A stretch of DNA of 64,000 bases from Octopus sinensis (Eukaryota): the NCBI RefSeq assembly GCF_006345805.1, contig NC_043010.1, positions 62,558,001 to 62,622,000 on the forward strand, in the 5' to 3' direction. Below, in pieces: positions 1 through 64,000 of this stretch. A model generated the notes under the pieces. That model saw only the letters and a list, made by a program, of their open reading frames with translations, was not told where the DNA came from and ran no database searches. The number at the start of each line of letters is the position of its first letter. Within the stretch, counting starts at the first letter, position 1. The position numbers were made by a program, and so were the translations under genes.

Positions 1-216
1 GACACAGGGTCCGTGTTCGTGCTGGTGGCACGTAAAAAGCAACATCCGAATGTACTCAATGCCAGCACCGCCTTGACTGGCTTCCGTGCCAGTGGCATGT
101 AAAAAGTACCAACCGATCATGGCCGTTGCCAGCCTGTCCTGGCCCCTGTGCTGGTGGCATGGAGTGGTTGGCGTTAGGAAGGGCATCCAGCTGTAGAAAC
201 ACTGCCAGATCAGACT
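1..216 (+). mobile_element. RTE-LINE 3'-UTR-type repeat (family C), cut by the window edge
   Basis: Contains GGCGTTAGGAAGGGCATCCAGCTGTAGAAAC, which recurs more than 15 times in the window. At 50568-50860 this sequence follows a LINE-type C-terminal coding end. Confidence 0.7.
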
Positions 217-593
217 GATGATGATGGTGATGATGTGTCTTGTGTATATGTATCATCATCATCATCATCATCATCATCATTAGCAGCAGCATCATTAGTT
301 TAGCATCCACTTTCCCATGCTTGCTTACTCGAATAAGAGAGCAGTTATTTAGGCAGAATTTCTGGGGCTGAATACCCTTTCCATTGCCAAGCCTCACCTG
401 TTTCCAAGCAAGGTGATATTTTCCCATAACCAGATATATTTTGGAGGGAGACTGGAAATGAATAATGGTCGTTTATAATGATCATGTGATGGCAAAACTA
501 GGAGGTACAAACACCCAGACATAGTACATTATCTACCTGTCTGTCAGTCTCTCTCTCTCTGTATGTATGTATATATATATATATATATATATA

Positions 594-783
594 TACCGGA
601 GTAAACACATAAATGTGAAACAAGGTGGAAAAAAGAGTACTCAAATACCAGAGGTAGAGTAATATGCTTTATTTAAAGCAGCAGAAAATTCAACAAAATC
701 TGCTAGCAAAAACTGTCTGATGAACGGCAACGAGAAACTCAGAGTAACAGATTTTGTTGAATTTTCTGCTGCTTTAAATAAAG
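594..783 (+). mobile_element. Penelope-like element pseudo-LTR fragment, fold-back arrangement (H1 copy 1), in (TA)n
   Basis: Inverted arms CTTTATTTAAAGCAGCAGAAAATTCAACAAAATCTG / CAGATTTTGTTGAATTTTCTGCTGCTTTAAATAAAG flank a hammerhead core. Homologous to 4333-4523 and 59201-59377. Confidence 0.7.
708..755 (+). ncRNA. minimal type I hammerhead ribozyme motif (degenerate stem II)
   Basis: CTGT-CTGATGA(717-723)-aCG GCAA CGa-GAAA(734-737)-CTCAGAGTA(GUA 744-746)-ACAG. Stem I CTGT/ACAG pairs; the closing pair of stem II is an A.A mismatch. Confidence 0.65.
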
Positions 784-795
784 TATATATATATA

Positions 796-1130
796 GGCGC
801 GTGGCTCAGTGGTTAGAGCGTCGAGCTTACGATCGTGAGGTTGTGAGCTCGAATCCCAGACCGGGCTGCGTGTTGTGTTCTTGAGCAAGACACTTTATTT
901 CACGTTGCTCCAGTTCACTCAGCTGTAGAAATGAGTTGCGACGTCATAGATGCCAAGCTGTATCGGCCCTTGCCTTTCCCCTGGACAACATCGGTGACGT
1001 GGAGAGGGGAGGCCGGTATGCATGGGCGACTGCTGGTCTTCCATAAAACAACCTTGCCCAGACTTGTGCCTCAGAGGGTAACTCTCTAGGTGCAAAACCC
1101 ATGGTCAGTGTCTGACCGAAGGGGGTCTCT
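796..1130 (+). mobile_element. tRNA-derived SINE (family D), near full length
   Basis: A-box TGGCTCAGTGG, B-box-like GCTCGAATCCC, then TTGAGCAAGACACTT central domain. The body recurs at 25110-25345, 48995-49255 and 49500-49750. Confidence 0.8.
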
Positions 1131-1864
1131 CATATTTCATCAGCATGACTTGGGCTCATCACACATTTCGCATAAAACATATGCCTGCTCAAAGAATTTC
1201 ATGTTTTTCTGCTTTATTTCTAGCCCCAAATGGCTTATTTTTTATATCTTGCACTATGTTTTTCTCCATTTCTAAGTTAAGGGTAAAAATAAAGCAACCC
1301 TGCAAAACACAAATGGTCTTCAGACACAGACACACAGAATAACAGCAATCAAATAACGACTTTTGCCTGTACTCTTGACAAGAGATACCAGTTAGGCTTT
1401 TACACCTACCAGGCTTGTTCCTTTAAAAATATTGTAGAACGGAATCTTTTCATAGATTGCAATTTAAACCCTAATCTTTATAGAAATTTATTGCTTCTAG
1501 AAAACATTAAATTTGAATTGCTATTAAATTTTTATGATTATAGATAACAACTCGGGCTGTAACTTCTGAGCCCCGAGTCAGTCACGTGTGAACGATGTCG
1601 AGAGAACGTCAGCTACGAATGATATATTTTGACACAGGGCACCTCTAAGACGACCACCAGACAGTGAGCAAAAGTTAATGAACCGCAACCAGGCTCAATA
1701 AAAGGATTCTGAGTTATTGGCTGCAATTACATACTTGAAGTCAGTGTTCGTAGAAATTAAATCAGCTTGTAAAAGCACGTTCACTTTACTAAATTTATAC
1801 AGGGGTTAAGCCCAAACAGCCCGAGTGCCGGAATCACCATTGATATGTGTGTGTGTGTGTGTGT

Positions 1865-2110
1865 GTATATATCATCATCATCATCATCATCATCATCATT
1901 TGATGTCCATTTTCTATGCTGCATGGGTTGATGGGTTGGACAGTTTGACAGGAGCTAACAAGGCCAGGAACTACACAAGGGTCCAGTTGTCTGTTTTGGT
2001 ATGGCTTCTGCAGCTGGATGCCCTTCCTAACGCCAACCACTTTACAGAGTGCCCTGGGTGCTTTTTATGTGACACCAGCACTGAAAGGGTCACCAAGTAC
2101 CTTGCAAGTA
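1865..2110 (-). mobile_element. family C (RTE 3'-UTR-type) copy with (GAT)n tail
   Basis: Reverse complement of the family C core CAGCTGGATGCCCTTCCTAACGCCAACCAC next to a (CAT)n run. Confidence 0.7.
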
Positions 2111-3211
2111 CCTCCCATATGTATATATGGTGGAGCAGTCTTAGCTATCAAAAGATATTCAAGCTGTGGCTATATTATAATTTTTGATGTATCCTTCCTG
2201 TTTTGAGGAAGATTTGGCTGTTATTTCTAGTAGGACAAATGACCAAGCATTTGCTGATTAGTTGTTGTTCTTCTTGTTGTCATTGTCCTGTCATGGTGAC
2301 ATGCATTTTTGTTCTATGATTGGTTGCCATGATGATCAGTTTTGCTGTGTGATTGGTTGCCATGGCAAACTGCATTGCTCTGAGATTGAATTTCGATGGT
2401 GGCGGTGGGGGGGTGAAAGAGATAGATACAGAGAGAGAGAGAGAGAGAGAGAGCAAGAAAGGAGAGGGAGAGACAGGTGAGAAGGGAAAGAGACGGATGG
2501 TGAGGAGGGAGATGTAGGGAAGGAAAGAAAGATAGGCTGGGTGGAAGGAAAGAAAGTGAAAGAGGAAAAATGGCCCAAAACTAGACTGATACTTTGAATT
2601 TATTAAATCCAAAGGAAGGAAAGGCAATGTTGACCTCAGAGTGATTTGAACTCAAGACCCACAGATCCGAAAGCAGTACCACAGTGTATTCTGGGTAAGA
2701 CTTCAACAACTTCACCAATTCATGGTCTCACTGCCAGATAACTAAACCACACAAGAGTTATGCAATCTTCCTGAAAGGATGCAGGTGTAACCTACTTATC
2801 CATGGTACCTATTAGCAACTAAGTGGATTCAGCCAGGATATAAACCATTCACTCTGCAGTTGTGTGACACCCTGATTTTACAAACTGGTTGCTAAGGCAG
2901 CCTGCGTATAGTTGTATATTTATGTTACTATGGCAACTAATATAACACTATGTAGCTAGTGGCTATGACAGCCATTGTCTTGTCTATTTGGTTGCTATGG
3001 CAGCAAGTGTATTGCCACATGACTGGTTGCCATGGCAAATGGTATCAATTCCCTACAGCTTACTATGCCGACCCTCTTAATTTGGTATGAGTGATGGTTC
3101 CGTAGTGTTCTGGAAGTTGTAGATTGAGCAAAGTGTGGTGTGGAGGATGAGGAATAGGGGGAGGATGTCCGTGGCACATTAGGGATCATAGGAATAGGAG
3201 TCTACATGTGT

Positions 3212-4075
3212 AGATTAGACTGGGCCTGGTGCAGCCCCCTGGCTTCCCAGACCCTAGTCGAACCGTCCAAGCCATAGCGGACTTAAACGATAAGAAAAAA
3301 AAATATCATCATTGTCGTCGTTTAATGTCCGCTTTCCATACTGGCATGGGTTGGATGGTTTGACTGAGGACTGGCAAGCTAGGAGGCTGCACCAGGCTCC
3401 AAATCTGATCTGGCAAAGTTTCTGCAGTTGGATGCCCTTCCTAACACCAACCACTCCGAGAGTGTAGTAGGTACTTTTACGCACCACCAGCATGAGGAGC
3501 AGTCTGGCAGTACTGGCAATGACCACACTCAGAAGGTGTTTTTTACATGACACATGCACGGGAGCCAGTCCGCCAGCTCTGGCAACGACCATGCTCGAAT
3601 GTTGTTTTTCATGTGCCACCAGCACATGTGCCAGTAAGGCAACGTTGACAATGAACATGCTCGAATGGTGCTTATTACGTGCCACCTGCATGGGAGCCAG
3701 TCAGTGGCTCTGGCAACAATCACGCTTTTAACGTTCCACTGGCATGATATCTATATGAGAGTTCATTGTTTCACAAGTTACTTGGTGCCACATAAAAAGC
3801 ACCCAGGACACTCTGTAAAGTCAATGGCATTAAGAAGGGCATCTTGCTGTAGAAACCATGCCAAAACAGCCAGGTGGGCCCAGCTCCTGTTGAACTGTCC
3901 AACCCATGCCAGCACGGAAGACAGACATTAAATGATGATGATATCTTTCTCTATCTATCTATCTATCTCATGCCAAAACAGACACAAAAGTCTGGTACAG
4001 TCTTCTGCCTAGCCCGCTTTGGTCAAACCGTCCAACCCATGCCAGCATGGAAGATGGACGTTAAATGATGATGAT
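3212..4075. mobile_element. cluster of family C copies in both orientations (3212-3291 +, 3305-3750 -, 3790-4075 +)
   Basis: Shared CCAACCCATGCCAGCATGGAA...TTAAA(C/T)GATGATG tails and internal ~60-66 bp subrepeats. Confidence 0.7.
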
Positions 4076-4080
4076 GATAT

Positions 4081-4262
4081 TTAGTTCAAGTTTACAGAAA
4101 ACAAAAGACAAAGACAGGCGTATTAGTTTAATCCTGGGGAAGAATAGAAAAGTCTTTGACGTTTTGAGCCTACACTTTTCGACAGAAAGGACTGAGAGGA
4201 AAAAAATGGACGGAGAATGAAAAAAACAGAGAGAGAAAAAGAATGTGTAGGGATTAATGGTT
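4081..4262 (-). mobile_element. Penelope-like fragment with variant hammerhead core (H4 copy 1)
   Basis: The minus strand of 4154-4190 reads CCTTT-CTGTCGA-A-aAGt GTAG GCTC-aAAA-CGTC-AAAG. Homologous to 19575-19765. Confidence 0.5.
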
Positions 4263-4332
4263 CAACATGATACATATGTACATACATACATATGTATATA
4301 TGTGTGTGTGTGTGTATATATATATATACATA

Positions 4333-4523
4333 CTTTATTTAAAGCAGCAGAAAATTCCACAAAACCTGTTACTCTGAGCAAAAACTGTCCGACGAACGGC
4401 AACGCGAAACTCAGAGTAACAGATTTTGTTGAATTTTCTGCTGCTTTTAAATAAAGCATATTACTCTACCACTGGTATTCGAGTACTCTTTTTTCCACCT
4501 TGTTTCACATTTATGTGTTTACT
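4333..4523 (+). mobile_element. Penelope-like fold-back fragment (H1 copy 2) with decayed hammerhead
   Basis: 46-nt inverted arms at 4333-4378 and 4410-4456. The core is CCGACGA(4389-95)-aCG GCAA CGC-GAAA-CTCAGAGTA; flanked by (TA)n. Confidence 0.7.
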
Positions 4524-4741
4524 TATATATATATATATATATATATGAGATACAGAAATAACTTATTCTCAAACACATGATAATGCTAATACAATACATC
4601 TCAATGCATCTGAAGCAAACTTTGTTTACTTTCATCATAAGTTAAATATATATATATATATATATATCGTTTGGTTTTGATTTTGTCGACTACACAGTAT
4701 AGTAGGGTCAGTTGGACACCATCTGTGAGAACAACAACACC

Positions 4742-5473
4742 ATGATGCAATTCACTCTGCCAGAAATTTGGAAAGGACATGCTGTACTGCTTGGCATTTG
4801 CACCGGAAGCTCTAATATGAACATTTCAGAGTGTTTGGGTGTCAATCAGAGGACATGTACTGAGAGTGATAAAAATCAAACATCCAGTCAACATCATGGT
4901 GTTTGGAGTGATCACTAGTGATGGTGACATTATGTTGCCATTCATCTTCCCACACAGCCTCAGACTCAACATGGAGGCCTACATCAAATGCCTGGAGGAA
5001 ATAGTGCTGCCCTGGGTCAAGAGAGTGACTGCTGGAAGACCTTATGTCTGGCAACATGCCACACAAGCAGGAGAAGCCAGTCATGGCTGTCAGACAATTT
5101 CTGAAACCACATCACCCCTAACATCTGGCCACCTAACTCCCCAGACTGCAACCTCCTTGATTATAATTGTGTGGGGTGCAGTTGAGCAAGAAGCCAACAG
5201 AACTCCTTGTAACACCAAAGATGATCTGATGGCAAGGATTAAGGCAGCATTCACCAACTTAAACAAGGAGATTGCCCAGAAGAGCTGCAGGAGATTCTGA
5301 AGTCGTCTGGAGGCTGTGGTTGAAGCTAATGGCGATTTTATTGAATATATTTATTCTTTAGTATTTCAAGATATTTTAATGTAATTTTGGTAAATATATC
5401 TGTTAACACGAGATGTCAGTGTTATTTTCATTTTTGCGTAATTTAGACAATAGTTTATTCACTGCACCCTGTA
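4742..5473 (+). mobile_element. internally deleted Tc1/mariner-superfamily transposon (DD..D class), pseudogenised
   Basis: An N-terminal HTH-like segment (EIWKGHAVLLG...ISECLGVNQRT) is fused to KHPVNIMVFGVITSDG. A shifted frame gives WPPNSPDCNLLDY, and the C-terminus is F*SRLEAVVEANGDFIE. The right TIR ends ACTGCACCCTG|TA at 5471-5473; no left TIR was found. Confidence 0.85.
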
Positions 5474-5525
5474 TATATATATACGTATATACACACATAC
5501 ATAGACTCACACATATACATATATA

Positions 5526-5756
5526 TTTCTTTATTGCCTACAAAGGGCTAAACACAGAGGGGACAAACAAGGACAGACAAAGGAATTAAGTCGATTACAT
5601 CAACCCCAGTGCATAACCGGTACTTATTTCATCGACCCCGAAAGGATGAAAGGCAAAGTGGACCTCAGCGGAATTTGAACTCAGAATGTAATGACAGACG
5701 AGATACCACTAAGCATTTCGCCTGGTGTGCTAACGTGTCTGCCAGCTCGCCGCCTT
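5526..5756 (-). mobile_element. tRNA-derived SINE (family B), full length
   Basis: Reverse complement of GGCGAGCTGGCAG...GAGTTCAAATTCC...GGGTCGAT...TTTAGCCC...AATAAAGAAA; many homologues in the window. Confidence 0.8.
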
Positions 5757-7082
5757 ATACATTTATGTGTGTGCATGTGTGTATACATGTGTGTATACAT
5801 CTTTCACTGTATACATCAACGAATGATGTCTGTTTCAGAGAATAATGTTACTCACCTTCTTTGTTTTTTTGTTTTTTTTTATATCATCTCATATCTGTGA
5901 GTCTATACATTCTGAATCTCAATTATTGCTATTCCGATCCTGTCATCATCATCATTGCCATCATCATCACCTCCAGCACCACCATCACCATTAGCTGCAT
6001 CATATTGTCATTGTCCAGTGTTTTTCTTCTCTGTCATTTTAAAACATCACTTTATATCTTCTTCCGTTCAACCATCAAATTTATCTTTTTTTCTTTCTCC
6101 TTATATTTCAAACAGGCGGCCTCCCAAAAAGCGACAGCATCGATTGATTTCATGTTTTCCAGAACAATGTGGAATGAGCAAAACCTACAAGGCCTTCATC
6201 GGGGTTAAGAGCCTTACCAACAAAGTGCCATCAGGATTCCGAAGGGTTCTGACCCAACAACAGGGGAAAAAAGAGGAACCAATGGAACCGTGAATATACT
6301 TGTGTGCTCTTAATCTATAAATCAGCTGGGCTGCAACCAAGGCCTGCTTTATTGGGTAACATTTAGGCCTGAGGATTTTAGAAGGGACTTGGAAAAAATT
6401 ACAAAATAACCAACACAATAACAAACAAATATGACCAACAAAGTTGTGAATGTGTGTAGTTTTACTTGTGAACATCTTTGAACACACATAGTGAACATCC
6501 ATTGTGAACATCTGTGAACATCCATTGGGAACATCTTGTGGACACATTGTAACCTGACATATAGGACTGTATGTGTGTTGGTTTTTAGGGTTTTTTTTAA
6601 TGTAATTTCATATCTCTGTTTAAGAACAGTAACAACAACACAACAACAACTGTACTGAGAAGAACAATAATCCACCAGACAGCTATAACGAAAGGAGCAG
6701 TCACAACAGCAACAACAATAGCAGCAACAACTGTCACAAACAATAACAACACCATCGTCTGATGGACAGAAACTACCAGAGCAAGTCACTACAATAATAA
6801 TAATAACCTGGACAGTGATAACTACTACTACTACAACTACCACCACCATCACCGCTACCATCTTCACTCCCACTACTACTACACCTAAAAGCCCACAATA
6901 GTCACAATACTCAGCAGTGACCACAGCTTTACCAAATTCCTAAAGGAACAAAGATCAGTCAGTGTAACAGCCAAAATCTTAATTAGATGTCACAATTATG
7001 AAGCTTTGTTATAGCAGTTTTTAATTTCAATCTTCATTTTCATTTATTTATTTACATATATTATATATATATATTTTTTTTT

Positions 7083-7370
7083 CTGTGTCATTCTGTCGGT
7101 TATGACGACAGGGGTCCCAGTTGATCCGATCAACGGAACAGCCTGCTCGTGAAATTAACGTGCAAGTGGCTGAGCATTCCACAGACACATGTACTCTTAA
7201 CGTAGTTCTCGGGGAGATTCAGTGTGACACAGAGTGTGACAAGGCTGGCCCTTTGAAATACAGGTACAACAGAAACAGAAAGAAAGAGTGAGAGAAAGTT
7301 GTGGTGAATCAAAACTGTGATCCTATGACCGCGAGTCCACTGCCCTAACCACTGGGCCATTGCACCTCCA
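7083..7370 (-). mobile_element. tRNA-derived SINE (family F body with a D/E-type head)
   Basis: Head GGAGGTGCAATGGCCCAGTGGTTAGGGCAG on the minus strand; body homologous to 44497-44650. Confidence 0.7.
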
Positions 7371-8605
7371 CTATATTTGTATACATATATATATATATAT
7401 ATATATATAATGAGAACTTTCACTGTTTTATATTTCACAAAGTGTAGCTCTTAATTTGGCCTTCATGATCTTATTGTCATCATCATCATCATCATCTATA
7501 TTTTAAGTAGTGTCAGTTGCAGCAGCAGCCTTACTTACAGGACATAGGTGTGTTCAATCCCTAGTCCAATCCATAGCCATCTCTAGATAGCAGATTTGGT
7601 TATTAGTCAAGCAACATCATTATCACTTTGTCCCTGCAAGCTAACGAAACACTCGTCATTTCTACAGTGTTCCCACTACTGTCGCTTACAAGCAGTGGGC
7701 TATCTCTTTCGCTACATGAATGCTGGGAGTTTTAGGTGACAACGACGGGGTTTTTCCAGAGATACTTTGATCCGAAGGGATCAGCTGCCTGTGATCTCTT
7801 GTGTGTTACATAATATCACATGGTACATCTTTGATATAGGCATTGGTGTGTGTGTGTATATAGATACAGATATTGATGTGTAGATATATATATGATTGTA
7901 TAAAACATAAAATTGTGTGAGATATTTACAGTTATTATTCATCAGTAAATGAAGGTCATATACAGTGAAGATATCAAGCTATCATATGCATGAGACGTTT
8001 TGGTTCCATGTGAATAAAGATTTCTTCACAGTAGTACCCGAATGTGGGACTGAACTTTCAATCTTGTTCCCTGATTCATTATTACAGTATTCACCCATCG
8101 TTCACTTCGTCAACACAGACACTGAACAGAATAAACAAAATGAAACTCAGTTGCCCGCTAGATTTGAACCAGCTTCCTTTTGGTTCCAATCTGTAATTAT
8201 GACTTAACCTATCGTTTCATGAACTTAAACATGTAAATATTCCTCAGCCTACCTTCATTATTAATGTGAGGTCATATTCATGATGGTGATGATGATGATG
8301 ATGGTAATGAGACTATGGCATTGATGATGATGATGATGATGATGGGGATAACGGGGGTGGAATCAGTAACGTTGAAGGGAAGGGTCAAAGTAGACCGGCG
8401 GCCGTTTATGAAAGACTTTGGGTTTTGATAGACTGACTGATATTTGTTGAAATTGGGACGACTCAGAAGAAACTACCAATACCATAACAATAACAACAAC
8501 TACACCTATCGTGACCATTGATACAAAAACACCCCAACCATTGCAACACCACTACCACCACCATCACTTGTTACATCAGTAACAATAACATTGCTTCATC
8601 TTGAA

Positions 8606-8868
8606 CAGGGATTCTCAACGATATTTCTAACTTATGAAACCCTTCGATTTCTGTTCTACTCGGATGGACCCTCAGAACCGTTCCATGGTTTAAACAATCC
8701 TATCATATTTTGATAAATTAAATATTATTAGGAATTGTATTTAAAAAAAAAAAATTGTTAATATTTGGTGTATTGAAGAAATATAACCAATTTAATTCAC
8801 ATAAATTTTAACAACAAAATTTTATATGGACCCCTAAGGGCCATATGAGCCCCAGTTAAGAACCACTG
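8606..8868. mobile_element. hAT (Charlie-like) MITE
   Basis: Termini CAGGGATTCTCAAC / GTTAAGAACCACTG. The 8-bp flanks ATCTTGAA / AACTAGAA match at 6/8 and resemble the NTCTAGAN target consensus. Confidence 0.6.
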
Positions 8869-8971
8869 AACTAGAAAGACAATAATATGGAATGTTTACT
8901 TCTGTAACTCAGATATCATATTTTTACTCAGTTTGAAAGATCACACACATACACACACACACTTTCTCTCA

Positions 8972-9012
<41 letters not shown>

Positions 9013-9013
9013 C

Positions 9014-9054
<41 letters not shown>

Positions 9055-9109
9055 TATATGTCAATTGTTCTCATAACTTTTTACCCTGACACTAACATTA
9101 ACATATTCC

Positions 9110-9340
9110 ACAAGCCAACGAGAGAACCCCTATGTGATCAGACAACTTACTAAAAATAACGAACTTACACACTGCCATCTTAATTAAAAAGATATACTGG
9201 ATAAAAGTTCATTGCCTGAAGGAAAAAAGAAAGAAAAAAAGAAAAAAAAACAATAAAGAAATAATGGAATGCTGGTCATGGTTGGAATGCCTTTGATCAT
9301 AGACCTGTTGGATCAAGGCTGACAGGGGTCAAACAGCCAA
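9110..9340 (+). repeat. unclassified interspersed repeat (family G)
   Basis: GGTCATGG(T/C)TGGAATGCCTTTGATCAT-type sequence also seen near 13810-14230, 42745-42960, 52810-52955 and 54600-54690. Confidence 0.5.
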
Positions 9341-9719
9341 ACACCAGGCAACTTTCAAATGAAAGAGGACATTTTTCAAATCTATATTTTCTATATATAA
9401 TTAATTATTTCCCTCGTTAACATATTTTCACAAGCAAAGGATTTCAAGATCATAAATTTCTAATGTTTCTTTTATCATCGACAACCTTTTGTTTTGATGG
9501 ACCTTTCTTGAGGAATAACTTGTGTATGACCCTTTAAACATTTTTCTGATTTGCTTTTTACCACTACAACTATTACTACTACTACTACTACTACTACTAC
9601 TATGACAACAGCAATAGTAACTTAACAGAAAGAAAAGGAAAGAGGAAAATGCAATAAAAACAGTATTGTTTATTTTATTGGAATTTAAAGAAAAAAAATC
9701 TTTTAAAAATCTTTTAAAA

Positions 9720-9739
9720 TTGTGATTGTTTGATAACAG
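9720..9739 (+). promoter_or_regulatory. putative 3' splice acceptor just upstream of the ZNF-1 start codon
   Basis: TTGTGATTGTTTGATAACAG|CCATCAAAATG: T-rich tract with AG at 9738-9739, 8 nt before the ATG at 9748. Confidence 0.4.
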
Positions 9740-9747
9740 CCATCAAA

Positions 9748-12234
9748 ATGAGTATGTACCCGATACAGCCAGCGTACCCCAGTATGGGGGACCACTCCTC
9801 TATATACAACCAATCCATGTATTCGAATCAAAGCACCCATTTGAAAGAGACTGACAAGAACAGCCCATCGCAGGGTGCTAAAGGTTTCCGACAGCCCGAT
9901 ATTCCCCGGAAACATTTCAGCGAAGAAAACGTGCCCCTTATTAACAATGCTGGATCAAGCCAAGAAGAGATTGAAGTGCCAGCCCTTAACACCAGTACCA
10001 CCAACACTCTACCTCCTGTGGCACCTAACAACCAAGACAAAGAACTAACCTGTGCTTTTTGTAAAAAGGTTTTCCCAAACTCCTTTATCTTACGTACACA
10101 CGAACGCATTCACATGGGCGTGCGACCGTTTGCCTGTTCCTTTTGTAACAAGGAATTCTTCCAGTTGGTCGACTTAAAAACGCACTACTGTACGCACAGC
10201 CATGCCACCAATAACATGTCGCTCTCTACAAACCAGAAGGCGTACCAATGTTCAGTGTGTAACAGGAGCTTTGCTCATAGAGGCAACCTGAAGCTTCATC
10301 TGAGGATGCATTCAGGGGACAAACCGTTTGCTTGTGACGTCTGTGGCAAGACTTTCGCACAGAAAAATAGCCTTACCGATCATAAAAGAGTGCATACAGG
10401 AGACTTGTTCTTCTGTCAGTTCTGCCAAAAAGCATTTTGTAACCAGTTTTTCTTGCAGAACCACGAGAGAGCCCACACGGGGGAGAAACCTTTTCATTGT
10501 GATTTCTGTGATAAAGCGTTTTCTCAGAGAGGCAACTTGAAGACACATCTCAGAACACACACAGGTGAGAAGAACTTTGTCTGCGATGCCTGTGGTAAGG
10601 CATTCTCTCAAAAGAACTGCCTGACTGACCACAAACGGCTACACACTGGTGACCTCTTCTACTGTCAGTACTGTAAAAAAGGATTCTGCAATCAGTTTTT
10701 CTTAAAGATTCATGAAAAAGTACACACGGGAGATTTATATTATTGCAACTACTGCAAGAAAGGGTTTCCGAATCAGTTTTTCCTGGAAAACCACACCAGG
10801 TCTCATACTGGAGAGAAACCATTCCGGTGTTTGTTTTGTCCACAAGTTTTTTCACAACGTGGCAATTTAAAGACCCATCTACGAACGCACACAGGGGAGA
10901 AACCCTTCCAGTGTGAAGTTTGTGGCAAGGGTTTTGCACAAAAGACTAATTTAAACGACCACAAAAGACTCCATACCGGAGAGCTTTATTATTGTAACTA
11001 CTGCAAAAAACCATTTTGTAATAAATTCTTCTTAAAAATTCACGAGCGCATACACACAGGGGATTTATTTTACTGCTCTTATTGTAAAAAAGGCTTCACA
11101 AATGAGTTCTTCCTGAAAAACCATCTCAGAGTGCACACAGGGGAGAAACCGTTTCAGTGTGAATTTTGCAATCAAACATTTGCGCAGCGAGGCAACTTGA
11201 AGCAACATTTACGAAAACACACAGGGGAGAAACCATTTAACTGTGAACTTTGTGGCAAGTGTTTCTCTCAGCGAAACAACTTAACCGACCATAAACGTGT
11301 GCATACTGGAGAACTCTTCTTCTGCAGCTTCTGTAAGAAGCCGTTTTGTAACCAGTTTTTCCTAAAAAATCACGAAAGAGCTCACACTGGAGAAAGACCG
11401 TTCCAATGCAACTTCTGCAAGAAAACTTTCTCTCAGAGAGGCAATCTCAAGCTCCACCTTAGGACCCACACTGGGGAAAAGCCTTTTACCTGTAGTGTAT
11501 GCGACAAGTCCTTCTCTCAACGGAATAGTCTCATAGATCACCAGCGGATTCACAGCGGAGATCTATACTTTTGCGGAATTTGTAAGAAGGGCTTCTGTAA
11601 CCAGTTTTTCTTAAAAACTCACGAGAAAACCCATGGAATTGTAGAGGATAGCCAGTCAAAACAGATCAGTTGTGAGTTTTGTGGCGAGGTTTTTGCACAG
11701 CAAAGTGAGTTAAAGGTACACATACAAACTCATACACCGGCGGAGAAACGCTATAGCTGCCAGATTTGCGGGGAGCAGTTTTTACACAGGGTTTCCTTAA
11801 CAAACCATAAATGTCCAGCAGCAAGCAGTAACTCGAACAGCTGCAGGATGTACTCCAAACTGCCCCAACAGACCGTGGAGCCAAGCAGCTCGAACATAAC
11901 AAACGACAAGACTGTATATAATTCGTCTCCCTCATCGTGCGACTCTTTAGCTCATGTCAAGGATATTGTTAGCACACAGAAAATCAGCTCGTTGAAAAAC
12001 AATAGTAGATCTTGTACAACGGTCCAACCGGAGTCGCACCGAGATACACAAGTCCCTCCTGTGCGACCACAGCCATCACCAGCTTCTTCTTCATCATATT
12101 TACATGGCATGCCTCACATTTGGGAAAATAACTACCTCTGGTCACGAGGTTACCCCATGCCACCCCTGTTAGGCTCAAGTTGGGCAGCAAATGTGCCCAG
12201 CGGTGTCTCCTGTGGCCCAAAGCAAACAAAGTAA
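9748..12234 (+). CDS. C2H2 zinc-finger protein, 21 fingers (20 C2H2 + terminal C2HC), 828 aa, single coding exon (ZNF-1)
   Basis: Uninterrupted ORF with repeated CxxC-x3-F-x5-L-x2-H-x3-H fingers and TGEKPF linkers at 10051-11814. The track starts at TTG 9730; the first ATG is at 9748. No KRAB/SCAN/BTB-like domain was recognised. Confidence 0.95.
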   Translation: MSMYPIQPAYPSMGDHSSIYNQSMYSNQSTHLKETDKNSPSQGAKGFRQPDIPRKHFSEENVPLINNAGSSQEEIEVPALNTSTTNTLPPVAPNNQDKELTCAFCKKVFPNSFILRTHERIHMGVRPFACSFCNKEFFQLVDLKTHYCTHSHATNNMSLSTNQKAYQCSVCNRSFAHRGNLKLHLRMHSGDKPFACDVCGKTFAQKNSLTDHKRVHTGDLFFCQFCQKAFCNQFFLQNHERAHTGEKPFHCDFCDKAFSQRGNLKTHLRTHTGEKNFVCDACGKAFSQKNCLTDHKRLHTGDLFYCQYCKKGFCNQFFLKIHEKVHTGDLYYCNYCKKGFPNQFFLENHTRSHTGEKPFRCLFCPQVFSQRGNLKTHLRTHTGEKPFQCEVCGKGFAQKTNLNDHKRLHTGELYYCNYCKKPFCNKFFLKIHERIHTGDLFYCSYCKKGFTNEFFLKNHLRVHTGEKPFQCEFCNQTFAQRGNLKQHLRKHTGEKPFNCELCGKCFSQRNNLTDHKRVHTGELFFCSFCKKPFCNQFFLKNHERAHTGERPFQCNFCKKTFSQRGNLKLHLRTHTGEKPFTCSVCDKSFSQRNSLIDHQRIHSGDLYFCGICKKGFCNQFFLKTHEKTHGIVEDSQSKQISCEFCGEVFAQQSELKVHIQTHTPAEKRYSCQICGEQFLHRVSLTNHKCPAASSNSNSCRMYSKLPQQTVEPSSSNITNDKTVYNSSPSSCDSLAHVKDIVSTQKISSLKNNSRSCTTVQPESHRDTQVPPVRPQPSPASSSSYLHGMPHIWENNYLWSRGYPMPPLLGSSWAANVPSGVSCGPKQTK

Positions 12235-12914
12235 AGGACATCTGTATTAATTAGTTCTCCCTATAACAATACTGATCATATATCTACATTAACGAGTACT
12301 CTCTCTTCCATTAATTAAACACAAAAAGGAAAAAAAAAAAAACCCTTTTATCAATGACTGCTTCCTCCTTCGGGGCTAAACACCCCTGATATACATTAAC
12401 GAGCACACCCTCTATCTGTACTAATTAAAGCAATGAGTGTTACTGTTATCAAGGCTAACAATGCACCCTACTACAGAGTACTCTGTCAAAATTAACAAAT
12501 CCTATATTAAATAGACACTCCCTGTATGAAAACACTGTGTAAATTAATCAACGCTCCCTGACCCCTCCTCCTAAACACCAAATGACATTAACGAATGAAG
12601 ACATGGAAGAATCTATGTAATAACTTACAGACATATTCTCTCTTGGACCATTCTATTTTAGGTATGTCCTATGTACAGTCCTCTCCCCCCCGTCAATGAA
12701 GTGAGCCTTGTCCAAAATAGAGTTGAACAGGTCACTTATTTTTGTTGTGTTATCATCTTTTATGTTTTGTACGTGTTTTTGTTTTTGTTTTGTTTTTCCT
12801 CTTCTAATTAGTTAATTTCTTCATTTGTAGATTATCATTCGTTAGGAACATTAATCAAATACTTGTTGTTATTAATCAGATATTTGTTATTATTGCTAAT
12901 TATTATTGCTGCTG

Positions 12915-13378
12915 AAGGTGGTGATGAGCTGGCAGAACCCTTAAACAGTTGGACAAAATGCTTAGCAGCATTTCTTCTGACTCCATCTGTTCTGAGTTCA
13001 AATCCCACCAAGATCAACTTTGCTTTTCATCCTTTTGGGGTCAATAAAATAAAGTACCACTCAACTACATCAAGTTGCAACCTCTCACTAAAATTGCTGG
13101 CCTTGTGCCAAAATTAGAAAAAATTCCTGTTATTATTATTATTATTAAGGTGCTGAGCTGTCAGAATTGTTAGCATATTGGATGGAATGCTTAGCAGCAT
13201 TTCTTCCAAATCATTATGTTCTGGGTTCAAATCCTCCTGAGGTCAACTTTGCCTTTCATCTTTTTGGGGTCAATAAAATAAAGTACCAACCAAATACTGA
13301 GGTTGATGGATTCGACTTGCTCTCTCTTCCCCTAAAAAAACTTCTGGCCAAAATTTGAAACAGCTATTATTATTACTA

Positions 13379-13427
<49 letters not shown>

Positions 13428-13630
13428 CCTGAAGATGGCCAGGCTGGCAGAATCATTAGCATGTTGAAAAAAATGCTTTGTGGCATTTTGTCCATCTTTG
13501 TTCTGAGTTCAAATTCCGCCGAGGTCGACTTTGCTTTTCATCCTTTCAGGGTAAATAAATTAAGTACCAGTGAAACATTGGGGGTCAATGTAATTGACTA
13601 GTCCCCTGCCCCCATATTTCAGGCCTTGTG
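12915..13630 (+). mobile_element. head-to-tail cluster of family B SINE copies separated by (ATT)n
   Basis: Three copies of GAGCTGGCAGAA...GAGTTCAAAT...TTTCATC...AAGTACCA. Confidence 0.75.
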
Positions 13631-15416
13631 TCTTTATTTTCAATGTAATGTGTGCCCCTTTGAGGCACAATAGCACTTATATGTGGGATTGAACTTGCAG
13701 TCTTATAGTTTGTAATAAGTGCATCATAACATCTTGATCAGTTTAGGAAGCATATGAGGGACAGAATGACTCCTGAATCACCAGGTATTGATCTCGGCAT
13801 TGAACACCTGTAAATCACTCCAATGTTTATTCAACCTACAAGAAATAGCTGTGAAATAGTCCTCAAATTCCAAGTCCCACCCTAAAACACTGAAGCATAC
13901 ATTATATAAGGTAATCTTAGATATACTAAAACATGATGGCCATTGATGGAATGTCCTTCACTATGAGCTGCTTGACTGAGGGCCGATCAAAAGTTATTTA
14001 GACAACAATAGTAACTTGAGTATTCATGAGCCAATTAAGGAAACCTCTATGTGGTCACTTAATCTGCTAGAAACAACAACCACATTTCTCACAAATCACT
14101 GCCTATTGTTTCTTTATAAAGAAACACTGAATGATGTAGTCTTAGATATGCTATGCCTGTAATAAAAAAAATAGGGAAAAAATCCCCTGGTATGATCAAA
14201 GCTGTAACATCATTGACCATTGGTTGGAGCAGAGATGAGGGTGACCCAATAATTATTTTGGTCTTTAGATTCAGTAATATCTTTAAAATAAGGACTATGT
14301 ATTTTAACTCCCTCCATTTCTGCATAGACAGGATGACCACCACTACATCATCACTGATTGTGCCATGTGTACTCGTCCCTTACCTCATTCACCTCTTCCT
14401 TTGTGATTGACCAGGATCACACCACCCTCAACATGGGTCTAAGGTTATTGGCCCTTGCCATCAACAGAGCAGAGCACAACTTCATGAATGTCATATGTTA
14501 TATGACCTACTGCCATCTGTCATATCATATCACGTCATATCACAATGTGATGTCACATTGCCATACTGTCACATATCAAATGTCACACTGTCATATTACA
14601 ACACATCACAATGTCACATGTCACATCATATTGTTAGGCAATATGGTGGCAAGCTGGCAGAATCTTAAGCACACTGAGCAAAAAGCTTAGTGGCATTCAT
14701 TCATCTTTATGTTCTGAGTTCAAATTCCACTGAGGTCGACTTTGCCTTTCATCCTTTTGGGGTCAATATTATAAGTACCAGCTGAGCGCTGGGGTCGATG
14801 TAGGCAACTTACACCCTGCAAAATTGCAGACCTTGTGCCAAAATTTGAAATCTATGTTGTATCATATGCTAAAAAAAAAAGCCTGCTTTTTTATTCTCTG
14901 AACTATATTTAGGGATGGCATCAAAAGGGAATTAAAATGACAGTTTCTCTTCCCTCAATATGTCACAAAGGGGACCCAGTTGTCAGTATTATTGATGAAA
15001 AAGCCAGTATTACTTTTGGGGTGAGCACTAGGCCTCCAAATATACAGCAAGACAGAACCAAGCTACATTCAGGTTCTGGAGAAGGGGGCTCTCAAAATTC
15101 AAGAATGGTCATTTTTTTTTTTTAGGGATGAACCCAGCAGGACCCCCTTTGACTTTTTGGCTACCTCAGACCAATGTAGTAATCAAACCCCTATTTCTCA
15201 TGCAACCTGCTGAACAGGACTTCCTCAATACAGTAATGGGTTTCTTCTCCTTTCTATGACTGTATCAACTGCCGTAGGGGGCAAAGGAGTCGGATGAAGG
15301 TGCAGAGCTAATAACAGTGACTTTGGTACTGTTGACCCCTAAATTAAGGGTGCAATTCAATGTGTTGCTACATCAAACAGACTTTTCTGAAACAACTGAA
15401 CATAGAAGAAACAATA

Positions 15417-15787
15417 TGTATATACGTGTGTGTGTGTCTGTGTGTGTGTGTGTATATGTATATATGTATACATACATATTTATATATCTGTACACCACCT
15501 CAAACACTTTATACATATATATATATATATATACATACATACATATATATGTGTGTATAGGGTATATATACATGCATATATATATATATATATATGCATG
15601 TATGTATATATAAACATGCTTGTATGTATGTATAGATTTATATATATATATATATATACGAATGAAGAAAAGTTTCTTTCTTGTATCTGACTCATTCTAT
15701 TCTCTGTTGTTAAATACACTCACTCATATCCTCATTTATGGGGTATATATATATGTATATATATAAATATATATGTCAGTGTGTATT

Positions 15788-15861
<74 letters not shown>

Positions 15862-16070
15862 ATATTCACATGTGCATATGTTACACACATACACTTGTAT
15901 ATATAAATATGTGTGTGAGCGTCTGTGTATATACATATGTATGTACACATAGACATATAAATGTGGGTGTGTGTGTATATTTGTATGTATATACAAATAC
16001 CCATTATTATTATGTATGATAGATTTTTAAAGAATGTCTATATGTATATGCACGTGTGTGTGTGTATAGA
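15417..16070. repeat. compound (TA)n/(TG)n microsatellite field
   Basis: Directly visible, including a long (TA)n run near 15793-15865. Confidence 0.9.
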
Positions 16071-17638
16071 GTATGCCTAAATATATATATATGTTAAAAC
16101 TATATAAAAACATGCAATCTGTACAAATATATTATGCAGAATGTGTAGTAACTGAGACTTCAAACACATACTTTAAGTTTCATTTTACAGTCACCATCAG
16201 CCCTGTATGTAGGGGGAGGGGGAGATGTAATCCTCTTTTGGGATTTGATGAAACGAATTACTATGATTATTATTATTAATATTATTATTATTATCATTAT
16301 AATAAAATATTATTATTGTTGATATTTCATGATAATAATAACAATACTGATAATAATAATAATAATACTAATGATGATAATAATAATAATAATAATGATA
16401 ACAATAAGAGAAGCTAAAGAAGACTGTTTAAATATTTCAATAAACCTAACCATTCTTTGTGAATTTACTTCAACATAAAACACTGTGATTGTGTGAAATA
16501 AATAGCCAAAAAAAAAAAACTAAAACAATAGCCTGTTCTTTTGATTTTATTATGTGTGTGTGTGTGTGTGTCTGTGTGTGTGTGTGTCTCTGTGTGTGTG
16601 TGTGTGTCTCTGTGTGTGTGTGTGCGTGTGTCTGTGTGTGTGTGTCTGTGGTCTCTGGCACTGAGCATCACACTCAAGTCCCAGCCCCACACTCTTGACA
16701 TCACTTGTGCTGCCACCTATTACCTCCTTGACCTACCCCACCCCCACCCTCCACCCCGATATTCACAACTGACCAGGCCTCCGCCCACGCCCACACTCGC
16801 CACATTCGCCCACCACAGAAGAGATGGCTTGTGGATTAGTGGTTCAGGGGTTTGGCGCATGATGGTTGTAAGGTCCTGGGTGGAGTGTCATGTCCTTGAG
16901 CAAGACACTTCACTTCACACTGTTCCAGTCCACTCAGCTGGTGCAAAATCAGTTGTACCTGTAATACAAAGGGGAGCAGACAATGATGATGACGATGCTG
17001 CTGCTGATGACAATGATACTGATGCTGCTGCTGATGGTGATGATGATGCTGCTGTTGATGATGATGACAACAATGCTGCTGCTGCACCTTTTAGTTGTTT
17101 CACTCATCACACTGTGCCCATGCTGGAGCATCACCTCAAAGAAATTGATGCCAGTTCTTACTTCTTTTTAGTCTGGTACTTATTCTACCAGTTCCTCTTA
17201 CCAAACTTCTAAGGTATGGGGGACATCAACAAACCAACACTTGTTAACTGCTGGGGATGGCAAATACAATCACAAAGTCATACATACATACATGCTAGGC
17301 TTCTACACAGTTACCATTTTTCAAATTCACTCACGTAGCATTGGCCAGCCCTGAGACTATAGTGGAAGACATTAGCGCTCTACCCCCACCCACCCAGGTG
17401 CCATGCACTGGGAATGAACCAGAAACCACATGGTTGCAAAGCAAGTGTGTATGTATGTGTGTACGTACTTAATCTTAATGTGTGTGCCAATGCTTACGCA
17501 ATCTGCCTCATTCTTACACAAGCACCCTTGCAGTGCCATGTAGAAGTGCCCATTCAGTGTCACATGTGGCCTGTGCAGTGCCACATGAGGGTGCCCATTT
17601 AGCATCATGTAAAAGTGTATATGTATATGTGTATACGA

Positions 17639-18462
17639 CTAGGTTGAAGAAAAATGCTTGTGTGCTGTGTTAAAATAATGATTTTTTTATGCAAGAATTT
17701 ATTCAAAATTAACAACAACTATTCTTCAAAATAAAGGCCATCATTTTCCATGACCTTCTGCCAACAATCTGCAAGCTTTCAGATTTGGTCAAAGTACCAA
17801 TCCTTTGGCTTTCATCATCATCATCATCATTTAGCGTCTGCTTTCCATGCTAGCATGAGTTGGACGGTTCAACTAGGGTCTGTGAAGCCAGAAGGCTGCA
17901 TCTGGCCCAGTCTGATCTGGCAGTGTTTCTACAGCTGGACGCCCTTCCTAACGCCAACCACTCCGTCAGTGTAGTGGGTGTTTTTTACGTGCCACCCGCA
18001 CAGGTGCCAGACAGAGCTGGCAAACGGCCACGGACGGATGGTGCTTTTACGTGCCACCCGCACAGGGGCCAGGCAAGGCTGGCAACGGCCACGAACAGAT
18101 GGTGCTACGAAAAATTCTTGACAGGCTTCTTCAACTTCATCGAATGACTCAAATCGGCAACCTTTCATAAAATGCTGCATTGTTCAGAAGGGACCGTAGT
18201 CAGATGAAGCAACATCTGGACCATAGGCTGGATGCAGCAGAACTTCCACTCCATCCAATTCTTCAGTCTTGTTGCTGGTCTTTCTGACTGTATGTGGCTC
18301 TGCATTGTCTGGTTGAAACAAAGTACATTATTGACAAACAAGTCTTGGGTACTTTTCAACTAACACATCGCAGACTTGATCAAGTTACCCTAGTTAAAGT
18401 TCAGCATTGATGGCACAACCATTCGGCACAAGTTTGGTACACAAACTTTTTCCTCAACCTAA
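17639..18462 (-). mobile_element. internally deleted mariner (DD34D-type) element, split by a family C insertion
   Basis: The minus strand encodes AINAEL...EKYPRLV, QPDNAEPH...EVLLHPAYGPDVASSDY, MQHFMKGCRFESFDEVEEACQEFF and, after the insertion, KPKDWYFDQI*KLADCWQKVMENDGLYFEE*. TIR pair TAGGTTGA(A/G)GAAAAA at both ends, with TA at 18463-64. Confidence 0.85.
17812..18103 (-). mobile_element. family C (RTE 3'-UTR-type) insertion nested in the mariner
   Basis: (CAT)n plus the family C core interrupts the transposase between EFFVA and KPKDW. Confidence 0.75.
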
Positions 18463-18527
18463 TATATATACTTACATACACACACACATACATACATATA
18501 TATATATATATATATCCTTGTTTCTAT

Positions 18528-18810
18528 ATGGGTACAATGACCAGATATCAAGTGGAAGAATGGAATTATTGTAAAATTTACCATATTTGGTGCCTATGTA
18601 ATGCTTACCCTAGAATAGTATCTCTGGAATATAAACCCCTCAACAAACTGTACTGTGTGATCCTCATTCAGGTGAGGACATTGGTTTATCTGGACTCAAT
18701 GGATTACGCGTGTTCATTTGAACGTCCTGTACGACAGATCTGGTTCGTTGCTCAACCAGACCCGTTTATCTATCCTTGTCATCCATCGTGTGTGCACCCT
18801 CTAGTTCCAC
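18528..18810 (+). repeat. unclassified ~285-bp dispersed duplicate (copy 1)
   Basis: Highly similar by eye to 25347-25634 (ATGGGTACAATGACCAG...CACCCTCTAGTTCC). Confidence 0.85.
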
Positions 18811-19152
18811 TACACATACTCACATATCCTTCATTTGTTTAACATCTGATGTTCCAAGCAAACAGGGCTTGGATGTGAATTGGAGGCATCATTTCATAGC
18901 TGGATGCCTTTCCTGTTACCAGCCCTTTGTTGTTTTTTAAGAAAGAGATTGTTTTTTTTTTTGCAGATGTCTTTGAAAGTGCAGAGCAACTGGTCATAAA
19001 TAATATCAGTAAATAATATCAACACCTACATCGTGCTGCAGAAATAGCAGCAAGTGAAATATCATTATTTGTGCACCTTTTTTACGATCACACACATACA
19101 TGTGCACGTGCACACCCACACAATTATGCACAATTGTACATATATGTACATA

Positions 19153-19237
<85 letters not shown>

Positions 19238-19239
19238 GT

Positions 19240-19516
19240 GGAGGCACAATGGCCCAGTGGTTAGGGCAGCAGACTCGCGATCGTAGGATCGCGGTTTCGA
19301 TTCCCAGATCGGGCGTTGTGAGTGTTTATTGAGCAAAAACACCTAAAGCTCCACGTGGCTCCGGCAGGGTGTAGTTGCGATCCCTGCTGTTCTCTTTCTT
19401 CTGTTGGCCTGCTCGTTTAGCCAGCGGGGTGGCATCATTTGAAGGCTAAAACAATGTGAAGCTCATTGTGACCAGCGATGTGTAGCAACATCTGATAGCC
19501 TCGTTGGTCACGTGAT
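19240..19516 (+). mobile_element. tRNA-derived SINE (family E)
   Basis: A-box TGGCCCAGTGG, B-box GTTTCGATTCC; an inverted homologue lies at 24711-24998. Confidence 0.8.
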
Positions 19517-19574
19517 CACGTGATATATATATATATATATGTCACGTGATCACGTGATATATATATATATATAT

Positions 19575-19765
19575 AGTTGGAATTTACAAAAAATACAAAA
19601 GATAAAGACAGGAGAGGGAACAACAAGCAGGTGTATTAGTTTGATGCTCAGTAAAGTGAAAAAGTCTTTTACATTTTGAGCCACCGCTCTTCAGCAGAAA
19701 GGAATAAGAGAAAATAAACAAAGAGAGAGTAAAAAATTCTGGATTTAATGGTCAAGCATGGTGAC
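19575..19765 (-). mobile_element. Penelope-like fragment with variant hammerhead core (H4 copy 2)
   Basis: The minus strand of 19666-19702 reads CCTTT-CTGCTGA-A-GAGC GGTG GCTC-aAAA-tGTA-AAAG. Confidence 0.5.
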
Positions 19766-19817
19766 TTATATATATATATATATATACACATATACATACA
19801 TATGTGTGTTTGTGTGT

Positions 19818-19853
<36 letters not shown>

Positions 19854-19870
19854 ATGTATATATATATATA

Positions 19871-20131
19871 TATCTGTAATATAATATGTGACAATTATTC
19901 AGTTGCCATAATAAAACTCCGAGTTTCAGATTTCAGGGCAGAAACTTGCTAACTTGGTCCAGCATCTCTTCAGTTATCAAGGCAATCAAAATATGCTATG
20001 TATATTTTTCATAGCATATTTTGATTGCCTCGATAACTGAAGAGATGCCAGAGCAGGTTTCTGTCCTGACATCCGAAACTCAGAGTTTTATTATGGCAAC
20101 CAAATAATTGTCACATATTATTTTACAGATA
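19871..20131. mobile_element. fold-back Penelope-like fragment with hammerhead-like motifs on both strands (H2)
   Basis: Arms of 120-130 bp flank a 9-nt loop (20001-20009). The + strand has CTGAAGA at 20037-43, GAAA at 20075-78 and GUU at 20085-87; the mirror motif lies on the minus strand. Confidence 0.7.
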
Positions 20132-20700
20132 AACTTCTCTATTTACATAAAATCGAGGTCTCTTTCATTCTTTTGTTGTCTTTGCATTATTATTTATATA
20201 TATATATGTATATATATACATAAACACACACAAATATATATGTATGCATATTAAAAACAATGGGCTCAATACAAATAGTAGTTGGCCTGGGGCAGTGATA
20301 GAAGACACTTGCTGAAAATGCTGTGCATTGGGATTGAACCTGAAAATATGGAGTTGCAAGGTATGAATCACACAGCCATGCATGCTGATGGAATTTAAAT
20401 TTTCAGAATCTGTTTTTAGTTATGAGATGAAAATTGGTCCCTGGTATGTAAGAAGTTTATGTCTAGTTAGTAAACTTGGCTAAAATGCAGTGAAATAAAT
20501 AAATATTGAATTCCTTTATTTGGATTTTCAGATTTGAATTTCATTGTTCCACTGCTGCTGCCATTCTTTAGATTCAAATCATGTTACACATCACTGATAT
20601 TTTACAATCCTTTTTTCTTCGGTTTTTCTACTATCTCTTCTGTTCATCACTTCAATCCCCATTTTTCTTTTGCTTTGGTAATATTTTTTCTGTTGATCTT

Positions 20701-21350
20701 AGGCAGCGAACTGGCAGAAACGTTAGCACACCAGGCGAAATGCTTAGCAGTATTTTTTTTGTCTGCCGTTATGTTCTGAGTTCAAATTTTGCCGAGGTCA
20801 ACTTTGCCTTTCATCCTTTCAGGGTCGATAAATTAAGTACCAGTTATGCACTGGGTTCGATCTAATCGACTTCATCTCTTTGTCTGTCCTTGTTTATCCC
20901 CTCTATGTTTAGCCCCTTGTGGGCAATAAAGAAATAAGAAACGTTAGCACACCAGGTGAAATGCTTAGCAGTGTTTTGTCAGTCTGTACGTTGTCAATTC
21001 AAACTCCACTGAGGTCAACTTTGCCTTTCATCCTTTCAGGGTTGATAAATTAAGTAGTGATTGTGTACTGGAGTTGATCTAATCGACTGGCTCCCACTCC
21101 CCAAAACTAGCAGGCCTTGTACCTAGAGTAGAAAAGAATATCTTTTTTGCAGTGAGCTGGCTGAATTGTTAGCAAACTGGGCAAAATGCTCAGTGGGGCT
21201 TCGTTTGTCTTTACATTCCGAGTTCAAATTCCGCTGAGGTTGATTTTACCTTTCAGGATTGATAAAAAAGGACCAGTTGAACACTGAAGCCAATATAATC
21301 AATTTATCCCCACCCCCAAAATTTCTGGACTTAAGCCAAAATTTAAAACC
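20701..21350 (+). mobile_element. tandem family B SINEs (one full length, two truncated)
   Basis: Repeated AGAAACGTTAGCACACCAGG...CCTTTCATCCTTTCAGGG. Confidence 0.8.
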
Positions 21351-21387
21351 AATATTTTTTTTTGCTACTTCTTAAACCATATTAATG

Positions 21388-23095
21388 GAGAGAAAGTGGT
21401 TGGGGTTTATCATTGCAACAGGTAATGATAACATGGTTGTTTCCTCAGAAAGTTAAAACAGTTAAAGACATAAAGCTGGTATTATCTTGAATAGAACTGC
21501 TCCTAAGACCTTGTTTGGATAAAAATCAGCCGATGAGACTTGGAGGTAAGTCATTGAACTTCACATCCTCACAGTTTTATCATCCAACAACAGCTGTGAA
21601 TGATGAGGTGTTGGATCAATTCAGTTACGTATTTGATGAAGAAATCAATCAATCTCTGCCACCAGATGTTCCCATTTTGATTGGAGATGGAAATACTAAG
21701 GTGGAAAAACTAACAACAAAATCAGTAACTGTGGACATTTTCAGTTTGGGCATTGAGAATAATCAGGGAAGCCATTTTGTTGAATTCTGATTATTGAAAT
21801 ATTTTTATTTCTAAAACATGATTTAACCAATATCATAGGCAACTTTACAATTGTATTTTAACTAATTGCAAGCCTCATTAAAAAAAAAAAAGAAATACCA
21901 TTTTATAGTCCAACAACAATGGAAGTGTAGAAAGAAGGTCTGTTAACCCTTTAGTGTTCAGATTATTCTATCAAACATAATGCTTATTGATTCACATTGA
22001 TTTGAATTAATCATGCATTATCTCATATCTTCAAGATCTTGATGGTGTAATTATTTAATGTAGAATAACATAGTAGGGTAGGTGTGAGAGCCTGGATCTG
22101 GTCAGTTTGAACATAAAACAGATTAGCTATTTTGGCCAGTTATGGCCGGTTTAAATACTAATGGGTTAAAACAGGTTAAACTACATTCATCTGCTGATTG
22201 CCAATGATGACCATCGACTTGTTACAATAATTAAATAATATTTCAATAAAAAGATTAAAACATTAAGAAAATACAATTTTGCAAACATTCTAAATAAATG
22301 TAATGTCAAAATAAAAAAAAATATTTCAAAAACTTTGGCAATGTAAAGCGAAAGAGTGACCTGGAAGAACTGTGAAATAAAGCTAAAAAATTGTTTTATA
22401 AATAGCAGGAAAAAATATCAAAGTAAGAGAAAAAAAAAATTACTGAAATGGTTAACAGATGAGACATGAGATAAAACTGAAGAATAAGGACTGTAAAAAA
22501 CTCAGAGATCTGACACCATTTGAATGTAAAGAATGAAAGCAACAATTGAGCAATGAAATTCAATATGTGATAAAAGAAAGAGAAGTAGGAAAACAACAAC
22601 AAAATTTATGATGAGAATGGAAAAAAAATTCAGTAAGAAACACTAATAGAGATCTTTACAAAGCAATGAAGATAATATGAAGAAAATTTGCACCAAGAAT
22701 TGATGTTATCAAAGAGAAATATGGTAATATGCTTTATGAAGGGAAAAGTTTCTACAAAAGATGGAAAGAAAACTGCTGCAGCTTATTCAAGAATACAACA
22801 GGGAATAATCAAAGAGAATGCAATCATAATAATCAAAGTAAAAACTGTGTTAGAGAAAGAGGGAGAGAAAGAGAATGTTTGCCATTCATGTCTGGAGTAA
22901 AAGAGAAATTGTTACAGTGTTTATGTATAAAAATATGGAACCTAAATTTATGGCCAAATGATTGGTCTAAACCAATTTTGATGCCATTGCCAAAGCAAAG
23001 GAAGACATAACACAAGGTAAAGACAACAAGACAAATAATGTGAGTAAAATGTTATTAAAGATCATTGGTGAAGGAATGAAGAATCTTATTTAGAA
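21388..23095 (+). mobile_element. old RTE/BovB-like LINE ORF2 remnant (AP endonuclease to the start of RT), many stops and frameshifts
   Basis: Peptides MRLGGKSLNFTSSQFYHPT...ILIGDGNTKV...FSLGIENNQGSHFVEF, KRWKENCCSLFK and CIKIWNLNLWPNDWSKPILMPLPK match recalled BovB-type motifs (IIGDWNAKVG, KRWQEYTEELY, WPQDWKRSVFIPIPK). Confidence 0.8.
21947..22165. mobile_element. piggyBac-type MITE nested in the LINE remnant
   Basis: TTAA|CCCTTTAGTGTT...AATACTAATGGG|TTAA; same family as 45189-45409. Confidence 0.75.
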
Positions 23096-23202
23096 AGTTA
23101 GAATGTCAAAGAACGGTAAAAAAAAAATGTTCTTTTGGCTGAGTCTGCTTTCCCCCCCCCCACCTCCACCATGACCACCACCACTAAAACATACTGCTTA
23201 TA

Positions 23203-23592
23203 CAGAAACGTTAGCATGCAGAGCGAAATGCCTAGCGGTATTTCATCTACCGCTATGTTCTGAGTTCAAATTCCACTGAGGTCGACTTTGCCTTTCATCC
23301 TTTCGGGGTTGATTAAATAAGTACCAGTTACGCACTGGGGTCGATATCATCGACTTAATCCATTTGTCTGTCCTTGTTTGTCCCCTCTGTGTTTAGCCCC
23401 TTGTGGGTAGTAAAGAAATAGGTATTTCGTCTGCTGTTATGTTCTGAGTTCAAATTCTGCCAGGGTCGACTTTGTCTTTCATCCTTTCGGGGTCAATGAA
23501 TTAAGTACCAGTTGCATACTGGGGTCGATCTAATTGACTGGCCCCCTCCCCCCCAAACCAATTTCAGGCCTTGTGCCTAGAGTAGAAAAGAT
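23203..23592 (+). mobile_element. two tandem family B SINEs
   Basis: Family B body twice; the second starts immediately after the GAAATAG tail of the first. Confidence 0.8.
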
Positions 23593-24261
23593 GTAATAAC
23601 ATACTGAACCAACAACTTTGGCATAATTATCAACGAAAATTCACAAACTTTAAGCTATATACTATTTAATAAACACTTTGATTTGTCTTTGTTGTTGAAA
23701 TAAATACATGCTGCAAGCCTCATTTGTGTTATTTCTCTCAGCTCATTTCCATTTCACACATGCAAATTACCTAGGCCATAAATGTAGTTTATTTTTTTCG
23801 TCTATGGAGACAAGGTAGGGTCACTGATGTGCTGATGACATCTATTGAGGCAGAAACATATCCTCAGTTCTTTTCTTCACTTCAGGCAATCCCACTGCTT
23901 TTTCATAAGTGGCATGTTCTAACATCTCTGGAAGTAAATAATTTCAATAAATCGTGAATGTCTCTTCTAATGATATTTACTCCATTTCTTTTTATAACTT
24001 TGTTGTTTAAATACATCTTACTAGCTGCTCTGAATTATTTTTAAGCTCGTTATCATTAAAACCATACACACAGGGACGAGGTTGTGAAGCAAGTGAAACC
24101 CATTATATTCTTGACCGGAACCTGATGCAGTTCTCCAGCTAACCAGTTCCAGTCACACTGTCCAACCCATGCCGGCATGGAGAAGCAGACTCTAAATGAT
24201 GATGAGGAGGAGGGGGAGGATACACTGACACATATTTTTGTATATAATATATATTATATAC

Positions 24262-24538
24262 ATCACAAAGCTTCGGTTGGCTCAGGGCTATACGTGTATA
24301 TATATATATATCTGTATATATACATGGTCGTTCTCCGGCATGTCCACAGCCTTAGGACTGAAATGTATAAAAGAATATATATATATATATATGTGTATCA
24401 TCATCATCATCATCATCATCGTTTAACGGACGTTAAACGATGATGATGATGATACACATATATATATATATATATTCTTTTATACATTTCAGTCCTAAGG
24501 CTGTGGACATGCCGGAGAACGACCATGTATATATACAG

Positions 24539-24570
<32 letters not shown>

Positions 24571-24602
24571 GTATAGCCCTGAGCCAACTGAAGCTTTGTG
24601 AT
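24262..24602. repeat. near-perfect 341-bp palindrome (inverted duplication)
   Basis: Centre CGTTTAACG-GA-CGTTAAACG (spacer 24429-30). The arms differ by microsatellite length and about one substitution. Confidence 0.9.
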
Positions 24603-24710
24603 TGAATTCGGTAGGTGGAAGTTACTGCCGTGTGTGTATGTGGGCTTGTAGGTGCTCAGTGCCTCTCCGAAAGAGAGAGAGAGGGATATACATATATATA
24701 TATACGTATA

Positions 24711-24998
24711 TCACCGTGACCGACCAGGCTATCAGATGAAGCTACACATCGCTGGTCACAATGCGCTTCGCATTGTTTTAGCCTTCAAATGACGCCACCC
24801 CGCTGGCTAAGCAAGCAGGCCAACAGCAGAAAGAGTGAGAGAAAGAGTACAGGAGGGATCGCCACCACCCCCTGCCAGAGCCGCATGGGGCTTTAGGTGT
24901 TTTCGCTCAATAAACACTCACAACGCCCGGTCTGGGAATCGAAACTGCGATCCTACAACCACGAGTCCGCTGCCCTAACCACTGGGTCATTGCGCCTC
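24711..24998 (-). mobile_element. family E SINE
   Basis: Reverse-complement homologue of 19240-19516. Confidence 0.8.
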
Positions 24999-25109
24999 TA
25001 CTATATACATATATATATATATGATGATGATGATGATATATATATATATATATACATACATGTACGTGCATATACATATATATATACACATGTATATACA
25101 TACATATAT

Positions 25110-25345
25110 ATATCCTTGTTTGCTCCAGTTCACTCAACTGTAGAAATGAGTTGCGACGTCACAGGTGCCAAGCTGTATCGGCCTTTGTCTTTCCCTTGGA
25201 TAACACTGGTGGCATGGAGTGGGGAGGCCGGTATGCATGGGCGACTGCTGGTCTTCCATAAACAACCTTGCCCGGACTTGTGTCTAGGAGGGTAACTTTC
25301 TAGGTGCTATCCCATGGTCATTCATGACCGAAGGGGGTCTTTACC
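25110..25345 (+). mobile_element. family D SINE, 3' part
   Basis: Matches about 905-1130. Confidence 0.75.
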
Positions 25346-25346
25346 C

Positions 25347-25634
25347 TTATATGGGTACAATGACCAGGTATCATGTGGAAGAATGGAATTATTGTAAAAT
25401 TTACCATATTTGGTGCCTATGTAATGCTTACCCTAGAATAGTATCTCTGGAATATAAACCCCTCAACAAAATGTACTGTGTGATCCTCATTCAGGTGAGG
25501 ACATTGGTCTATCTGGACTCAATGGATTACGCCAGTTCATTTGAACCTCCTGCACGACAGATCTTCTGGTTTGTTGCTCAACCAGACGCATTTATCTATC
25601 CTTGTCACCCATAGTGTGTGCACCCTCTAGTTCC
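25347..25634 (+). repeat. unclassified ~285-bp dispersed duplicate (copy 2)
   Basis: Homologue of 18528-18810. Confidence 0.85.
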
Positions 25635-25899
25635 TTCTCCAAGACGTCTATCTTTTGGAATTCCCACCCTGTCAGTACCGTCATAAGGCATGGGTACACT
25701 GGGCAGTTACACGAGACTGGGGTGGGGGCCAGGAACTTACGGCTCTAGGGGATCGATTCTGATCAATATATGTTGTAATTCACTGAAAATAAATACTTAA
25801 AGAGCCCAGTGAGGTGATTTGCCTGGGAGCCTATAATGTTGTGAAAGACAGCTTGGTGTCCTTTTCAAGTTTTTCCTTCCAGCTGTTAACTTGCTGGTG

Positions 25900-27500
25900 T
25901 CCAAATATAACATCAACGAACCGCCGTTTTCAGCAGTCTCAAGGGTCTATTAGAAAAATAAATAAAAATGATTAAGGGTAGAAGAAAAAGTTATAGAGAC
26001 CGCATGTAGATATGAAGTTAGGGTTGGTTATATAATGAGAGACCACAAAAATAAATTCTGTGGTACGACCCCAACCATTGATCTTTAACCACAAAACCAC
26101 ACAAAATATATTAATTCTGAATCGCACAAAAAGTATTATTGAGGACAATTCAGCTGGTCGCATCACAATATTGATACAGAAAAGTCTTCCGCGGTCGCCA
26201 AATAAACAACAGTTAAAGTTTCAGAGAAAGTGAAAGTGATACACGAGAGCAAATGGTAGTCAGTTAGATAAGATACGTGTTTATATGCGCGGCTTTACGT
26301 TGTAATAAAAACAATTTTACATGAAACAGAAGGATTACTCAATTCTTTTGATAATGTACAAATTTATTATTCTTTAACAAGAAAAGTATTGACAGGGACT
26401 TCGAAGTTTCGGCAAGCTATATACGTAAGTAGATTACATATATACACACTCACTCACTTGCACTTATCAAGTTTTGTAAGAGTCAATGAACGAAACTCTC
26501 AGCCTGTGACTCACTGTTCTGCTAAATATTAATATATATATATATACACACACAGCATTCAGACACCCTATAGTATGTCAGTAGCCGTACGCATACACAG
26601 TGGAGCGCGCGAGATGGAAGATAATAATTTCTTTATCAGGTTAGTGGCTGCAGTTTACCGCCACCGATGGCAAAAAGAAAAAAAACAATCATTATCACCG
26701 CACTCGCCACCATTTCACCAACACTATCACTCCCGCCATCTCCACTCCATCGTCTCCCTCGCCGCCGCCTCCTTCTACGTCATTATATTAGCGCCGCTAC
26801 CACCACCCCTTCATCATCGTCGCCACCACCATCTTACTATCATAATTACTCTCCCCTGCTTCTCCCTCTTTTGTGAATATATTTTTTGCCAGTCATTCCG
26901 TGTACTCTCCAGGCAAGAGAGATAAGCATGTCCCCCTACCATTAACCGGTGCATGTCCCCCTTGAAAAAAGTGCTATTTCAGACTGAAGTTGACTTCGAT
27001 CCCCGCACTATATTTCTTTTTACTTTGACAATCGTTCAAGAATACTTTAAAATTTAGTGAGTTATATAAAATAAATATCTGGAAAATACATGTACACTTC
27101 GGCATTAAGAATATGTCCAATTTTTTAAATATACGTATAAATGTATACGTGCTTTAGACGATACAGAAGAAATAGAATTCAAAACAAGGAGTATAGGCTT
27201 GTATACTTTTATTCGCCAGTATAATTATATAAATGACCGAAGGACTGACAGCTCGTTGCATTTAGCAAAATATGAAATATATACTTATATAGATGTATTA
27301 AAAGATGGTATTCCTGGCGTACGGCTCCAGTTTAAGCAAATTTGATAAAAGATTTCAGGGAACAGAAGTCATAAAGACCCAAATCGGCCGACTTATTCTA
27401 TACGAAGTTATCGGCCCGTGGCAACACACACACAAAGACGTATACACAGTATGACTCACTTACTGACACTCACACATACAGTTTCATACACACACACACT
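25900..27500 (+). promoter_or_regulatory. CpG-retaining, TE-free region; putative promoter/first exon (TCAGT 26578-82, donor CAG|GTTAGT at 26640)
   Basis: CpGs are visibly frequent (CCGCGGTCGCC, GCGCGCG, CGCCGCCGCC) compared with the CpG-decayed flanks, and no SINE is present. Confidence 0.45.
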
Positions 27501-27759
27501 ATATTTGTTTTGAGCCAGTTCCGCTTTTCCGTGCAGTTTGAAATTAGAGGGAGAGTGGCAGATCTATGTAGAGAGAGAGAGAGAGAGAGAGAGAGAAAGT
27601 GTTATAACAGGGAGGTATACAATTGATAGACAAATAGATAGAGAGAAGGGGAGCTCCTACTACCACTACTCCTCATAGAGCATCCATAAAGCGAGAGGAA
27701 AAGACTGAAATTTAGTGACAAGAGATTGCAATACATAAAGAGAGAGGGGTAAGACTGAA

Positions 27760-27801
27760 CTACTACTACTACTCTGGAGCATCTCTGAAACGGTAAGTTT
27801 G
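27760..27801 (+). promoter_or_regulatory. putative 5' splice donor module 1
   Basis: (CTA)n-CTCTGGAGCATCTCTGAAACG|GTAAGTTTG, with GT at 27793. Confidence 0.4.
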
Positions 27802-28190
27802 AAACTGGAGAAGGAGAGAGAGTGAGAGAGACGAAGATTTATATATGTAAAGAGAGAGAGAGAGACGAAGATTTATATATGTAAAGAGAGAGAGCGATAT
27901 ATATGTATATTTAGAGAGAGAGGGAATATAGAGAAAGTGAGAGGGGGAGAGAAAATATATATAGACAGAGTAAGAAAGAAGAAGAAAGAATGATGTAAAT
28001 ATAGAGTGAGAGATGGGAAGGGAGAGATAATATATGTGTGTGAGAGAGAGAGGAGGTGACAAAGAGAGAGTGAGAGAGTATTGTAGACGGAATAATGTGT
28101 AATAGAGAAATAAAGAGAGGAAGATAGACAGAGAGAAATGTACACATTACAGAGAAAAAAAGATAGATAGAGCGATATAGAGAGGGTGAG

Positions 28191-28268
28191 TTACTACTAC
28201 TACTACCACTACTGTTACTACTACTACTACTATTACTCATGTGGAGCAACCGTGATACGGTAAGTTTG
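28191..28268 (+). promoter_or_regulatory. putative 5' splice donor module 2
   Basis: (CTA)n-CTCATGTGGAGCAACCGTGATACG|GTAAGTTTG, with GT at 28260. Confidence 0.4.
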
Positions 28269-28722
28269 ATGAATAATAAATACTGATGATGTGAGGGAAG
28301 AAAACAATACACCTTGAGTTTTATTTCCTCTGCGTGTATGTGTGTGTTTATATACACATATATATATACACACGTATGTATATATATATATATGTGTATG
28401 GAGAGAGAGAGAGAGAGGGAAAGAGAGTGAATGGTAGAGCAAGGTTTCATGTGTGTGTGTGTATAATATATAAATGAGTGTATGTGTGTGTGTGTGTACA
28501 TTCATATGTTTATATGTATGTATAAATGTGTGTATATATATGTGTGTGTGTTGGACACATTTGTTAACTGCCATAATGTTTTCAATTCAGATTTTTTTTT
28601 TCGGATCAGAGATCTCAGAGAAACTACACTGTTCCTCTGTATATATGCGTATGTGTCTGTACATATATATATATATATACATGTATGTATGTGTATAGTT
28701 ATGGACATGCAACACAGCACAC

Positions 28723-28765
<43 letters not shown>

Positions 28766-28953
28766 TATATATATATGTATGTATGTATCTCGGTATCTCA
28801 GTTGATGTGGCTTCTCCATTGAGAAAGATTTTGAAATCAGAACTATTCTTGTTTATTACATAAATGATTTATAAGGTCGGGTTGCTTTCTGACTTGTTAA
28901 AACTTGTAATATATATGTATACACACACAAACACACGTAATTGATACATAATA

Positions 28954-29024
<71 letters not shown>

Positions 29025-29340
29025 ACATGTGTATTGAAAATGAAGTATTCAACGAATTAGTGCTTCTGTGTGTATATATATATATATAAACATAGATTGG
29101 AGATTTATGTATGTAGAATCCCGCCAAAGCTGGTTATGGCCATAACCCTGTGATGGAGAGGGTGGGAGTAGAAAAGGGTCCAGTAATATACTTGGGTCGG
29201 GTATACTTTGCCTTACATGCATTTGATATACACGTCTTCTCTAGACACAAAAAATTCTTGTTTTCATATCTGTTGTGGTTGTTACACGACCATAACTATA
29301 TACCGTTTGTATATGTAAATGCAGTCTGTATACATATGAT

Positions 29341-29383
<43 letters not shown>

Positions 29384-30433
29384 GTGTTGGTTTCGCTGAT
29401 GTTCCGTTATAAATGTAACTTGGGAGATAGTGAAAGGCTGTGGTTAAGGAAACGGTATTTTGTCTTGAAAGTTGCGAATATTTTTTGCAAATCACAGGCA
29501 TATACTCAAACATATGTACTGTACATGTTTATACCCGTATATCGTATATAAGTTGTGTGGGTGTCTATATATATTTGTAAATATATGTACTTAAACGTAT
29601 TGTATACATACATATATATATATATATTGTTGTATATGTAATTATGTGTTTATATTTTATGAGTGTGTTTGTAAATATGTGCATGTATGTATGTTTGTAC
29701 ACATATATGTCATCATCGTCATCATTTTACGTCCGTTTTCGAAGCTGGCATGGGTCGGAGGGTTTGGCAGAACCCAGCGAATGGCACCACTACAACGTGC
29801 TCCAGCTTTGGCAGTATTTCTACGGCCCGATGCCCTTCCTAACGCCAACCACTTTATAGTGCTTACTGGGTGGCTTTTCTCATGTCACCGGCTCCAGCAG
29901 GGTTGCCAAGTAACCTATGTGCACGCGCATGTGTGTGTATGTGTGTATAAATGTTCAGTTTATATATGAATGAATATACATTTGTGTGTGTGTGTTTCGT
30001 GTTTACATTTTCACTGATCACTGATCTACACAAAGTGCAGTTGTCATCTTCCTTGTCAAGAAATATTGTACTGATTTTGCACCCCTGAAAGGCTTATGGA
30101 ATAAAGAGATCCTTTACTCAGAAAACAGATAATGGCTTTAATGAGAGGGGCTTCTTCAGGAAGCCTAAATACGGACTATGAAGAAAGAACTTAAAGATTG
30201 CTTCTTGGGAAGGCTCAAAATATGGCCTGAGCACAAGATCAAAGAGGAAATTTATGGACACATTCCACCCATCTTCATTAGTATTGCTCAACACAGTACA
30301 GGCTTTAGTAGCCAATGTTTTTGTCCTGAACAGCAGACCATATCAAGATGTTATATTTTGATGAATTCTATACCTCAATGGGGGACAAAGATCTATTCAG
30401 TTACAGATGATGTTATTAGTAGAGAAAAACAAC

Positions 30434-30800
30434 TAGCTTGCTTACCAACCACATGGTTCTGGGTTCAGTCCCACTGCGTGGCACCTTGGACAAGTGTCAT
30501 CTACTATAGCTTCGGGCCAACCAAAGCCTTGTGAGTGGATTTGGTAGACAGAAACTGAAAGAAGTCCATTGTTTATATGTATATATATGTGTGTGTGTGT
30601 TTCTGTGTCTGTCTTTGTCCCCCCAACATCACTTGACAACCGATGTTGGTGTGTTTACATCCCCGTAACTTAGCAGTTCAGTAAAAGAGACTGATAGAAT
30701 AAGTACTAGGCTTACAAAGAATAAGTCCTGGGGTCAATTTCCTTGACTAAAGGCGGTGTTCCAGCATGGCCACAGTCAAATGACTGAAACAAGTAAAAGA
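30434..30800 (+). mobile_element. tRNA-derived SINE (family A), 5'-truncated
   Basis: GGGTTCAGTCCCACTGCGTGGCACCTTGG...(TG)n...CAGCATGGCC...GAAACAAGTAAAAGA. Confidence 0.8.
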
Positions 30801-31249
30801 GTATGATATTGAGTACTTGCTGTAACTATCGGTGGTTGGAAATTTCTGGTGCAGCATGCTGAAATGTGTCTTAGTTGTGGCCTCTTGAAGAAGATTAACT
30901 TAATTTTCAGGCAGAATCAAAATTAATGATGTATGTATGTATGTATGTATGTAGTATGTATGTATGTATGTATGTATGTATGTATGTATGTATGTATGTG
31001 TGAGAGAGAGAGAGACATGGTTCAGCCTTTGAATTATAGATGCAATCCAACCAACCAGGGTCTCCATCTCCTCAATTTCATTCACAAAATATAGATTGAC
31101 CCAGAGCTATAGAAAGTAGTTGCCCAAGATGTCACTTGACACTCTTTGTATTAGGGATCATAAACCTACCTCAGAACCTATTGTAGCATCTCCAATCCAA
31201 GAAATATGTCTGTGTGTGTGTGAGGAGGGGGAAACATCTCCAGCTATCC

Positions 31250-31700
31250 CAGGGGTTGCCAAACGTTTTTGACCATTGACACCCTTTAGCCACTTCTGCA
31301 TCGACACCCTCTTCATTTAAAATATCTTAATACCTTACCCTACTGTACCATATCTTAAATGCATATTGAGTACTGGTGCTGACAATTAAAATGTTAGCTA
31401 AAATATACATGAACGACAAATTAAAGAATTCTATTGAAGATGACACACTTTTTACATTTAAAACTAAGTGCAAGAGTATACAGTATTAAACTTTCAATTT
31501 TTATGAAATTGTTTTCGTGGTTAGAAAATGTGATAAACGTATCATATTGCTGGAATATCTTTTATTAAAATTGACAACATCAACATGAGGGATGGGCATG
31601 GCACTAACCAAGTATTTCAAGCAGTTCATCTGGGTGAGCTGGTCTTTCACACGCCAACCCCCATTCGACCCCTTGGCTATCATTGACCCCCTGTAATTCC
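31250..31700. mobile_element. possible hAT transposon end fragment
   Basis: CAGGGGTTGCCAAAC at 31250 resembles a hAT TIR; the partner TIR was not found. Confidence 0.35.
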
Positions 31701-31884
31701 TCACTGACCCTTGAGCTATCCTATTTCTTCTCAGTGATAATAAAACCCCTTACTAATTGAGGTGTGTCTAGATGTTTTCAAAAGTACAGAAGACTCCCTC
31801 AGTTGAATCAACGACTGCACCCCACTCTCATGGCCTTGCAGGTTGTGTATTAGAAAACATGGATTTAGTAGCTTTATAGTTATC

Positions 31885-32241
31885 TCTTTTACTTGTTTCA
31901 GTCATTTGACTGCGGCCATGCTGGAGCACCGCCTTTAATTGAGCAACTCGACCCCGGGACTTATTCTTTTGTAAGCCCAGTACTTATTCTATCGGTCTCT
32001 TTTGCCGAACTGCTAAGTTACGGGGACGTAAACACACCAGCATCAGTTGTGAAGCGATGTTGGGGGGACAACCACAGACACACAAACATACACACTCACA
32101 TACATATATATATACGACAAGCTTCTTTCAGTTTCCGTCTACTAAATCCACTCATAAGGCTATAGTATGCCATACAGTGGGACTGAACCCGGAACAATGT
32201 GGTTGGTAAACAAGCTACTTACCACATAGCCACTCCTGTGC
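31885..32241 (-). mobile_element. family A SINE
   Basis: Reverse complement of the family A body, with an internal deletion. Confidence 0.8.
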
Positions 32242-32440
32242 TTATATATATAATATAAATAATATATATACAGAGAGATAGAGAGGGTAGGTTTGCTCCT
32301 ATTCAAAGTTTGAGTACATATTGTTAGATGTACTTTTTCCCCCCACATCAGAACACGAGTGGCTTTTGAGTCCCAAGTGCTGTTTGAAATCTCCATTATA
32401 AACAATGCAAATGTGTTTCACTTCAAGTGGCACTGTGTTG

Positions 32441-33010
32441 CACTTCTATTATTTAAGAGATGAGGAATTATGTACATTGTTTACATTTGACGGATATTTC
32501 TCCTCATCTTGTTTGTTGTTAACACAACGTTTCGTCTTATATATCCTCCAGCCTTCATCATCAGGTGTCTTGGGAAAATTTTGAACCTGGGTTCTCATTC
32601 CTAAGATATTTTGCCAATGTTGTTGTTATTATTATTATTGTTGTTGCTGTTGTTATTATTATTATCATTATCATTATTGCCTTTGCACAGCTTCTAACGC
32701 TGGAGATGAACTACAGTGTCAGCTGTTCACTACCAGTGAACTAAGGTAATGCCCCTTATTTTTCGAATTATTATTATTATTACTATTATTATTATTATTC
32801 AGATCACTGCCTGGAATTGAACTCAGAATCTTGGGGTTAGTAGCCCGCGCTCTTAACCACTACACTGTATGCCCATGTCCATACCTTAGGAATGTGAACC
32901 CAGGTTTGAAATTTCTCCAAGACACCTGATGAAGGCTGGAGGGTATATCAGCCGAAACATCGTGTTAACAACAAACAAAATGAGGACAAATATCCATCAA
33001 ATGTAAATAA
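32441..33010. mobile_element. Penelope-like insertion with inverted pseudo-LTRs, a tRNA-like segment and a 13-bp TSD (H3)
   Basis: TGGCACTGTGTTG at 32428-32440 and 33011-33023. Inverted arms at about 32470-32610 and 32881-33010, each carrying a hammerhead core. Confidence 0.8.
32921..32966 (+). ncRNA. minimal hammerhead ribozyme motif (stem III mutated)
   Basis: GACAC-CTGATGA(32926-32)-A-GGCTG...CAGCC-GAAA(32954-57)-CaTC-GTGTT. The opposite arm retains GAAACGTT. Confidence 0.65.
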
Positions 33011-34224
33011 TGGCACTGTGTTGTCTGCCTTGTCTGGTTTGTGGATATTTAAATTTAAATGCCTTTTCAGACCCGTGTGTCGCTTGGAGGTCTTACTACA
33101 AATATGGCACATGAGTGTGTCTGCTGGAATGAACTTTGTATCATTTGGGCCAGCCGCATAAAGATGAGTTCTGAGATGTGCTTTCGAAACAAAAAACTCA
33201 TACCCCAGATTCAGCAACTGAGGGATGACTCCATTTCTGCATTTGACACACTGTTACAGTTCTGTAGTTCTCTTTTCATTTTTGAGGCAGATTTTTTTAT
33301 AGTTTGATGCCCTTCCTGCCATCACTCGTCACCACTCATGCACACACAAATATATGTGACTGGCTTCGTTTAGTTTCCATCTACCAAATTCTCTCACAAG
33401 ACTTTGGTTGACCCAGGGCTATAGTAGAGAACACTTGCACCAAGTGCCATGTGGTGATATTGAACCTGAAAGTAAGAGGTTGGGAAGCAAGCTTCTTGAC
33501 CACATAGCCATGTCTGCACACACACACACACACACACACATGCATGGCCCTCGTGCCAGTGGCGCGTAAAAGCACCCACTACACTCTTGGATTGGTTGGT
33601 GTTGGGAAGTATGCATGCCACAGCAAACAGGTAGGGATTGAGGCTGTCTTCTTATTTGCCGGCTCCTATTAAACCGTCCAACCCATGCCATCATGGAAAA
33701 TGAACAATGATGATGATGTATATCCAGGCTGAATGGTCCTTCCTGATCCCTAGGCTCAGAAGGCCAATTTCCCACTTTCTATGATGTGTATATTCTTACC
33801 TTGGACGGGACCCCAGTCTGTTGCAGCTGAGTGGTTTGCATCAACATCAAATAAAATATTTTACTCCAAGAATACAATGCATCGCCCAGTCTGGGAATCG
33901 AACTCACACTCTTATGATGATGAGTGCAACAGCCTCACCACTAAGTCATATGCCTCCACATATATTTATGGTGTGTTAATATTAGGTGCTTCTGCACCGA
34001 AAATATTCAAAAAGCTTAAATATCTGATAAGATTACTTATCATTATTCGTGTTATTTTTTTAAACAGAACTCTTGATAGGCAAAGGCGTGGCTGTGTGAT
34101 ACGAAGTGAGTGGTTCCGGGTTCAGTCCCACTGCATGGCACCTTGGGCAAGTGTCTTCTACTTTAGCTTCAGGCAAATCAAAGCCTTGTGAGTGGATTTG
34201 ATAAACAGAAACTGAAAGAAGCCT

Positions 34225-34892
34225 ATCATCATCATCATCATCATCGTCGTTTAACGTCCGTTCTCCATGCTAGCATGGGTTGGACGGTTCGACCGGGGAT
34301 TCTGGGAAGCCAGAAGGCTGCACCAGGCTCCAGTCTAATTTGGCAATGTTTCTACAGCTGGATGCCCTTCCTAACGCCAACCACTCCGTGAGTGTAGTGG
34401 GTGCTTTTTACGTGCCACCTGCACAGGTGCCAGGCGGGGCTGGCAACGGCCACGGTCAGATTGGTGTATTTTATGTGCCACCGGCACGGAAGCCAGTCGA
34501 GGCGGTGCTGGCATCGGCCACGAGTCGGATAGTGCTTTTTACGTACCACCAGACCAGGGATCCTGGCTGGTTCAATTCGATTTCGATTTCGCTTGCCCCA
34601 ACATGTCTTCACAAGCAAAGGGGGTTGGCAAGGGTGCCTGTCGTACGGTCGCATTGGAGTATTTTACGTGCCACGGCCACGAGTCGGATAGTGCTTTTTA
34701 CGTACCACCAGACCCATATATATATATATGACTACACTCGTGGAGTGGTTGGCGTTAGGAAGGGCATCCAGCTGTAGAAACACTGTCAGATCAGACTGGA
34801 GCCTGGTGTAGCCCCTGGCTTCCCAGACCCTGGTCGAACCGTTCAACGCATGCTAGCGCGGAAAACGGACGTTAAACGATGATGATGATGAT
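34225..34892. mobile_element. two family C copies in inverted orientation (34225-34560 -, 34731-34892 +)
   Basis: Arm 34225-34398 is largely the reverse complement of 34731-34892. Confidence 0.85.
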
Positions 34893-35726
34893 ATATATAC
34901 ACATATATATATATATATTATGGAGATGTACTTGCATAGCAAGTGACCTGATCTCAGATCGTTTGCTGGAACGCAAACAATTGCAGCATGGAAGGTGTTT
35001 GTAAGCCATTTAAGAAACATACAAAAACCGATAGATTCACTTCAACATTTAAATTTAATTTGCCAAAATATTGTCGTCGCTTTGACAAAATTCCATGCTG
35101 CACCTCCGATGCAGCATGGAATTTTAGTCAGTGAACAGGTCACGGGTCTCAAAGCGACGAAAATATTTTGACAAATTAAATTTTGAATGTTGAAGTGAAT
35201 CTAACGGTTTTTGTGTGTTTCTTAAATGGCTTCCAAACACCTTCCACGCTGCAATTGATATATACATACACACACACACATACGCACACATATTTATGTG
35301 CGTGTGCATGTTCCTTTGTGTCTGTGTTTGTCCTCCCTCTCCCTAATGCTTGACAACATTGCAGGGTAGGTGTGAGAGAACAGATCCGGCTACTTTGAAC
35401 ATAGATCGAGTAGGATTTTCAACTGGATATGACCGGTTTAAATGCTTAAGGCTTAAACATAGTTGATTTAAACAACTCTGTTCCACCGACCACATCACTT
35501 ATGATTGTATCATCATCATCCACTTTCCCTGCTTCTATGATTCTGACAGGATTTGTTGAGGCAGAATTCTTCGTTATGGCTCTGTGCCCTTCCTTGTTGC
35601 TAACCTTCCCCCGTCTCTGAGCAACGTAGCATTTCCCCATGGCTGGATATGTTTTTATGGCAGATTGGACATGAACAACACTGCTTCTATGACTTCTAAC
35701 ACTCATTTACAATTATCAAATGACGT

Positions 35727-36117
35727 TGGCTGTGTGGTAAGAAGCTTGCTTCCCAACCGCATGGTTCCGGGTTCATCTCACTGCATGGCACCTTGGCCAA
35801 GCATCTTCTACTATAGCCTTTGGTTGACTAAAGCCTTGTGAGTGGATTTCGGTGAATGGAAACTGAAAGAAGCCCATCGTATGTGTGTGTGTTTTCGTTT
35901 ATGTTTGCCCCACCAACCCACCACTTCTTGATAACCAGTGTTGGCGTGTTTATGTCACTGTAATCTAGCAGTCTGACAAAGGGGACTGATAGAATAACTA
36001 CCAGACTCTGAAAAAATGATAAATACTGAGGGTTGGTTCATTTGACTAAAATATTCTTCCAAGTGATGCCCCAGCATGGCCGCTGTCTAATGACTGAAAC
36101 AAGTAAAAGATAAAAGA
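35727..36117 (+). mobile_element. family A SINE (older copy)
   Basis: Family A head, body and tail, diverged. Confidence 0.75.
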
Positions 36118-36127
36118 TATATATATA

Positions 36128-36289
36128 GGCGCAGGAGTGGCTGTGTGGTAAGTAGCTTGCTTACCAACCACACGGTTCCGGGTTCAGTCCCACTGCGTGG
36201 CACCTTGGGGAGTGTCTTCTACTATAGCATCGGGCCGACCAAAGCCTTGTGAGTGGATTTGGTAGACGGAAACTGAAAGAAGCCTGTCG

Positions 36290-36320
<31 letters not shown>

Positions 36321-36519
36321 TTGTCTGTCTTTGTCCCCCCAACATCGCTTGACAACCGATGCTGGTATGTTTACATCCCCGTTACCTAGCGGTTCGGCAA
36401 AAGAGACCGATAGAATAAGTACTGGGCTTACAAAGAATAAGTCCTGGGGTCGATTTGCTCGACTAAAAGGTGGTGCTCCAGCATGGCCGCAGTAAAATGA
36501 CTGAAACAAGTAAAAGAGA
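36128..36519 (+). mobile_element. family A SINE, full length, young
   Basis: GGCGCAGGAGTGGCTGTGTGGTAAG head, GGGTTCAGTCCC B-box-like motif, CpGs retained. Confidence 0.85.
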
Positions 36520-36973
36520 AAGAGAGTATATATACTCACACACACACACATATATATACATATGTGGTTATATTTTATCAGTTCTGATGCTCCAATTCCT
36601 TTCTACCCCTTATTATTTACCATTCCATTCCACGGTTGCAGCCTTGAATGGTACCGATGCCATATTGCTACCTCTGTGAGAAGAAATTGGTAGTTCCTTT
36701 CTCAAACATTCACCATTTTTGATTAAAGGAATGTTGTGGGTGATCGTCCATAAGTCTTCTTAGGGTGGCATGTAACCAATTTATGCAAAAAAAGGGGGAC
36801 GGAGATGTGGAAGTCTAATCCTTAGGCTGCTATTTTATTTAACCACCCTGGAAAGATGAAAGGCAAATTGGGCCCCAGTAGGGTTTGAACTCAGAAAACA
36901 ACAAATTAGAACCGTTTTAGCTGACACTTCAATAACTGCCAAATTCCCCATTTCTCCAACGTTGAAATATTTG

Positions 36974-37111
36974 TGAAGGTGCTGTAAAGTTCTTGGCTTT
37001 AAGGGTATTCTTGTGAAGGGCCTGGTTAGGGGCCCTGACCGTTGAAGTTTGTTTACAGGGCTTAGAAAAACTGAGGGATTGCTGCAAAAAGTGTGAATCT
37101 TAGGGGAACAT
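36974..37111 (+). mobile_element. short mariner-derived fragment
   Basis: TIR-like GAAGGTGCTGTAAAGTTCTTGGCTTT followed by GLEKLRDCCKKC(VNLRGE), a mariner-type C-terminus. Confidence 0.5.
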
Positions 37112-37945
37112 CATCCTCCTCCTCCTCATCATCGTTTAACATCTGTTTTCCATGCTGGCGTGGGTTGGACGGTTTGACTGGGGTCTGGAGAGTCAGCAGC
37201 TGCACCAGGCTCCATTCTGATCTGGCAGAGTTTCTACAGCTGGATGCCCTTCCTCATGCCAACCACTCCAAGAGTGTAGTGGGTGCTTTTTACGTTCCAC
37301 TAGCACAGGAGCCAGTCAGGCGGTCCTGGCATCAATTATGTTTGGATAGTGCTTTTTACGTGCTACAGGCACCGGGACCGGTCAGTGTGCTATGGCATTG
37401 GACACATTCGGGTGGTGCTTTTAATGTACCACCGGTAGAGGAGCCAGTCAGGCAGCCCTGGCATTGATCACATTCGGATAGTGCTTTCTATGTGCCACCA
37501 GTACAGAAGCCAGTCAAGGGACACTGGCATCGGCCACGTTCGGGTGGTGCTTTTTACATGCTACGGGTATGGCATCGGCCATGTTCAGGTGGTGCTTTTT
37601 ACATGCCACTCTGCAGATGAGCCAGTCAGGCGGCCCTGACATCGATCATATTCAAATAGTGCTTTCTATGTGCTGCTGGTACAGGAGCCAGTCAGGGGAC
37701 ACTGGCATCAGCCATGTTCAGGTGGTGCTTTGTACATGCTATGGGCACAGGATCCAGTCAGGGGGCTATAGCATCGGCCACGTTCGGGTGGTGCTTTTTA
37801 CATGCCACTCCGCAGAAGAGCCAGTCAGGTGGCTCTGGCATCGATCACGTTCAAATAGTGCTTTCTATGTGCCACCGGTACAGAAGCCAGTCAGGGGAGA
37901 CTGGCATCAGCCATGTTGAGGTGATGCATTTTACGTGCCACATTG
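37110..37945 (-). mobile_element. family C copy with about 10 internal 66-bp tandem repeats
   Basis: GTGCTTT unit starts at 37283, 37349, 37415, 37481, 37547, 37592, 37659, 37725, 37791, 37858 and about 37924. Confidence 0.85.
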
Positions 37946-38542
37946 ACTAAAATGATAATTAACTCCTCGTAATTAATTAGTTTCAGATGTTGGCACAAGA
38001 CCAGCAATTTCTGTGAGGTTGGAGAGTTGATTGCATCCACCCCAGTACTCAACTGGTACTTACTTTATCCTTCCTCAAAAGGATGAAAGACAAAGTCGAT
38101 CTCCGCAGAATTTGAACTCAGAATGTAGAGTCGGAAGAAATGGTGCGAAGCATTTTGTCCCGATGCAGTAATCATTCTGCCAGTTTGCTCCTCAGCCATT
38201 TGTTTAATATTGAAACACGACAATGGTTTCAAATGTTGGCGCAAGGCCAGCAAGTTCAGGAGTGGGGGGACATTGATTACATCAACCCCAGTGCATGACT
38301 GGTACATATTTTAGCAGCATTTTGTCCAGTGTGCTAACAACTCTGCCAACTCACCTCCTTTATGCCGGAATGTAATATGGGTTTCAAATTTTGGCACAAG
38401 GTCAGCAAGTTGATTACATCAGCCCCAGGGCTCAGAATGTAAGGGCAAACGAAATACCACCAGGTATTTTATTCAACATGTAAATGATTCTGTCTGTTTG
38501 CTGCTTTAATGGAATATTGAAATCTTTCTTGCTGTTTCTTTG

Positions 38543-38597
<55 letters not shown>

Positions 38598-38835
38598 GTC
38601 TGTTTGTTTCTCTTCCTCTCTCTCTCTCTCACACAGTGTTTGTCCCCCTACCTTTATCTCTGTCTGTGTTTGTACCTCTCTCTCATTCTGTTTGTCCTTC
38701 TACCTCTCTCTCTCTCTGTCTGTGTTTGTACATCTCTCTCTCACTCTCTTTGTCCCTCTACCTCTATCTCTCTCTGTTTGTACCTCTACCTCTCTCTCTC
38801 TTTTTCCCTCTCTCCTTTATATCTCTCATAATTCT

Positions 38836-38857
38836 CTAACTTGTATCTTGCCGCAGG
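38836..38857 (+). promoter_or_regulatory. strong putative 3' splice acceptor about 840 bp upstream of the ZNF-2 ATG
   Basis: A ~300-nt CT tract, branch-like CTAAC at 38836-40, then TTGTATCTTGCCGCAG|G with AG at 38855-56. Confidence 0.55.
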
Positions 38858-39590
38858 TTCACCTGTCTGCCTATCACCTGGCTGATGCTCTGCTACGAGA
38901 TGATGTCCCGCAATTGGAGATCTTCTGACTTGATTCTGACCCAGCAACAACCAGTTTATAATTCCAGCAAACCCGACCGTTTGTGTGTCTATTGCTTTCA
39001 CCTTCATCAACTTTAAGAAGGAGGAGAAAAAAAACAAAGGATTACTTTCAAGTCCCTTCCCAGATCTGAACTCTTCTTATGCATAATATCTCATCATCTC
39101 CACATTTTTAATTACTACAAGAGGAAATTTTAATGTTTTATATTATATTTTATAGACATCTTTTTTGACATCTTTGGACCCTACACTGGAGGGAGCACTT
39201 ACACCTTTAGAATAATGGGATTGGTTTGTTTAGGTTATTGATAAATCATTGGAATGTACCCTGTTTGACTGACCATAGGTGGACTGTGCACTGTACATCT
39301 GCCATTATCTTCTCATTTGTTAATTGGGATTAATTGGGTGACTACAAGAATATAAGAATACATTGAGTCCAAGATTTGGCAGTGGTGCCAGCACACACAC
39401 ACACACACACACACATTTGGTATGTGTTAAGATCAGAGTTAAAACATTCCAGGATGTATAAAATGTGAAAGACTGAAGAAGTTTCTGGAAATTTCCAAAC
39501 CTATGTTGTAGGTGATAATATTAATAATAACATTAAGAATACAGAATAATAATTATTATTAATAATTATATTAATAATAATATTAATAAT

Positions 39591-39630
<40 letters not shown>

Positions 39631-39695
39631 GTAGTAGTAATAATATAGTAATAACGGTTATAATATAGATAATAGTGTAAAAGAGCAAAGTGACG

Positions 39696-40201
39696 ATGTA
39701 CCAGATGCAGTGTGGGGGAAAGCAACAACAGTTTAACAACAACTGTTGTGGTATTAATAATGATAGTCAGGCTGAGGTACACACTTGCGGTGGAACGGCA
39801 TCACAGAACGGATTTACAAACTTTATGGAGCTGATCAAGAAACCAGACAAGTCCCGGGACAAACCTTTCAAATGTGGAATATGCCGTAAAGGATTTACGT
39901 TGAAAGCCTACCTGAATCGACACCTGTTGGCCCCTGAGCCCGGTAAACACTTCCCCTGCAGTTATTGCAGCAAGATCTTTCCGCAGAGGGACCGCCTCGA
40001 GACGCACGAACGCACTCACACGGGGGTCAAGCCGTTTGTCTGCAACATCTGCTCCAAGTCGTTTTCACAGAAGTCACACCTGAACACCCACAAGCACGTC
40101 CACACCGGCACAAAGTCGCCAAACGCCGTCGACCGGAGCATGAAGCGCCGCAAGACCCTGGCGATGACCATGATGATGAATTCCATGCAACAGCATCAGC
40201 A

Positions 40202-40233
<32 letters not shown>

Positions 40234-41414
40234 AGCAGCAACATCATCACCACCATCAGCATCACCAGCACCACCAACAACATCAGCACCACCTTCAACA
40301 TCAGCATCAGCATCAACACCAGCATCAACACCACCAACATCAACACCAGCATCAACACCACCAACATCAGCATCAGCATCATCAACACCAGCATCATCAG
40401 CATCATCATCAGTTCCATCATTTCGAGAACCACAGCAAGACCTGCCCCCAGCATCTTAACCAGGTGGGCAAACGTAAAAGCGGGCCCGGCAGCGCAGATA
40501 AACCCTTTAAGTGTGATGTATGCCGGAAAGGCTTCACCCTGAAGGCCTACCTCAACCGTCACTTATTGGCTCCTGATACAGGTAAACACTTCCCTTGCTC
40601 TTACTGCCACAAGGTTTTTCCCCAAAGGGACCGACTGGAGAATCACGAAAGGACTCATACTGGGGTGAAACCATTCCATTGTACAATTTGTGGCAAGAAC
40701 TTTGCCCAAAAGTCCCATTTAAACAAGCACCAAAATGTGCACAAAGCGGACCGGATGTCAGCAACCAGTGTGCCTTCAGCTTCAGTCACATCAACCTCGT
40801 CGTCATCGGGCGCTAACCAAGCCCCAAACCTTCCTAAACCTCCATCGATGATTTCACCTCAAGCTTCGTCATCTTCAGGGACCTACACTACCCAGATGAT
40901 TAACCAAACTGCGGCGATCCACAAACAGGCTGTTATGACAACAAACACACAGTATTCACAACAGCAGATCAAATATTCTACTGCGGCCCCACAGCAGCAG
41001 CAGCAGCAACAACAGCAGCAACAACAACAACAACAACAACAACAGCAACCAGCTGCCCAGAAAGATCCATCGACAATGTCGGCCTGCTCGCATCAGATGA
41101 TGCATCAACATGCGCCGCTAAGGCAACAACAGCAGCAACAGCCGCAGCAGCAGCAGCAGGCGCCGCCGCCGCCGCCTCCGCCACCATCTCAGCAGTCATC
41201 GAACATGACTGCAACCTCGACAATGAACACGGCCACCTACCATCAACAGATGGTGCCGCAAAGAGCTGCTGAGAATAATTACAACTGGAAGCGTAACGCT
41301 GCCATAACGGCCAACTGGAATGCAGGCTGGACCAACACATCGAACCCGACTTATGGCCAGAGGAAATGCGAGAGCCAGGAGGCTGTCCACAACATTCAGA
41401 CATTGATGCAGTGA
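39696..41414 (+). CDS. C2H2 zinc-finger protein with two 3-finger cassettes, a Q/H tract and polyQ; 572 aa, single coding exon (ZNF-2)
   Basis: Uninterrupted ORF; in-frame stop at 39678-80 upstream, first ATG at 39696. Cassettes at 39861-40109 and 40500-40748; basic NLS-like KRRK and KRK motifs. Confidence 0.93.
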
Positions 41415-41928
41415 AACCAGCTTGAAGATGAGGAAGAGTAAGAGCAAGAAGAGGCATACGGAATGGATTACTGAATTAATAAGTGAATAAGCTGTGTCTG
41501 AGTGAGGCACAGTGGGTGAGAGGTATAGGTGGTGGACTGTTGACAATGCGGTCACCAGTTCAAACCTTAGTGCAACTAATGTGTTGTGTCCCTGCACAAG
41601 ACATGTAGCTGTGTTTGCCCCGCAACTTCATGGGGTTCAGCAGTTGGTGGCTGGAAGGGCAGCCAACGAGAAAACAATTTGATTGCTCCAACAAAAAGTC
41701 AAAAGATATCCTAGTCATGATAGCTTTGGAAAATGGATTAAAAAAAAAGATTAAACTACAATAAACAAAACAAAAACATATCGCTTAACAATTGATACAC
41801 CACCACAAGTGTCTATATAAATATCTACACACTTGCTAGAAGTGGTGGATATATAAAACGAGAAGTTCAGATCAAGTATTTGAGCTCAAACATTTCTGTC
41901 ATTGAGTCAGAACAACATATTTGAGACC

Positions 41929-42390
41929 TTGGCTCAAGTATCTGTATTAATCATTTAAGGATCTTGGCTCATGAAACCATTAAAAACATGTGGAGACTTA
42001 GCTCAAACATCTGTATAATCATTTGGAGATCTTGACCTCAATCGGTCATTAAAAACATTTGGAGACTTGGTTCAAGTATCTGTTTAAAACATGTAGGATC
42101 TTGGCTCAAGCAACTGTTAAAAACATGTAGGGTCTTGGCTCAAGCAGCCAGCAAAACATTTGGAGGTCTTAGTTCAAACATTTGGGGATCTTCGCTCAAT
42201 CTGTCATTAAAAACATTTGGAGACTTGGCTCAAGCATCTGGTTAACCAATTGGAATCTTGGCTCAAGCTACCATTTAAAACATGTAGGGTCTTGGCTCAA
42301 GCAGCCAGCAAAACATTTGGAGGTCTTAGCTCAAGCATCTGTTTTAACTCTTTGGAATCATGGCTCAAGCAGCCATTTAAAACAATTTGG
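41929..42390 (+). repeat. degenerate 34-bp minisatellite (about 14 units) in the probable ZNF-2 3' UTR
   Basis: TTGGCTCAAG-type cores recur at 33-35 bp spacing, with one 22-bp truncated unit. Confidence 0.85.
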
Positions 42391-42998
42391 TATTTTTGAA
42401 TTCAGTTATTTGTGCAAACATTTAAGACCTCTATTCGATTGTCCACATAAAAACTTGAGACATCATTTCAATAACCTGTTTAATGAATATTTTTTTTTTT
42501 TAATCTCTATTCTCTGTAAAGACCTTAACTCCAATACCTGTATCAACAGTGACTCAGTTTGTTGATTCCTGAGAAAAACCAACACACACAAATCCACACA
42601 TGAATATGAATTAAAGTAAAAGCCATTGACTTGTTTACTGTTTCTCTTTTTTGAGATATTTTCCTTATTAAAATAATAATAAAACTAAAAAAAAACAAAA
42701 CGAAATAGCATCCTAATTCGTTATCCACCATCTTAATTGCTGGTTCAATGTCCAGCATGTGGAACCTCAGTATGGTCACTCTAAATGCTAGAAATAGCAG
42801 CCAAATTTCCTCCAACCGCCCCTCGCACTTTTAAAAAGGAAAGCGAGATTGGAGGATGCAGTCCTCATTACACTTTGACATAACACAAAGATGAGATAAT
42901 CAAAGCTTTTACACCTTTGATCATGAGTTTCCTAAATCATTGCTGGCCTGGGGTTAAACAGTGACAAGATTGAGAAGATTCCCTAAGGCAAATTTTAA

Positions 42999-43201
42999 CC
43001 TTTTTGATACCAACCCACCCGAAACTACCCCTGGTTCTGCAATAAAAACTATTTTAAGGATGATCTAAGTCAAAACCTACCAGAGAAATTTACTGTTGAT
43101 TTCTGTTCTAAACTATAACTTAATGAAACAATTATTTTACTAAATTCTTCTTTATTTTCAAAATTAATTGGAACCAAGACAGAAATATGGTAACAAAAGG
43201 G
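42999..43201. mobile_element. piggyBac-type MITE
   Basis: TTAA|CCTTTTTGATACCA...TGGTAACAAAAGGG|TTAA; same family as 48071-48291. Confidence 0.7.
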
Positions 43202-43689
43202 TTAAAAAAAAAAGAGTTCTTTGGAATGGAAACTGCTTTGGATTTAAGAATAAAAATAAAAAAACCTCAAAGAAAAAACTCCTTTATTTCTGTGAGCTGG
43301 AATTGAACTGAAAACCTTGCAGTCATCAGCCTGTTGCATTGGCTCACATCAAAGTGTGCGTGTGTATGAAGGCATGCTTGCACATACACATTTGTATATT
43401 CTTTTACTGTTTTCCTTCATTGGACCGTGGCCATACTGGGGCACCACCTTTATGGGTTTAGTCTGTCATATCAACCCTAATACTTATTTTGTCCTGCTCC
43501 ACTTGTTGAACTGCTAAGTTACAGGAGACAAACGGACACAACTTGAATATCAGTGGATTTTAGACCGGTGTAAACATAAATGCTGACACACATACACACC
43601 TACATATACACACACAGTACATACACTATGTCTCAGTCAGACTGGCTGACAACAGGTGCCACTTGACAGGTGAATGGTCAGTATACTTT

Positions 43690-44050
43690 TCTTTTACTTG
43701 TTTCAGTCATTAGACTGTGGCCATGCTGGGGCACTGCCAAGAAGGACTTTTAGTCAAATAAATTGACCCAATTACTATTTCTTTTTTTTCAAGCCTGGTA
43801 ATTATTCTATCAGTCTCTATTACCAAACTGCTAAGTTACAGGTCATAAATACATCAAACCAGTTGTCAACGGATGCTGGGCCATAGATAAAAAGATACAC
43901 ACACACACGCACACACACATATATATATATATATAACAGGCTTCTTTCAGTTTCCGTCTGCCAAATCCACTCTCAGGGCTTTGGTCGACCCAAGCCTATA
44001 GTAGAAGACACTTGTCCAAGGTGCCATGCAGTGGGACTGAACCTGGAACA
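43690..44050 (-). mobile_element. family A SINE
   Basis: Reverse complement of the family A body. Confidence 0.75.
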
Positions 44051-44748
44051 ACATTGTCCCAATTTTTCCCTCCACAACACTCATATAAACATGCTCACTC
44101 CCACACCCGTGCCAATGTGCCCACGTATGGAAGTCCACAGGGGAAAAGCAAAGATGGGGAAATGGTTCTTGAAATACCAAAGATGGAATAAAAGATTTCA
44201 TTGAAGCTTAAAAGACTTTACATGGCTGTTACTCAGAGTTTCATGTAACAATCGTCAGACAGTTGAGAAGTTTTTTCTGTTTCAATAAAACACTATACAT
44301 ACACAATTACACACACATACGTTAGTGGTTGGTGTCAGGAAGGGCATCCAGCTGTAAAAATCCTGCCAAAACAGTCACAGAAGTCCGGTGCAGGATTCAG
44401 CCTGGCTGGTTCTTGCGGTACCATCCCACCCATGCTAGCATGGAAGGTGGACGTTAAACGACGACGATGATGATATATATATGTATATACATATTTTGGC
44501 ACTTGGCTACAACGACAAAGGTTCCGGTTCATCTGACCAATGGAACCGCCCGCTTGGGAAATGAATGTGCAAGTGGCTGAGCACTCCACAGACACACATA
44601 CCTAGGGTGATTCAGAGGGACAAGGCTGGCCCTGTGAAATACAGGTACTACTCATTTTTGCCAGCAGAGTGGACTGGAGCAACGTGAAACAAAGTGTCTT
44701 GCTCAAGGACAAAACAATTGTGAGCCAGATTACTGAACCACACACTTT

Positions 44749-44800
<52 letters not shown>

Positions 44801-45188
44801 ACACACATATACATGGTTTTCTAGGGAATGTTAGTTGAGTTAGTTTAGCTTCTTATCCAGGGGAAGATTTACTTCTCATTTGTTCTTTCTGGGGCTAAAC
44901 ACTCATCTTCTGACCGTTATTTAAAACAAAGACAAACCTATTAACAACAGCAAATGTGTTTTTTATAACTTCAACAATCAACATTGTGTATTTTCATAAA
45001 AATAATGAAAACTTTTTTTTTTTTTGTGTCTATGTTTGAAAAAAATGTTGCAGATTTGAAATTATAAAATGGACTGAAATTTCAATGAGATCGATAAATG
45101 AAATTTTAAATTAAAATTCAGATTCTGATTTAAAAAAAAAAAGAAAAGAAAAATGTTGATCTTCTTTGTTTGGTCTTTTATTTTTTAA

Positions 45189-45409
45189 CCCTTTAGCATT
45201 TAAACCAGCCCTTACTGGTCCCAAATATTCTCCCTTTTTTATGTTCAAACCAGCCAGATCCAGCCTCTCACACCTACCCTAAAATGTCATTTTCAAAATA
45301 AACAATCACATCATCGTAATTTCAAAGCTACAAAATAATGCCTAATGAATTAGAAGCAATTTTAATGAAGAAACATGACATTTGACAGAGAAATCTCAAT
45401 GCTAAAGGG
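45189..45409. mobile_element. piggyBac-type MITE
   Basis: TTAA|CCCTTTAGCATT...AATGCTAAAGGG|TTAA, perfect 12-bp TIR. Confidence 0.8.
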
Positions 45410-45944
45410 TTAATGTTTCTTTTTTTGTATATTTTTCGTTGTTTTACTATTTTACTGTTTTCTTTCAGTGGATACAAAACAGCAAAAATTGTCATGTTGG
45501 GGGTGAATGTATTTTCTTTGTTTCCTTAAATTGTTTTCGATGGTGAATGGCATGGTAAGATCATAGGAGAGGATTGAGCATAATATTTTAGGGCACGTTC
45601 CGACTTGTTTCTGCATTGAAATCCTGTGAAGGTCACCATTGCTTCTCATCGTTTCAGAGTTGACAAAAAACTTCAGTCAAGAACTAGAGTTGATGGTAAC
45701 AGCCTATTCCTTCCCCTCAAAAATTGCTGGCCTTGTGTCTACATTACTAACTGTTCTCATGCCGGTGGCACGTAAAAGCACCCACTACACTCTCGGAGTG
45801 GTTGGCATTAGGAAGGGCATCCAGCTGTAGAAACTCTGCCAGATCAAGATTGCAGCCATCTGGTTCACCAGTCCTCAGTCAAATCGGCCAACCCATGCTA
45901 GCAAGGAAAGCAGATGTTAAACGATGATGATAATGTTGTTATTA

Positions 45945-47210
45945 AGGCAGCAAGCTGGCAGAGTTGTTAGCATGCGGGGCAAAATGCTTAAAGGTATTTC
46001 GTCTGCCGCTACGTTCTGAGTTCAAATTCCACCGAGGTTGACTTTGCTTTTCATCCTTTTGGGGTCGATTAAATAAGTACTAGTTATGCACTGGGGTCGA
46101 TATAATCGACTTAATCCGTTTGTCCTTGTTCGTCCCCTCTGTGTTTAGCCCCTTGTGGGTAGTAAAGAAATAGGTATTGCGTCCATATCAAGACAATTAT
46201 CCCCCCATAGGACAATCCCTCCCCCGCTGATGACAGTTACTCCCTTGGCTGATTACCCCCTCTCCAATACATTTAAGAAGTTTTAAATCATCATCTGTTA
46301 TCCTCAGGGCTAAATGTCCCAGACCCATTTCAACTGTCTTCATTTTCAGAGTTCAAATTCTGCCAAGGTTGACTTTTGTCTTTCATCCATTTGGAGTCGA
46401 TGAATTGAGTACCAGTGAAACACTGGGGTCGATGTAGTCAACTTGTGTGTCCCCCACCCAGATTTCAGGCGACAAAATGTTTAGCGGTATTTTGCCCATT
46501 GCTACGTTCTGAGTTCAAATTCTGCCGAGGTCAACTTTGCCTTTCATCCTTTCAGGGTCGATAAATTTCAGGCCTTGTGCCTATAATAGGATTATTATTA
46601 TTATTAAGGTGGTGAGCTGGCAGAAACGTTAGTGCTCCTGACAAAATGATTAATCTTTATGCTCTGAGTTCAAACCCTGCTGGGGTTGACTTTACCTTTC
46701 GTCCTTTCAGGGTCAATGAAATAAGAACTGGTGAAACACTGAGCTCAAAAATGCAATCGCTTTGCTCCCTCCATGCCTTGTGCCTATAATAGAATATATT
46801 ATTATTATTAAGGTGGAAAACGCTTAGCAGTATTTTATCTGTTTTCATGTTCTAAGTTTAAATTTCAACGTCAACTTTGCCTTTCATCCTTTCAGGGTCG
46901 ATGTAATCGGCTAACCTGTTGCCCCCAAATTTCAGGCCGTCTGCCTGTTGTAGAAAGAAGTATATTTATTATGGCAACATGCCAGACAAACTACTTAGTG
47001 GTATTTCATCCACGTTTACATTCTGAGTTTAAATTCTGAGGTCAGCTTGCCTTTCATCCTTTCGGGGTCGATTAAATAAGTACCAGTAAATCACTGGAGT
47101 CGATATATATTTCTTTACTACCCACAAGGGGTCAATGTAATTGACTTAATCCCTTTGTCTGTCCTTATTTGTCCCCTCTATGTTTAGGCCCCTGTGGGCT
47201 ATAAAGAAAT
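45945..47210 (+). mobile_element. dense multimer of family B SINE fragments (about 7, one inverted near 46650-46740)
   Basis: GAGTTCAAATTC...CCTTTCATCC recurs throughout. Confidence 0.75.
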
Positions 47211-47480
47211 AAAATATTTTCTTTTGAACTAAGTTTTTTCCTCCATCACTTAGCCCATGATTAATTGAAGGGAAAGGAAAGAGTGAAAGAAAGGGAGAGT
47301 AAATGAGGGAGAGTGCTGTATATTAAAGTCTATAAAATTGTGAATTAAGTAACCAATTTCTTTCTGTTTTCAATTATTAGTAGATGAGCAATTATCTTTT
47401 GATACCGACACAACACAGGCCATGCTTACAGGTGTTTTGCATGAAGTTTTCAGAAATAACCCAATAAGCTTACTATTAAT

Positions 47481-47678
47481 TCTCTTTTACTTGTTACAGT
47501 CATTTTGACTGCGGCCATGCTGGAGCACTGCCTGTAGTCGAGTAAATCGACCCCAGGACTTATTCTATGGAAGCCTAGTACTTATTCTGTCGGTCTCTTT
47601 TGCCGAACTACTAAGTTACGGGGACGTAAAACACACCAACATCGGTTGTCAAGCGATGTGGGGGGGGGACAAACATAT

Positions 47679-47731
<53 letters not shown>

Positions 47732-47890
47732 TACGACGGGCTTCTTTCAGTTTCCGTCTACCAAATCCACTGAAGGTTTCGGTCGGCCCGAGGCTATAGT
47801 AGAAGACACTTGCCCAAGGTGCCACACAGTGGGAATGAACCTGGAACCTTGTGGTTGGTAAGCAAGCTACTTACCACACAGCCACTCCTG
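47481..47890 (-). mobile_element. family A SINE, full length
   Basis: Reverse complement of 36128-36519. Confidence 0.85.
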
Positions 47891-48070
47891 AGAAATATTC
47901 ACGGGTCCTACTAGCTATTATAATTAGTAGAGTGTTAGACAAAATATCTGTACTTGTGAACCAAGATGTCCTGTTCACTGCTGCAATGCTTTTAACCCAT
48001 TTCTTACTCTATCTCTCTTGAAATGCACTGCTTTTGTTTCAGCTAATTCTGAGAATAATGAACAATTTAA

Positions 48071-48291
48071 CCCTTTCGTTACTGTATTTCTTTTGAGATG
48101 CTCTGTGTTTCTTTCAATTACTTTAAATATAACAAATAATTTAGTAAAATAAACTTAGTTATCATTCAGCTAGTGTTAGGAACATAAATTGTGACTAAAG
48201 TTTGGTGGAAGATTTTAATTCAAAACTTATGAAAACAAGATATTTGTACTCAGAGCCAGAGTTGGTTTCAGCCAAGTTAATAACGAAAGGG
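48071..48291. mobile_element. piggyBac-type MITE
   Basis: TTAA|CCCTTTCGTTA...TAACGAAAGGG|TTAA. Confidence 0.8.
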
Positions 48292-48388
48292 TTAATAAAC
48301 TTTGTTATTAATAAGGTGGTGTTTGGAATAGAAATTAACATGAAATGTTGAAGGAAAATTTTAATTTAGATGACTAATCCTTTTGTTA

Positions 48389-48759
48389 CAGGCATGGCTG
48401 TGTGGTAAGTAGCTTGCTTATCAACCACCCGGTTCTGGGTACAGTCCCATTGCATGACACCTTGGGCAAATGTCTTCTACTATAACCTCAGGCCGACCAA
48501 AGCTTTGTGAGTGGATTTGGTGGATGGAAACTGAAAGAAGCCCATCATATATATGTGTGTGTGTATTTATGTTTGTCCCCGCACCATCGTTTGACAACTG
48601 ATGTTGGTGTGTTTACGTCCCCGTAACTTAGCAGTTCAGCAAAAGAGACTGATAGAATAAGTACTAAGCTTACAAAGAATAATTCCTGGGGTCGATTTGT
48701 TTGACTAAATGTGGTGCTCCAGCATGGCCACTGCTAAATGACTGAAACAAATAAAAGAA
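48389..48759 (+). mobile_element. family A SINE
   Basis: Family A head to tail. Confidence 0.8.
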
Positions 48760-48994
48760 TATTTCCGTTGAAATACACTGACTTGGTTTCAGTTAATTTA
48801 GTAAAATAATTTTGTCATTATTAAACTAGCATTTGGAACATAAATTAACATGGAAATTATAGGGAAGGTTTTAATTTAACCCTTTAGAATTTAAACCGGC
48901 CAACTCCAGCCAAAATATTGTTCCTGTTATATGTTAAAACTGGCCAGATCTGGCCTTTTGTACCAATCATACAATATCATTCTAGAAATTACCA

Positions 48995-49750
48995 GTTATT
49001 TTTATTTATGCGCCCTTTTCAAGCCTAGCCAGGCTCATGGCCCCGGTTTCCCGGTTTCTATGGCACATGTGTTCCCCAGCTGGACGGGACGCCAGTCCAT
49101 CGCAGCGTTACTCATTTTTGCCAGCTGAGTGGACTGGAGCAACGTGAAATGAAGTGTTTTGCCCAAGAACACAACGCATCGCCCTGTCCAGGAATCGAAA
49201 CCACAATCTTAAGATCATGATGCTGACACCCTAACCACTAAGCCACGCACCTCCACACCAGTTATATGCTAGGGCTGATTTAATCAGCTATCCTCTTCCT
49301 CAGTTTTTCAGTCTTGTTCCTAAATTAGTGAAATGGTGGAACTGTTGGCGCATCTGACAAAATACTTTGTGCTATTTTTCCGCATTTTTATATTGTGAGT
49401 TCAGATCCTGCCCAGTTGAACTTCTCCTTTCATGCTTCTGAGGTTGATAAAGTACCAGTCATGTAGTCATCATCATCATCATTATTAATCATCATCATTG
49501 TTAATCACCGAGTCCTGGGACTCTGAGAGCCAGTTACCCGGTTTCCATGGTGTCTCCGTGACTGAGATCGCAACATTGCCCCTGGATGGGATGTCAGTCC
49601 ATTGTAGAGTGACTCATTTACAGCTGAGTGGACTGAGGCAACATGAAATGAAGAGTTTTGATCGCGAACACAATGCACCACCACCAAATCTGTGAATTGA
49701 AACCGTAATCATCAGTGCAACATCCTAACCACTAGGCCGCGTGCCTTCAC
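48995..49750 (-). mobile_element. two family D-type SINEs (48995-49255, 49500-49750)
   Basis: Heads are reverse complements ending CCCTAACCACTAAGCCACGCACCTCC and CCTAACCACTAGGCCGCGTGCC, with a CAGCTGAGTGGACTG core. Confidence 0.7.
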
Positions 49751-50027
49751 CATTATGGGGTTGATTTGATTGACTTTGTGGCCCCATGGTCTACAAAAGA
49801 AATATGTTTTCAATTTTTGTGTGACCTGGGGTAACTTTTTAATGAGGGGTCCCCAAACTATACACAGTTTAAAGCAATGGTTCGTTAAGATTTTGAATTT
49901 GTAATATAATAAATTATTCTTTCCAAGATCAAATTATTCATGTACCCCAAGTATGGTACAGATTGATCGAGACATTTGAGCGTAGATTGAGGACACATAC
50001 ATAGGGTATTTTATATATTAAGATAAT

Positions 50028-50251
50028 AGGCAGCGAGCTGGCAGAAACCTTAGCTTGCCGGGTGAAATGCTAAGCAGTATTTCGTCTGAGTTCTGAGTTC
50101 AAATTCGACCGAAGTTGATTTAGCCTTTCATCCTTTCGGGGGTCGATTAAATAAGTACCAGTTACGCACTGGGGTCAATATAATCGACTTAATCCGTTTG
50201 TCCTTGTTTGTCTCCTCTGTGTGTAGCCCCTTGTGGGCAATAAAGAAATAA
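50028..50251 (+). mobile_element. family B SINE, full length
   Basis: AGGCAGCGAGCTGGCAGAAAC ... GGCAATAAAGAAATA. Confidence 0.8.
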
Positions 50252-50567
50252 GATAACAACCAGAGCAAATAAATTAAGTTTAATGTTTCGTCATCCTGGG
50301 GTGTCCAATGGACAATTCTGGTTTCATAAAATTAGAATTTTCCTTGTTTTCTAAGCAAGAACACAAATATCAAAAATACTTTGGCTTAGCGGTTTGAGCT
50401 GTGTGCCAAAAAGTTTAGGTTCAATTCTAATCAGAACTACACAGGATACTTATAAAACAGTTGAAAAATATTACAGGTGAATGTAATATTAGTTTCAAGT
50501 TTTGACACAAGGCCTGCAGGTGAGGGGTGGGGAGATGAGTTAATTAAGTCAACCCCAGAGTTTAATA

Positions 50568-50860
50568 ATCATCGTTTAACATTCATTTTCCATGCTGGCA
50601 TGGGTTGGACAGTTTGACAGGAGCGTCCAGGTTCCATGGCTTCTACAGCTGGATGCCCTCCCTAATACCATCCCCTTTACAGAGTATACTGGCTGCTTTT
50701 TATGCAGCAATGGCACAGGGGATTTTTATGTGGCCCCATCACCTATGAATCTGCAAGATTAGGGATGCTCAGCTGAAAAGGGTTGCAGGGGACAGGCCTG
50801 TATCCAAGGGCAACCATGCTTATACTTAGCTTGAAATGTCTTTTCAAGCACAGCAAACCA
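50568..50860 (-). mobile_element. RTE-type LINE 3' end (C-terminal codons, 3' UTR = family C, GAT tail)
   Basis: The minus strand reads DRDSWWFAVLEKTFQAK, then AGGGCATCCAGCTGTAGAA...CCAACCCATGCCAGCATGGAAAATGAATGTTAAACGATG. Confidence 0.7.
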
Positions 50861-51468
50861 CCAGGAATCTCGGTCCCCTGTCATCCCCTCTGTGGATCCC
50901 AGGAATCTCGGTCCCCTGTCATCCCCTCTGTGGATCCCAGGAATCTCGGTCCCCTGCCATCCCCTCTGTGGATCCCAGGAATCTCGGTCCCCTGCCATCC
51001 CCTCTGTGGATCCCAGGAATCTCAGTCCCCTTTCATCCCCTCTGTGGATCCCAGGAATCTTGGTCCCCTGTCATCCCCTCTGTGGATCCCAGGAATCTCG
51101 GTCCCCTGTCATCCCTTCTGTGGATCCCAGGAATCTCGATCCCCTGTCATCCCTTCTGTGGATCCCAGGAATCTCAGTCCCCTGTCATCCCCTCTGTGGA
51201 TCCCAGGAATCTCAGTCCCCTTTCATCCCCTCTGTGGATCCCAGGAATCTCGGTCCTCGGTTATCCCCTTTGTGGATCCCAGGAATCTCGGTCCCCTGTC
51301 ATCCCCTCTGTAAATCCCAGAAATCTCGATCCCCTGTCATCCCCTCTGTGGATCCCAGGAATCTCGGTCCCCTGTCATCCCCTCTGTGGATCCCAGGAAT
51401 CTTGATCCCCTGTCATCCCCTTTGTGGATCCCAGGAATCTCAGTCCCCTGTCATCCCCTCTGTGGATC
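50861..51468. repeat. minisatellite, 16 x 38 bp (CCAGGAATCTCGGTCCCCTGTCATCCCCTCTGTGGATC)
   Basis: Unit starts every 38 nt from 50861 to 51431; no spacers. Confidence 0.95.
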
Positions 51469-52269
51469 CCAACTGGTCTTTATTTTATTGACCCCGAAAG
51501 AGTAAAAGGTAAAGTCAACCCTGGTGGTATTTGAACCCAGGAGGAGAAATCGGAAGAAAAACCGTTAAGCCTTTTTTCTGTCATCATAACAACCTTACCA
51601 CCTTACAAGTGAATATAATACTGCTTTCAAATTTTTGGCACAAGGCCGGCAATTTCAGAGGATGTGGTAATTCTGACCCCACTACTTATTTTATGGACCC
51701 CGAAATGTAAGGACGGACAGAATGTTGCTAAGTAATTTTTCCAGCATGGTTACAAGTCTGCTAGCTCCCTGCCTTACAAGTGAATATAATATTGATTTCA
51801 AATTTTGGCACAAGGCCAGCAATTTGGTGGAATGGGGCATGTCAATTACACTGGCACCAGTAGTCAACTGGTACTTATTTTATAAGCCCTGAAAGGATGA
51901 AAGACAAAGTCAACCCCTGCAGAAATTGAACTCAGAATGCAAAGACAGGCGCTAAGCATTTCACCGGGCATGCTAACGATTCTGCCAGTTTGACACCTTT
52001 CTAACAAAAGCAATACTGGTTTCATATTTTGGCACAAGGCCAGCAATTTTGGAGGGGGGGGGCAGGTAAATCAACTTCATTGACCCAAGAGCTCAGATCA
52101 TACTTATTTTACTGACCCCCAAAAGGCCCTAAGTAATGCTTTTTACAATGTGTAGTTAAACCTGGAGCTGTTTCTGGACAATGACCGTAATTTAAATCAT
52201 TTTGGAACTTGCTGTGTTGAAGTTTACTGAGGTTGGGTCAAGATTTTGAGGGAAATCCTTCCAGTTTAC

Positions 52270-52750
52270 TGTTGGACATTTGAGCCAGCCAACTACAAGC
52301 ATCATTGTCATCATCGTCAGCATCACCACCATCCTCATCGTCATCACCACCGTCATCGTCATCATTATTATCAGTACTATCACTAATATCATCATCATCA
52401 TCACCACCACCATCACCGCTACCACTATTGTTGACATTATCATCATCATTATCTTCATCATCACCGCTACTAGAACCACCATCATCATCATCATCACTCT
52501 CACCACCACCACTACTATCATCATCATCGCTACCACCATTACCATTACCCTCAACACCATCACCACCACCACCACCACTACCAGCATCACCGTCATCACC
52601 ACCACCACCACCACCATCAGCATCATCACTCTCACCACCACCACCACTACCAGCATCATCATCACTCTCACCACCACCACCACCACCAGCATCATCGTCA
52701 TCATCATCAACATCATCTCCTTTGTCACCATCAATATCTTCACCACCCTC
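52270..52750. repeat. compound (CAT)n/(CAC)n trinucleotide low-complexity tract
   Basis: Directly visible; open in several frames, as expected for such repeats. Confidence 0.85.
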
Positions 52751-53509
52751 ATAACTACCTCCAGTACAGGGTATTTTACAAAACCAACAGAAAACCTCTT
52801 TGTAAGTTAACCAACCTGCTAGAAATGACAACTAAGTCTCCCTCAAATACATACACTCCCATTTAAAAAAGGGACACATTTGAGAATGTAGTCTTAGATA
52901 CACTTGATGATTGGTCTCCTAGATCAAGTCTGACCTAGGGCTAAATGACAACAGTGAGACACATGACCCCTTATGTTAATCTTCTCCTCCAGGTCCTAAT
53001 TTTCATAATTTATTATCTCCATCCAACCATGCCCACCTCCACTTCCCAGAATATTGAAAGTTAATCGATGTCTTACCTCTTGGCAAGTGTAAAGAAAAAC
53101 ATAGGACAAAACGGTAGGAAAAAAAGGAGGATGGAAGGAAGAGAGAGAAAGAAAGGAAGAGAAATGAAGAAAGAGAGGGAGAGAAAGAAAGAAAGAGAGA
53201 GAGGGAGAGAAAGAATGAATGAAAGAAAGAAGGGAGAGAGAGAAAGATAGACAGAAAGAAAGAGGCAGAGAGAGAAAGAAAGAAAGAGAGGAAGGAAGGA
53301 AGATACAAAGAGAGAGAGAAAGAGAGAAACGAAGGAAGGAAGAGAGAGAGAAAGCAAGAAAGAGAGAAAGAAAGCAAGAAAGAGAGAAAGAAAGGAAGGA
53401 AGAGAGAAAGAAAGGAAGGAAGAAGTCCCCTGAGGGGAGTGTTGTGCTGTTGTTGTTGTTTGTTGACAGCCAAGACAGGATGTATCAGAGCTGGTCTTTT
53501 ATTTATTTT

Positions 53510-53909
53510 TTTACTTGTTTCAGTCATTAGACTGCGGCCATGCTGGAGCACTGCTTTGAAGAGTTTTTAGTTGAATGAGTTGACCTCAGCACACTTTTTT
53601 TTTCTTTTAAGACAGGTTCTTATTCTGTTGGTCTCTTCTTGCTGAACTGTCAAGTTACAGGAATGTAAACACACCAACACCGGTTGTCAAACAGTGATGG
53701 GGGACAAACACAAACACACACACACACACACACACACATACATACATATACGACAGGCTTCTTTCAGTTTCTGTCCACCAAATCCACTCACAAGGCTTTG
53801 GTCGTCCCGAGGCCATAGAAGAAGACACTTGCCCAAGGTGCCATGCAGTGGGACTGAAACCAGAACGATGTGGTTGGTTAGCAAGCTTCTTACCACACAG
53901 CCATTCCTA
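53510..53909 (-). mobile_element. family A SINE
   Basis: Reverse complement of the family A body. Confidence 0.8.
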
Positions 53910-55108
53910 CCCCTATGGAAATTCTCAGGTCGCCCCATATTGATTCCTTACAGAAGCACAAGGCCTCAGTTTTGATGGAGAAGGAGTCTGGTCATTTAGA
54001 CTGACCCAAGGAAGGGGAGTGGCTCTGACCATTTTGTCTTTATTTTTATTTTTCCTGGGATCTTTAAGATTGTGAAACAAGAAAGAAGAATCCTATCGGA
54101 AGTGGGTCCTGGCTCAAGTGTTTGCAGCAGGGTGGACAACTGACAGGCTAACTGAGTGATTCTCAAGTGGAATCCATATGACGCCTGGGGGTGGGGTCAT
54201 ATAAGATTTTTATTGTTAAAATTTACGTGCAATAAATTGATTAGGTTTTTACTATACACAAAATATTTTAACAAGTTCTTTTTATATAATTCCTAATAAT
54301 ATTTAATTATAAAAAACATAAGATTTTTTTTAATGGTTACAGGGGTCCACCAGAGTAAAACAGGAACCCAAGGAATCCATACGTAAAAAAAAAAAATGGT
54401 TGGGAACCACTGGCGTTAATTCTTACCGTAAAAGACTTGGAACAGTCTCGTTAACGACTTCTCACAGTTTCCATTAAATTTCATTCACAAACCTTTGATC
54501 GGCCAAAAGGCTATGGGAAAAGACAAGTATGCCGTGCAACGGGATCGAACCCCAGACCACGTAGTTGAGAAGCGAACTTCTTCACGCACAGCCAAAGTAG
54601 GATACTGTCACGGCTGGAATATCTTTGATTGTAGGCCAACTTGAGGGACTATTTACGTAATCGCCCTACTAGAAATAGAAGTCAAGTCACCATTAAATCA
54701 TGTTTTACTTTCTTAAAAAGAAAGTGAAAAAAGAAGGAGACATTGAGTAAATTGTCTTAGATAAATAATATGAATAAGTAAGAAAAAACAGGATTGTCAC
54801 AGCTGGATTGTCTTGTAGAGAACGACAACGACGCTGAACAACAATAACAGCGAAATATCTTTCTTGTGACGAGCTGTTGTGTTGCGTAGCGGAACTGAAC
54901 CCGAAACTACGCAGTTGTAAAGCAAACTTCTTAGGCACACAGCCATTACGCGAAGACACGAATAAAAGACAAGAATGTCACGGTTAGATTGTCTCTGATC
55001 GTAGGTCTGCTCGATCGGAGCTATATCGAGTGTAAACAACAACGAGTGGAGTTATATGAAGGAAAGAGAGAAGAAGCCATCCATCCCTCCATCCATCCAT
55101 CTCTCCAT

Positions 55109-55421
55109 TCAGTCGGTTCTGACAGGGAGGAGGGGGGGTGTGGAGACGGTTCTCTCTCTCTCTCTCTCCCCCGCCGCCGCCCCGCCATCAATTTCGGACC
55201 TCCTGCACCAATCAGCTGGTGTCGAGGTGACCGGGAGTTGTCTCCCTTATGTTTACATGACTCCACAAGTGAACTACGTAGGTCTCAGGACGGAGGACAG
55301 GCTTCGAGCCTCTCATCTACCTCTCGCCTTCTCGGCTCTCAACACCTTCTACACGTCTGACAATTCGATAACATTTCTTGCCGTGTAGCCCACGTAGACA
55401 TTGACCAGACTTTCGGTGAGT
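55109..55421 (+). promoter_or_regulatory. putative promoter/non-coding first exon of a third gene (coding exon outside the window)
   Basis: CpG-retaining 54400-55500; Inr-like TCAGTC at 55109-14, GC-box-like CCCCGCC and CCAATC motifs, and consensus donor TCG|GTGAGT at 55416. Confidence 0.5.
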
Positions 55422-55499
55422 TTATTCGTTTCTTTCCTCCACTTTCATCGCTCTACACCATAACATTGTGTTTGTATTCGGAGGTTTTCTTTAATTATT

Positions 55500-56500
55500 C
55501 CTAACATCTTCACACTTTCTCCCTCCCTCCCTCTCACACTTTCTCTCTTTCTTTCTCTGAAACACACGCCCCCCTCTCACACACGCTCTCCCTCTCACAC
55601 TTTCTCTCTTCCTCTCTCTATATTTATCCCCCTCTCCCTCTCTTCCTTATCCCTCCCTCCTCTTCACCTTTCTTCTCCCTTTCTTCCCTCTGTTCCCTCC
55701 TCTCCTCCCTCTACCTCACTTCTCTCCCTGTGTCCATTTTCTAACTTCTTTTCCTCCCCTCTTATCCCCCTCTCTCTCACTCTTACTCGTACTCTTTCTC
55801 CTTCCCCCTCACTCCAGTATAACTTCAGCTCTCCTCCCACCTCTTTCACTTCCCTGAGACTCGTAACATCTCCATCACCTCTTCCCCTTTCTCCCTCCCT
55901 CACTTCCCATTAACTCTATCCATATCACCCCTCTCACCCTCTCTTTCACTCTCTCTCCTCTCTTTCTCACTCATGTTTATGTTTAAATACTTGTGTCTTT
56001 CGATATCTCGCTCACAGAATTATCCCCCTCTCTCCCTATCCTACTCTCCCCCTCTCTCTCTCTAACTTTATCTCTCTCTTTCCTTATCTTCTCACTTTCT
56101 CTTATACTTCTCTACCAATCTTTTTCCCTTACCCTCTTTCTTTCAACCTACCTCTCACCGTCGCTCACAACCTTTTCGCTCCCCCCCTCTAACTTTCACT
56201 CTATCTATTCCCCAATCAGACTTCTGACATCCTCCCTCTCTTCCACCACCATTCTCTCTCTCTATCCCTCTATCTATCTCTCCCACTCTCCATCCATCCA
56301 TCCGTCTTTCTATTCCTCTGTCCTTCTCTCTCTCTCTCCATCTCTCTATCCATCCAACCATTCACAAATACACCTGTAGCCATCCCCTCCACCTTCCTTA
56401 CTCCGGCTCTGACTCTATCTTAATTATCCAAACCATTCCTCACAGCGCACTCCCTAATACAGCTCTACCTATCCCTTCCGCATCACTCCCTTCTCTCTAG
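55500..56500 (+). repeat. ~1-kb polypyrimidine (CT-rich) tract
   Basis: The + strand is almost all C/T with imperfect (CT)n. Confidence 0.85.
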
Positions 56501-57050
56501 CCCTCCCCCTATACTGCCTGTCCCCCTCCTCCATCGATGATAACATTCGGAACTTAAAATAGCGATGACATAGGATGGTATGATGACTAAATATAAGGTA
56601 ACTTCAACGATATGTCTACTTTTTCACTGAATGACTTCACAACTCTCATCATCTCAACGACTGACGCATTTCATACAAACACCTTTCTTCTTTCTTTCTT
56701 TCTATTTATTTACATTCGGCCTGCTTCTTGTACATTGGCATATATATATATATACATATGTATATATATGTATGTGTGTGTGTGTTTGTATGTATATGTA
56801 TGCTCACAAACATATACATATAAACATAAATATATATAGTTATAAGTGTATGTATGTATATACATATGTGTATATGTGTATATATGATTACATATATTTA
56901 CATATATATATACATATGTGTGACTATAAGTATATGTGTGTATATATTTATATATGTGTGTATGTATGTATATGTATATATGTGTGTGTCTGTGTATATA
57001 TGATTATATATTTACATATATATATACATATGTGTGAATATAAGTATATG

Positions 57051-57131
<81 letters not shown>

Positions 57132-57315
57132 TTTACATATATATATACATGGCACAGAAGTATATACATATTTAGTTATATTTACAGATATGTGTACATG
57201 TTAATCTTAATCCATTCTTACCTGAACCTTATACTTATAATCTATTTACATTTACAGTATATAAACATCTTTAAAGCTATGTATGTACACACACACACAA
57301 TCACAATACATATAT

Positions 57316-57350
<35 letters not shown>

Positions 57351-57462
57351 AATAAATATAGGTTGGTAAAACGAACAGGATAAATAGAAATTAGTAGATG
57401 AGAAATGTATGTTCGTTATATGTTTAATTAGCAGAAAGTTACAGGTGTTACGTGAGGGTTGT

Positions 57463-57540
57463 GAGTTTTGTTCCTGATACTTTACAAAACTCTGATGAGT
57501 GCCAGGAACAAAACTCTTGTTCCTTGAGTCACTCTTGTAA
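57463..57540 (+). ncRNA. decayed type I hammerhead-like motif with an upstream inverted arm (H5)
   Basis: TTACAAAACT-CTGATGA(57492-98)-GTgC CAG GaAC-aAAA-CTC(9-nt loop)GAGTC(57526-30)-ACTCTTGTAA. Stem I pairs 8/10, stem III 4/4, GUC site intact, G12 replaced by A. Confidence 0.5.
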
Positions 57541-57626
57541 CATTCAGCTGGTTAACAACAATAATAATAAAAGATATGTGTGTGTCTGTATAAAAAATAA
57601 ATTTTATAAATATCTTTATGTGAATA

Positions 57627-57670
<44 letters not shown>

Positions 57671-57746
57671 CATACATGTATTTATGTATAATATATATAT
57701 GTGTACACACATATACATATACACACACATACATATACACATGCAA

Positions 57747-57777
<31 letters not shown>

Positions 57778-57906
57778 CAAATACATACACATATATATAT
57801 ATATACATATATATATATACATACATATATATATATTATACATATATATATAATATATATATATATCTCTACATATATCATCATCATATATACATACATA
57901 CATACA

Positions 57907-57937
<31 letters not shown>

Positions 57938-58149
57938 ATGATGATGATAATGATGATATATGTATTCACTAATTATATGAATATATATATCTATATATAT
58001 ATCATCATCATATATACATACATACATACATAATATATATATATATATATATTATGATGATGATAATGATGATATATGTATTCACTAATTATATGAATAT
58101 ATATATATCATCTATACATATATCATCATCATATATACATACATACATA

Positions 58150-58187
<38 letters not shown>

Positions 58188-58797
58188 ATGATGATAATGA
58201 TGATATATGTATATGAATATATATATCATCATCATCATCATATATATATATATATACATACAAGCATACATATATATATATATATATTTATATTTATAAC
58301 CACCAGAAGTTAAAGAATGACTCAAAGTCGAAAAGTTTCGTGCAGTTGCACATGTCAATAAGTGTCGATGCACGAAACTCTCAGCATTTGAGTCTCTCCT
58401 TGACTTCTGCCCAGTTATTAATGACAAAGAAATACCTATATTTCTCCACACACACACACACACACACACACACACCATATACCTGTTATATATATATATT
58501 TACAATTATATCCATACATCATCATTGTCGTCGTCATCGTCGTTGTTTCTCTGCACTTTTCCATTCTTGCCTGACTCTGATGGAATTCATTGAAGCAGAT
58601 CTTACTATGGCCGCTTGCCCGTCCTATCACCAACCCTCACCACTCTCCAAGCGAGTCGAATATTCCCTCCACCCCCACCCCGCACCACCATCCTCGGCCA
58701 GACATGTTTCCACGGAAAAACTGAACATGAATGACACCCCTTGCTTGCGACTGTTGTGTGATGTCATGACTAGGACACACACACATGTATATATAGG

Positions 58798-58878
58798 ATT
58801 GACCTAAGACCCCTAAGCCTCACAGAGGATATGACAAAAGATCGCTATGTCTGGAGACACAATGTTCTCAAGAAGACC
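58798..58878 (+). mobile_element. RTE-type LINE C-terminal coding fragment
   Basis: IDLRPLSLTEDMTKDRYVWRHNVLKKT, homologous to TEGMTGDRDSWWFAVLEKT at the end of the 38-bp array. Confidence 0.55.
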
Positions 58879-58969
58879 TACGCAACTCAGCAAACTGCAA
58901 AACGGACTTCTCGAAGCACTGTGTGTGTGTGTGTGTGTGTGTGTGTTTGAAAAACTCAAGTGGATGGAT

Positions 58970-59045
58970 TTTCTGATAATTTTTCCACTTTGATAATTAG
59001 ATGTTTATAAACATCTAATTATTAAAGTGGAAAAATCATCAGAAA
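58970..59045. repeat. 76-bp loop-less AT-rich palindrome
   Basis: 38-bp arms centred on TTTA|TAAA with 2 mismatches. Confidence 0.85.
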
Positions 59046-59135
59046 TGCCATTGTTATTTATTTCTTCAAATAAATAATACTATGCCAAGAACTTTCCATT
59101 TTTTATTCTACTCTCTCTCTCTCTCTCTCTCCCCC

Positions 59136-59200
<65 letters not shown>

Positions 59201-59204
<4 letters not shown>

Positions 59205-59377
59205 GGAGTAACATAAATGTGAAACAGGTGGAAAAAAGAGTACTCAAATACCAGAGGTAGAGTAATATGCTTTATTTAAAGCAGCAGAAAATTCAACAAA
59301 ACCTGTTACTCTGAGTTTCGGCAACGGGAAACTCAGAGTAACAGGTTTTGTTGAATTTTCTGCTGCTTTAAATAAAG
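59201..59377 (+). mobile_element. Penelope-like fold-back fragment (H1 copy 3)
   Basis: Perfect 50-bp arms at 59270-59319 and 59328-59377 around GGCAACGG; in (TA)n. Confidence 0.75.
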
Positions 59378-59432
59378 TATATATATATATATATATGATT
59401 TTTGATTTTGATTTTTCCAGTTTCAGCTAATT

Positions 59433-59485
<53 letters not shown>

Positions 59486-60192
59486 GCACACAAATGGGTA
59501 CTGTTTCCAATCTCCTCCTCATATCTAACCCCCCCTCTCTCCCACTTCCACCTTCTTTCTCATTGGAGTGGTCCTTTGATACCGCTTTACTTCATTCTTG
59601 CTACCCGGAACCATTTGACTTGTTAACCATTCTCCGTCCAGTAGTATTGCTCACTCTCCACCCACATGTTACATTGATCTTTCCACCTCCCTCTGAACTA
59701 TCGAATTATCTCTCCTCCTGCATTACACCTGCCTCCCCCCTCTCTCTCTCTCTCTCCCTTATCCTCCCTGTTGTCAACTGTATCATCATTACTCTCCTGC
59801 TGCTCTCTCTCTCCCCCTCTGCATCCCTCCTCCCTCCCCCTTACTAACTCATGCACCATTGGTCATTCCACACCCCTTATCCGCCACTCCTTACATCCAC
59901 CCTTCAACACTACCCATCTCTTTCTTGCTCCCCCCATACACTCTTGCAAACAGCTAAACACTCCCAGTTTCTTTCTCATCTCGCAATTCTTCTCACCTTA
60001 TACCTTGAGGAACCACCTGGGAACATCAGCACCCTTTGTCTATATGTTCCGAGTTCAAATCCCACTGATGTCGAGTTTGCTTTTCATTCTTTCAGGGTCA
60101 ATGAAATAAATACCAGTTCAATATTGGGAGAGGTGGGAGGTCAATGTAATCGACCAGCCCCCACCCACCCACCCACCCACCCTCTTCCCAAC

Positions 60193-60418
60193 AAGGGTCA
60201 CCTTTTCTTCTAAAAGGGTCACCTTTTCTTCTAAAGCCCTGTAGCTCTTCTAAAGCAAGATCTCAAACCTTGCAACCTATAGATTTATATTTATCTCTTT
60301 GTAGACCTTACTGACCCTTTTCTTCTAAAGGGTCACCTTTTCTTCTAAAAGGGTCACCTTTTCTTCTAAAAGGGTCACCTTTTCTTCTAAAGCCCTGTAG
60401 CTCTTCTAAAGCAAGATC
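60193..60418 (+). repeat. 21-bp unit AAGGGTCACCTTTTCTTCTAA x5 in two duplicated blocks
   Basis: 2 + 3 units, each block followed by AGCCCTGTAGCTCTTCTAAAGCAAGATC. Confidence 0.85.
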
Positions 60419-60690
60419 CCACTCTACCCTCCCCACAATTTAACCCCTCGTCTCCTAGCAAAAAGCCATTGCTATCCCCACACCCTGTCCCCGGTTTCAT
60501 AGTCTCGGGAGCTACATGGCAATCCCATTAGATGCTCGCTACTTGCTGTAGAGGGGTTGGCATTACGAAGGGCACCCATCCATAGACACCATGGACCCAA
60601 CAGGCCCTGCCAAACTGCCCAACCCATGCCAGCAGGAAAGATGGACGTTAAATGATAAGGACAAGGAGAACATTTACATTTATATGTAAA

Positions 60691-60983
60691 CTAGCAGTAT
60701 CGCCCGGCGTTGCTCGGGTTTGTAAGGGAAATAACTATATAAGCATTTTTAGAGAGTTATAGCCAAAAAATAGCAAAAAATGCATTAAAATGGAAAAAAA
60801 TGATGGTAAATATTTTTAAAATCGTAAACTCATCGTAGACGCACGCTAATACCCAGAAGGGCTCGATATGAATCACGTCTATAAGATACCCTGTTTTGGT
60901 TAAACTGCACTGCAAAATGTGGGAGTAGTTAGGAATCTAAATCGTAGGAGACAGACACACAACCTTACTTTTATATATAAAGA
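60691..60983 (-). mobile_element. non-autonomous Helitron (copy 1)
   Basis: Minus strand A|TC...CCCGAGCAACGCCGGG (hairpin)...CTAG|T; no TSD. Confidence 0.8.
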
Positions 60984-61435
60984 TATCGTATGATTGACCA
61001 GACTATCAGATGTGGTTATACATCACTGGTCACCATGCGCTTCATATTGTTTTAGCTTTCAAATGATGCCTCCTTGCTGCCTAGTCAAGCAGGCCAAATT
61101 CATCTTGGTCAGAAGGCCTGTCTGTCATAGGAGGGTGATCTGTTTACAGCTGAGTGGACTGAAGTGATATGAAATGAAATGTTTCGCTCAAGAACACAAC
61201 ATGCCACTTGGTTAGAAATTGAACACACGGTCACTTGACTGTGAGGGCAACACCCTAACCACTATGCCACACCCCTTCATACACACACATAAGGTCACAG
61301 TCTGTTCACTGAAACAAATAAAAATTTTGTGTGTGTATTTAAATTTAAATAATGAGGGTGATAGGTTGAATATTAAATTAATTAACATCAATTTAAAACC
61401 AGTAGCCTAGCATATAGAAAAATCTGAAAATTCAG

Positions 61436-61508
<73 letters not shown>

Positions 61509-61512
61509 ATAC

Positions 61513-61618
61513 AAAGTTAAGAGGAATGACCACCAGAGTAGACTCCTAATATGCTAAATATAGATGTCTATATTTAGCATATTAGGAGTCCACTTTGGTG
61601 GTCATTGTTCTTAATTTT
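61513..61618. repeat. ~106-bp imperfect palindrome
   Basis: ...GACTCCTAATATGCTAAATATAGA-TG-TCTATATTTAGCATATTAGGAGTC...; the inner 24 bp are perfect. Confidence 0.85.
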
Positions 61619-61716
61619 CTATGTAATGTAATTTTTTATCTTCAGATTTTTTAAATATTCTAAGCCACTGGTTTTAATTGATTAATATCAATTTCTCTCC
61701 TCATTATATATATATA

Positions 61717-62112
61717 CTAGCAGTATCGCCCAGCGTTGCTCGGGTTTGTAAGGGAAATAACTATATAAGCATTTTTAGAGAGTTATAGCAAAAAAATAGC
61801 AAAAAATGCATTAAAAATGGAAAAAAAAATGATGGTAAATTTTTTTTTTAAATCGTTGACTCATCGTAGACATTTTTAGAGAGTTACTTCCCTTATATAA
61901 TAGCGAAAAAATGCATTAAAATGGAAAAAAATGATGGTAATTTTTTTTTTAAATCGTAGACTCATCGTAGACGCGCGCTAATACCCAGAAGGGCTCGATA
62001 TGAATCACGACTATAAGATACTCGGTTTTGGTTAAACTGCACCCCAAAATGTGGGAGTAGTTAGGAATCTAAATCGTAGGAGACAGACACACAACTTCAC
62101 TTTTATATATAA

Positions 62113-62115
<3 letters not shown>
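61717..62115 (-). mobile_element. non-autonomous Helitron (copy 2, with an internal ~105-bp duplication)
   Basis: Same termini as copy 1; the CATTTTTAGAGAGTTA...CTCATCGTAGAC block is present twice. Confidence 0.8.
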
Positions 62116-62144
<29 letters not shown>

Positions 62145-62146
<2 letters not shown>

Positions 62147-62535
62147 TTATAATTGTTTCACTAATTTGACTGTGGCCATGCTGGAGTACTGCCTTTAGTC
62201 GAGCAAATCAATCCCAGAGCTTATTCTTTGTAAGCCTAGTCCTTATTCTATCGGTCTCTTTTGCCGAACCACTAAGTTATGGGGATGTAAACACACCAAC
62301 ATCGGTTGTCAAGCGATGTTAGGGGGACAAACACACACACACAGACATGCCCACACACACACATATATATATACATGCAATGGGCTTCTTTCAGTTTCCA
62401 TCTATCAAATCCACTCACAAGGCTTTGGTTGGCCTGAGGCTAAAGTAGAAGACACTTGCCCAAGGTGCCATGCAGTGGGACTGAACCCGGAACCATGTGG
62501 TTGGTAAGCAAGCTACTTACCACACAGCCACTCCT
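62145..62535 (-). mobile_element. family A SINE
   Basis: Reverse complement of the family A body. Confidence 0.8.
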
Positions 62536-62743
62536 ATATATAGAAGAGGCTTCTTTCAGTTTCCAGCTACCAGACCCACTTACAAAGTTTTGGGTAGCAT
62601 ACTTTATGGTTTATAATCACATAGGTATGTTTGTACCAATGTTACGTGTGTGTGTATGTGTGTGTATGTGTGTGTGTGTGTGTATGTGTGTATATATGTA
62701 TGCATGTATAATGTATACCTATGTGTGCATATATATGTACATA

Positions 62744-63057
62744 GGTGCAGGCTGGGCTGTGTGGTAAGAAGCTTGCTCCCAGCACATGGTTCCGGGTTCA
62801 GTCCCACTGCGTGGCACCTTGGGCAAGTGTCTTCTCCTATAGCTTTGGGCCAACGAAAGCCTTGTGAGTGGATTTGGTAGACGGAAACTGAAAGAAGCCT
62901 ATCATATACACACACACACGCATACACACACACATATGCACACGCACACACATACACACACACATACACACACATACACACACACACGCACATACACACA
63001 CACTCACACGCACGCACACATATACACACATACACACACACACGCACATACATACAC

Positions 63058-63090
<33 letters not shown>

Positions 63091-63310
63091 TATATATCTG
63101 TATGTGTGTCTTTGTGCCCCTCCACTGCTTGACGATCGGTGTTGGTGTGTTTACATCCCCTGTAACTTGGTGATTTGACAATAGGGACTGATAGAGTAAG
63201 TACCAGGCTTTAAGAAAAATAAATACTGGAGCCGACTCATTCAATTAGAATTTCTTTAAGGTGCTGCCCCAGCATGGCCACAGTCTAATGACTGAAGCAA
63301 GCAAAAGATA
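62744..63310 (+). mobile_element. family A SINE with an expanded (CA)n centre
   Basis: Family A head and tail around about 200 bp of (CA)n. Confidence 0.8.
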
Positions 63311-63320
63311 AAAAACATAT

Positions 63321-63352
<32 letters not shown>

Positions 63353-63394
63353 CAACATAAAAAAAATCAAATGGAAATTGTAGTTGTGATACCT

Positions 63395-63707
63395 GTGCTG
63401 TTGGCATGTAAAATGCACCATCCGTATGTGGTCGATGCCAGCGCCGCCTTGACTGGCTTCCATGCCGGTGCCACATAAAAAGCACCAACCAATTGTGGCT
63501 GTTGCCAACCCTCTCTGGCACCTGTGCCGGTGGCACGTAAAAAGCACCCACTACACTCACAGAGTAGTTGGCATTAGGAAGGGCATCCAGCTGTAGAAAC
63601 GCTACCAGATCAGACTGGAGCCTGGTGCAGCCTCTTGGCTTCCCAGACCCCGGTCGAACCGTCCAACTTATGCCAGCATGGAAAACAGACGTTAAACGAT
63701 GATGATG

Positions 63708-63708
<1 letters not shown>
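63395..63708 (+). mobile_element. family C copy with (GAT)n tail
   Basis: Two subrepeats, the core, then GGAAAACAGACGTTAAACGATGATGAT. Confidence 0.8.
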
Positions 63709-63777
<69 letters not shown>

Positions 63778-63800
63778 ATAGCTAGATAGATAGATAGATT

Positions 63801-63842
<42 letters not shown>

Positions 63843-64000
63843 CAGACAGATGGATAAGATTATATATATATATAAGATACACACACACACATATATAAAG
63901 ATAATTATATACATATTTACATGTAACAGGAATAACCACCAAGATGGATTCCTTATATGTTCTCAAGAAATATCAGCAAACATATTGAGAACATATTCCT

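What the first reader, a model, noticed from the sequence alone, without database searches (positions are those of the whole stretch)
12124..12183. Shared C-terminal motif ENNYxW[SK]R-x11-W in both ZNF proteins (ZNF-1 copy): candidate undescribed effector motif
Seen: ZNF-1 ends ...HIW-ENNYLWSR-GYPMPPLLGSS-W-AAN, and ZNF-2 (41271-41330) ends ...RAA-ENNYNWKR-NAAITANWNAG-W-TN. Seven residues (E,N,N,Y,W,R,W) are identical at identical spacing, near both C-termini, inside low-complexity tails that otherwise do not align. The finger arrays also differ completely. The N-termini are weakly alike too (MYPIQ vs MYQMQ). Known: vertebrate and insect ZNF expansions rely on effector modules (KRAB, SCAN, ZAD), and W-containing short motifs such as WRPW recruit co-repressors. 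I recognise no such module here. Inference: this may be a cofactor-docking motif that defines a cephalopod ZNF subfamily.
Basis: partly seen in the sequence, partly recalled or inferred. Interest (0 to 1): 0.82.

Follow-up and report, generated by a model that had tools for sequence, protein, structure and literature searches.

The report
Conserved tryptophan-rich tail of cephalopod zinc-finger proteins
The short motif shared by the two zinc-finger genes is real: it is the core of a 45-90-residue, probably unstructured C-terminal module kept for a very long time in a small family of octopus and cuttlefish zinc-finger proteins. No database or paper searched describes it, and its function, most plausibly binding a partner protein, is untested.

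Summary
Taken alone, the two-copy match is only borderline significant. Homologues settle the question.

An exhaustive profile search of 1.84 billion proteins gave 8 credible hits. All are cephalopod C2H2 proteins or their fragments (Octopus, Sepia pharaonis, unnamed assemblies), and all carry the block 35-61 residues from the C-terminus. A local HMM added three or four more.

E and R are not conserved. The invariant residues are Y-x-W, and a W 14 residues on is nearly invariant. The consensus is SWENNYxWSRGFPxxPxWxxxWxN, inside a longer block.

The block is an island of conservation:
- ZNF-1 versus Octopus P0123: 35/45 identical in the block, 39/176 in the rest of the tail.
- 20 of 21 core residues are identical, 13 of them through different codons.

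AlphaFold2 predicts no fold. Pfam and PDB searches give nothing significant. No KRAB, SCAN, ZAD or BTB domain is present. A matching N-terminal motif (MYPxQPxYP...) accompanies the block in most members.

So "defines a cephalopod ZNF subfamily" is supported. "Cofactor docking" is a reasonable inference that remains untested. The family looks small, with about 9 lineages seen. It is a new accessory module of a known general kind, of moderate interest.

The parts
9754..12234 (+). ZNF-1 coding sequence: one uninterrupted ORF of 826 aa plus stop. It has an N-terminal motif, 20 canonical C2H2 fingers and a C-terminal tail.
   Evidence: The start at 9754 (MYPIQP) is chosen by homology to MYPVQP, MYSFQP and MFPMQP in relatives. 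It is 49% identical over 582 aa to Octopus P0123/P0130.
9754..9858 (+). ZNF-1 N-terminal family motif MYPIQPAYPSMGDHSSIYNQSMYSNQSTHLKETDK.
   Evidence: It aligns with P0123, P0125 and the L006 protein as M[YF]PxQPx[YF]PxGxQxxF...[HY]LKxxEK.
10051..11733 (+). ZNF-1 array of 20 C2H2 fingers, with a repeating three-finger unit and short HTG[DE]L[FY][FY]C linkers.
12031..12231 (+). ZNF-1 conserved C-terminal block: ESHRDTQ...RPQ...YLHGMPHIWENNYLWSRGYPMPPLLGSSWAANVPSGVSCGPKQTK.
   Evidence: It scores 88.7 bits against the family HMM. Alignments are A3 to A5. Against Octopus P0123 it is 35/45 identical from YLH to KQxK, compared with 39/176 in the rest of the tail.
12121..12183 (+). ZNF-1 core WENNYLWSRGYPMPPLLGSSW.
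   Evidence: 20 of 21 residues are identical to Octopus P0123/P0130, and 13 of those use different codons.
39696..41414 (+). ZNF-2 coding sequence: one ORF of 572 aa plus stop. It has an MYQMQ N-terminus, two three-finger blocks separated by a poly-Q/His tract, and a Q/P-rich tail.
   Evidence: The closest relatives are P0010 (65% over the first finger block) and P0017/P0138.
39873..40103 (+). ZNF-2 finger block 1. Its first finger is atypical (CGICRKGFTLKAYLNRHLLAPEPGKH).
   Evidence: The same atypical finger occurs in P0010, P0017 and P0138.
40512..40742 (+). ZNF-2 finger block 2, an old internal duplicate of block 1.
   Evidence: Compared with the preceding KPFK included on both sides, 66/81 aa and 173/243 nt are identical, and 36 identical residues use different codons.
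41268..41330 (+). ZNF-2 core AENNYNWKRNAAITANWNAGW, a degenerate copy of the family core.
   Evidence: The ZNF-2 tail scores 77.0 bits against the family HMM, which it helped to build.
41364..41411 (+). ZNF-2 extreme C-terminus KCESQEAVHNIQTLMQ, a second conserved element specific to the ZNF-2 lineage.
   Evidence: P0138 ends KCESQETAHNIQTLLQ and P0017 ends KCEGQETTHNIQTLLQ.

Best explanation
The two motif copies are the cores of one homologous C-terminal module. The module belongs to a small, old family of intronless C2H2 zinc-finger genes of coleoid cephalopods (octopus and cuttlefish lineages).

A family member has three parts:
- a short Pro/Tyr-rich N-terminal motif, M[YF]PxQPx[YF]PxGxQ...;
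- a finger array that differs greatly in number and type between paralogues;
- a low-complexity tail ending in the conserved block ...RxQ...(W)xxSxxL[HQ]xMxxSWENNYxWSRGFPxxPxWxxxWxNxPSxxxC..K..K.

Shown here: the block is under purifying selection at the protein level, it always sits near the C-terminus, and it is predicted to have no stable fold of its own.

Inferred: it works as a short linear binding motif. A partner common to the family grips its invariant Tyr and Trp side chains, and usually Phe and Pro too, possibly with folding on binding. The finger arrays would choose the DNA sites and the tail would bring the same co-regulator to them. The N-terminal motif may be a second contact for that partner. 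The partner, and whether it activates or represses, are unknown.
For: 1. Exhaustive profile search (3 tails, 40 positions) of 1.84 billion representative proteins gave 10 hits at E <= 1e-3. Two are multi-stretch repeat artefacts. The other 8 each match once, near the C-terminus.
2. Those with source names are from Octopus vulgaris, O. sinensis, O. bimaculoides and Acanthosepion (Sepia) pharaonis.
3. The two apparently fingerless hits are not fingerless genes. P0128 is a gene model that skips the fingers of a 703-aa uninterrupted ORF. P0126 is the tail of a 13-finger transcript contig with a frameshift.
4. An HMM built from 9 tails finds further members that were not used to build it. They had been collected only for finger similarity: P0017 (28.7 bits), P0007 and its match, the second ORF of the Sepia locus (27.9 and 28.6 bits), and a weak P0105. 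None of the other ZNF hits matches.
5. Selection. The ZNF-1 and Octopus P0123 cores share 20 of 21 residues, 13 through different codons. Block against rest of tail: 35/45 vs 39/176. ZNF-2 against P0138: 24/47 vs 46/209. The Octopus-Sepia pair P0123/P0127 keeps the block while the rest of the tail is full of indels.
6. AlphaFold2 with 9- and 11-sequence alignments gives mean pLDDT 57 and 56, pTM 0.12-0.13 and no secondary structure.
7. There are no significant Pfam or PDB relatives, and no KRAB, SCAN, ZAD or BTB domain in 10 members.
8. The N-terminal motif co-occurs with the block.
9. Expression is likely. The L006 contig ends in poly(A), and P0017 and P0007-type ORFs recur in many short assembled contigs.
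Against: - No partner was identified and no binding or reporter data exist.
- The alignments behind the structure predictions are shallow, so a small fold could have been missed.
- ZNF-2 has lost several near-consensus residues (the W before E, and GFP). A single shared pocket-binding mode may therefore not hold for all members, or ZNF-2 may be losing the function.
- ZNF-1 lacks the last roughly 25 residues of the block seen in P0123, P0125 and P0127.
- Family size and taxonomic range are lower bounds from one weak profile search. The word-indexed searches missed even known members.
Confidence: 0.6

Rival explanations
1. Chance resemblance between two low-complexity tails.
For: A gapped local alignment of the two tails is not significant (818 of 3000 shuffles reach it).
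Against: ENNY occurs nowhere else in the six-frame translation. The 8-residue window is reached by only 3 of 2000 shuffles. The decisive point is that at least 9 further cephalopod ZNF lineages carry the same block at the same position.
Confidence: 0.01
2. A neutral leftover of common descent: the genes are duplicates and the tail has simply not yet diverged.
For: Family members lie in tandem, about 30 kb apart on the same strand. This holds for ZNF-1 and ZNF-2 in the window and for two members in the Sepia locus L005.
Against: Synonymous positions are largely changed while the residues are kept: 13 of 20 identical residues use different codons. The rest of the tail has diverged to about 22% identity, with indels. 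The block is shared between octopus and cuttlefish lineages.
Confidence: 0.03
3. The block is a signal that acts on the protein itself, such as nuclear import or retention, a degron, or self-association (for example an N-terminal to C-terminal contact or dimerisation), rather than a site that recruits a transcriptional cofactor.
For: It is disordered, terminal and aromatic/proline-rich. It is paired with a conserved N-terminal Pro/Tyr motif. A basic KQSK stretch follows the core in many members.
Against: No canonical import or degradation motif was recognised by eye. The block's length and its several invariant aromatic residues are more than such signals usually need. None of this was tested.
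Confidence: 0.25
4. A small autonomously folded domain, for example a WW-like beta-sheet. The W-to-W spacing of 20 residues followed by a proline in some members invites the comparison.
For: In several members, W...W is spaced 20 apart and followed by P (WENNY...CWPNVP).
Against: AlphaFold2 gives no secondary structure and pLDDT of about 56 in two runs. Pfam WW and all other models are silent even at E <= 10. PDB profile search gives only chance-level hits. The first W is absent from ZNF-2, P0010 and P0017.
Confidence: 0.08

Closest known systems
Lineage-restricted accessory modules of C2H2 families (KRAB, SCAN, ZAD, BTB/POZ, FiNZ)
   Same: A conserved non-finger module is attached to rapidly varying finger arrays in tandemly duplicated genes, is restricted to one animal lineage and defines a subfamily. 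That these modules are known is general knowledge and is also covered in PMC10547256.
   Different: There is no sequence relationship: Pfam finds none of these modules in 10 members. This module is C-terminal, not N-terminal. It is predicted disordered, not folded. The family seen is about 9 lineages, not hundreds. The name 'KRAB' given to two Sepia proteins by their source is not backed by any KRAB match.
C-terminal WRPW/WRPY and eh1 peptides that recruit Groucho/TLE (from memory)
   Same: A short Trp-containing peptide near the C-terminus of a DNA-binding transcription factor that works by docking a co-repressor.
   Different: No WRPW or WRPY tetrapeptide is present in any member (sequences). 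The block is much longer and is not at the extreme end. Binding was not tested.
Tryptophan motifs in disordered regions: GW182/TNRC6 W-motifs, and the aromatic PIWI-binding stretch of the zinc-finger protein GTSF1
   Same: Several Trp residues, many flanked by G, S, T or N (SW, WS, GWT), sit in an unstructured region. In GW182 such WG/S/T and G/S/TW motifs recruit CCR4-NOT (PMC5314787). In mouse GTSF1, W98, W107 and W112 mediate PIWI binding (PMC9385479).
   Different: The resemblance is one of pattern only. Here the invariant unit is Y-x-W within a fixed 21-residue frame, not loose repeats. These proteins are multi-finger C2H2 proteins, presumably DNA-binding. No sequence homology was found.
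PEX5 di-aromatic WxxxF/Y peptides (from memory)
   Same: In most members the core reads as two such pentapeptides back to back: W-E-N-N-Y and W-S-R-G-F.
   Different: ZNF-2, P0010 and P0017 lack the first W, and ZNF-2 also lacks the F. The context is nuclear zinc-finger proteins. No helix is predicted.
BET bromodomain BD1 helix segment 'RLENNYYW' (BRD2)
   Same: It shares the string ENNY-x-W and is the best PDB hit.
   Different: E = 0.56 over 19 profile positions, which is chance level. The segment lies inside a folded helical domain and nothing else aligns.

Membership tests
KRAB-ZNF | KRAB box (PF01352) N-terminal to the fingers | tested here: not met
   No PF01352 match in ZNF-1, ZNF-2, P0123, P0125, P0124, P0129, P0010, P0007, P0017 or the 703-aa Sepia ORF.
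SCAN-, ZAD- or BTB-ZNF | SCAN (PF02023), ZAD (PF07776) or BTB (PF00651) domain | tested here: not met
   None was detected in the same 10 proteins.
WRPW/Groucho-recruiting factors | WRPW or WRPY tetrapeptide at or next to the C-terminus | tested here: not met
   The tetrapeptide is absent from all tails read.
WRPW/Groucho-recruiting factors | Binding to the Groucho/TLE WD40 domain | not testable with these tools
   This needs a binding assay or complex modelling with cephalopod Groucho.
WW domain | Match to the WW profile and a three-stranded sheet | tested here: not met
   No Pfam hit even at E <= 10 on 9 tails. AlphaFold2 predicts no strands.
GW182-type W-motif or Ago-hook | Trp flanked by G, S or T in a disordered region | tested here: inconclusive
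   Some Trp residues fit (LWS and SSW in ZNF-1, GWT in ZNF-2) and others do not (IWE, NWK, NWN). Disorder is predicted.
GW182-type W-motif or Ago-hook | Binding to CNOT9, Argonaute or PIWI Trp pockets | not testable with these tools
   No interaction data are available.
PEX5-type WxxxF/Y motif | W-x-x-x-[FY] pentapeptide | tested here: inconclusive
   Present twice in ZNF-1, P0123, P0125, P0126, P0128, P0129 and P0007. Only the second is present in P0010 and P0017, and neither in ZNF-2.
The family proposed here (coleoid ZNFs with the NNYxW tail) | C-terminal block with N-N-Y-x-W and a W 14 residues on, within about 35-61 residues of the stop, in a C2H2 protein | tested here: met
   ZNF-1 scores 88.7 bits and ZNF-2 77.0 bits against the family HMM, which both helped to build. 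Independent members were found by the exhaustive search.
The family proposed here (coleoid ZNFs with the NNYxW tail) | N-terminal M[YF]PxQPx[YF]P motif | tested here: inconclusive
   Clear in ZNF-1, P0123, P0125 and the L006 protein. Variant forms occur in P0007 and P0149. Only MYQ..GKQ remains in ZNF-2 and the Sepia 703-aa ORF. It is absent from P0010.

The most novel reading that the evidence does not exclude
The Trp-rich disordered tail is a 'tryptophan hook' of the kind used by GW182 and GTSF1. Under this reading, sequence-specific DNA-binding zinc-finger proteins of cephalopods would bring an Argonaute/PIWI- or CCR4-NOT-type silencing machine, or another Trp-pocket protein, directly to chromosomal sites. 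That would be a cephalopod-specific counterpart of the KRAB-KAP1 arrangement, built from a different part. Nothing here tests it; only the pattern of Trp residues in a disordered, conserved tail allows it.
Probability: 0.05. Interest if true: 0.85.

Novelty: new variant of a known kind. Interest (0 to 1): 0.5.

Why it matters
Cephalopods have one of the largest zinc-finger gene repertoires of any animal, and much of it is expressed in the nervous system (PMC12513265). Unlike mammalian KRAB or insect ZAD proteins, they have no described non-finger module that says what their zinc-finger proteins do once bound.

The papers checked do not mention this block. Pfam has no model for it. The block gives three practical things:
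- a sequence handle (an HMM) to pull out one old, coleoid-wide family;
- a short peptide with obvious point mutants (Y and W) for pull-downs and reporter assays;
- a test case for how a disordered terminal motif survives while finger arrays are rebuilt.

The limits are that the family is small and the function is unknown.

Tried and rejected
1. Word-indexed homology search with the 140-aa ZNF-1 tail gave no hits at E <= 10. The same tool with the 9-tail alignment returned only P0126. Known members share 18 identical residues with the query, so these negatives reflect the index, not biology.
2. Full-length ZNF-2 search was swamped by generic ZNFs. It was useful only because it brought in P0010, P0007, P0017 and P0105.
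3. P0121 (translation of a tandem repeat) and P0122 (a repeat protein that looks bacterial) ranked top in the exhaustive search through 12-13 weak stretches each. I rejected both as artefacts.
4. Exact-product look-ups of ZNF-1 (two alternative starts) and ZNF-2 found no gene on record, so the window's species and annotation stay unknown.
5. Conserved gene order: in O. bimaculoides, P0130 and P0010 are on the same chromosome but about 17 Mb apart. No orthologous pairing with the window's 30-kb pair could be shown.
6. Octopus bimaculoides against O. vulgaris gave 30 synonymous and 3 non-synonymous codon differences over the gene. There were none in roughly the last 94 codons, too few to test the block itself.
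7. WW-domain, bromodomain and Pfam ideas were rejected.
8. Two structure predictions gave no fold, so I ran no fold search.
9. Literature searches found no description. The 2015 octopus genome paper was not held.
Full report
**1. What is in the window**

Two complete intronless ORFs lie on the + strand about 30 kb apart.

ZNF-1 (ORF 9730-12234; start by homology at 9754; 826 aa) has 20 canonical C2H2 fingers and a 140-aa tail.

ZNF-2 (39696-41414; 572 aa) has two three-finger blocks separated by a poly-Q/His tract, followed by a roughly 220-aa Q/P-rich tail.

Pfam finds only zinc-finger models in both. Apart from one isolated finger-like string at 33041-33109 (-), the window holds no other finger gene.

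**2. The observation**

E, N, N, Y, W, R and W match at the same spacing, starting 36 and 47 residues before the stops. ENNY occurs nowhere else in the six-frame translation.

As a two-sequence observation it is borderline:

| Test | Observed | Shuffles reaching it |
|---|---|---|
| Best ungapped 8-residue window | 37 | 3 of 2000 |
| 21-residue window | 40 | 51 of 2000 |
| Gapped local alignment of whole tails | 48 (background 43.8 +/- 7.7) | 818 of 3000 |

**3. Homologues decide it**

A full-length ZNF-2 search brought in Octopus bimaculoides P0010. It shares ZNF-2's unusual first finger and ends ...VNNYNWSAGFPVTPTWAAAWTNT.... This tail is significantly similar to both window tails (reached by 1 of 3000 and 0 of 3000 shuffles). 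It also bridges them.

A 40-position profile of the three tails was then scored against all 1.84 billion representative proteins. Ten proteins reached E <= 1e-3:
- Two (P0121, P0122) are repeat proteins that score through 12-13 weak stretches. They are artefacts.
- The other eight (P0010, P0123-P0129) each match once, close to the C-terminus.

Source names place them in Octopus vulgaris/sinensis (P0123), O. bimaculoides (P0130, P0010) and Acanthosepion (Sepia) pharaonis (P0124, P0128, P0129, P0136). The rest come from unnamed assembled read sets.

The two hits that seemed to lack fingers are artefacts of annotation or assembly:
- P0128 is a gene model that skips the fingers of an uninterrupted 703-aa ORF (L005 10001-12112).
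- P0126 is the tail of a 13-finger transcript contig with a frameshift before the tail (L006).

An HMM from nine tails, run locally, found further members that had been collected only for finger similarity:
- P0017/P0138, with tail ANHY/ANNY-AWTNGFPVSSTWATGWVN...KCE.QE..HNIQTLLQ. Its last 16 residues nearly match those of ZNF-2.
- P0007, which matches a second ORF 30 kb downstream in the same Sepia locus (WSNHYGWPRGFPVTPRW).
- A degenerate copy in P0105/P0149.

None of the other ZNF hits, from insects, vertebrates, bivalves, a limpet and a chiton, matched. Neither did O. vulgaris P0066.

About nine paralogous lineages are therefore visible, several of them in both the octopus and cuttlefish branches. 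This is a lower bound, because it rests on one search with a weak profile.

**4. Anatomy of the module**

The 11-tail alignment gives this consensus:

...RxQ......S...S..L..M..SWENNYxWSRGFPxxPxWxxxWxNxPSxxxC..K..KQ...

- Y and the W two residues later are invariant.
- The W 14 residues further on is nearly invariant.
- N-N, S-R-G-F-P and the W before E are common.
- ZNF-1 carries a near-consensus core but stops at KQTK, about 25 residues short of the P0123, P0125 and P0127 ends.
- ZNF-2 is the most degenerate copy, but it has its own conserved extreme C-terminus.

Most members also begin with a related N-terminal motif:
- ZNF-1: MYPIQPAYPSMG...
- P0123: MYSFQPVFPMGNQ...
- P0125: MYPVQPMYPGSNQ...
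- L006: MFPMQPMYPMGKQ...
- P0149: MYAFPSLYAMGNHQ...

In ZNF-2 (MYQMQCGGKQQQF) only a remnant is left.

All genes that could be examined on genomic DNA are single uninterrupted ORFs.

**5. Constraint**

| Comparison | Block | Rest of tail |
|---|---|---|
| ZNF-1 vs Octopus P0123 | 35/45 identical | 39/176 |
| ZNF-2 vs P0138 | 24/47 | 46/209 |

In the 21-codon core of ZNF-1 against Octopus P0123, 20 residues are identical and 13 of them use different codons.

The Octopus P0123 and Sepia P0127 pair keeps YLHEMPQSWESNYLW.R.YP.PPLLGS.WP..PS.Y....KQSK...WN...G.H.PSKS, while the rest of the tail is full of indels.

Together this shows amino-acid-level purifying selection on an island inside a fast-evolving tail. 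O. bimaculoides against O. vulgaris is too close to add to this (30 synonymous and 3 non-synonymous differences, none in the block).

**6. Structure and known relatives**

AlphaFold2 was run on the ZNF-1 tail (9-sequence alignment) and on the fuller P0125 tail (11 sequences). It gave mean pLDDT 57 and 56, pTM 0.12-0.13 and no secondary structure. Confidence rose slightly over WSRGFPVPP.

Pfam at E <= 10 gave only scattered single-member noise. A PDB profile search gave only the BRD2 bromodomain string RLENNYYW at E = 0.56, which is chance level. No KRAB, SCAN, ZAD or BTB domain occurs in ten members, although two Sepia proteins are named 'KRAB' by their source.

The two recent papers on cephalopod and metazoan ZNF expansions do not mention any such motif. 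PMC12513265 does describe a coleoid-wide duplication phase. A family shared by octopus and cuttlefish would fit it.

**7. Organism**

The window shares dozens of short interspersed repeats with Octopus loci, at up to 97% identity. It shares almost none with the Sepia or ENA loci. It therefore comes from an octopod near Octopus. Its two proteins are not on record.

**8. How it most likely works**

Shown: this is a conserved, terminal module that is predicted to be unstructured and is specific to the family.

Inferred: it is a linear binding motif. A common partner holds its invariant aromatic side chains, so that different finger arrays bring the same partner to different sites. The N-terminal motif is a possible second contact.

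Pattern-level leads only:
- Back-to-back W-x-x-x-Y and W-x-x-x-F pentapeptides in most members.
- Several Trp residues flanked by S, G, T or N, as in GW182 W-motifs (PMC5314787) or the Trp-dependent PIWI-binding stretch of GTSF1 (PMC9385479).

A self-directed signal (localisation, turnover or self-association) is the main rival. Chance and neutral descent are excluded.

**9. Verdict**

It is a new accessory module within the known general kind of ZNF-attached lineage-specific modules. Interest is moderate, because the family is small and the function unknown, although the module is easy to test.

Noticed in passing
window 10333-11634: The ZNF-1 finger array is built from a repeating three-finger unit (QRGNLKxHLRTH / QKNxLxDHKRxH / CNQFFLKxHExxH). 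The second and third fingers of each unit are joined by a short HTG[DE]L[FY][FY]C linker, one residue shorter than the canonical TGEKP[FY]xC linker. The same unit and linker occur in Octopus P0123 and Sepia-type P0125.
   Followed up: partly
window 39873-39956 and 40512-40595: The first finger of each ZNF-2 block is atypical: C-x2-C-x12-H followed by LLAPEPGKH, with the next His nine residues on. The same odd finger is conserved in P0010, P0017 and P0138 (CRKGFTL[KR].YL..H.LAPE..KH).
   Followed up: partly
window 39861-40103 vs 40500-40742; 40187-40412: ZNF-2 contains an old internal duplication of its three-finger block (66/81 aa and 71% nt identity; 36 identical residues use different codons). 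The copies flank a poly-Q/His tract. The relative P0138 does not have this duplicate.
   Followed up: partly
window 21943-22169, 30431-30807, 36132-36525, 47477-47897, 62141-62540 and others: Many copies of short interspersed repeats are shared with Octopus vulgaris, O. sinensis and O. bimaculoides loci at 70-97% identity. They are nearly absent from the Sepia and ENA loci, which places the window in an octopod near Octopus.
   Followed up: partly
window 50861-51471: A 38-bp unit is repeated 16 times at 93% identity. It gives overlapping ORFs in three frames.
   Followed up: no
window 3475-3717, 17983-18106, 37391-37941: Related tandem units of about 66 bp (TTTTACGTGCCACC.GCAC.GGAGCCAGTCAG...) recur at three places. 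They are probably parts of one repeat family.
   Followed up: no
window 33041-33109 (-): An isolated C2H2-like string (CHICSKTSKRHTGLKRHLNLNIH) lies outside any long ORF. It may be chance or a remnant.
   Followed up: no
L005 10001-12112 and 40738-42801 (Acanthosepion pharaonis CAHIKZ030000917.1): The annotated model P0128 (CAE1244983.1, 301 aa, spanning 28 kb) omits the fingers of an uninterrupted 703-aa ORF. A second family member lies 30 kb downstream on the same strand, mirroring the spacing of ZNF-1 and ZNF-2 in the window.
   Followed up: partly
L006 58-1506 and 1472-1942 (Logan SRR27666067 contig, poly(A) at the 3' end): A polyadenylated transcript contig of a 13-finger family member has a +1 frameshift between the fingers and the conserved tail. 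This could be an assembly error, a pseudogene or something real.
   Followed up: no
P0123 vs P0127 tails: The Octopus-Sepia orthologues share two further small conserved islands in the tail: CELF.KNPQN, and C.LF.K.PPLPQPPP. Both are absent from ZNF-1.
   Followed up: no

What the first reader, a model, noticed from the sequence alone, without database searches (positions are those of the whole stretch)
10243..11634. ZNF-1 fingers follow a higher-order grammar ABC-ABCC-ABCC-ABC-ABC with an aromatic, short-linker C finger
Seen: fingers 3-19 fall into three helix classes (-1..+6). A = Q/H-R-G-N-L-K-x, B = Q-K/R-N/T-S/C/N-L-x-D, C = N-Q/K/E-F-F-L-x-I/N/T. Every C finger is entered through a 6-residue linker HTG[DE]L[FY][FY]C instead of the 7-residue HTGEKPFxC. 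Five of seven C fingers carry an extra Cys at -2. Single C fingers look like hybrids of the two C fingers in the ABCC units. Known: positions -1, 2, 3 and 6 read bases, and TGEKP caps the helix on DNA; Phe at both +2 and +3 is atypical. Inference: AB pairs read a repeated ~6-bp site while C fingers act as spacers or bind methyl groups, RNA or protein. That would suit a periodic target such as a satellite or TE subrepeat.
Basis: partly seen in the sequence, partly recalled or inferred. Interest (0 to 1): 0.72.

Follow-up and report, generated by a model that had tools for sequence, protein, structure and literature searches.

The report
Octopus zinc-finger gene with repeating finger triplets
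This octopus-type gene encodes about 21 zinc fingers laid out as old, well-conserved three- or four-finger units, each ending in an unusual phenylalanine-rich finger on a shortened linker. The pattern is real and shared by a small cephalopod-only gene family, but what the odd finger does has not been tested.

Summary
Window 9754..12234 (+) is one intact 826-aa C2H2 zinc-finger ORF. Fingers 3-19 (10249..11634) read exactly ABC-ABCC-ABCC-ABC-ABC. All seven C fingers (helix N-x-F-F-L) are entered by a six-residue H-to-C linker, TG[DE]L[FY][FY], instead of seven. Five of the seven have Cys at -2.

The pattern is not a recent duplication. The DNA units (249 or 330 nt) are only 63-73% identical and dS between them is saturated, while dN is about 0.2.

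It is a family trait. Octopus, Argonauta and Sepia hold paralogues with the same N-terminal (MYPxQP) and C-terminal (WENNYLWSRG) motifs and the same ABC(C) architecture and short linker. Fingers cluster by class and by position across paralogues. One FF-bearing paralogue is 97.9% identical across its fingers between Octopus and Argonauta.

Both features are rare elsewhere. Six-residue linkers make up 1.3% of linkers and FF at +2/+3 occurs in 0 of 3863 fingers in 200 unrelated poly-ZNFs.

Sister paralogues keep the short linker with an ordinary Q-I-N-L helix in the C slot, so the linker alone does not imply a spacer. The "hybrid C" claim is weak.

I class this as a new variant of a known kind, of moderate interest.

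The parts
9754..12234 (+). ZNF-1 coding sequence: single open reading frame, 826 aa plus stop. An alternative ATG lies at 9748 (MSMYP...).
   Evidence: Paralogues start MYPVQP / MYSFQP. P0014 and P0215 are single-exon in O. sinensis and O. vulgaris.
9754..9870 (+). Family N-terminal motif (MYPIQPAYP...IYNQSMY...THLKETDK).
   Evidence: Alignment A1, invariant M1 Y2 Q5 Q20 Y23 K31 K35.
10051..10197 (+). F1 (10051-10113, C-like helix NSFILRT, no preceding finger) and F2 (10135-10197, QLVDLKT).
   Evidence: F1 clusters with the C-finger clade together with F1 of both paralogues.
10249..10476 (+). Unit 1, ABC: F3 10249-10311, F4 10333-10395, F5 10414-10476.
   Evidence: Positional orthologues are Ov1 F3-F5.
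10498..10806 (+). Unit 2, ABCC: F6 10498-10560, F7 10582-10644, F8 10663-10725, F9 10744-10806.
   Evidence: F8 pairs with Ov1_8 in the tree; the unit aligns column for column with Ov1 F6-F9. AF2 model gives five beta-beta-alpha fingers, pLDDT 84.
10828..11136 (+). Unit 3, ABCC: F10 10828-10890, F11 10912-10974, F12 10993-11055, F13 11074-11136.
   Evidence: 300-nt direct repeat with unit 2 at 72% identity, spacing 330 nt.
11158..11385 (+). Unit 4, ABC: F14 11158-11220, F15 11242-11304, F16 11323-11385.
11407..11634 (+). Unit 5, ABC: F17 11407-11469, F18 11491-11553, F19 11572-11634.
   Evidence: F19 (NQFFLKT) pairs with Ov1_12 (NQFFLKT) in the finger tree.
10396..10413 (+). First of seven short (6-codon) linkers, TG[DE]L[FY][FY]. 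The others are at 10645-10662, 10726-10743, 10975-10992, 11056-11073, 11305-11322 and 11554-11571.
   Evidence: linker lengths. (one-residue gap opposite the Pro of TGEKP). (TGDL-YY aligns to TGQKPYH in P0005).
11671..11814 (+). Degenerate closing AB pair: F20 11671-11733 (QQSELKV, A-like) and F21 11758-11814 (HRVSLTN, ends NHKCP like the last finger of P0215).
12091..12234 (+). Family C-terminal motif (SYLHGMPHIWENNYLWSRGYPMPPLLGSSW...SCGPKQTK, then stop). It ends about 30 aa earlier than in the paralogues.
   Evidence: A profile of this tail finds only 12 proteins in 1.84 billion representatives.
39696..41414 (+). ZNF-2, a probable distant family member on the same strand, 28 kb downstream. 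It has four canonical fingers in two duplicated blocks, a polyQ/His spacer, and a tail ...ENNYNWKRN...NW. It has no short linkers and no FF helix.
   Evidence: The tail similarity is weak (hhalign E 5e-4, probability 31%).

Best explanation
ZNF-1 is an intact member of a small, old, cephalopod-restricted family of single-exon poly-zinc-finger proteins. They are presumably sequence-specific nucleic-acid-binding transcription factors.

The array is built from a three- or four-finger super-repeat, A-B-C(-C). That architecture was already in place before the paralogues split, and purifying selection has held it since.

Shown here:
- the grammar itself
- the one-codon-shorter linker into every C finger
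- the age of the units
- class-wise and position-wise orthology across paralogues
- very high conservation of the finger array between species

Inferred:
- The A helix (Q-1, G2, N3) and B helix (Q-1, N/S3, D6) are adenine-type reading helices. Each AB pair therefore reads a similar A-rich hexamer, roughly 5'-C(A/T)A-NAA-3'.
- The C finger still docks on the nucleic-acid backbone. It keeps the C-x-K-x-F lysine, gains a second Lys (CKK), and keeps K/R at +9.
- Toward the bases, however, C presents an aromatic, non-hydrogen-bonding face (F+2, F+3, an extra aromatic before Cys1, and Leu replacing Lys-Pro in the linker). The shortened linker holds it out of the normal 3-bp register.
- C fingers would then act as register-setting connector fingers between two-finger reading modules. 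They would make hydrophobic or shape contacts rather than reading a triplet, so the protein would bind a row of similar A-rich half-sites at defined but unequal spacings.
For: Grammar and linkers.

Age and selection:
- Codon choice at identical residues is barely above background (0.46-0.50 against 0.40).
- NG86 dS is undefined (saturated) for all ten unit pairs, with dN 0.18-0.31.
- F3-F9 against paralogue Ov1 gives dN 0.16, dS 2.3, omega 0.07.

Family:
- Shared termini and architecture in P0003/P0215, P0014, P0005 and P0051.
- The named hits to the tail profile in the exhaustive search are all cephalopod.
- Fingers cluster by class and position, not by gene.
- Conservation of the finger region against the rest of the protein: Octopus-Argonauta 97.9% against 84.6%; P0005-P0051 92.5% against 47%.

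Rarity: 6-residue linkers are 1.3% of linkers and FF is 0 of 3863 fingers.

A/B resemble adenine-reading helices. The best PDB fold match for F6-F10 is Aart, a designed ANN-triplet reader (45-48% identity). DNA-bound PRDM9, ZFP568, CTCF and ZNF410 arrays follow at TMq 0.5-0.63.

Covariation suggests that C and its linkers form a packed unit:
- Ile at +6 occurs only in C fingers that are followed by another short linker.
- The second aromatic before Cys1 co-occurs with the FF helix, whereas paralogues with QINL helices have K/N/R there.

The backbone-contact roles of the C-x-K-x-F lysine and of K/R at +9 come from my own knowledge of Zif268 and consensus-finger structures, not from a tool result.
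Against: - No binding data exist for any family member.
- Sister paralogues keep the same short linker with an ordinary Q-I-N-L helix in the C slot. The ancestral C slot may therefore have read bases in spite of the short linker.
- The AF2 model shows nothing unusual. It is a generic DNA-wrapping array (pTM 0.51), and the higher pLDDT on C1-C2 (87-90) is confounded by their central position.
- C fingers still score best as classical zf-C2H2.
- The hexamer prediction rests on a recalled recognition code that is known to be unreliable.
- The window gene's own orthologue was not found, so conservation is shown for paralogues rather than for this gene.
Confidence: 0.4

Rival explanations
1. C fingers are ordinary base-reading fingers with an unusual specificity, for example Phe at +3 packing on thymine or 5-methylcytosine methyl groups. 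The array reads contiguous triplets. The one-residue linker deletion is a tolerated quirk that was copied along with the unit.
For: The same slot and linker carry a standard [LQ]QINLRN helix in P0005/P0051 and LQINLKN/QKINLKN in P0014. Those helices cluster with canonical-linker fingers of the more distant member P0130. Similar 6-residue linkers occur sporadically in ordinary arrays (P0013 HTGNLFKC, P0089 HTGETYKC). The AF2 model superposes on DNA-bound arrays. Zn ligands, core residues and basic backbone-facing residues are all kept in C.
Against: FF at +2/+3 was absent from 3863 background fingers. C fingers carry further aromatic residues around the DNA-facing tip. The linker Lys is lost. 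C scores lower on zf-C2H2 than A does (19-26 against 32 bits).
Confidence: 0.28
2. C fingers are not DNA readers at all. They are protein-protein surfaces (self-association or cofactor binding) or RNA/single-strand-binding surfaces interleaved with DNA-reading AB pairs.
For: An exposed aromatic helix face is strictly conserved. The second C fingers F9 and F13 reach the gathering score of Pfam zf-C2H2_jaz, the dsRNA-binding type (23.4 and 26.0 against 22.6). From my own knowledge, hydrophobic helix faces are typical of protein-binding C2H2 fingers such as the Ikaros dimerisation fingers, and aromatic stacking is typical of RNA-binding fingers.
Against: The classical zf-C2H2 score equals or exceeds the jaz score for the same fingers. 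Spacing is H-x3-H, not the H-x5-H of JAZ/U1-type fingers. Interleaving seven such fingers at fixed positions within a DNA-type array, on shortened rather than lengthened linkers, fits an on-DNA role better.
Confidence: 0.17
3. The grammar has no functional meaning. It is the footprint of tandem duplication of a three-finger block, possibly homogenised by gene conversion.
For: Arrays do grow by block duplication. The DNA shows the 249/330-nt super-repeat, and the window gene has two more units than P0215 or P0005.
Against: Units are only 63-73% identical in DNA with saturated dS, so there has been no recent duplication or conversion. Class-defining residues are nevertheless kept. The architecture and the positional orthology are shared by paralogues and species. 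Omega is about 0.07.
Confidence: 0.05

Closest known systems
ZFX / ZFY / ZNF711 even-odd two-finger repeat
   Same: A long C2H2 array built from a conserved multi-finger super-repeat whose member fingers have distinct sequence signatures. It was proposed long ago to imply alternating roles in DNA recognition ('jumping linker'), as summarised in PMC11030341.
   Different: The period there is 2 fingers, not 3-4. The classes differ by H-x3-H against H-x4-H spacing and an aromatic swap in the core. Here all fingers are H-x3-H, and the odd class differs by a one-residue-shorter linker and an FF recognition helix. The two families are not homologous (different termini, vertebrate against cephalopod).
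TFIIIA fingers 4 and 6 (spacer fingers)
   Same: A natural precedent for fingers inside an array that bridge rather than read triplets, joined by non-TGEKP linkers. This is the working analogy for the C finger (from my own knowledge; 1tf6 and 8ffz appear as distant fold matches).
   Different: TFIIIA has nine unique fingers with no repeating grammar. Its spacer fingers do not carry FF helices, and its atypical linkers differ in length and sequence.
Designed poly-finger proteins: Aart (PDB 2i13) and strings of two-finger units
   Same: A/B helices (QRGNLKT, QKTNLND) resemble the Q/N-rich ANN- and CNN-reading modules, and Aart is the best PDB fold match. From my own knowledge (Moore, Klug and Choo 2001), engineered arrays bind better when two-finger units are separated by modified linkers. 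That is the same logic as AB modules separated by C.
   Different: The engineered arrays use longer linkers, not an extra finger on a shorter linker. They are artificial.
Generic Krueppel-type poly-ZNFs of the cephalopod C2H2 expansion
   Same: Same domain type and same clade. NCBI names for relatives are generic (ZFP2, ZNF665-like, ZNF271-like).
   Different: The expansion paper PMC12513265 does not mention linkers or motifs. This family has its own conserved termini, no KRAB/SCAN/BTB/ZAD domain, very slow finger evolution, and few members (12 tail hits).
BCL11B homotypic finger modules
   Same: Separate finger modules within one protein carry near-identical base-contact residues and bind clustered copies of a similar six-nucleotide motif (abstract of PMC13225276).
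   Different: That case has two arrays separated by long non-finger sequence, not a periodic array with connector fingers.

Membership tests
Classical C2H2 (Krueppel-type) zinc-finger protein | Tandem C-x2-C-x12-H-x3-H fingers with a conserved F/L core, recognised by Pfam zf-C2H2. | tested here: met
   20 regular fingers. PF00096 scores 278 bits (cut-off 25.2) and PF13465 scores 362 bits. AF2 gives five beta-beta-alpha units for F6-F10.
Classical C2H2 (Krueppel-type) zinc-finger protein | Seven-residue TGEKP-type H/C link between all consecutive fingers. | tested here: not met
   9 of 16 linkers within F3-F19 are canonical. The 7 that enter C fingers have 6 residues and lack Lys-Pro.
KRAB / SCAN / BTB / ZAD zinc-finger subfamilies | An N-terminal effector domain detectable by Pfam. 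| tested here: not met
   Only finger models pass their cut-offs in the whole-protein Pfam scan.
Cephalopod MYPxQP...WENNYLWSRG poly-ZNF family (unnamed; P0003/P0215, P0014, P0005, P0051) | N-terminal MY(P/S)xQP..Y.Q..Y...K motif and C-terminal YL[HQ]..[PS]..WE.NY.WSR...PP...W...C..KQ motif. | tested here: met
   Invariant columns in A1 and A2. The tail profile retrieves only this family.
Cephalopod MYPxQP...WENNYLWSRG poly-ZNF family (unnamed; P0003/P0215, P0014, P0005, P0051) | Array of A-B-C(-C) units with a 6-residue linker into the C slot, closed by an AB pair. | tested here: met
   Finger tables for the window gene, P0215, P0216, P0014, P0005 and P0051. Finger tree.
Cephalopod MYPxQP...WENNYLWSRG poly-ZNF family (unnamed; P0003/P0215, P0014, P0005, P0051) | Single coding exon, clustered on one chromosome. 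| tested here: inconclusive
   The window ORF is uninterrupted. P0014 and P0215 are single-exon and lie 112-115 kb apart in O. sinensis and O. vulgaris. The window's own chromosomal position is unknown, and a possible distant member lies 28 kb away in the window.
ZFX/ZFY-type alternating fingers | Two-finger period with alternating H-x3-H and H-x4-H spacing. | tested here: not met
   All fingers F1-F20 are H-x3-H and the period is 3 or 4 fingers. The defining features are taken from PMC11030341.
JAZ / U1-type dsRNA-binding zinc fingers | C-x2-C-x12-H-x5-H spacing, long inter-finger linkers, and a Pfam zf-C2H2_jaz or zf-met match better than zf-C2H2. | tested here: not met
   Spacing is H-x3-H and linkers are short. 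The jaz score reaches its cut-off only for F9 and F13, and never exceeds the zf-C2H2 score.
TFIIIA-like spacer fingers | A finger shown by structure or footprinting to cross the minor groove without reading a triplet. | not testable with these tools
   This needs a protein-DNA structure or binding data. The AF2 model without DNA is uninformative.

The most novel reading that the evidence does not exclude
The C finger is a previously unrecognised functional class of C2H2 finger. It would be a backbone-docked, aromatic-faced 'ruler' finger on a one-residue-shortened linker that does not read a triplet. It would instead fix the spacing and phase between two-finger reading modules, or read thymine/5mC methyl groups hydrophobically. 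Evolution would then have arrived at a modular '2 + connector' design for long arrays in cephalopods, conserved for well over 100 million years.
Probability: 0.25. Interest if true: 0.7.

Novelty: new variant of a known kind. Interest (0 to 1): 0.5.

Why it matters
How long natural zinc-finger arrays engage DNA is still unsettled: many long arrays show short motifs, and linker variants are poorly understood.

This family offers a clean natural experiment:
- a fixed three-class grammar
- a single-residue linker deletion tied to one class
- an FF helix not seen in about 3900 other fingers
- sister paralogues that keep the linker but carry a normal helix in the same slot

Comparing these paralogues by SELEX and by structure could show what a shortened linker and an aromatic recognition face do to register and specificity. 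That would inform both motif prediction and finger engineering.

The work also defines a small, slowly evolving, cephalopod-specific transcription-factor family. It is currently hidden under generic names within the large cephalopod C2H2 expansion.

Tried and rejected
1. A word-indexed search with a 65-aa C-C query found no candidate, although P0003 clearly shares more than 7 words with it. This is a limit of the index and not evidence of absence. One protein search was lost.
2. Whole-protein and profile searches were swamped by generic long ZNFs. Only four family clusters surfaced. P0131 (Tubulanus) scored high only because it has many fingers and its own unrelated two-finger repeat.
3. Exact look-ups of the window proteins, using both candidate start codons for ZNF-1 and one for ZNF-2, found nothing on record. 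The true orthologue and the species therefore remain unknown. Interspersed repeats match O. sinensis and O. vulgaris copies at 90-97%, so the window comes from an octopod close to Octopus.
4. TRF reports no tandem repeat in the gene. The gapless family finder does detect the super-repeat.
5. AF2 with Foldseek gave a generic array, and I draw no conclusion on finger packing. The second AF2 job was not used, because terminal-against-central pLDDT effects would confound any control.
6. The bacterial promoter/terminator scan is irrelevant to a eukaryotic gene and is disregarded.
7. The recent-duplication or gene-conversion origin was rejected.
8. A recombinant ('hybrid') origin of single C fingers was rejected as unsupported.
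9. A scan of the window's tandem repeats showed no array that could be tied to the predicted A-rich half-site. With so weak a motif, this is not a test.
10. Literature searches found no description of this grammar, of the short linker class, or of this family.
Full report
**1. What is there**

Window 9730..12234 (+) is a single long ORF. From the ATG at 9754 (or 9748) it encodes 826 aa. The protein has 20 regular C-x2-C-x12-H-x3-H fingers plus a terminal finger ending NHKCP.

Pfam finds only C2H2-type finger models and no KRAB, SCAN, BTB or ZAD domain.

The surrounding sequence is eukaryotic and repeat-rich. Its interspersed repeats match copies in Octopus sinensis and O. vulgaris loci at 90-97%. 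The window is therefore from an octopod close to Octopus.

**2.

Fingers 3-19 (10249..11634) fall into three helix classes and read ABC ABCC ABCC ABC ABC.

| Feature | Result |
|---|---|
| Linker into every C finger | 6 residues, TG[DE]L[FY][FY] (SGDLYF for F19) |
| The other nine internal linkers | 7 residues |
| Where the residue is missing | One-residue gap opposite the Pro of TGEKP when aligned to ZFP568 |
| Same point against a paralogue | TGDL-YY aligns to TGQKPYH in P0005 |
| Cys at -2 | 5 of 7 C fingers |
| Chance of the order | p = 2e-6 |
| Chance of the linker-to-C association | p = 5e-5 |

Phe-Phe at +2/+3 never occurs.

At DNA level the super-repeat is visible as five copies of a 215-nt unit spaced 249, 330, 330 and 249 nt. 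These spacings correspond to 83 and 110 codons, that is, ABC and ABCC units. Identity is 63-73%.

**3. The units are old and under selection**

- Same-class fingers are 57-80% identical in protein but only 58-76% identical in DNA.
- Identical residues use the same codon in 46-50% of cases, against 40% between classes.
- Nei-Gojobori dS is undefined (saturated) for all ten pairs of ABC units, while dN is 0.18-0.31.
- F3-F9 against the positionally equivalent fingers of an Octopus paralogue gives dN 0.16, dS 2.3 and omega 0.07.

Recent duplication or gene conversion therefore does not explain the pattern.

**4. It is a family architecture**

Among thousands of generic hits, four protein clusters share three things with the window gene: an N-terminal MYPxQP motif, a C-terminal ...YLH.MPQSWENNYLWSRGFPMPP...W...CG.KQ motif, and the same grammar.

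A profile of the tail, searched exhaustively against 1.84 billion representatives, finds only 12 proteins. Every named one is cephalopod: Octopus vulgaris, O. sinensis, O. bimaculoides, Argonauta hians or Acanthosepion (Sepia) pharaonis.

Architectures (x = a finger outside the three classes):

| Protein | Species | Architecture | C-slot helix |
|---|---|---|---|
| P0215 / P0216 | Octopus / Argonauta | x x ABC ABCC ABC AB | NQFFL |
| P0005 / P0051 | O. bimaculoides / unknown (Logan) | x x ABC ABCC ABC AB | [LQ]QINLRN, same short linker |
| P0014 | Octopus | C x ABCC' ABCC' A A B | NQFFLKI then [LQ][QK]INLKN |
| Window gene | octopod | x x ABC ABCC ABCC ABC ABC A'B' | NQFFL |

A neighbour-joining tree of all finger cores groups fingers by class and then by position across genes. 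Examples are W5 with Ov1_5, W8 with Ov1_8, W19 with Ov1_12, W20 with Ov1_13 and W21 with Ov1_14. F1 of each paralogue falls in the C clade. The grammar therefore predates the paralogue split and extends over the whole array.

Finger arrays are far more conserved than the rest of the protein:

| Comparison | Finger region | Outside the fingers |
|---|---|---|
| P0215 Octopus vs P0216 Argonauta | 97.9% | 84.6% |
| P0014 vs P0218 (within Octopus) | 100% | 98.8% |
| P0005 vs P0051 | 92.5% | 47% |

P0014 and P0215 are single-exon genes lying 112-115 kb apart on one chromosome. The window holds a second probable distant member 28 kb downstream, ZNF-2, which has canonical linkers only.

**5. What this says about the C finger**

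Three points come from the comparison.

First, the short linker is older or more general than the FF helix. It accompanies both NQFFL and QINL helices. QINL-type fingers cluster with canonical-linker fingers of the more distant member P0130. The likely order is therefore an ordinary reading finger, then a one-codon linker deletion, then I/N changed to F/F in one subfamily. The rooting of this series is uncertain.

Second, the exposed face of C (N-1, F+2, F+3) is the best-conserved part of the finger. It must contact something specific, so a passive spacer is unlikely.

Third, C is aromatic throughout its DNA-facing tip. There is an extra F/Y before Cys1 that co-occurs with FF, an aromatic in the Cys knuckle in 6 of 7 fingers, and Leu replacing Lys-Pro. 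Yet C keeps the basic residues that contact phosphates in canonical fingers (CKK-x-F, and K/R at +9; that role is from my own knowledge). Ile at +6 occurs only where the next linker is also short.

Per-finger Pfam scores:
- C fingers are weaker classical fingers than A (19-26 against 32 bits on zf-C2H2).
- Only F9 and F13 touch the zf-C2H2_jaz threshold, and they never exceed their own zf-C2H2 score.

An AF2 model of F6-F10 gives five normal fingers (pLDDT 84, pTM 0.51). It superposes on DNA-bound arrays at TMq about 0.5-0.63, with the best match being Aart, the designed ANN-triplet reader. This fits the Q/N-rich A and B helices but says nothing decisive about C.

**6. Mechanism**

My best reading, at confidence about 0.4, has two parts:
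- AB pairs are near-identical two-finger modules that read an A-rich hexamer.
- C fingers remain on the nucleic-acid backbone but act as register-setting, hydrophobically contacting connectors.

The protein would then bind rows of similar half-sites at fixed but unequal spacings.

The main rival, at about 0.28, is that C reads a triplet with unusual, methyl-directed specificity. The QINL paralogues support this rival. Protein or RNA binding by C is possible (about 0.17). A purely historical footprint is essentially excluded (about 0.05).

Two findings argue against a fast-evolving satellite or TE target and for conserved cellular targets: the unequal unit lengths and the very slow evolution of the arrays. 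A period-3 low-complexity A-rich target would reconcile unequal units, but that is speculation.

**7. Comparison with what is known, and novelty**

The nearest precedent for a finger grammar is the even/odd two-finger repeat of ZFX/ZFY/ZNF711 (PMC11030341). It differs in period, in what distinguishes the classes, and in ancestry.

TFIIIA spacer fingers and engineered strings of two-finger units are functional analogies only.

The recent survey of cephalopod C2H2 expansions does not discuss linkers or motifs (PMC12513265). My other literature searches found no description of this family or grammar.

I rate this a new variant of a known kind. It is a real, conserved and unusual architecture whose function is open. 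Interest is 0.5.

**8. Limits**

- The window gene's own orthologue was not found, so conservation is shown through paralogues.
- The taxon of the Logan-derived sequences is unknown.
- The recognition-code prediction and the backbone-contact roles come from my own knowledge, not from tools.
- There are no binding or expression data for this gene.
- The ORF ends about 30 aa before the end of the paralogues' tails. Everything else about it looks functional.

Noticed in passing
window 39696-41414 (+): A second zinc-finger gene (ZNF-2) made of two copies of about 80 aa each. Each copy is a degenerate finger (C-x2-C-x12-H-LLAP) followed by two canonical fingers (QRDRLE[TN], QKSHLN[TK]). The copies are separated by a long polyQ / His-Gln run (27-nt repeat at 40203-40411). 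More polyQ follows, and the tail (...ENNYNWKRN...NW) weakly resembles the family tail, so this may be a distant tandem paralogue of ZNF-1.
   Followed up: partly
window 12232-12234 and downstream: ZNF-1 stops after ...SCGPKQTK, where the paralogues continue ...KQSKQTPWNNIQGIHAPSK... for about 30 more residues. The stop sits where the paralogues have Gln, and the downstream sequence shows no clear homology. This may be a lineage-specific truncation of the tail.
   Followed up: partly
window 50861-51471: A 38-bp satellite, 16 copies at 93% identity (consensus CCAGGAATCTCGGTCCCCTGTCATCCCCTCTGTGGATC). It produces three overlapping spurious ORFs.
   Followed up: no
window 4839-5300 (+): An ORF fragment that looks like the C-terminal part of a mariner/Tc1-type transposase (judged by eye, not run against any library).
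   Followed up: no
window 3475-3717, 17983-18106, 34224-34890, 37391-37941: Arrays and scattered copies of a repeat of about 62-66 bp (TTTTACGTGCCACC...GCCAGTCAG...). Related interspersed copies match O. sinensis and O. vulgaris loci at 90-97%, so this is probably an octopus SINE-type element. This is what places the window in or near the genus Octopus.
   Followed up: partly
P0089 (Thamnophis sirtalis ZNF420-like), residues ~260-960: An unrelated snake ZNF carries its own recurring block: QSGNLKT, then HTNCLK[IM], then a 6-residue linker HTGETYKC. Single-residue linker deletions can therefore arise and be propagated by block duplication in other lineages as well.
   Followed up: no
P0131 (Tubulanus polymorphus, 1408 aa): A nemertean poly-ZNF with a very regular two-finger alternation. 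One finger type ends H-x4-H (for example SRSSNRNIHMKQVH) and the other ends H-x3-H, joined by TDERPFKC and TGEKPFKC linkers. This is another natural higher-order finger grammar, unrelated to the cephalopod family.
   Followed up: no
window 15744-15865, 19140-19237, 39515-39654, 53142-53424, 56740-58298, 62903-63090: Many long microsatellites (TA, ATA, AGAA, AC). The TA tracts at 56.7-58.3 kb coincide with a strong negative GC skew.
   Followed up: no
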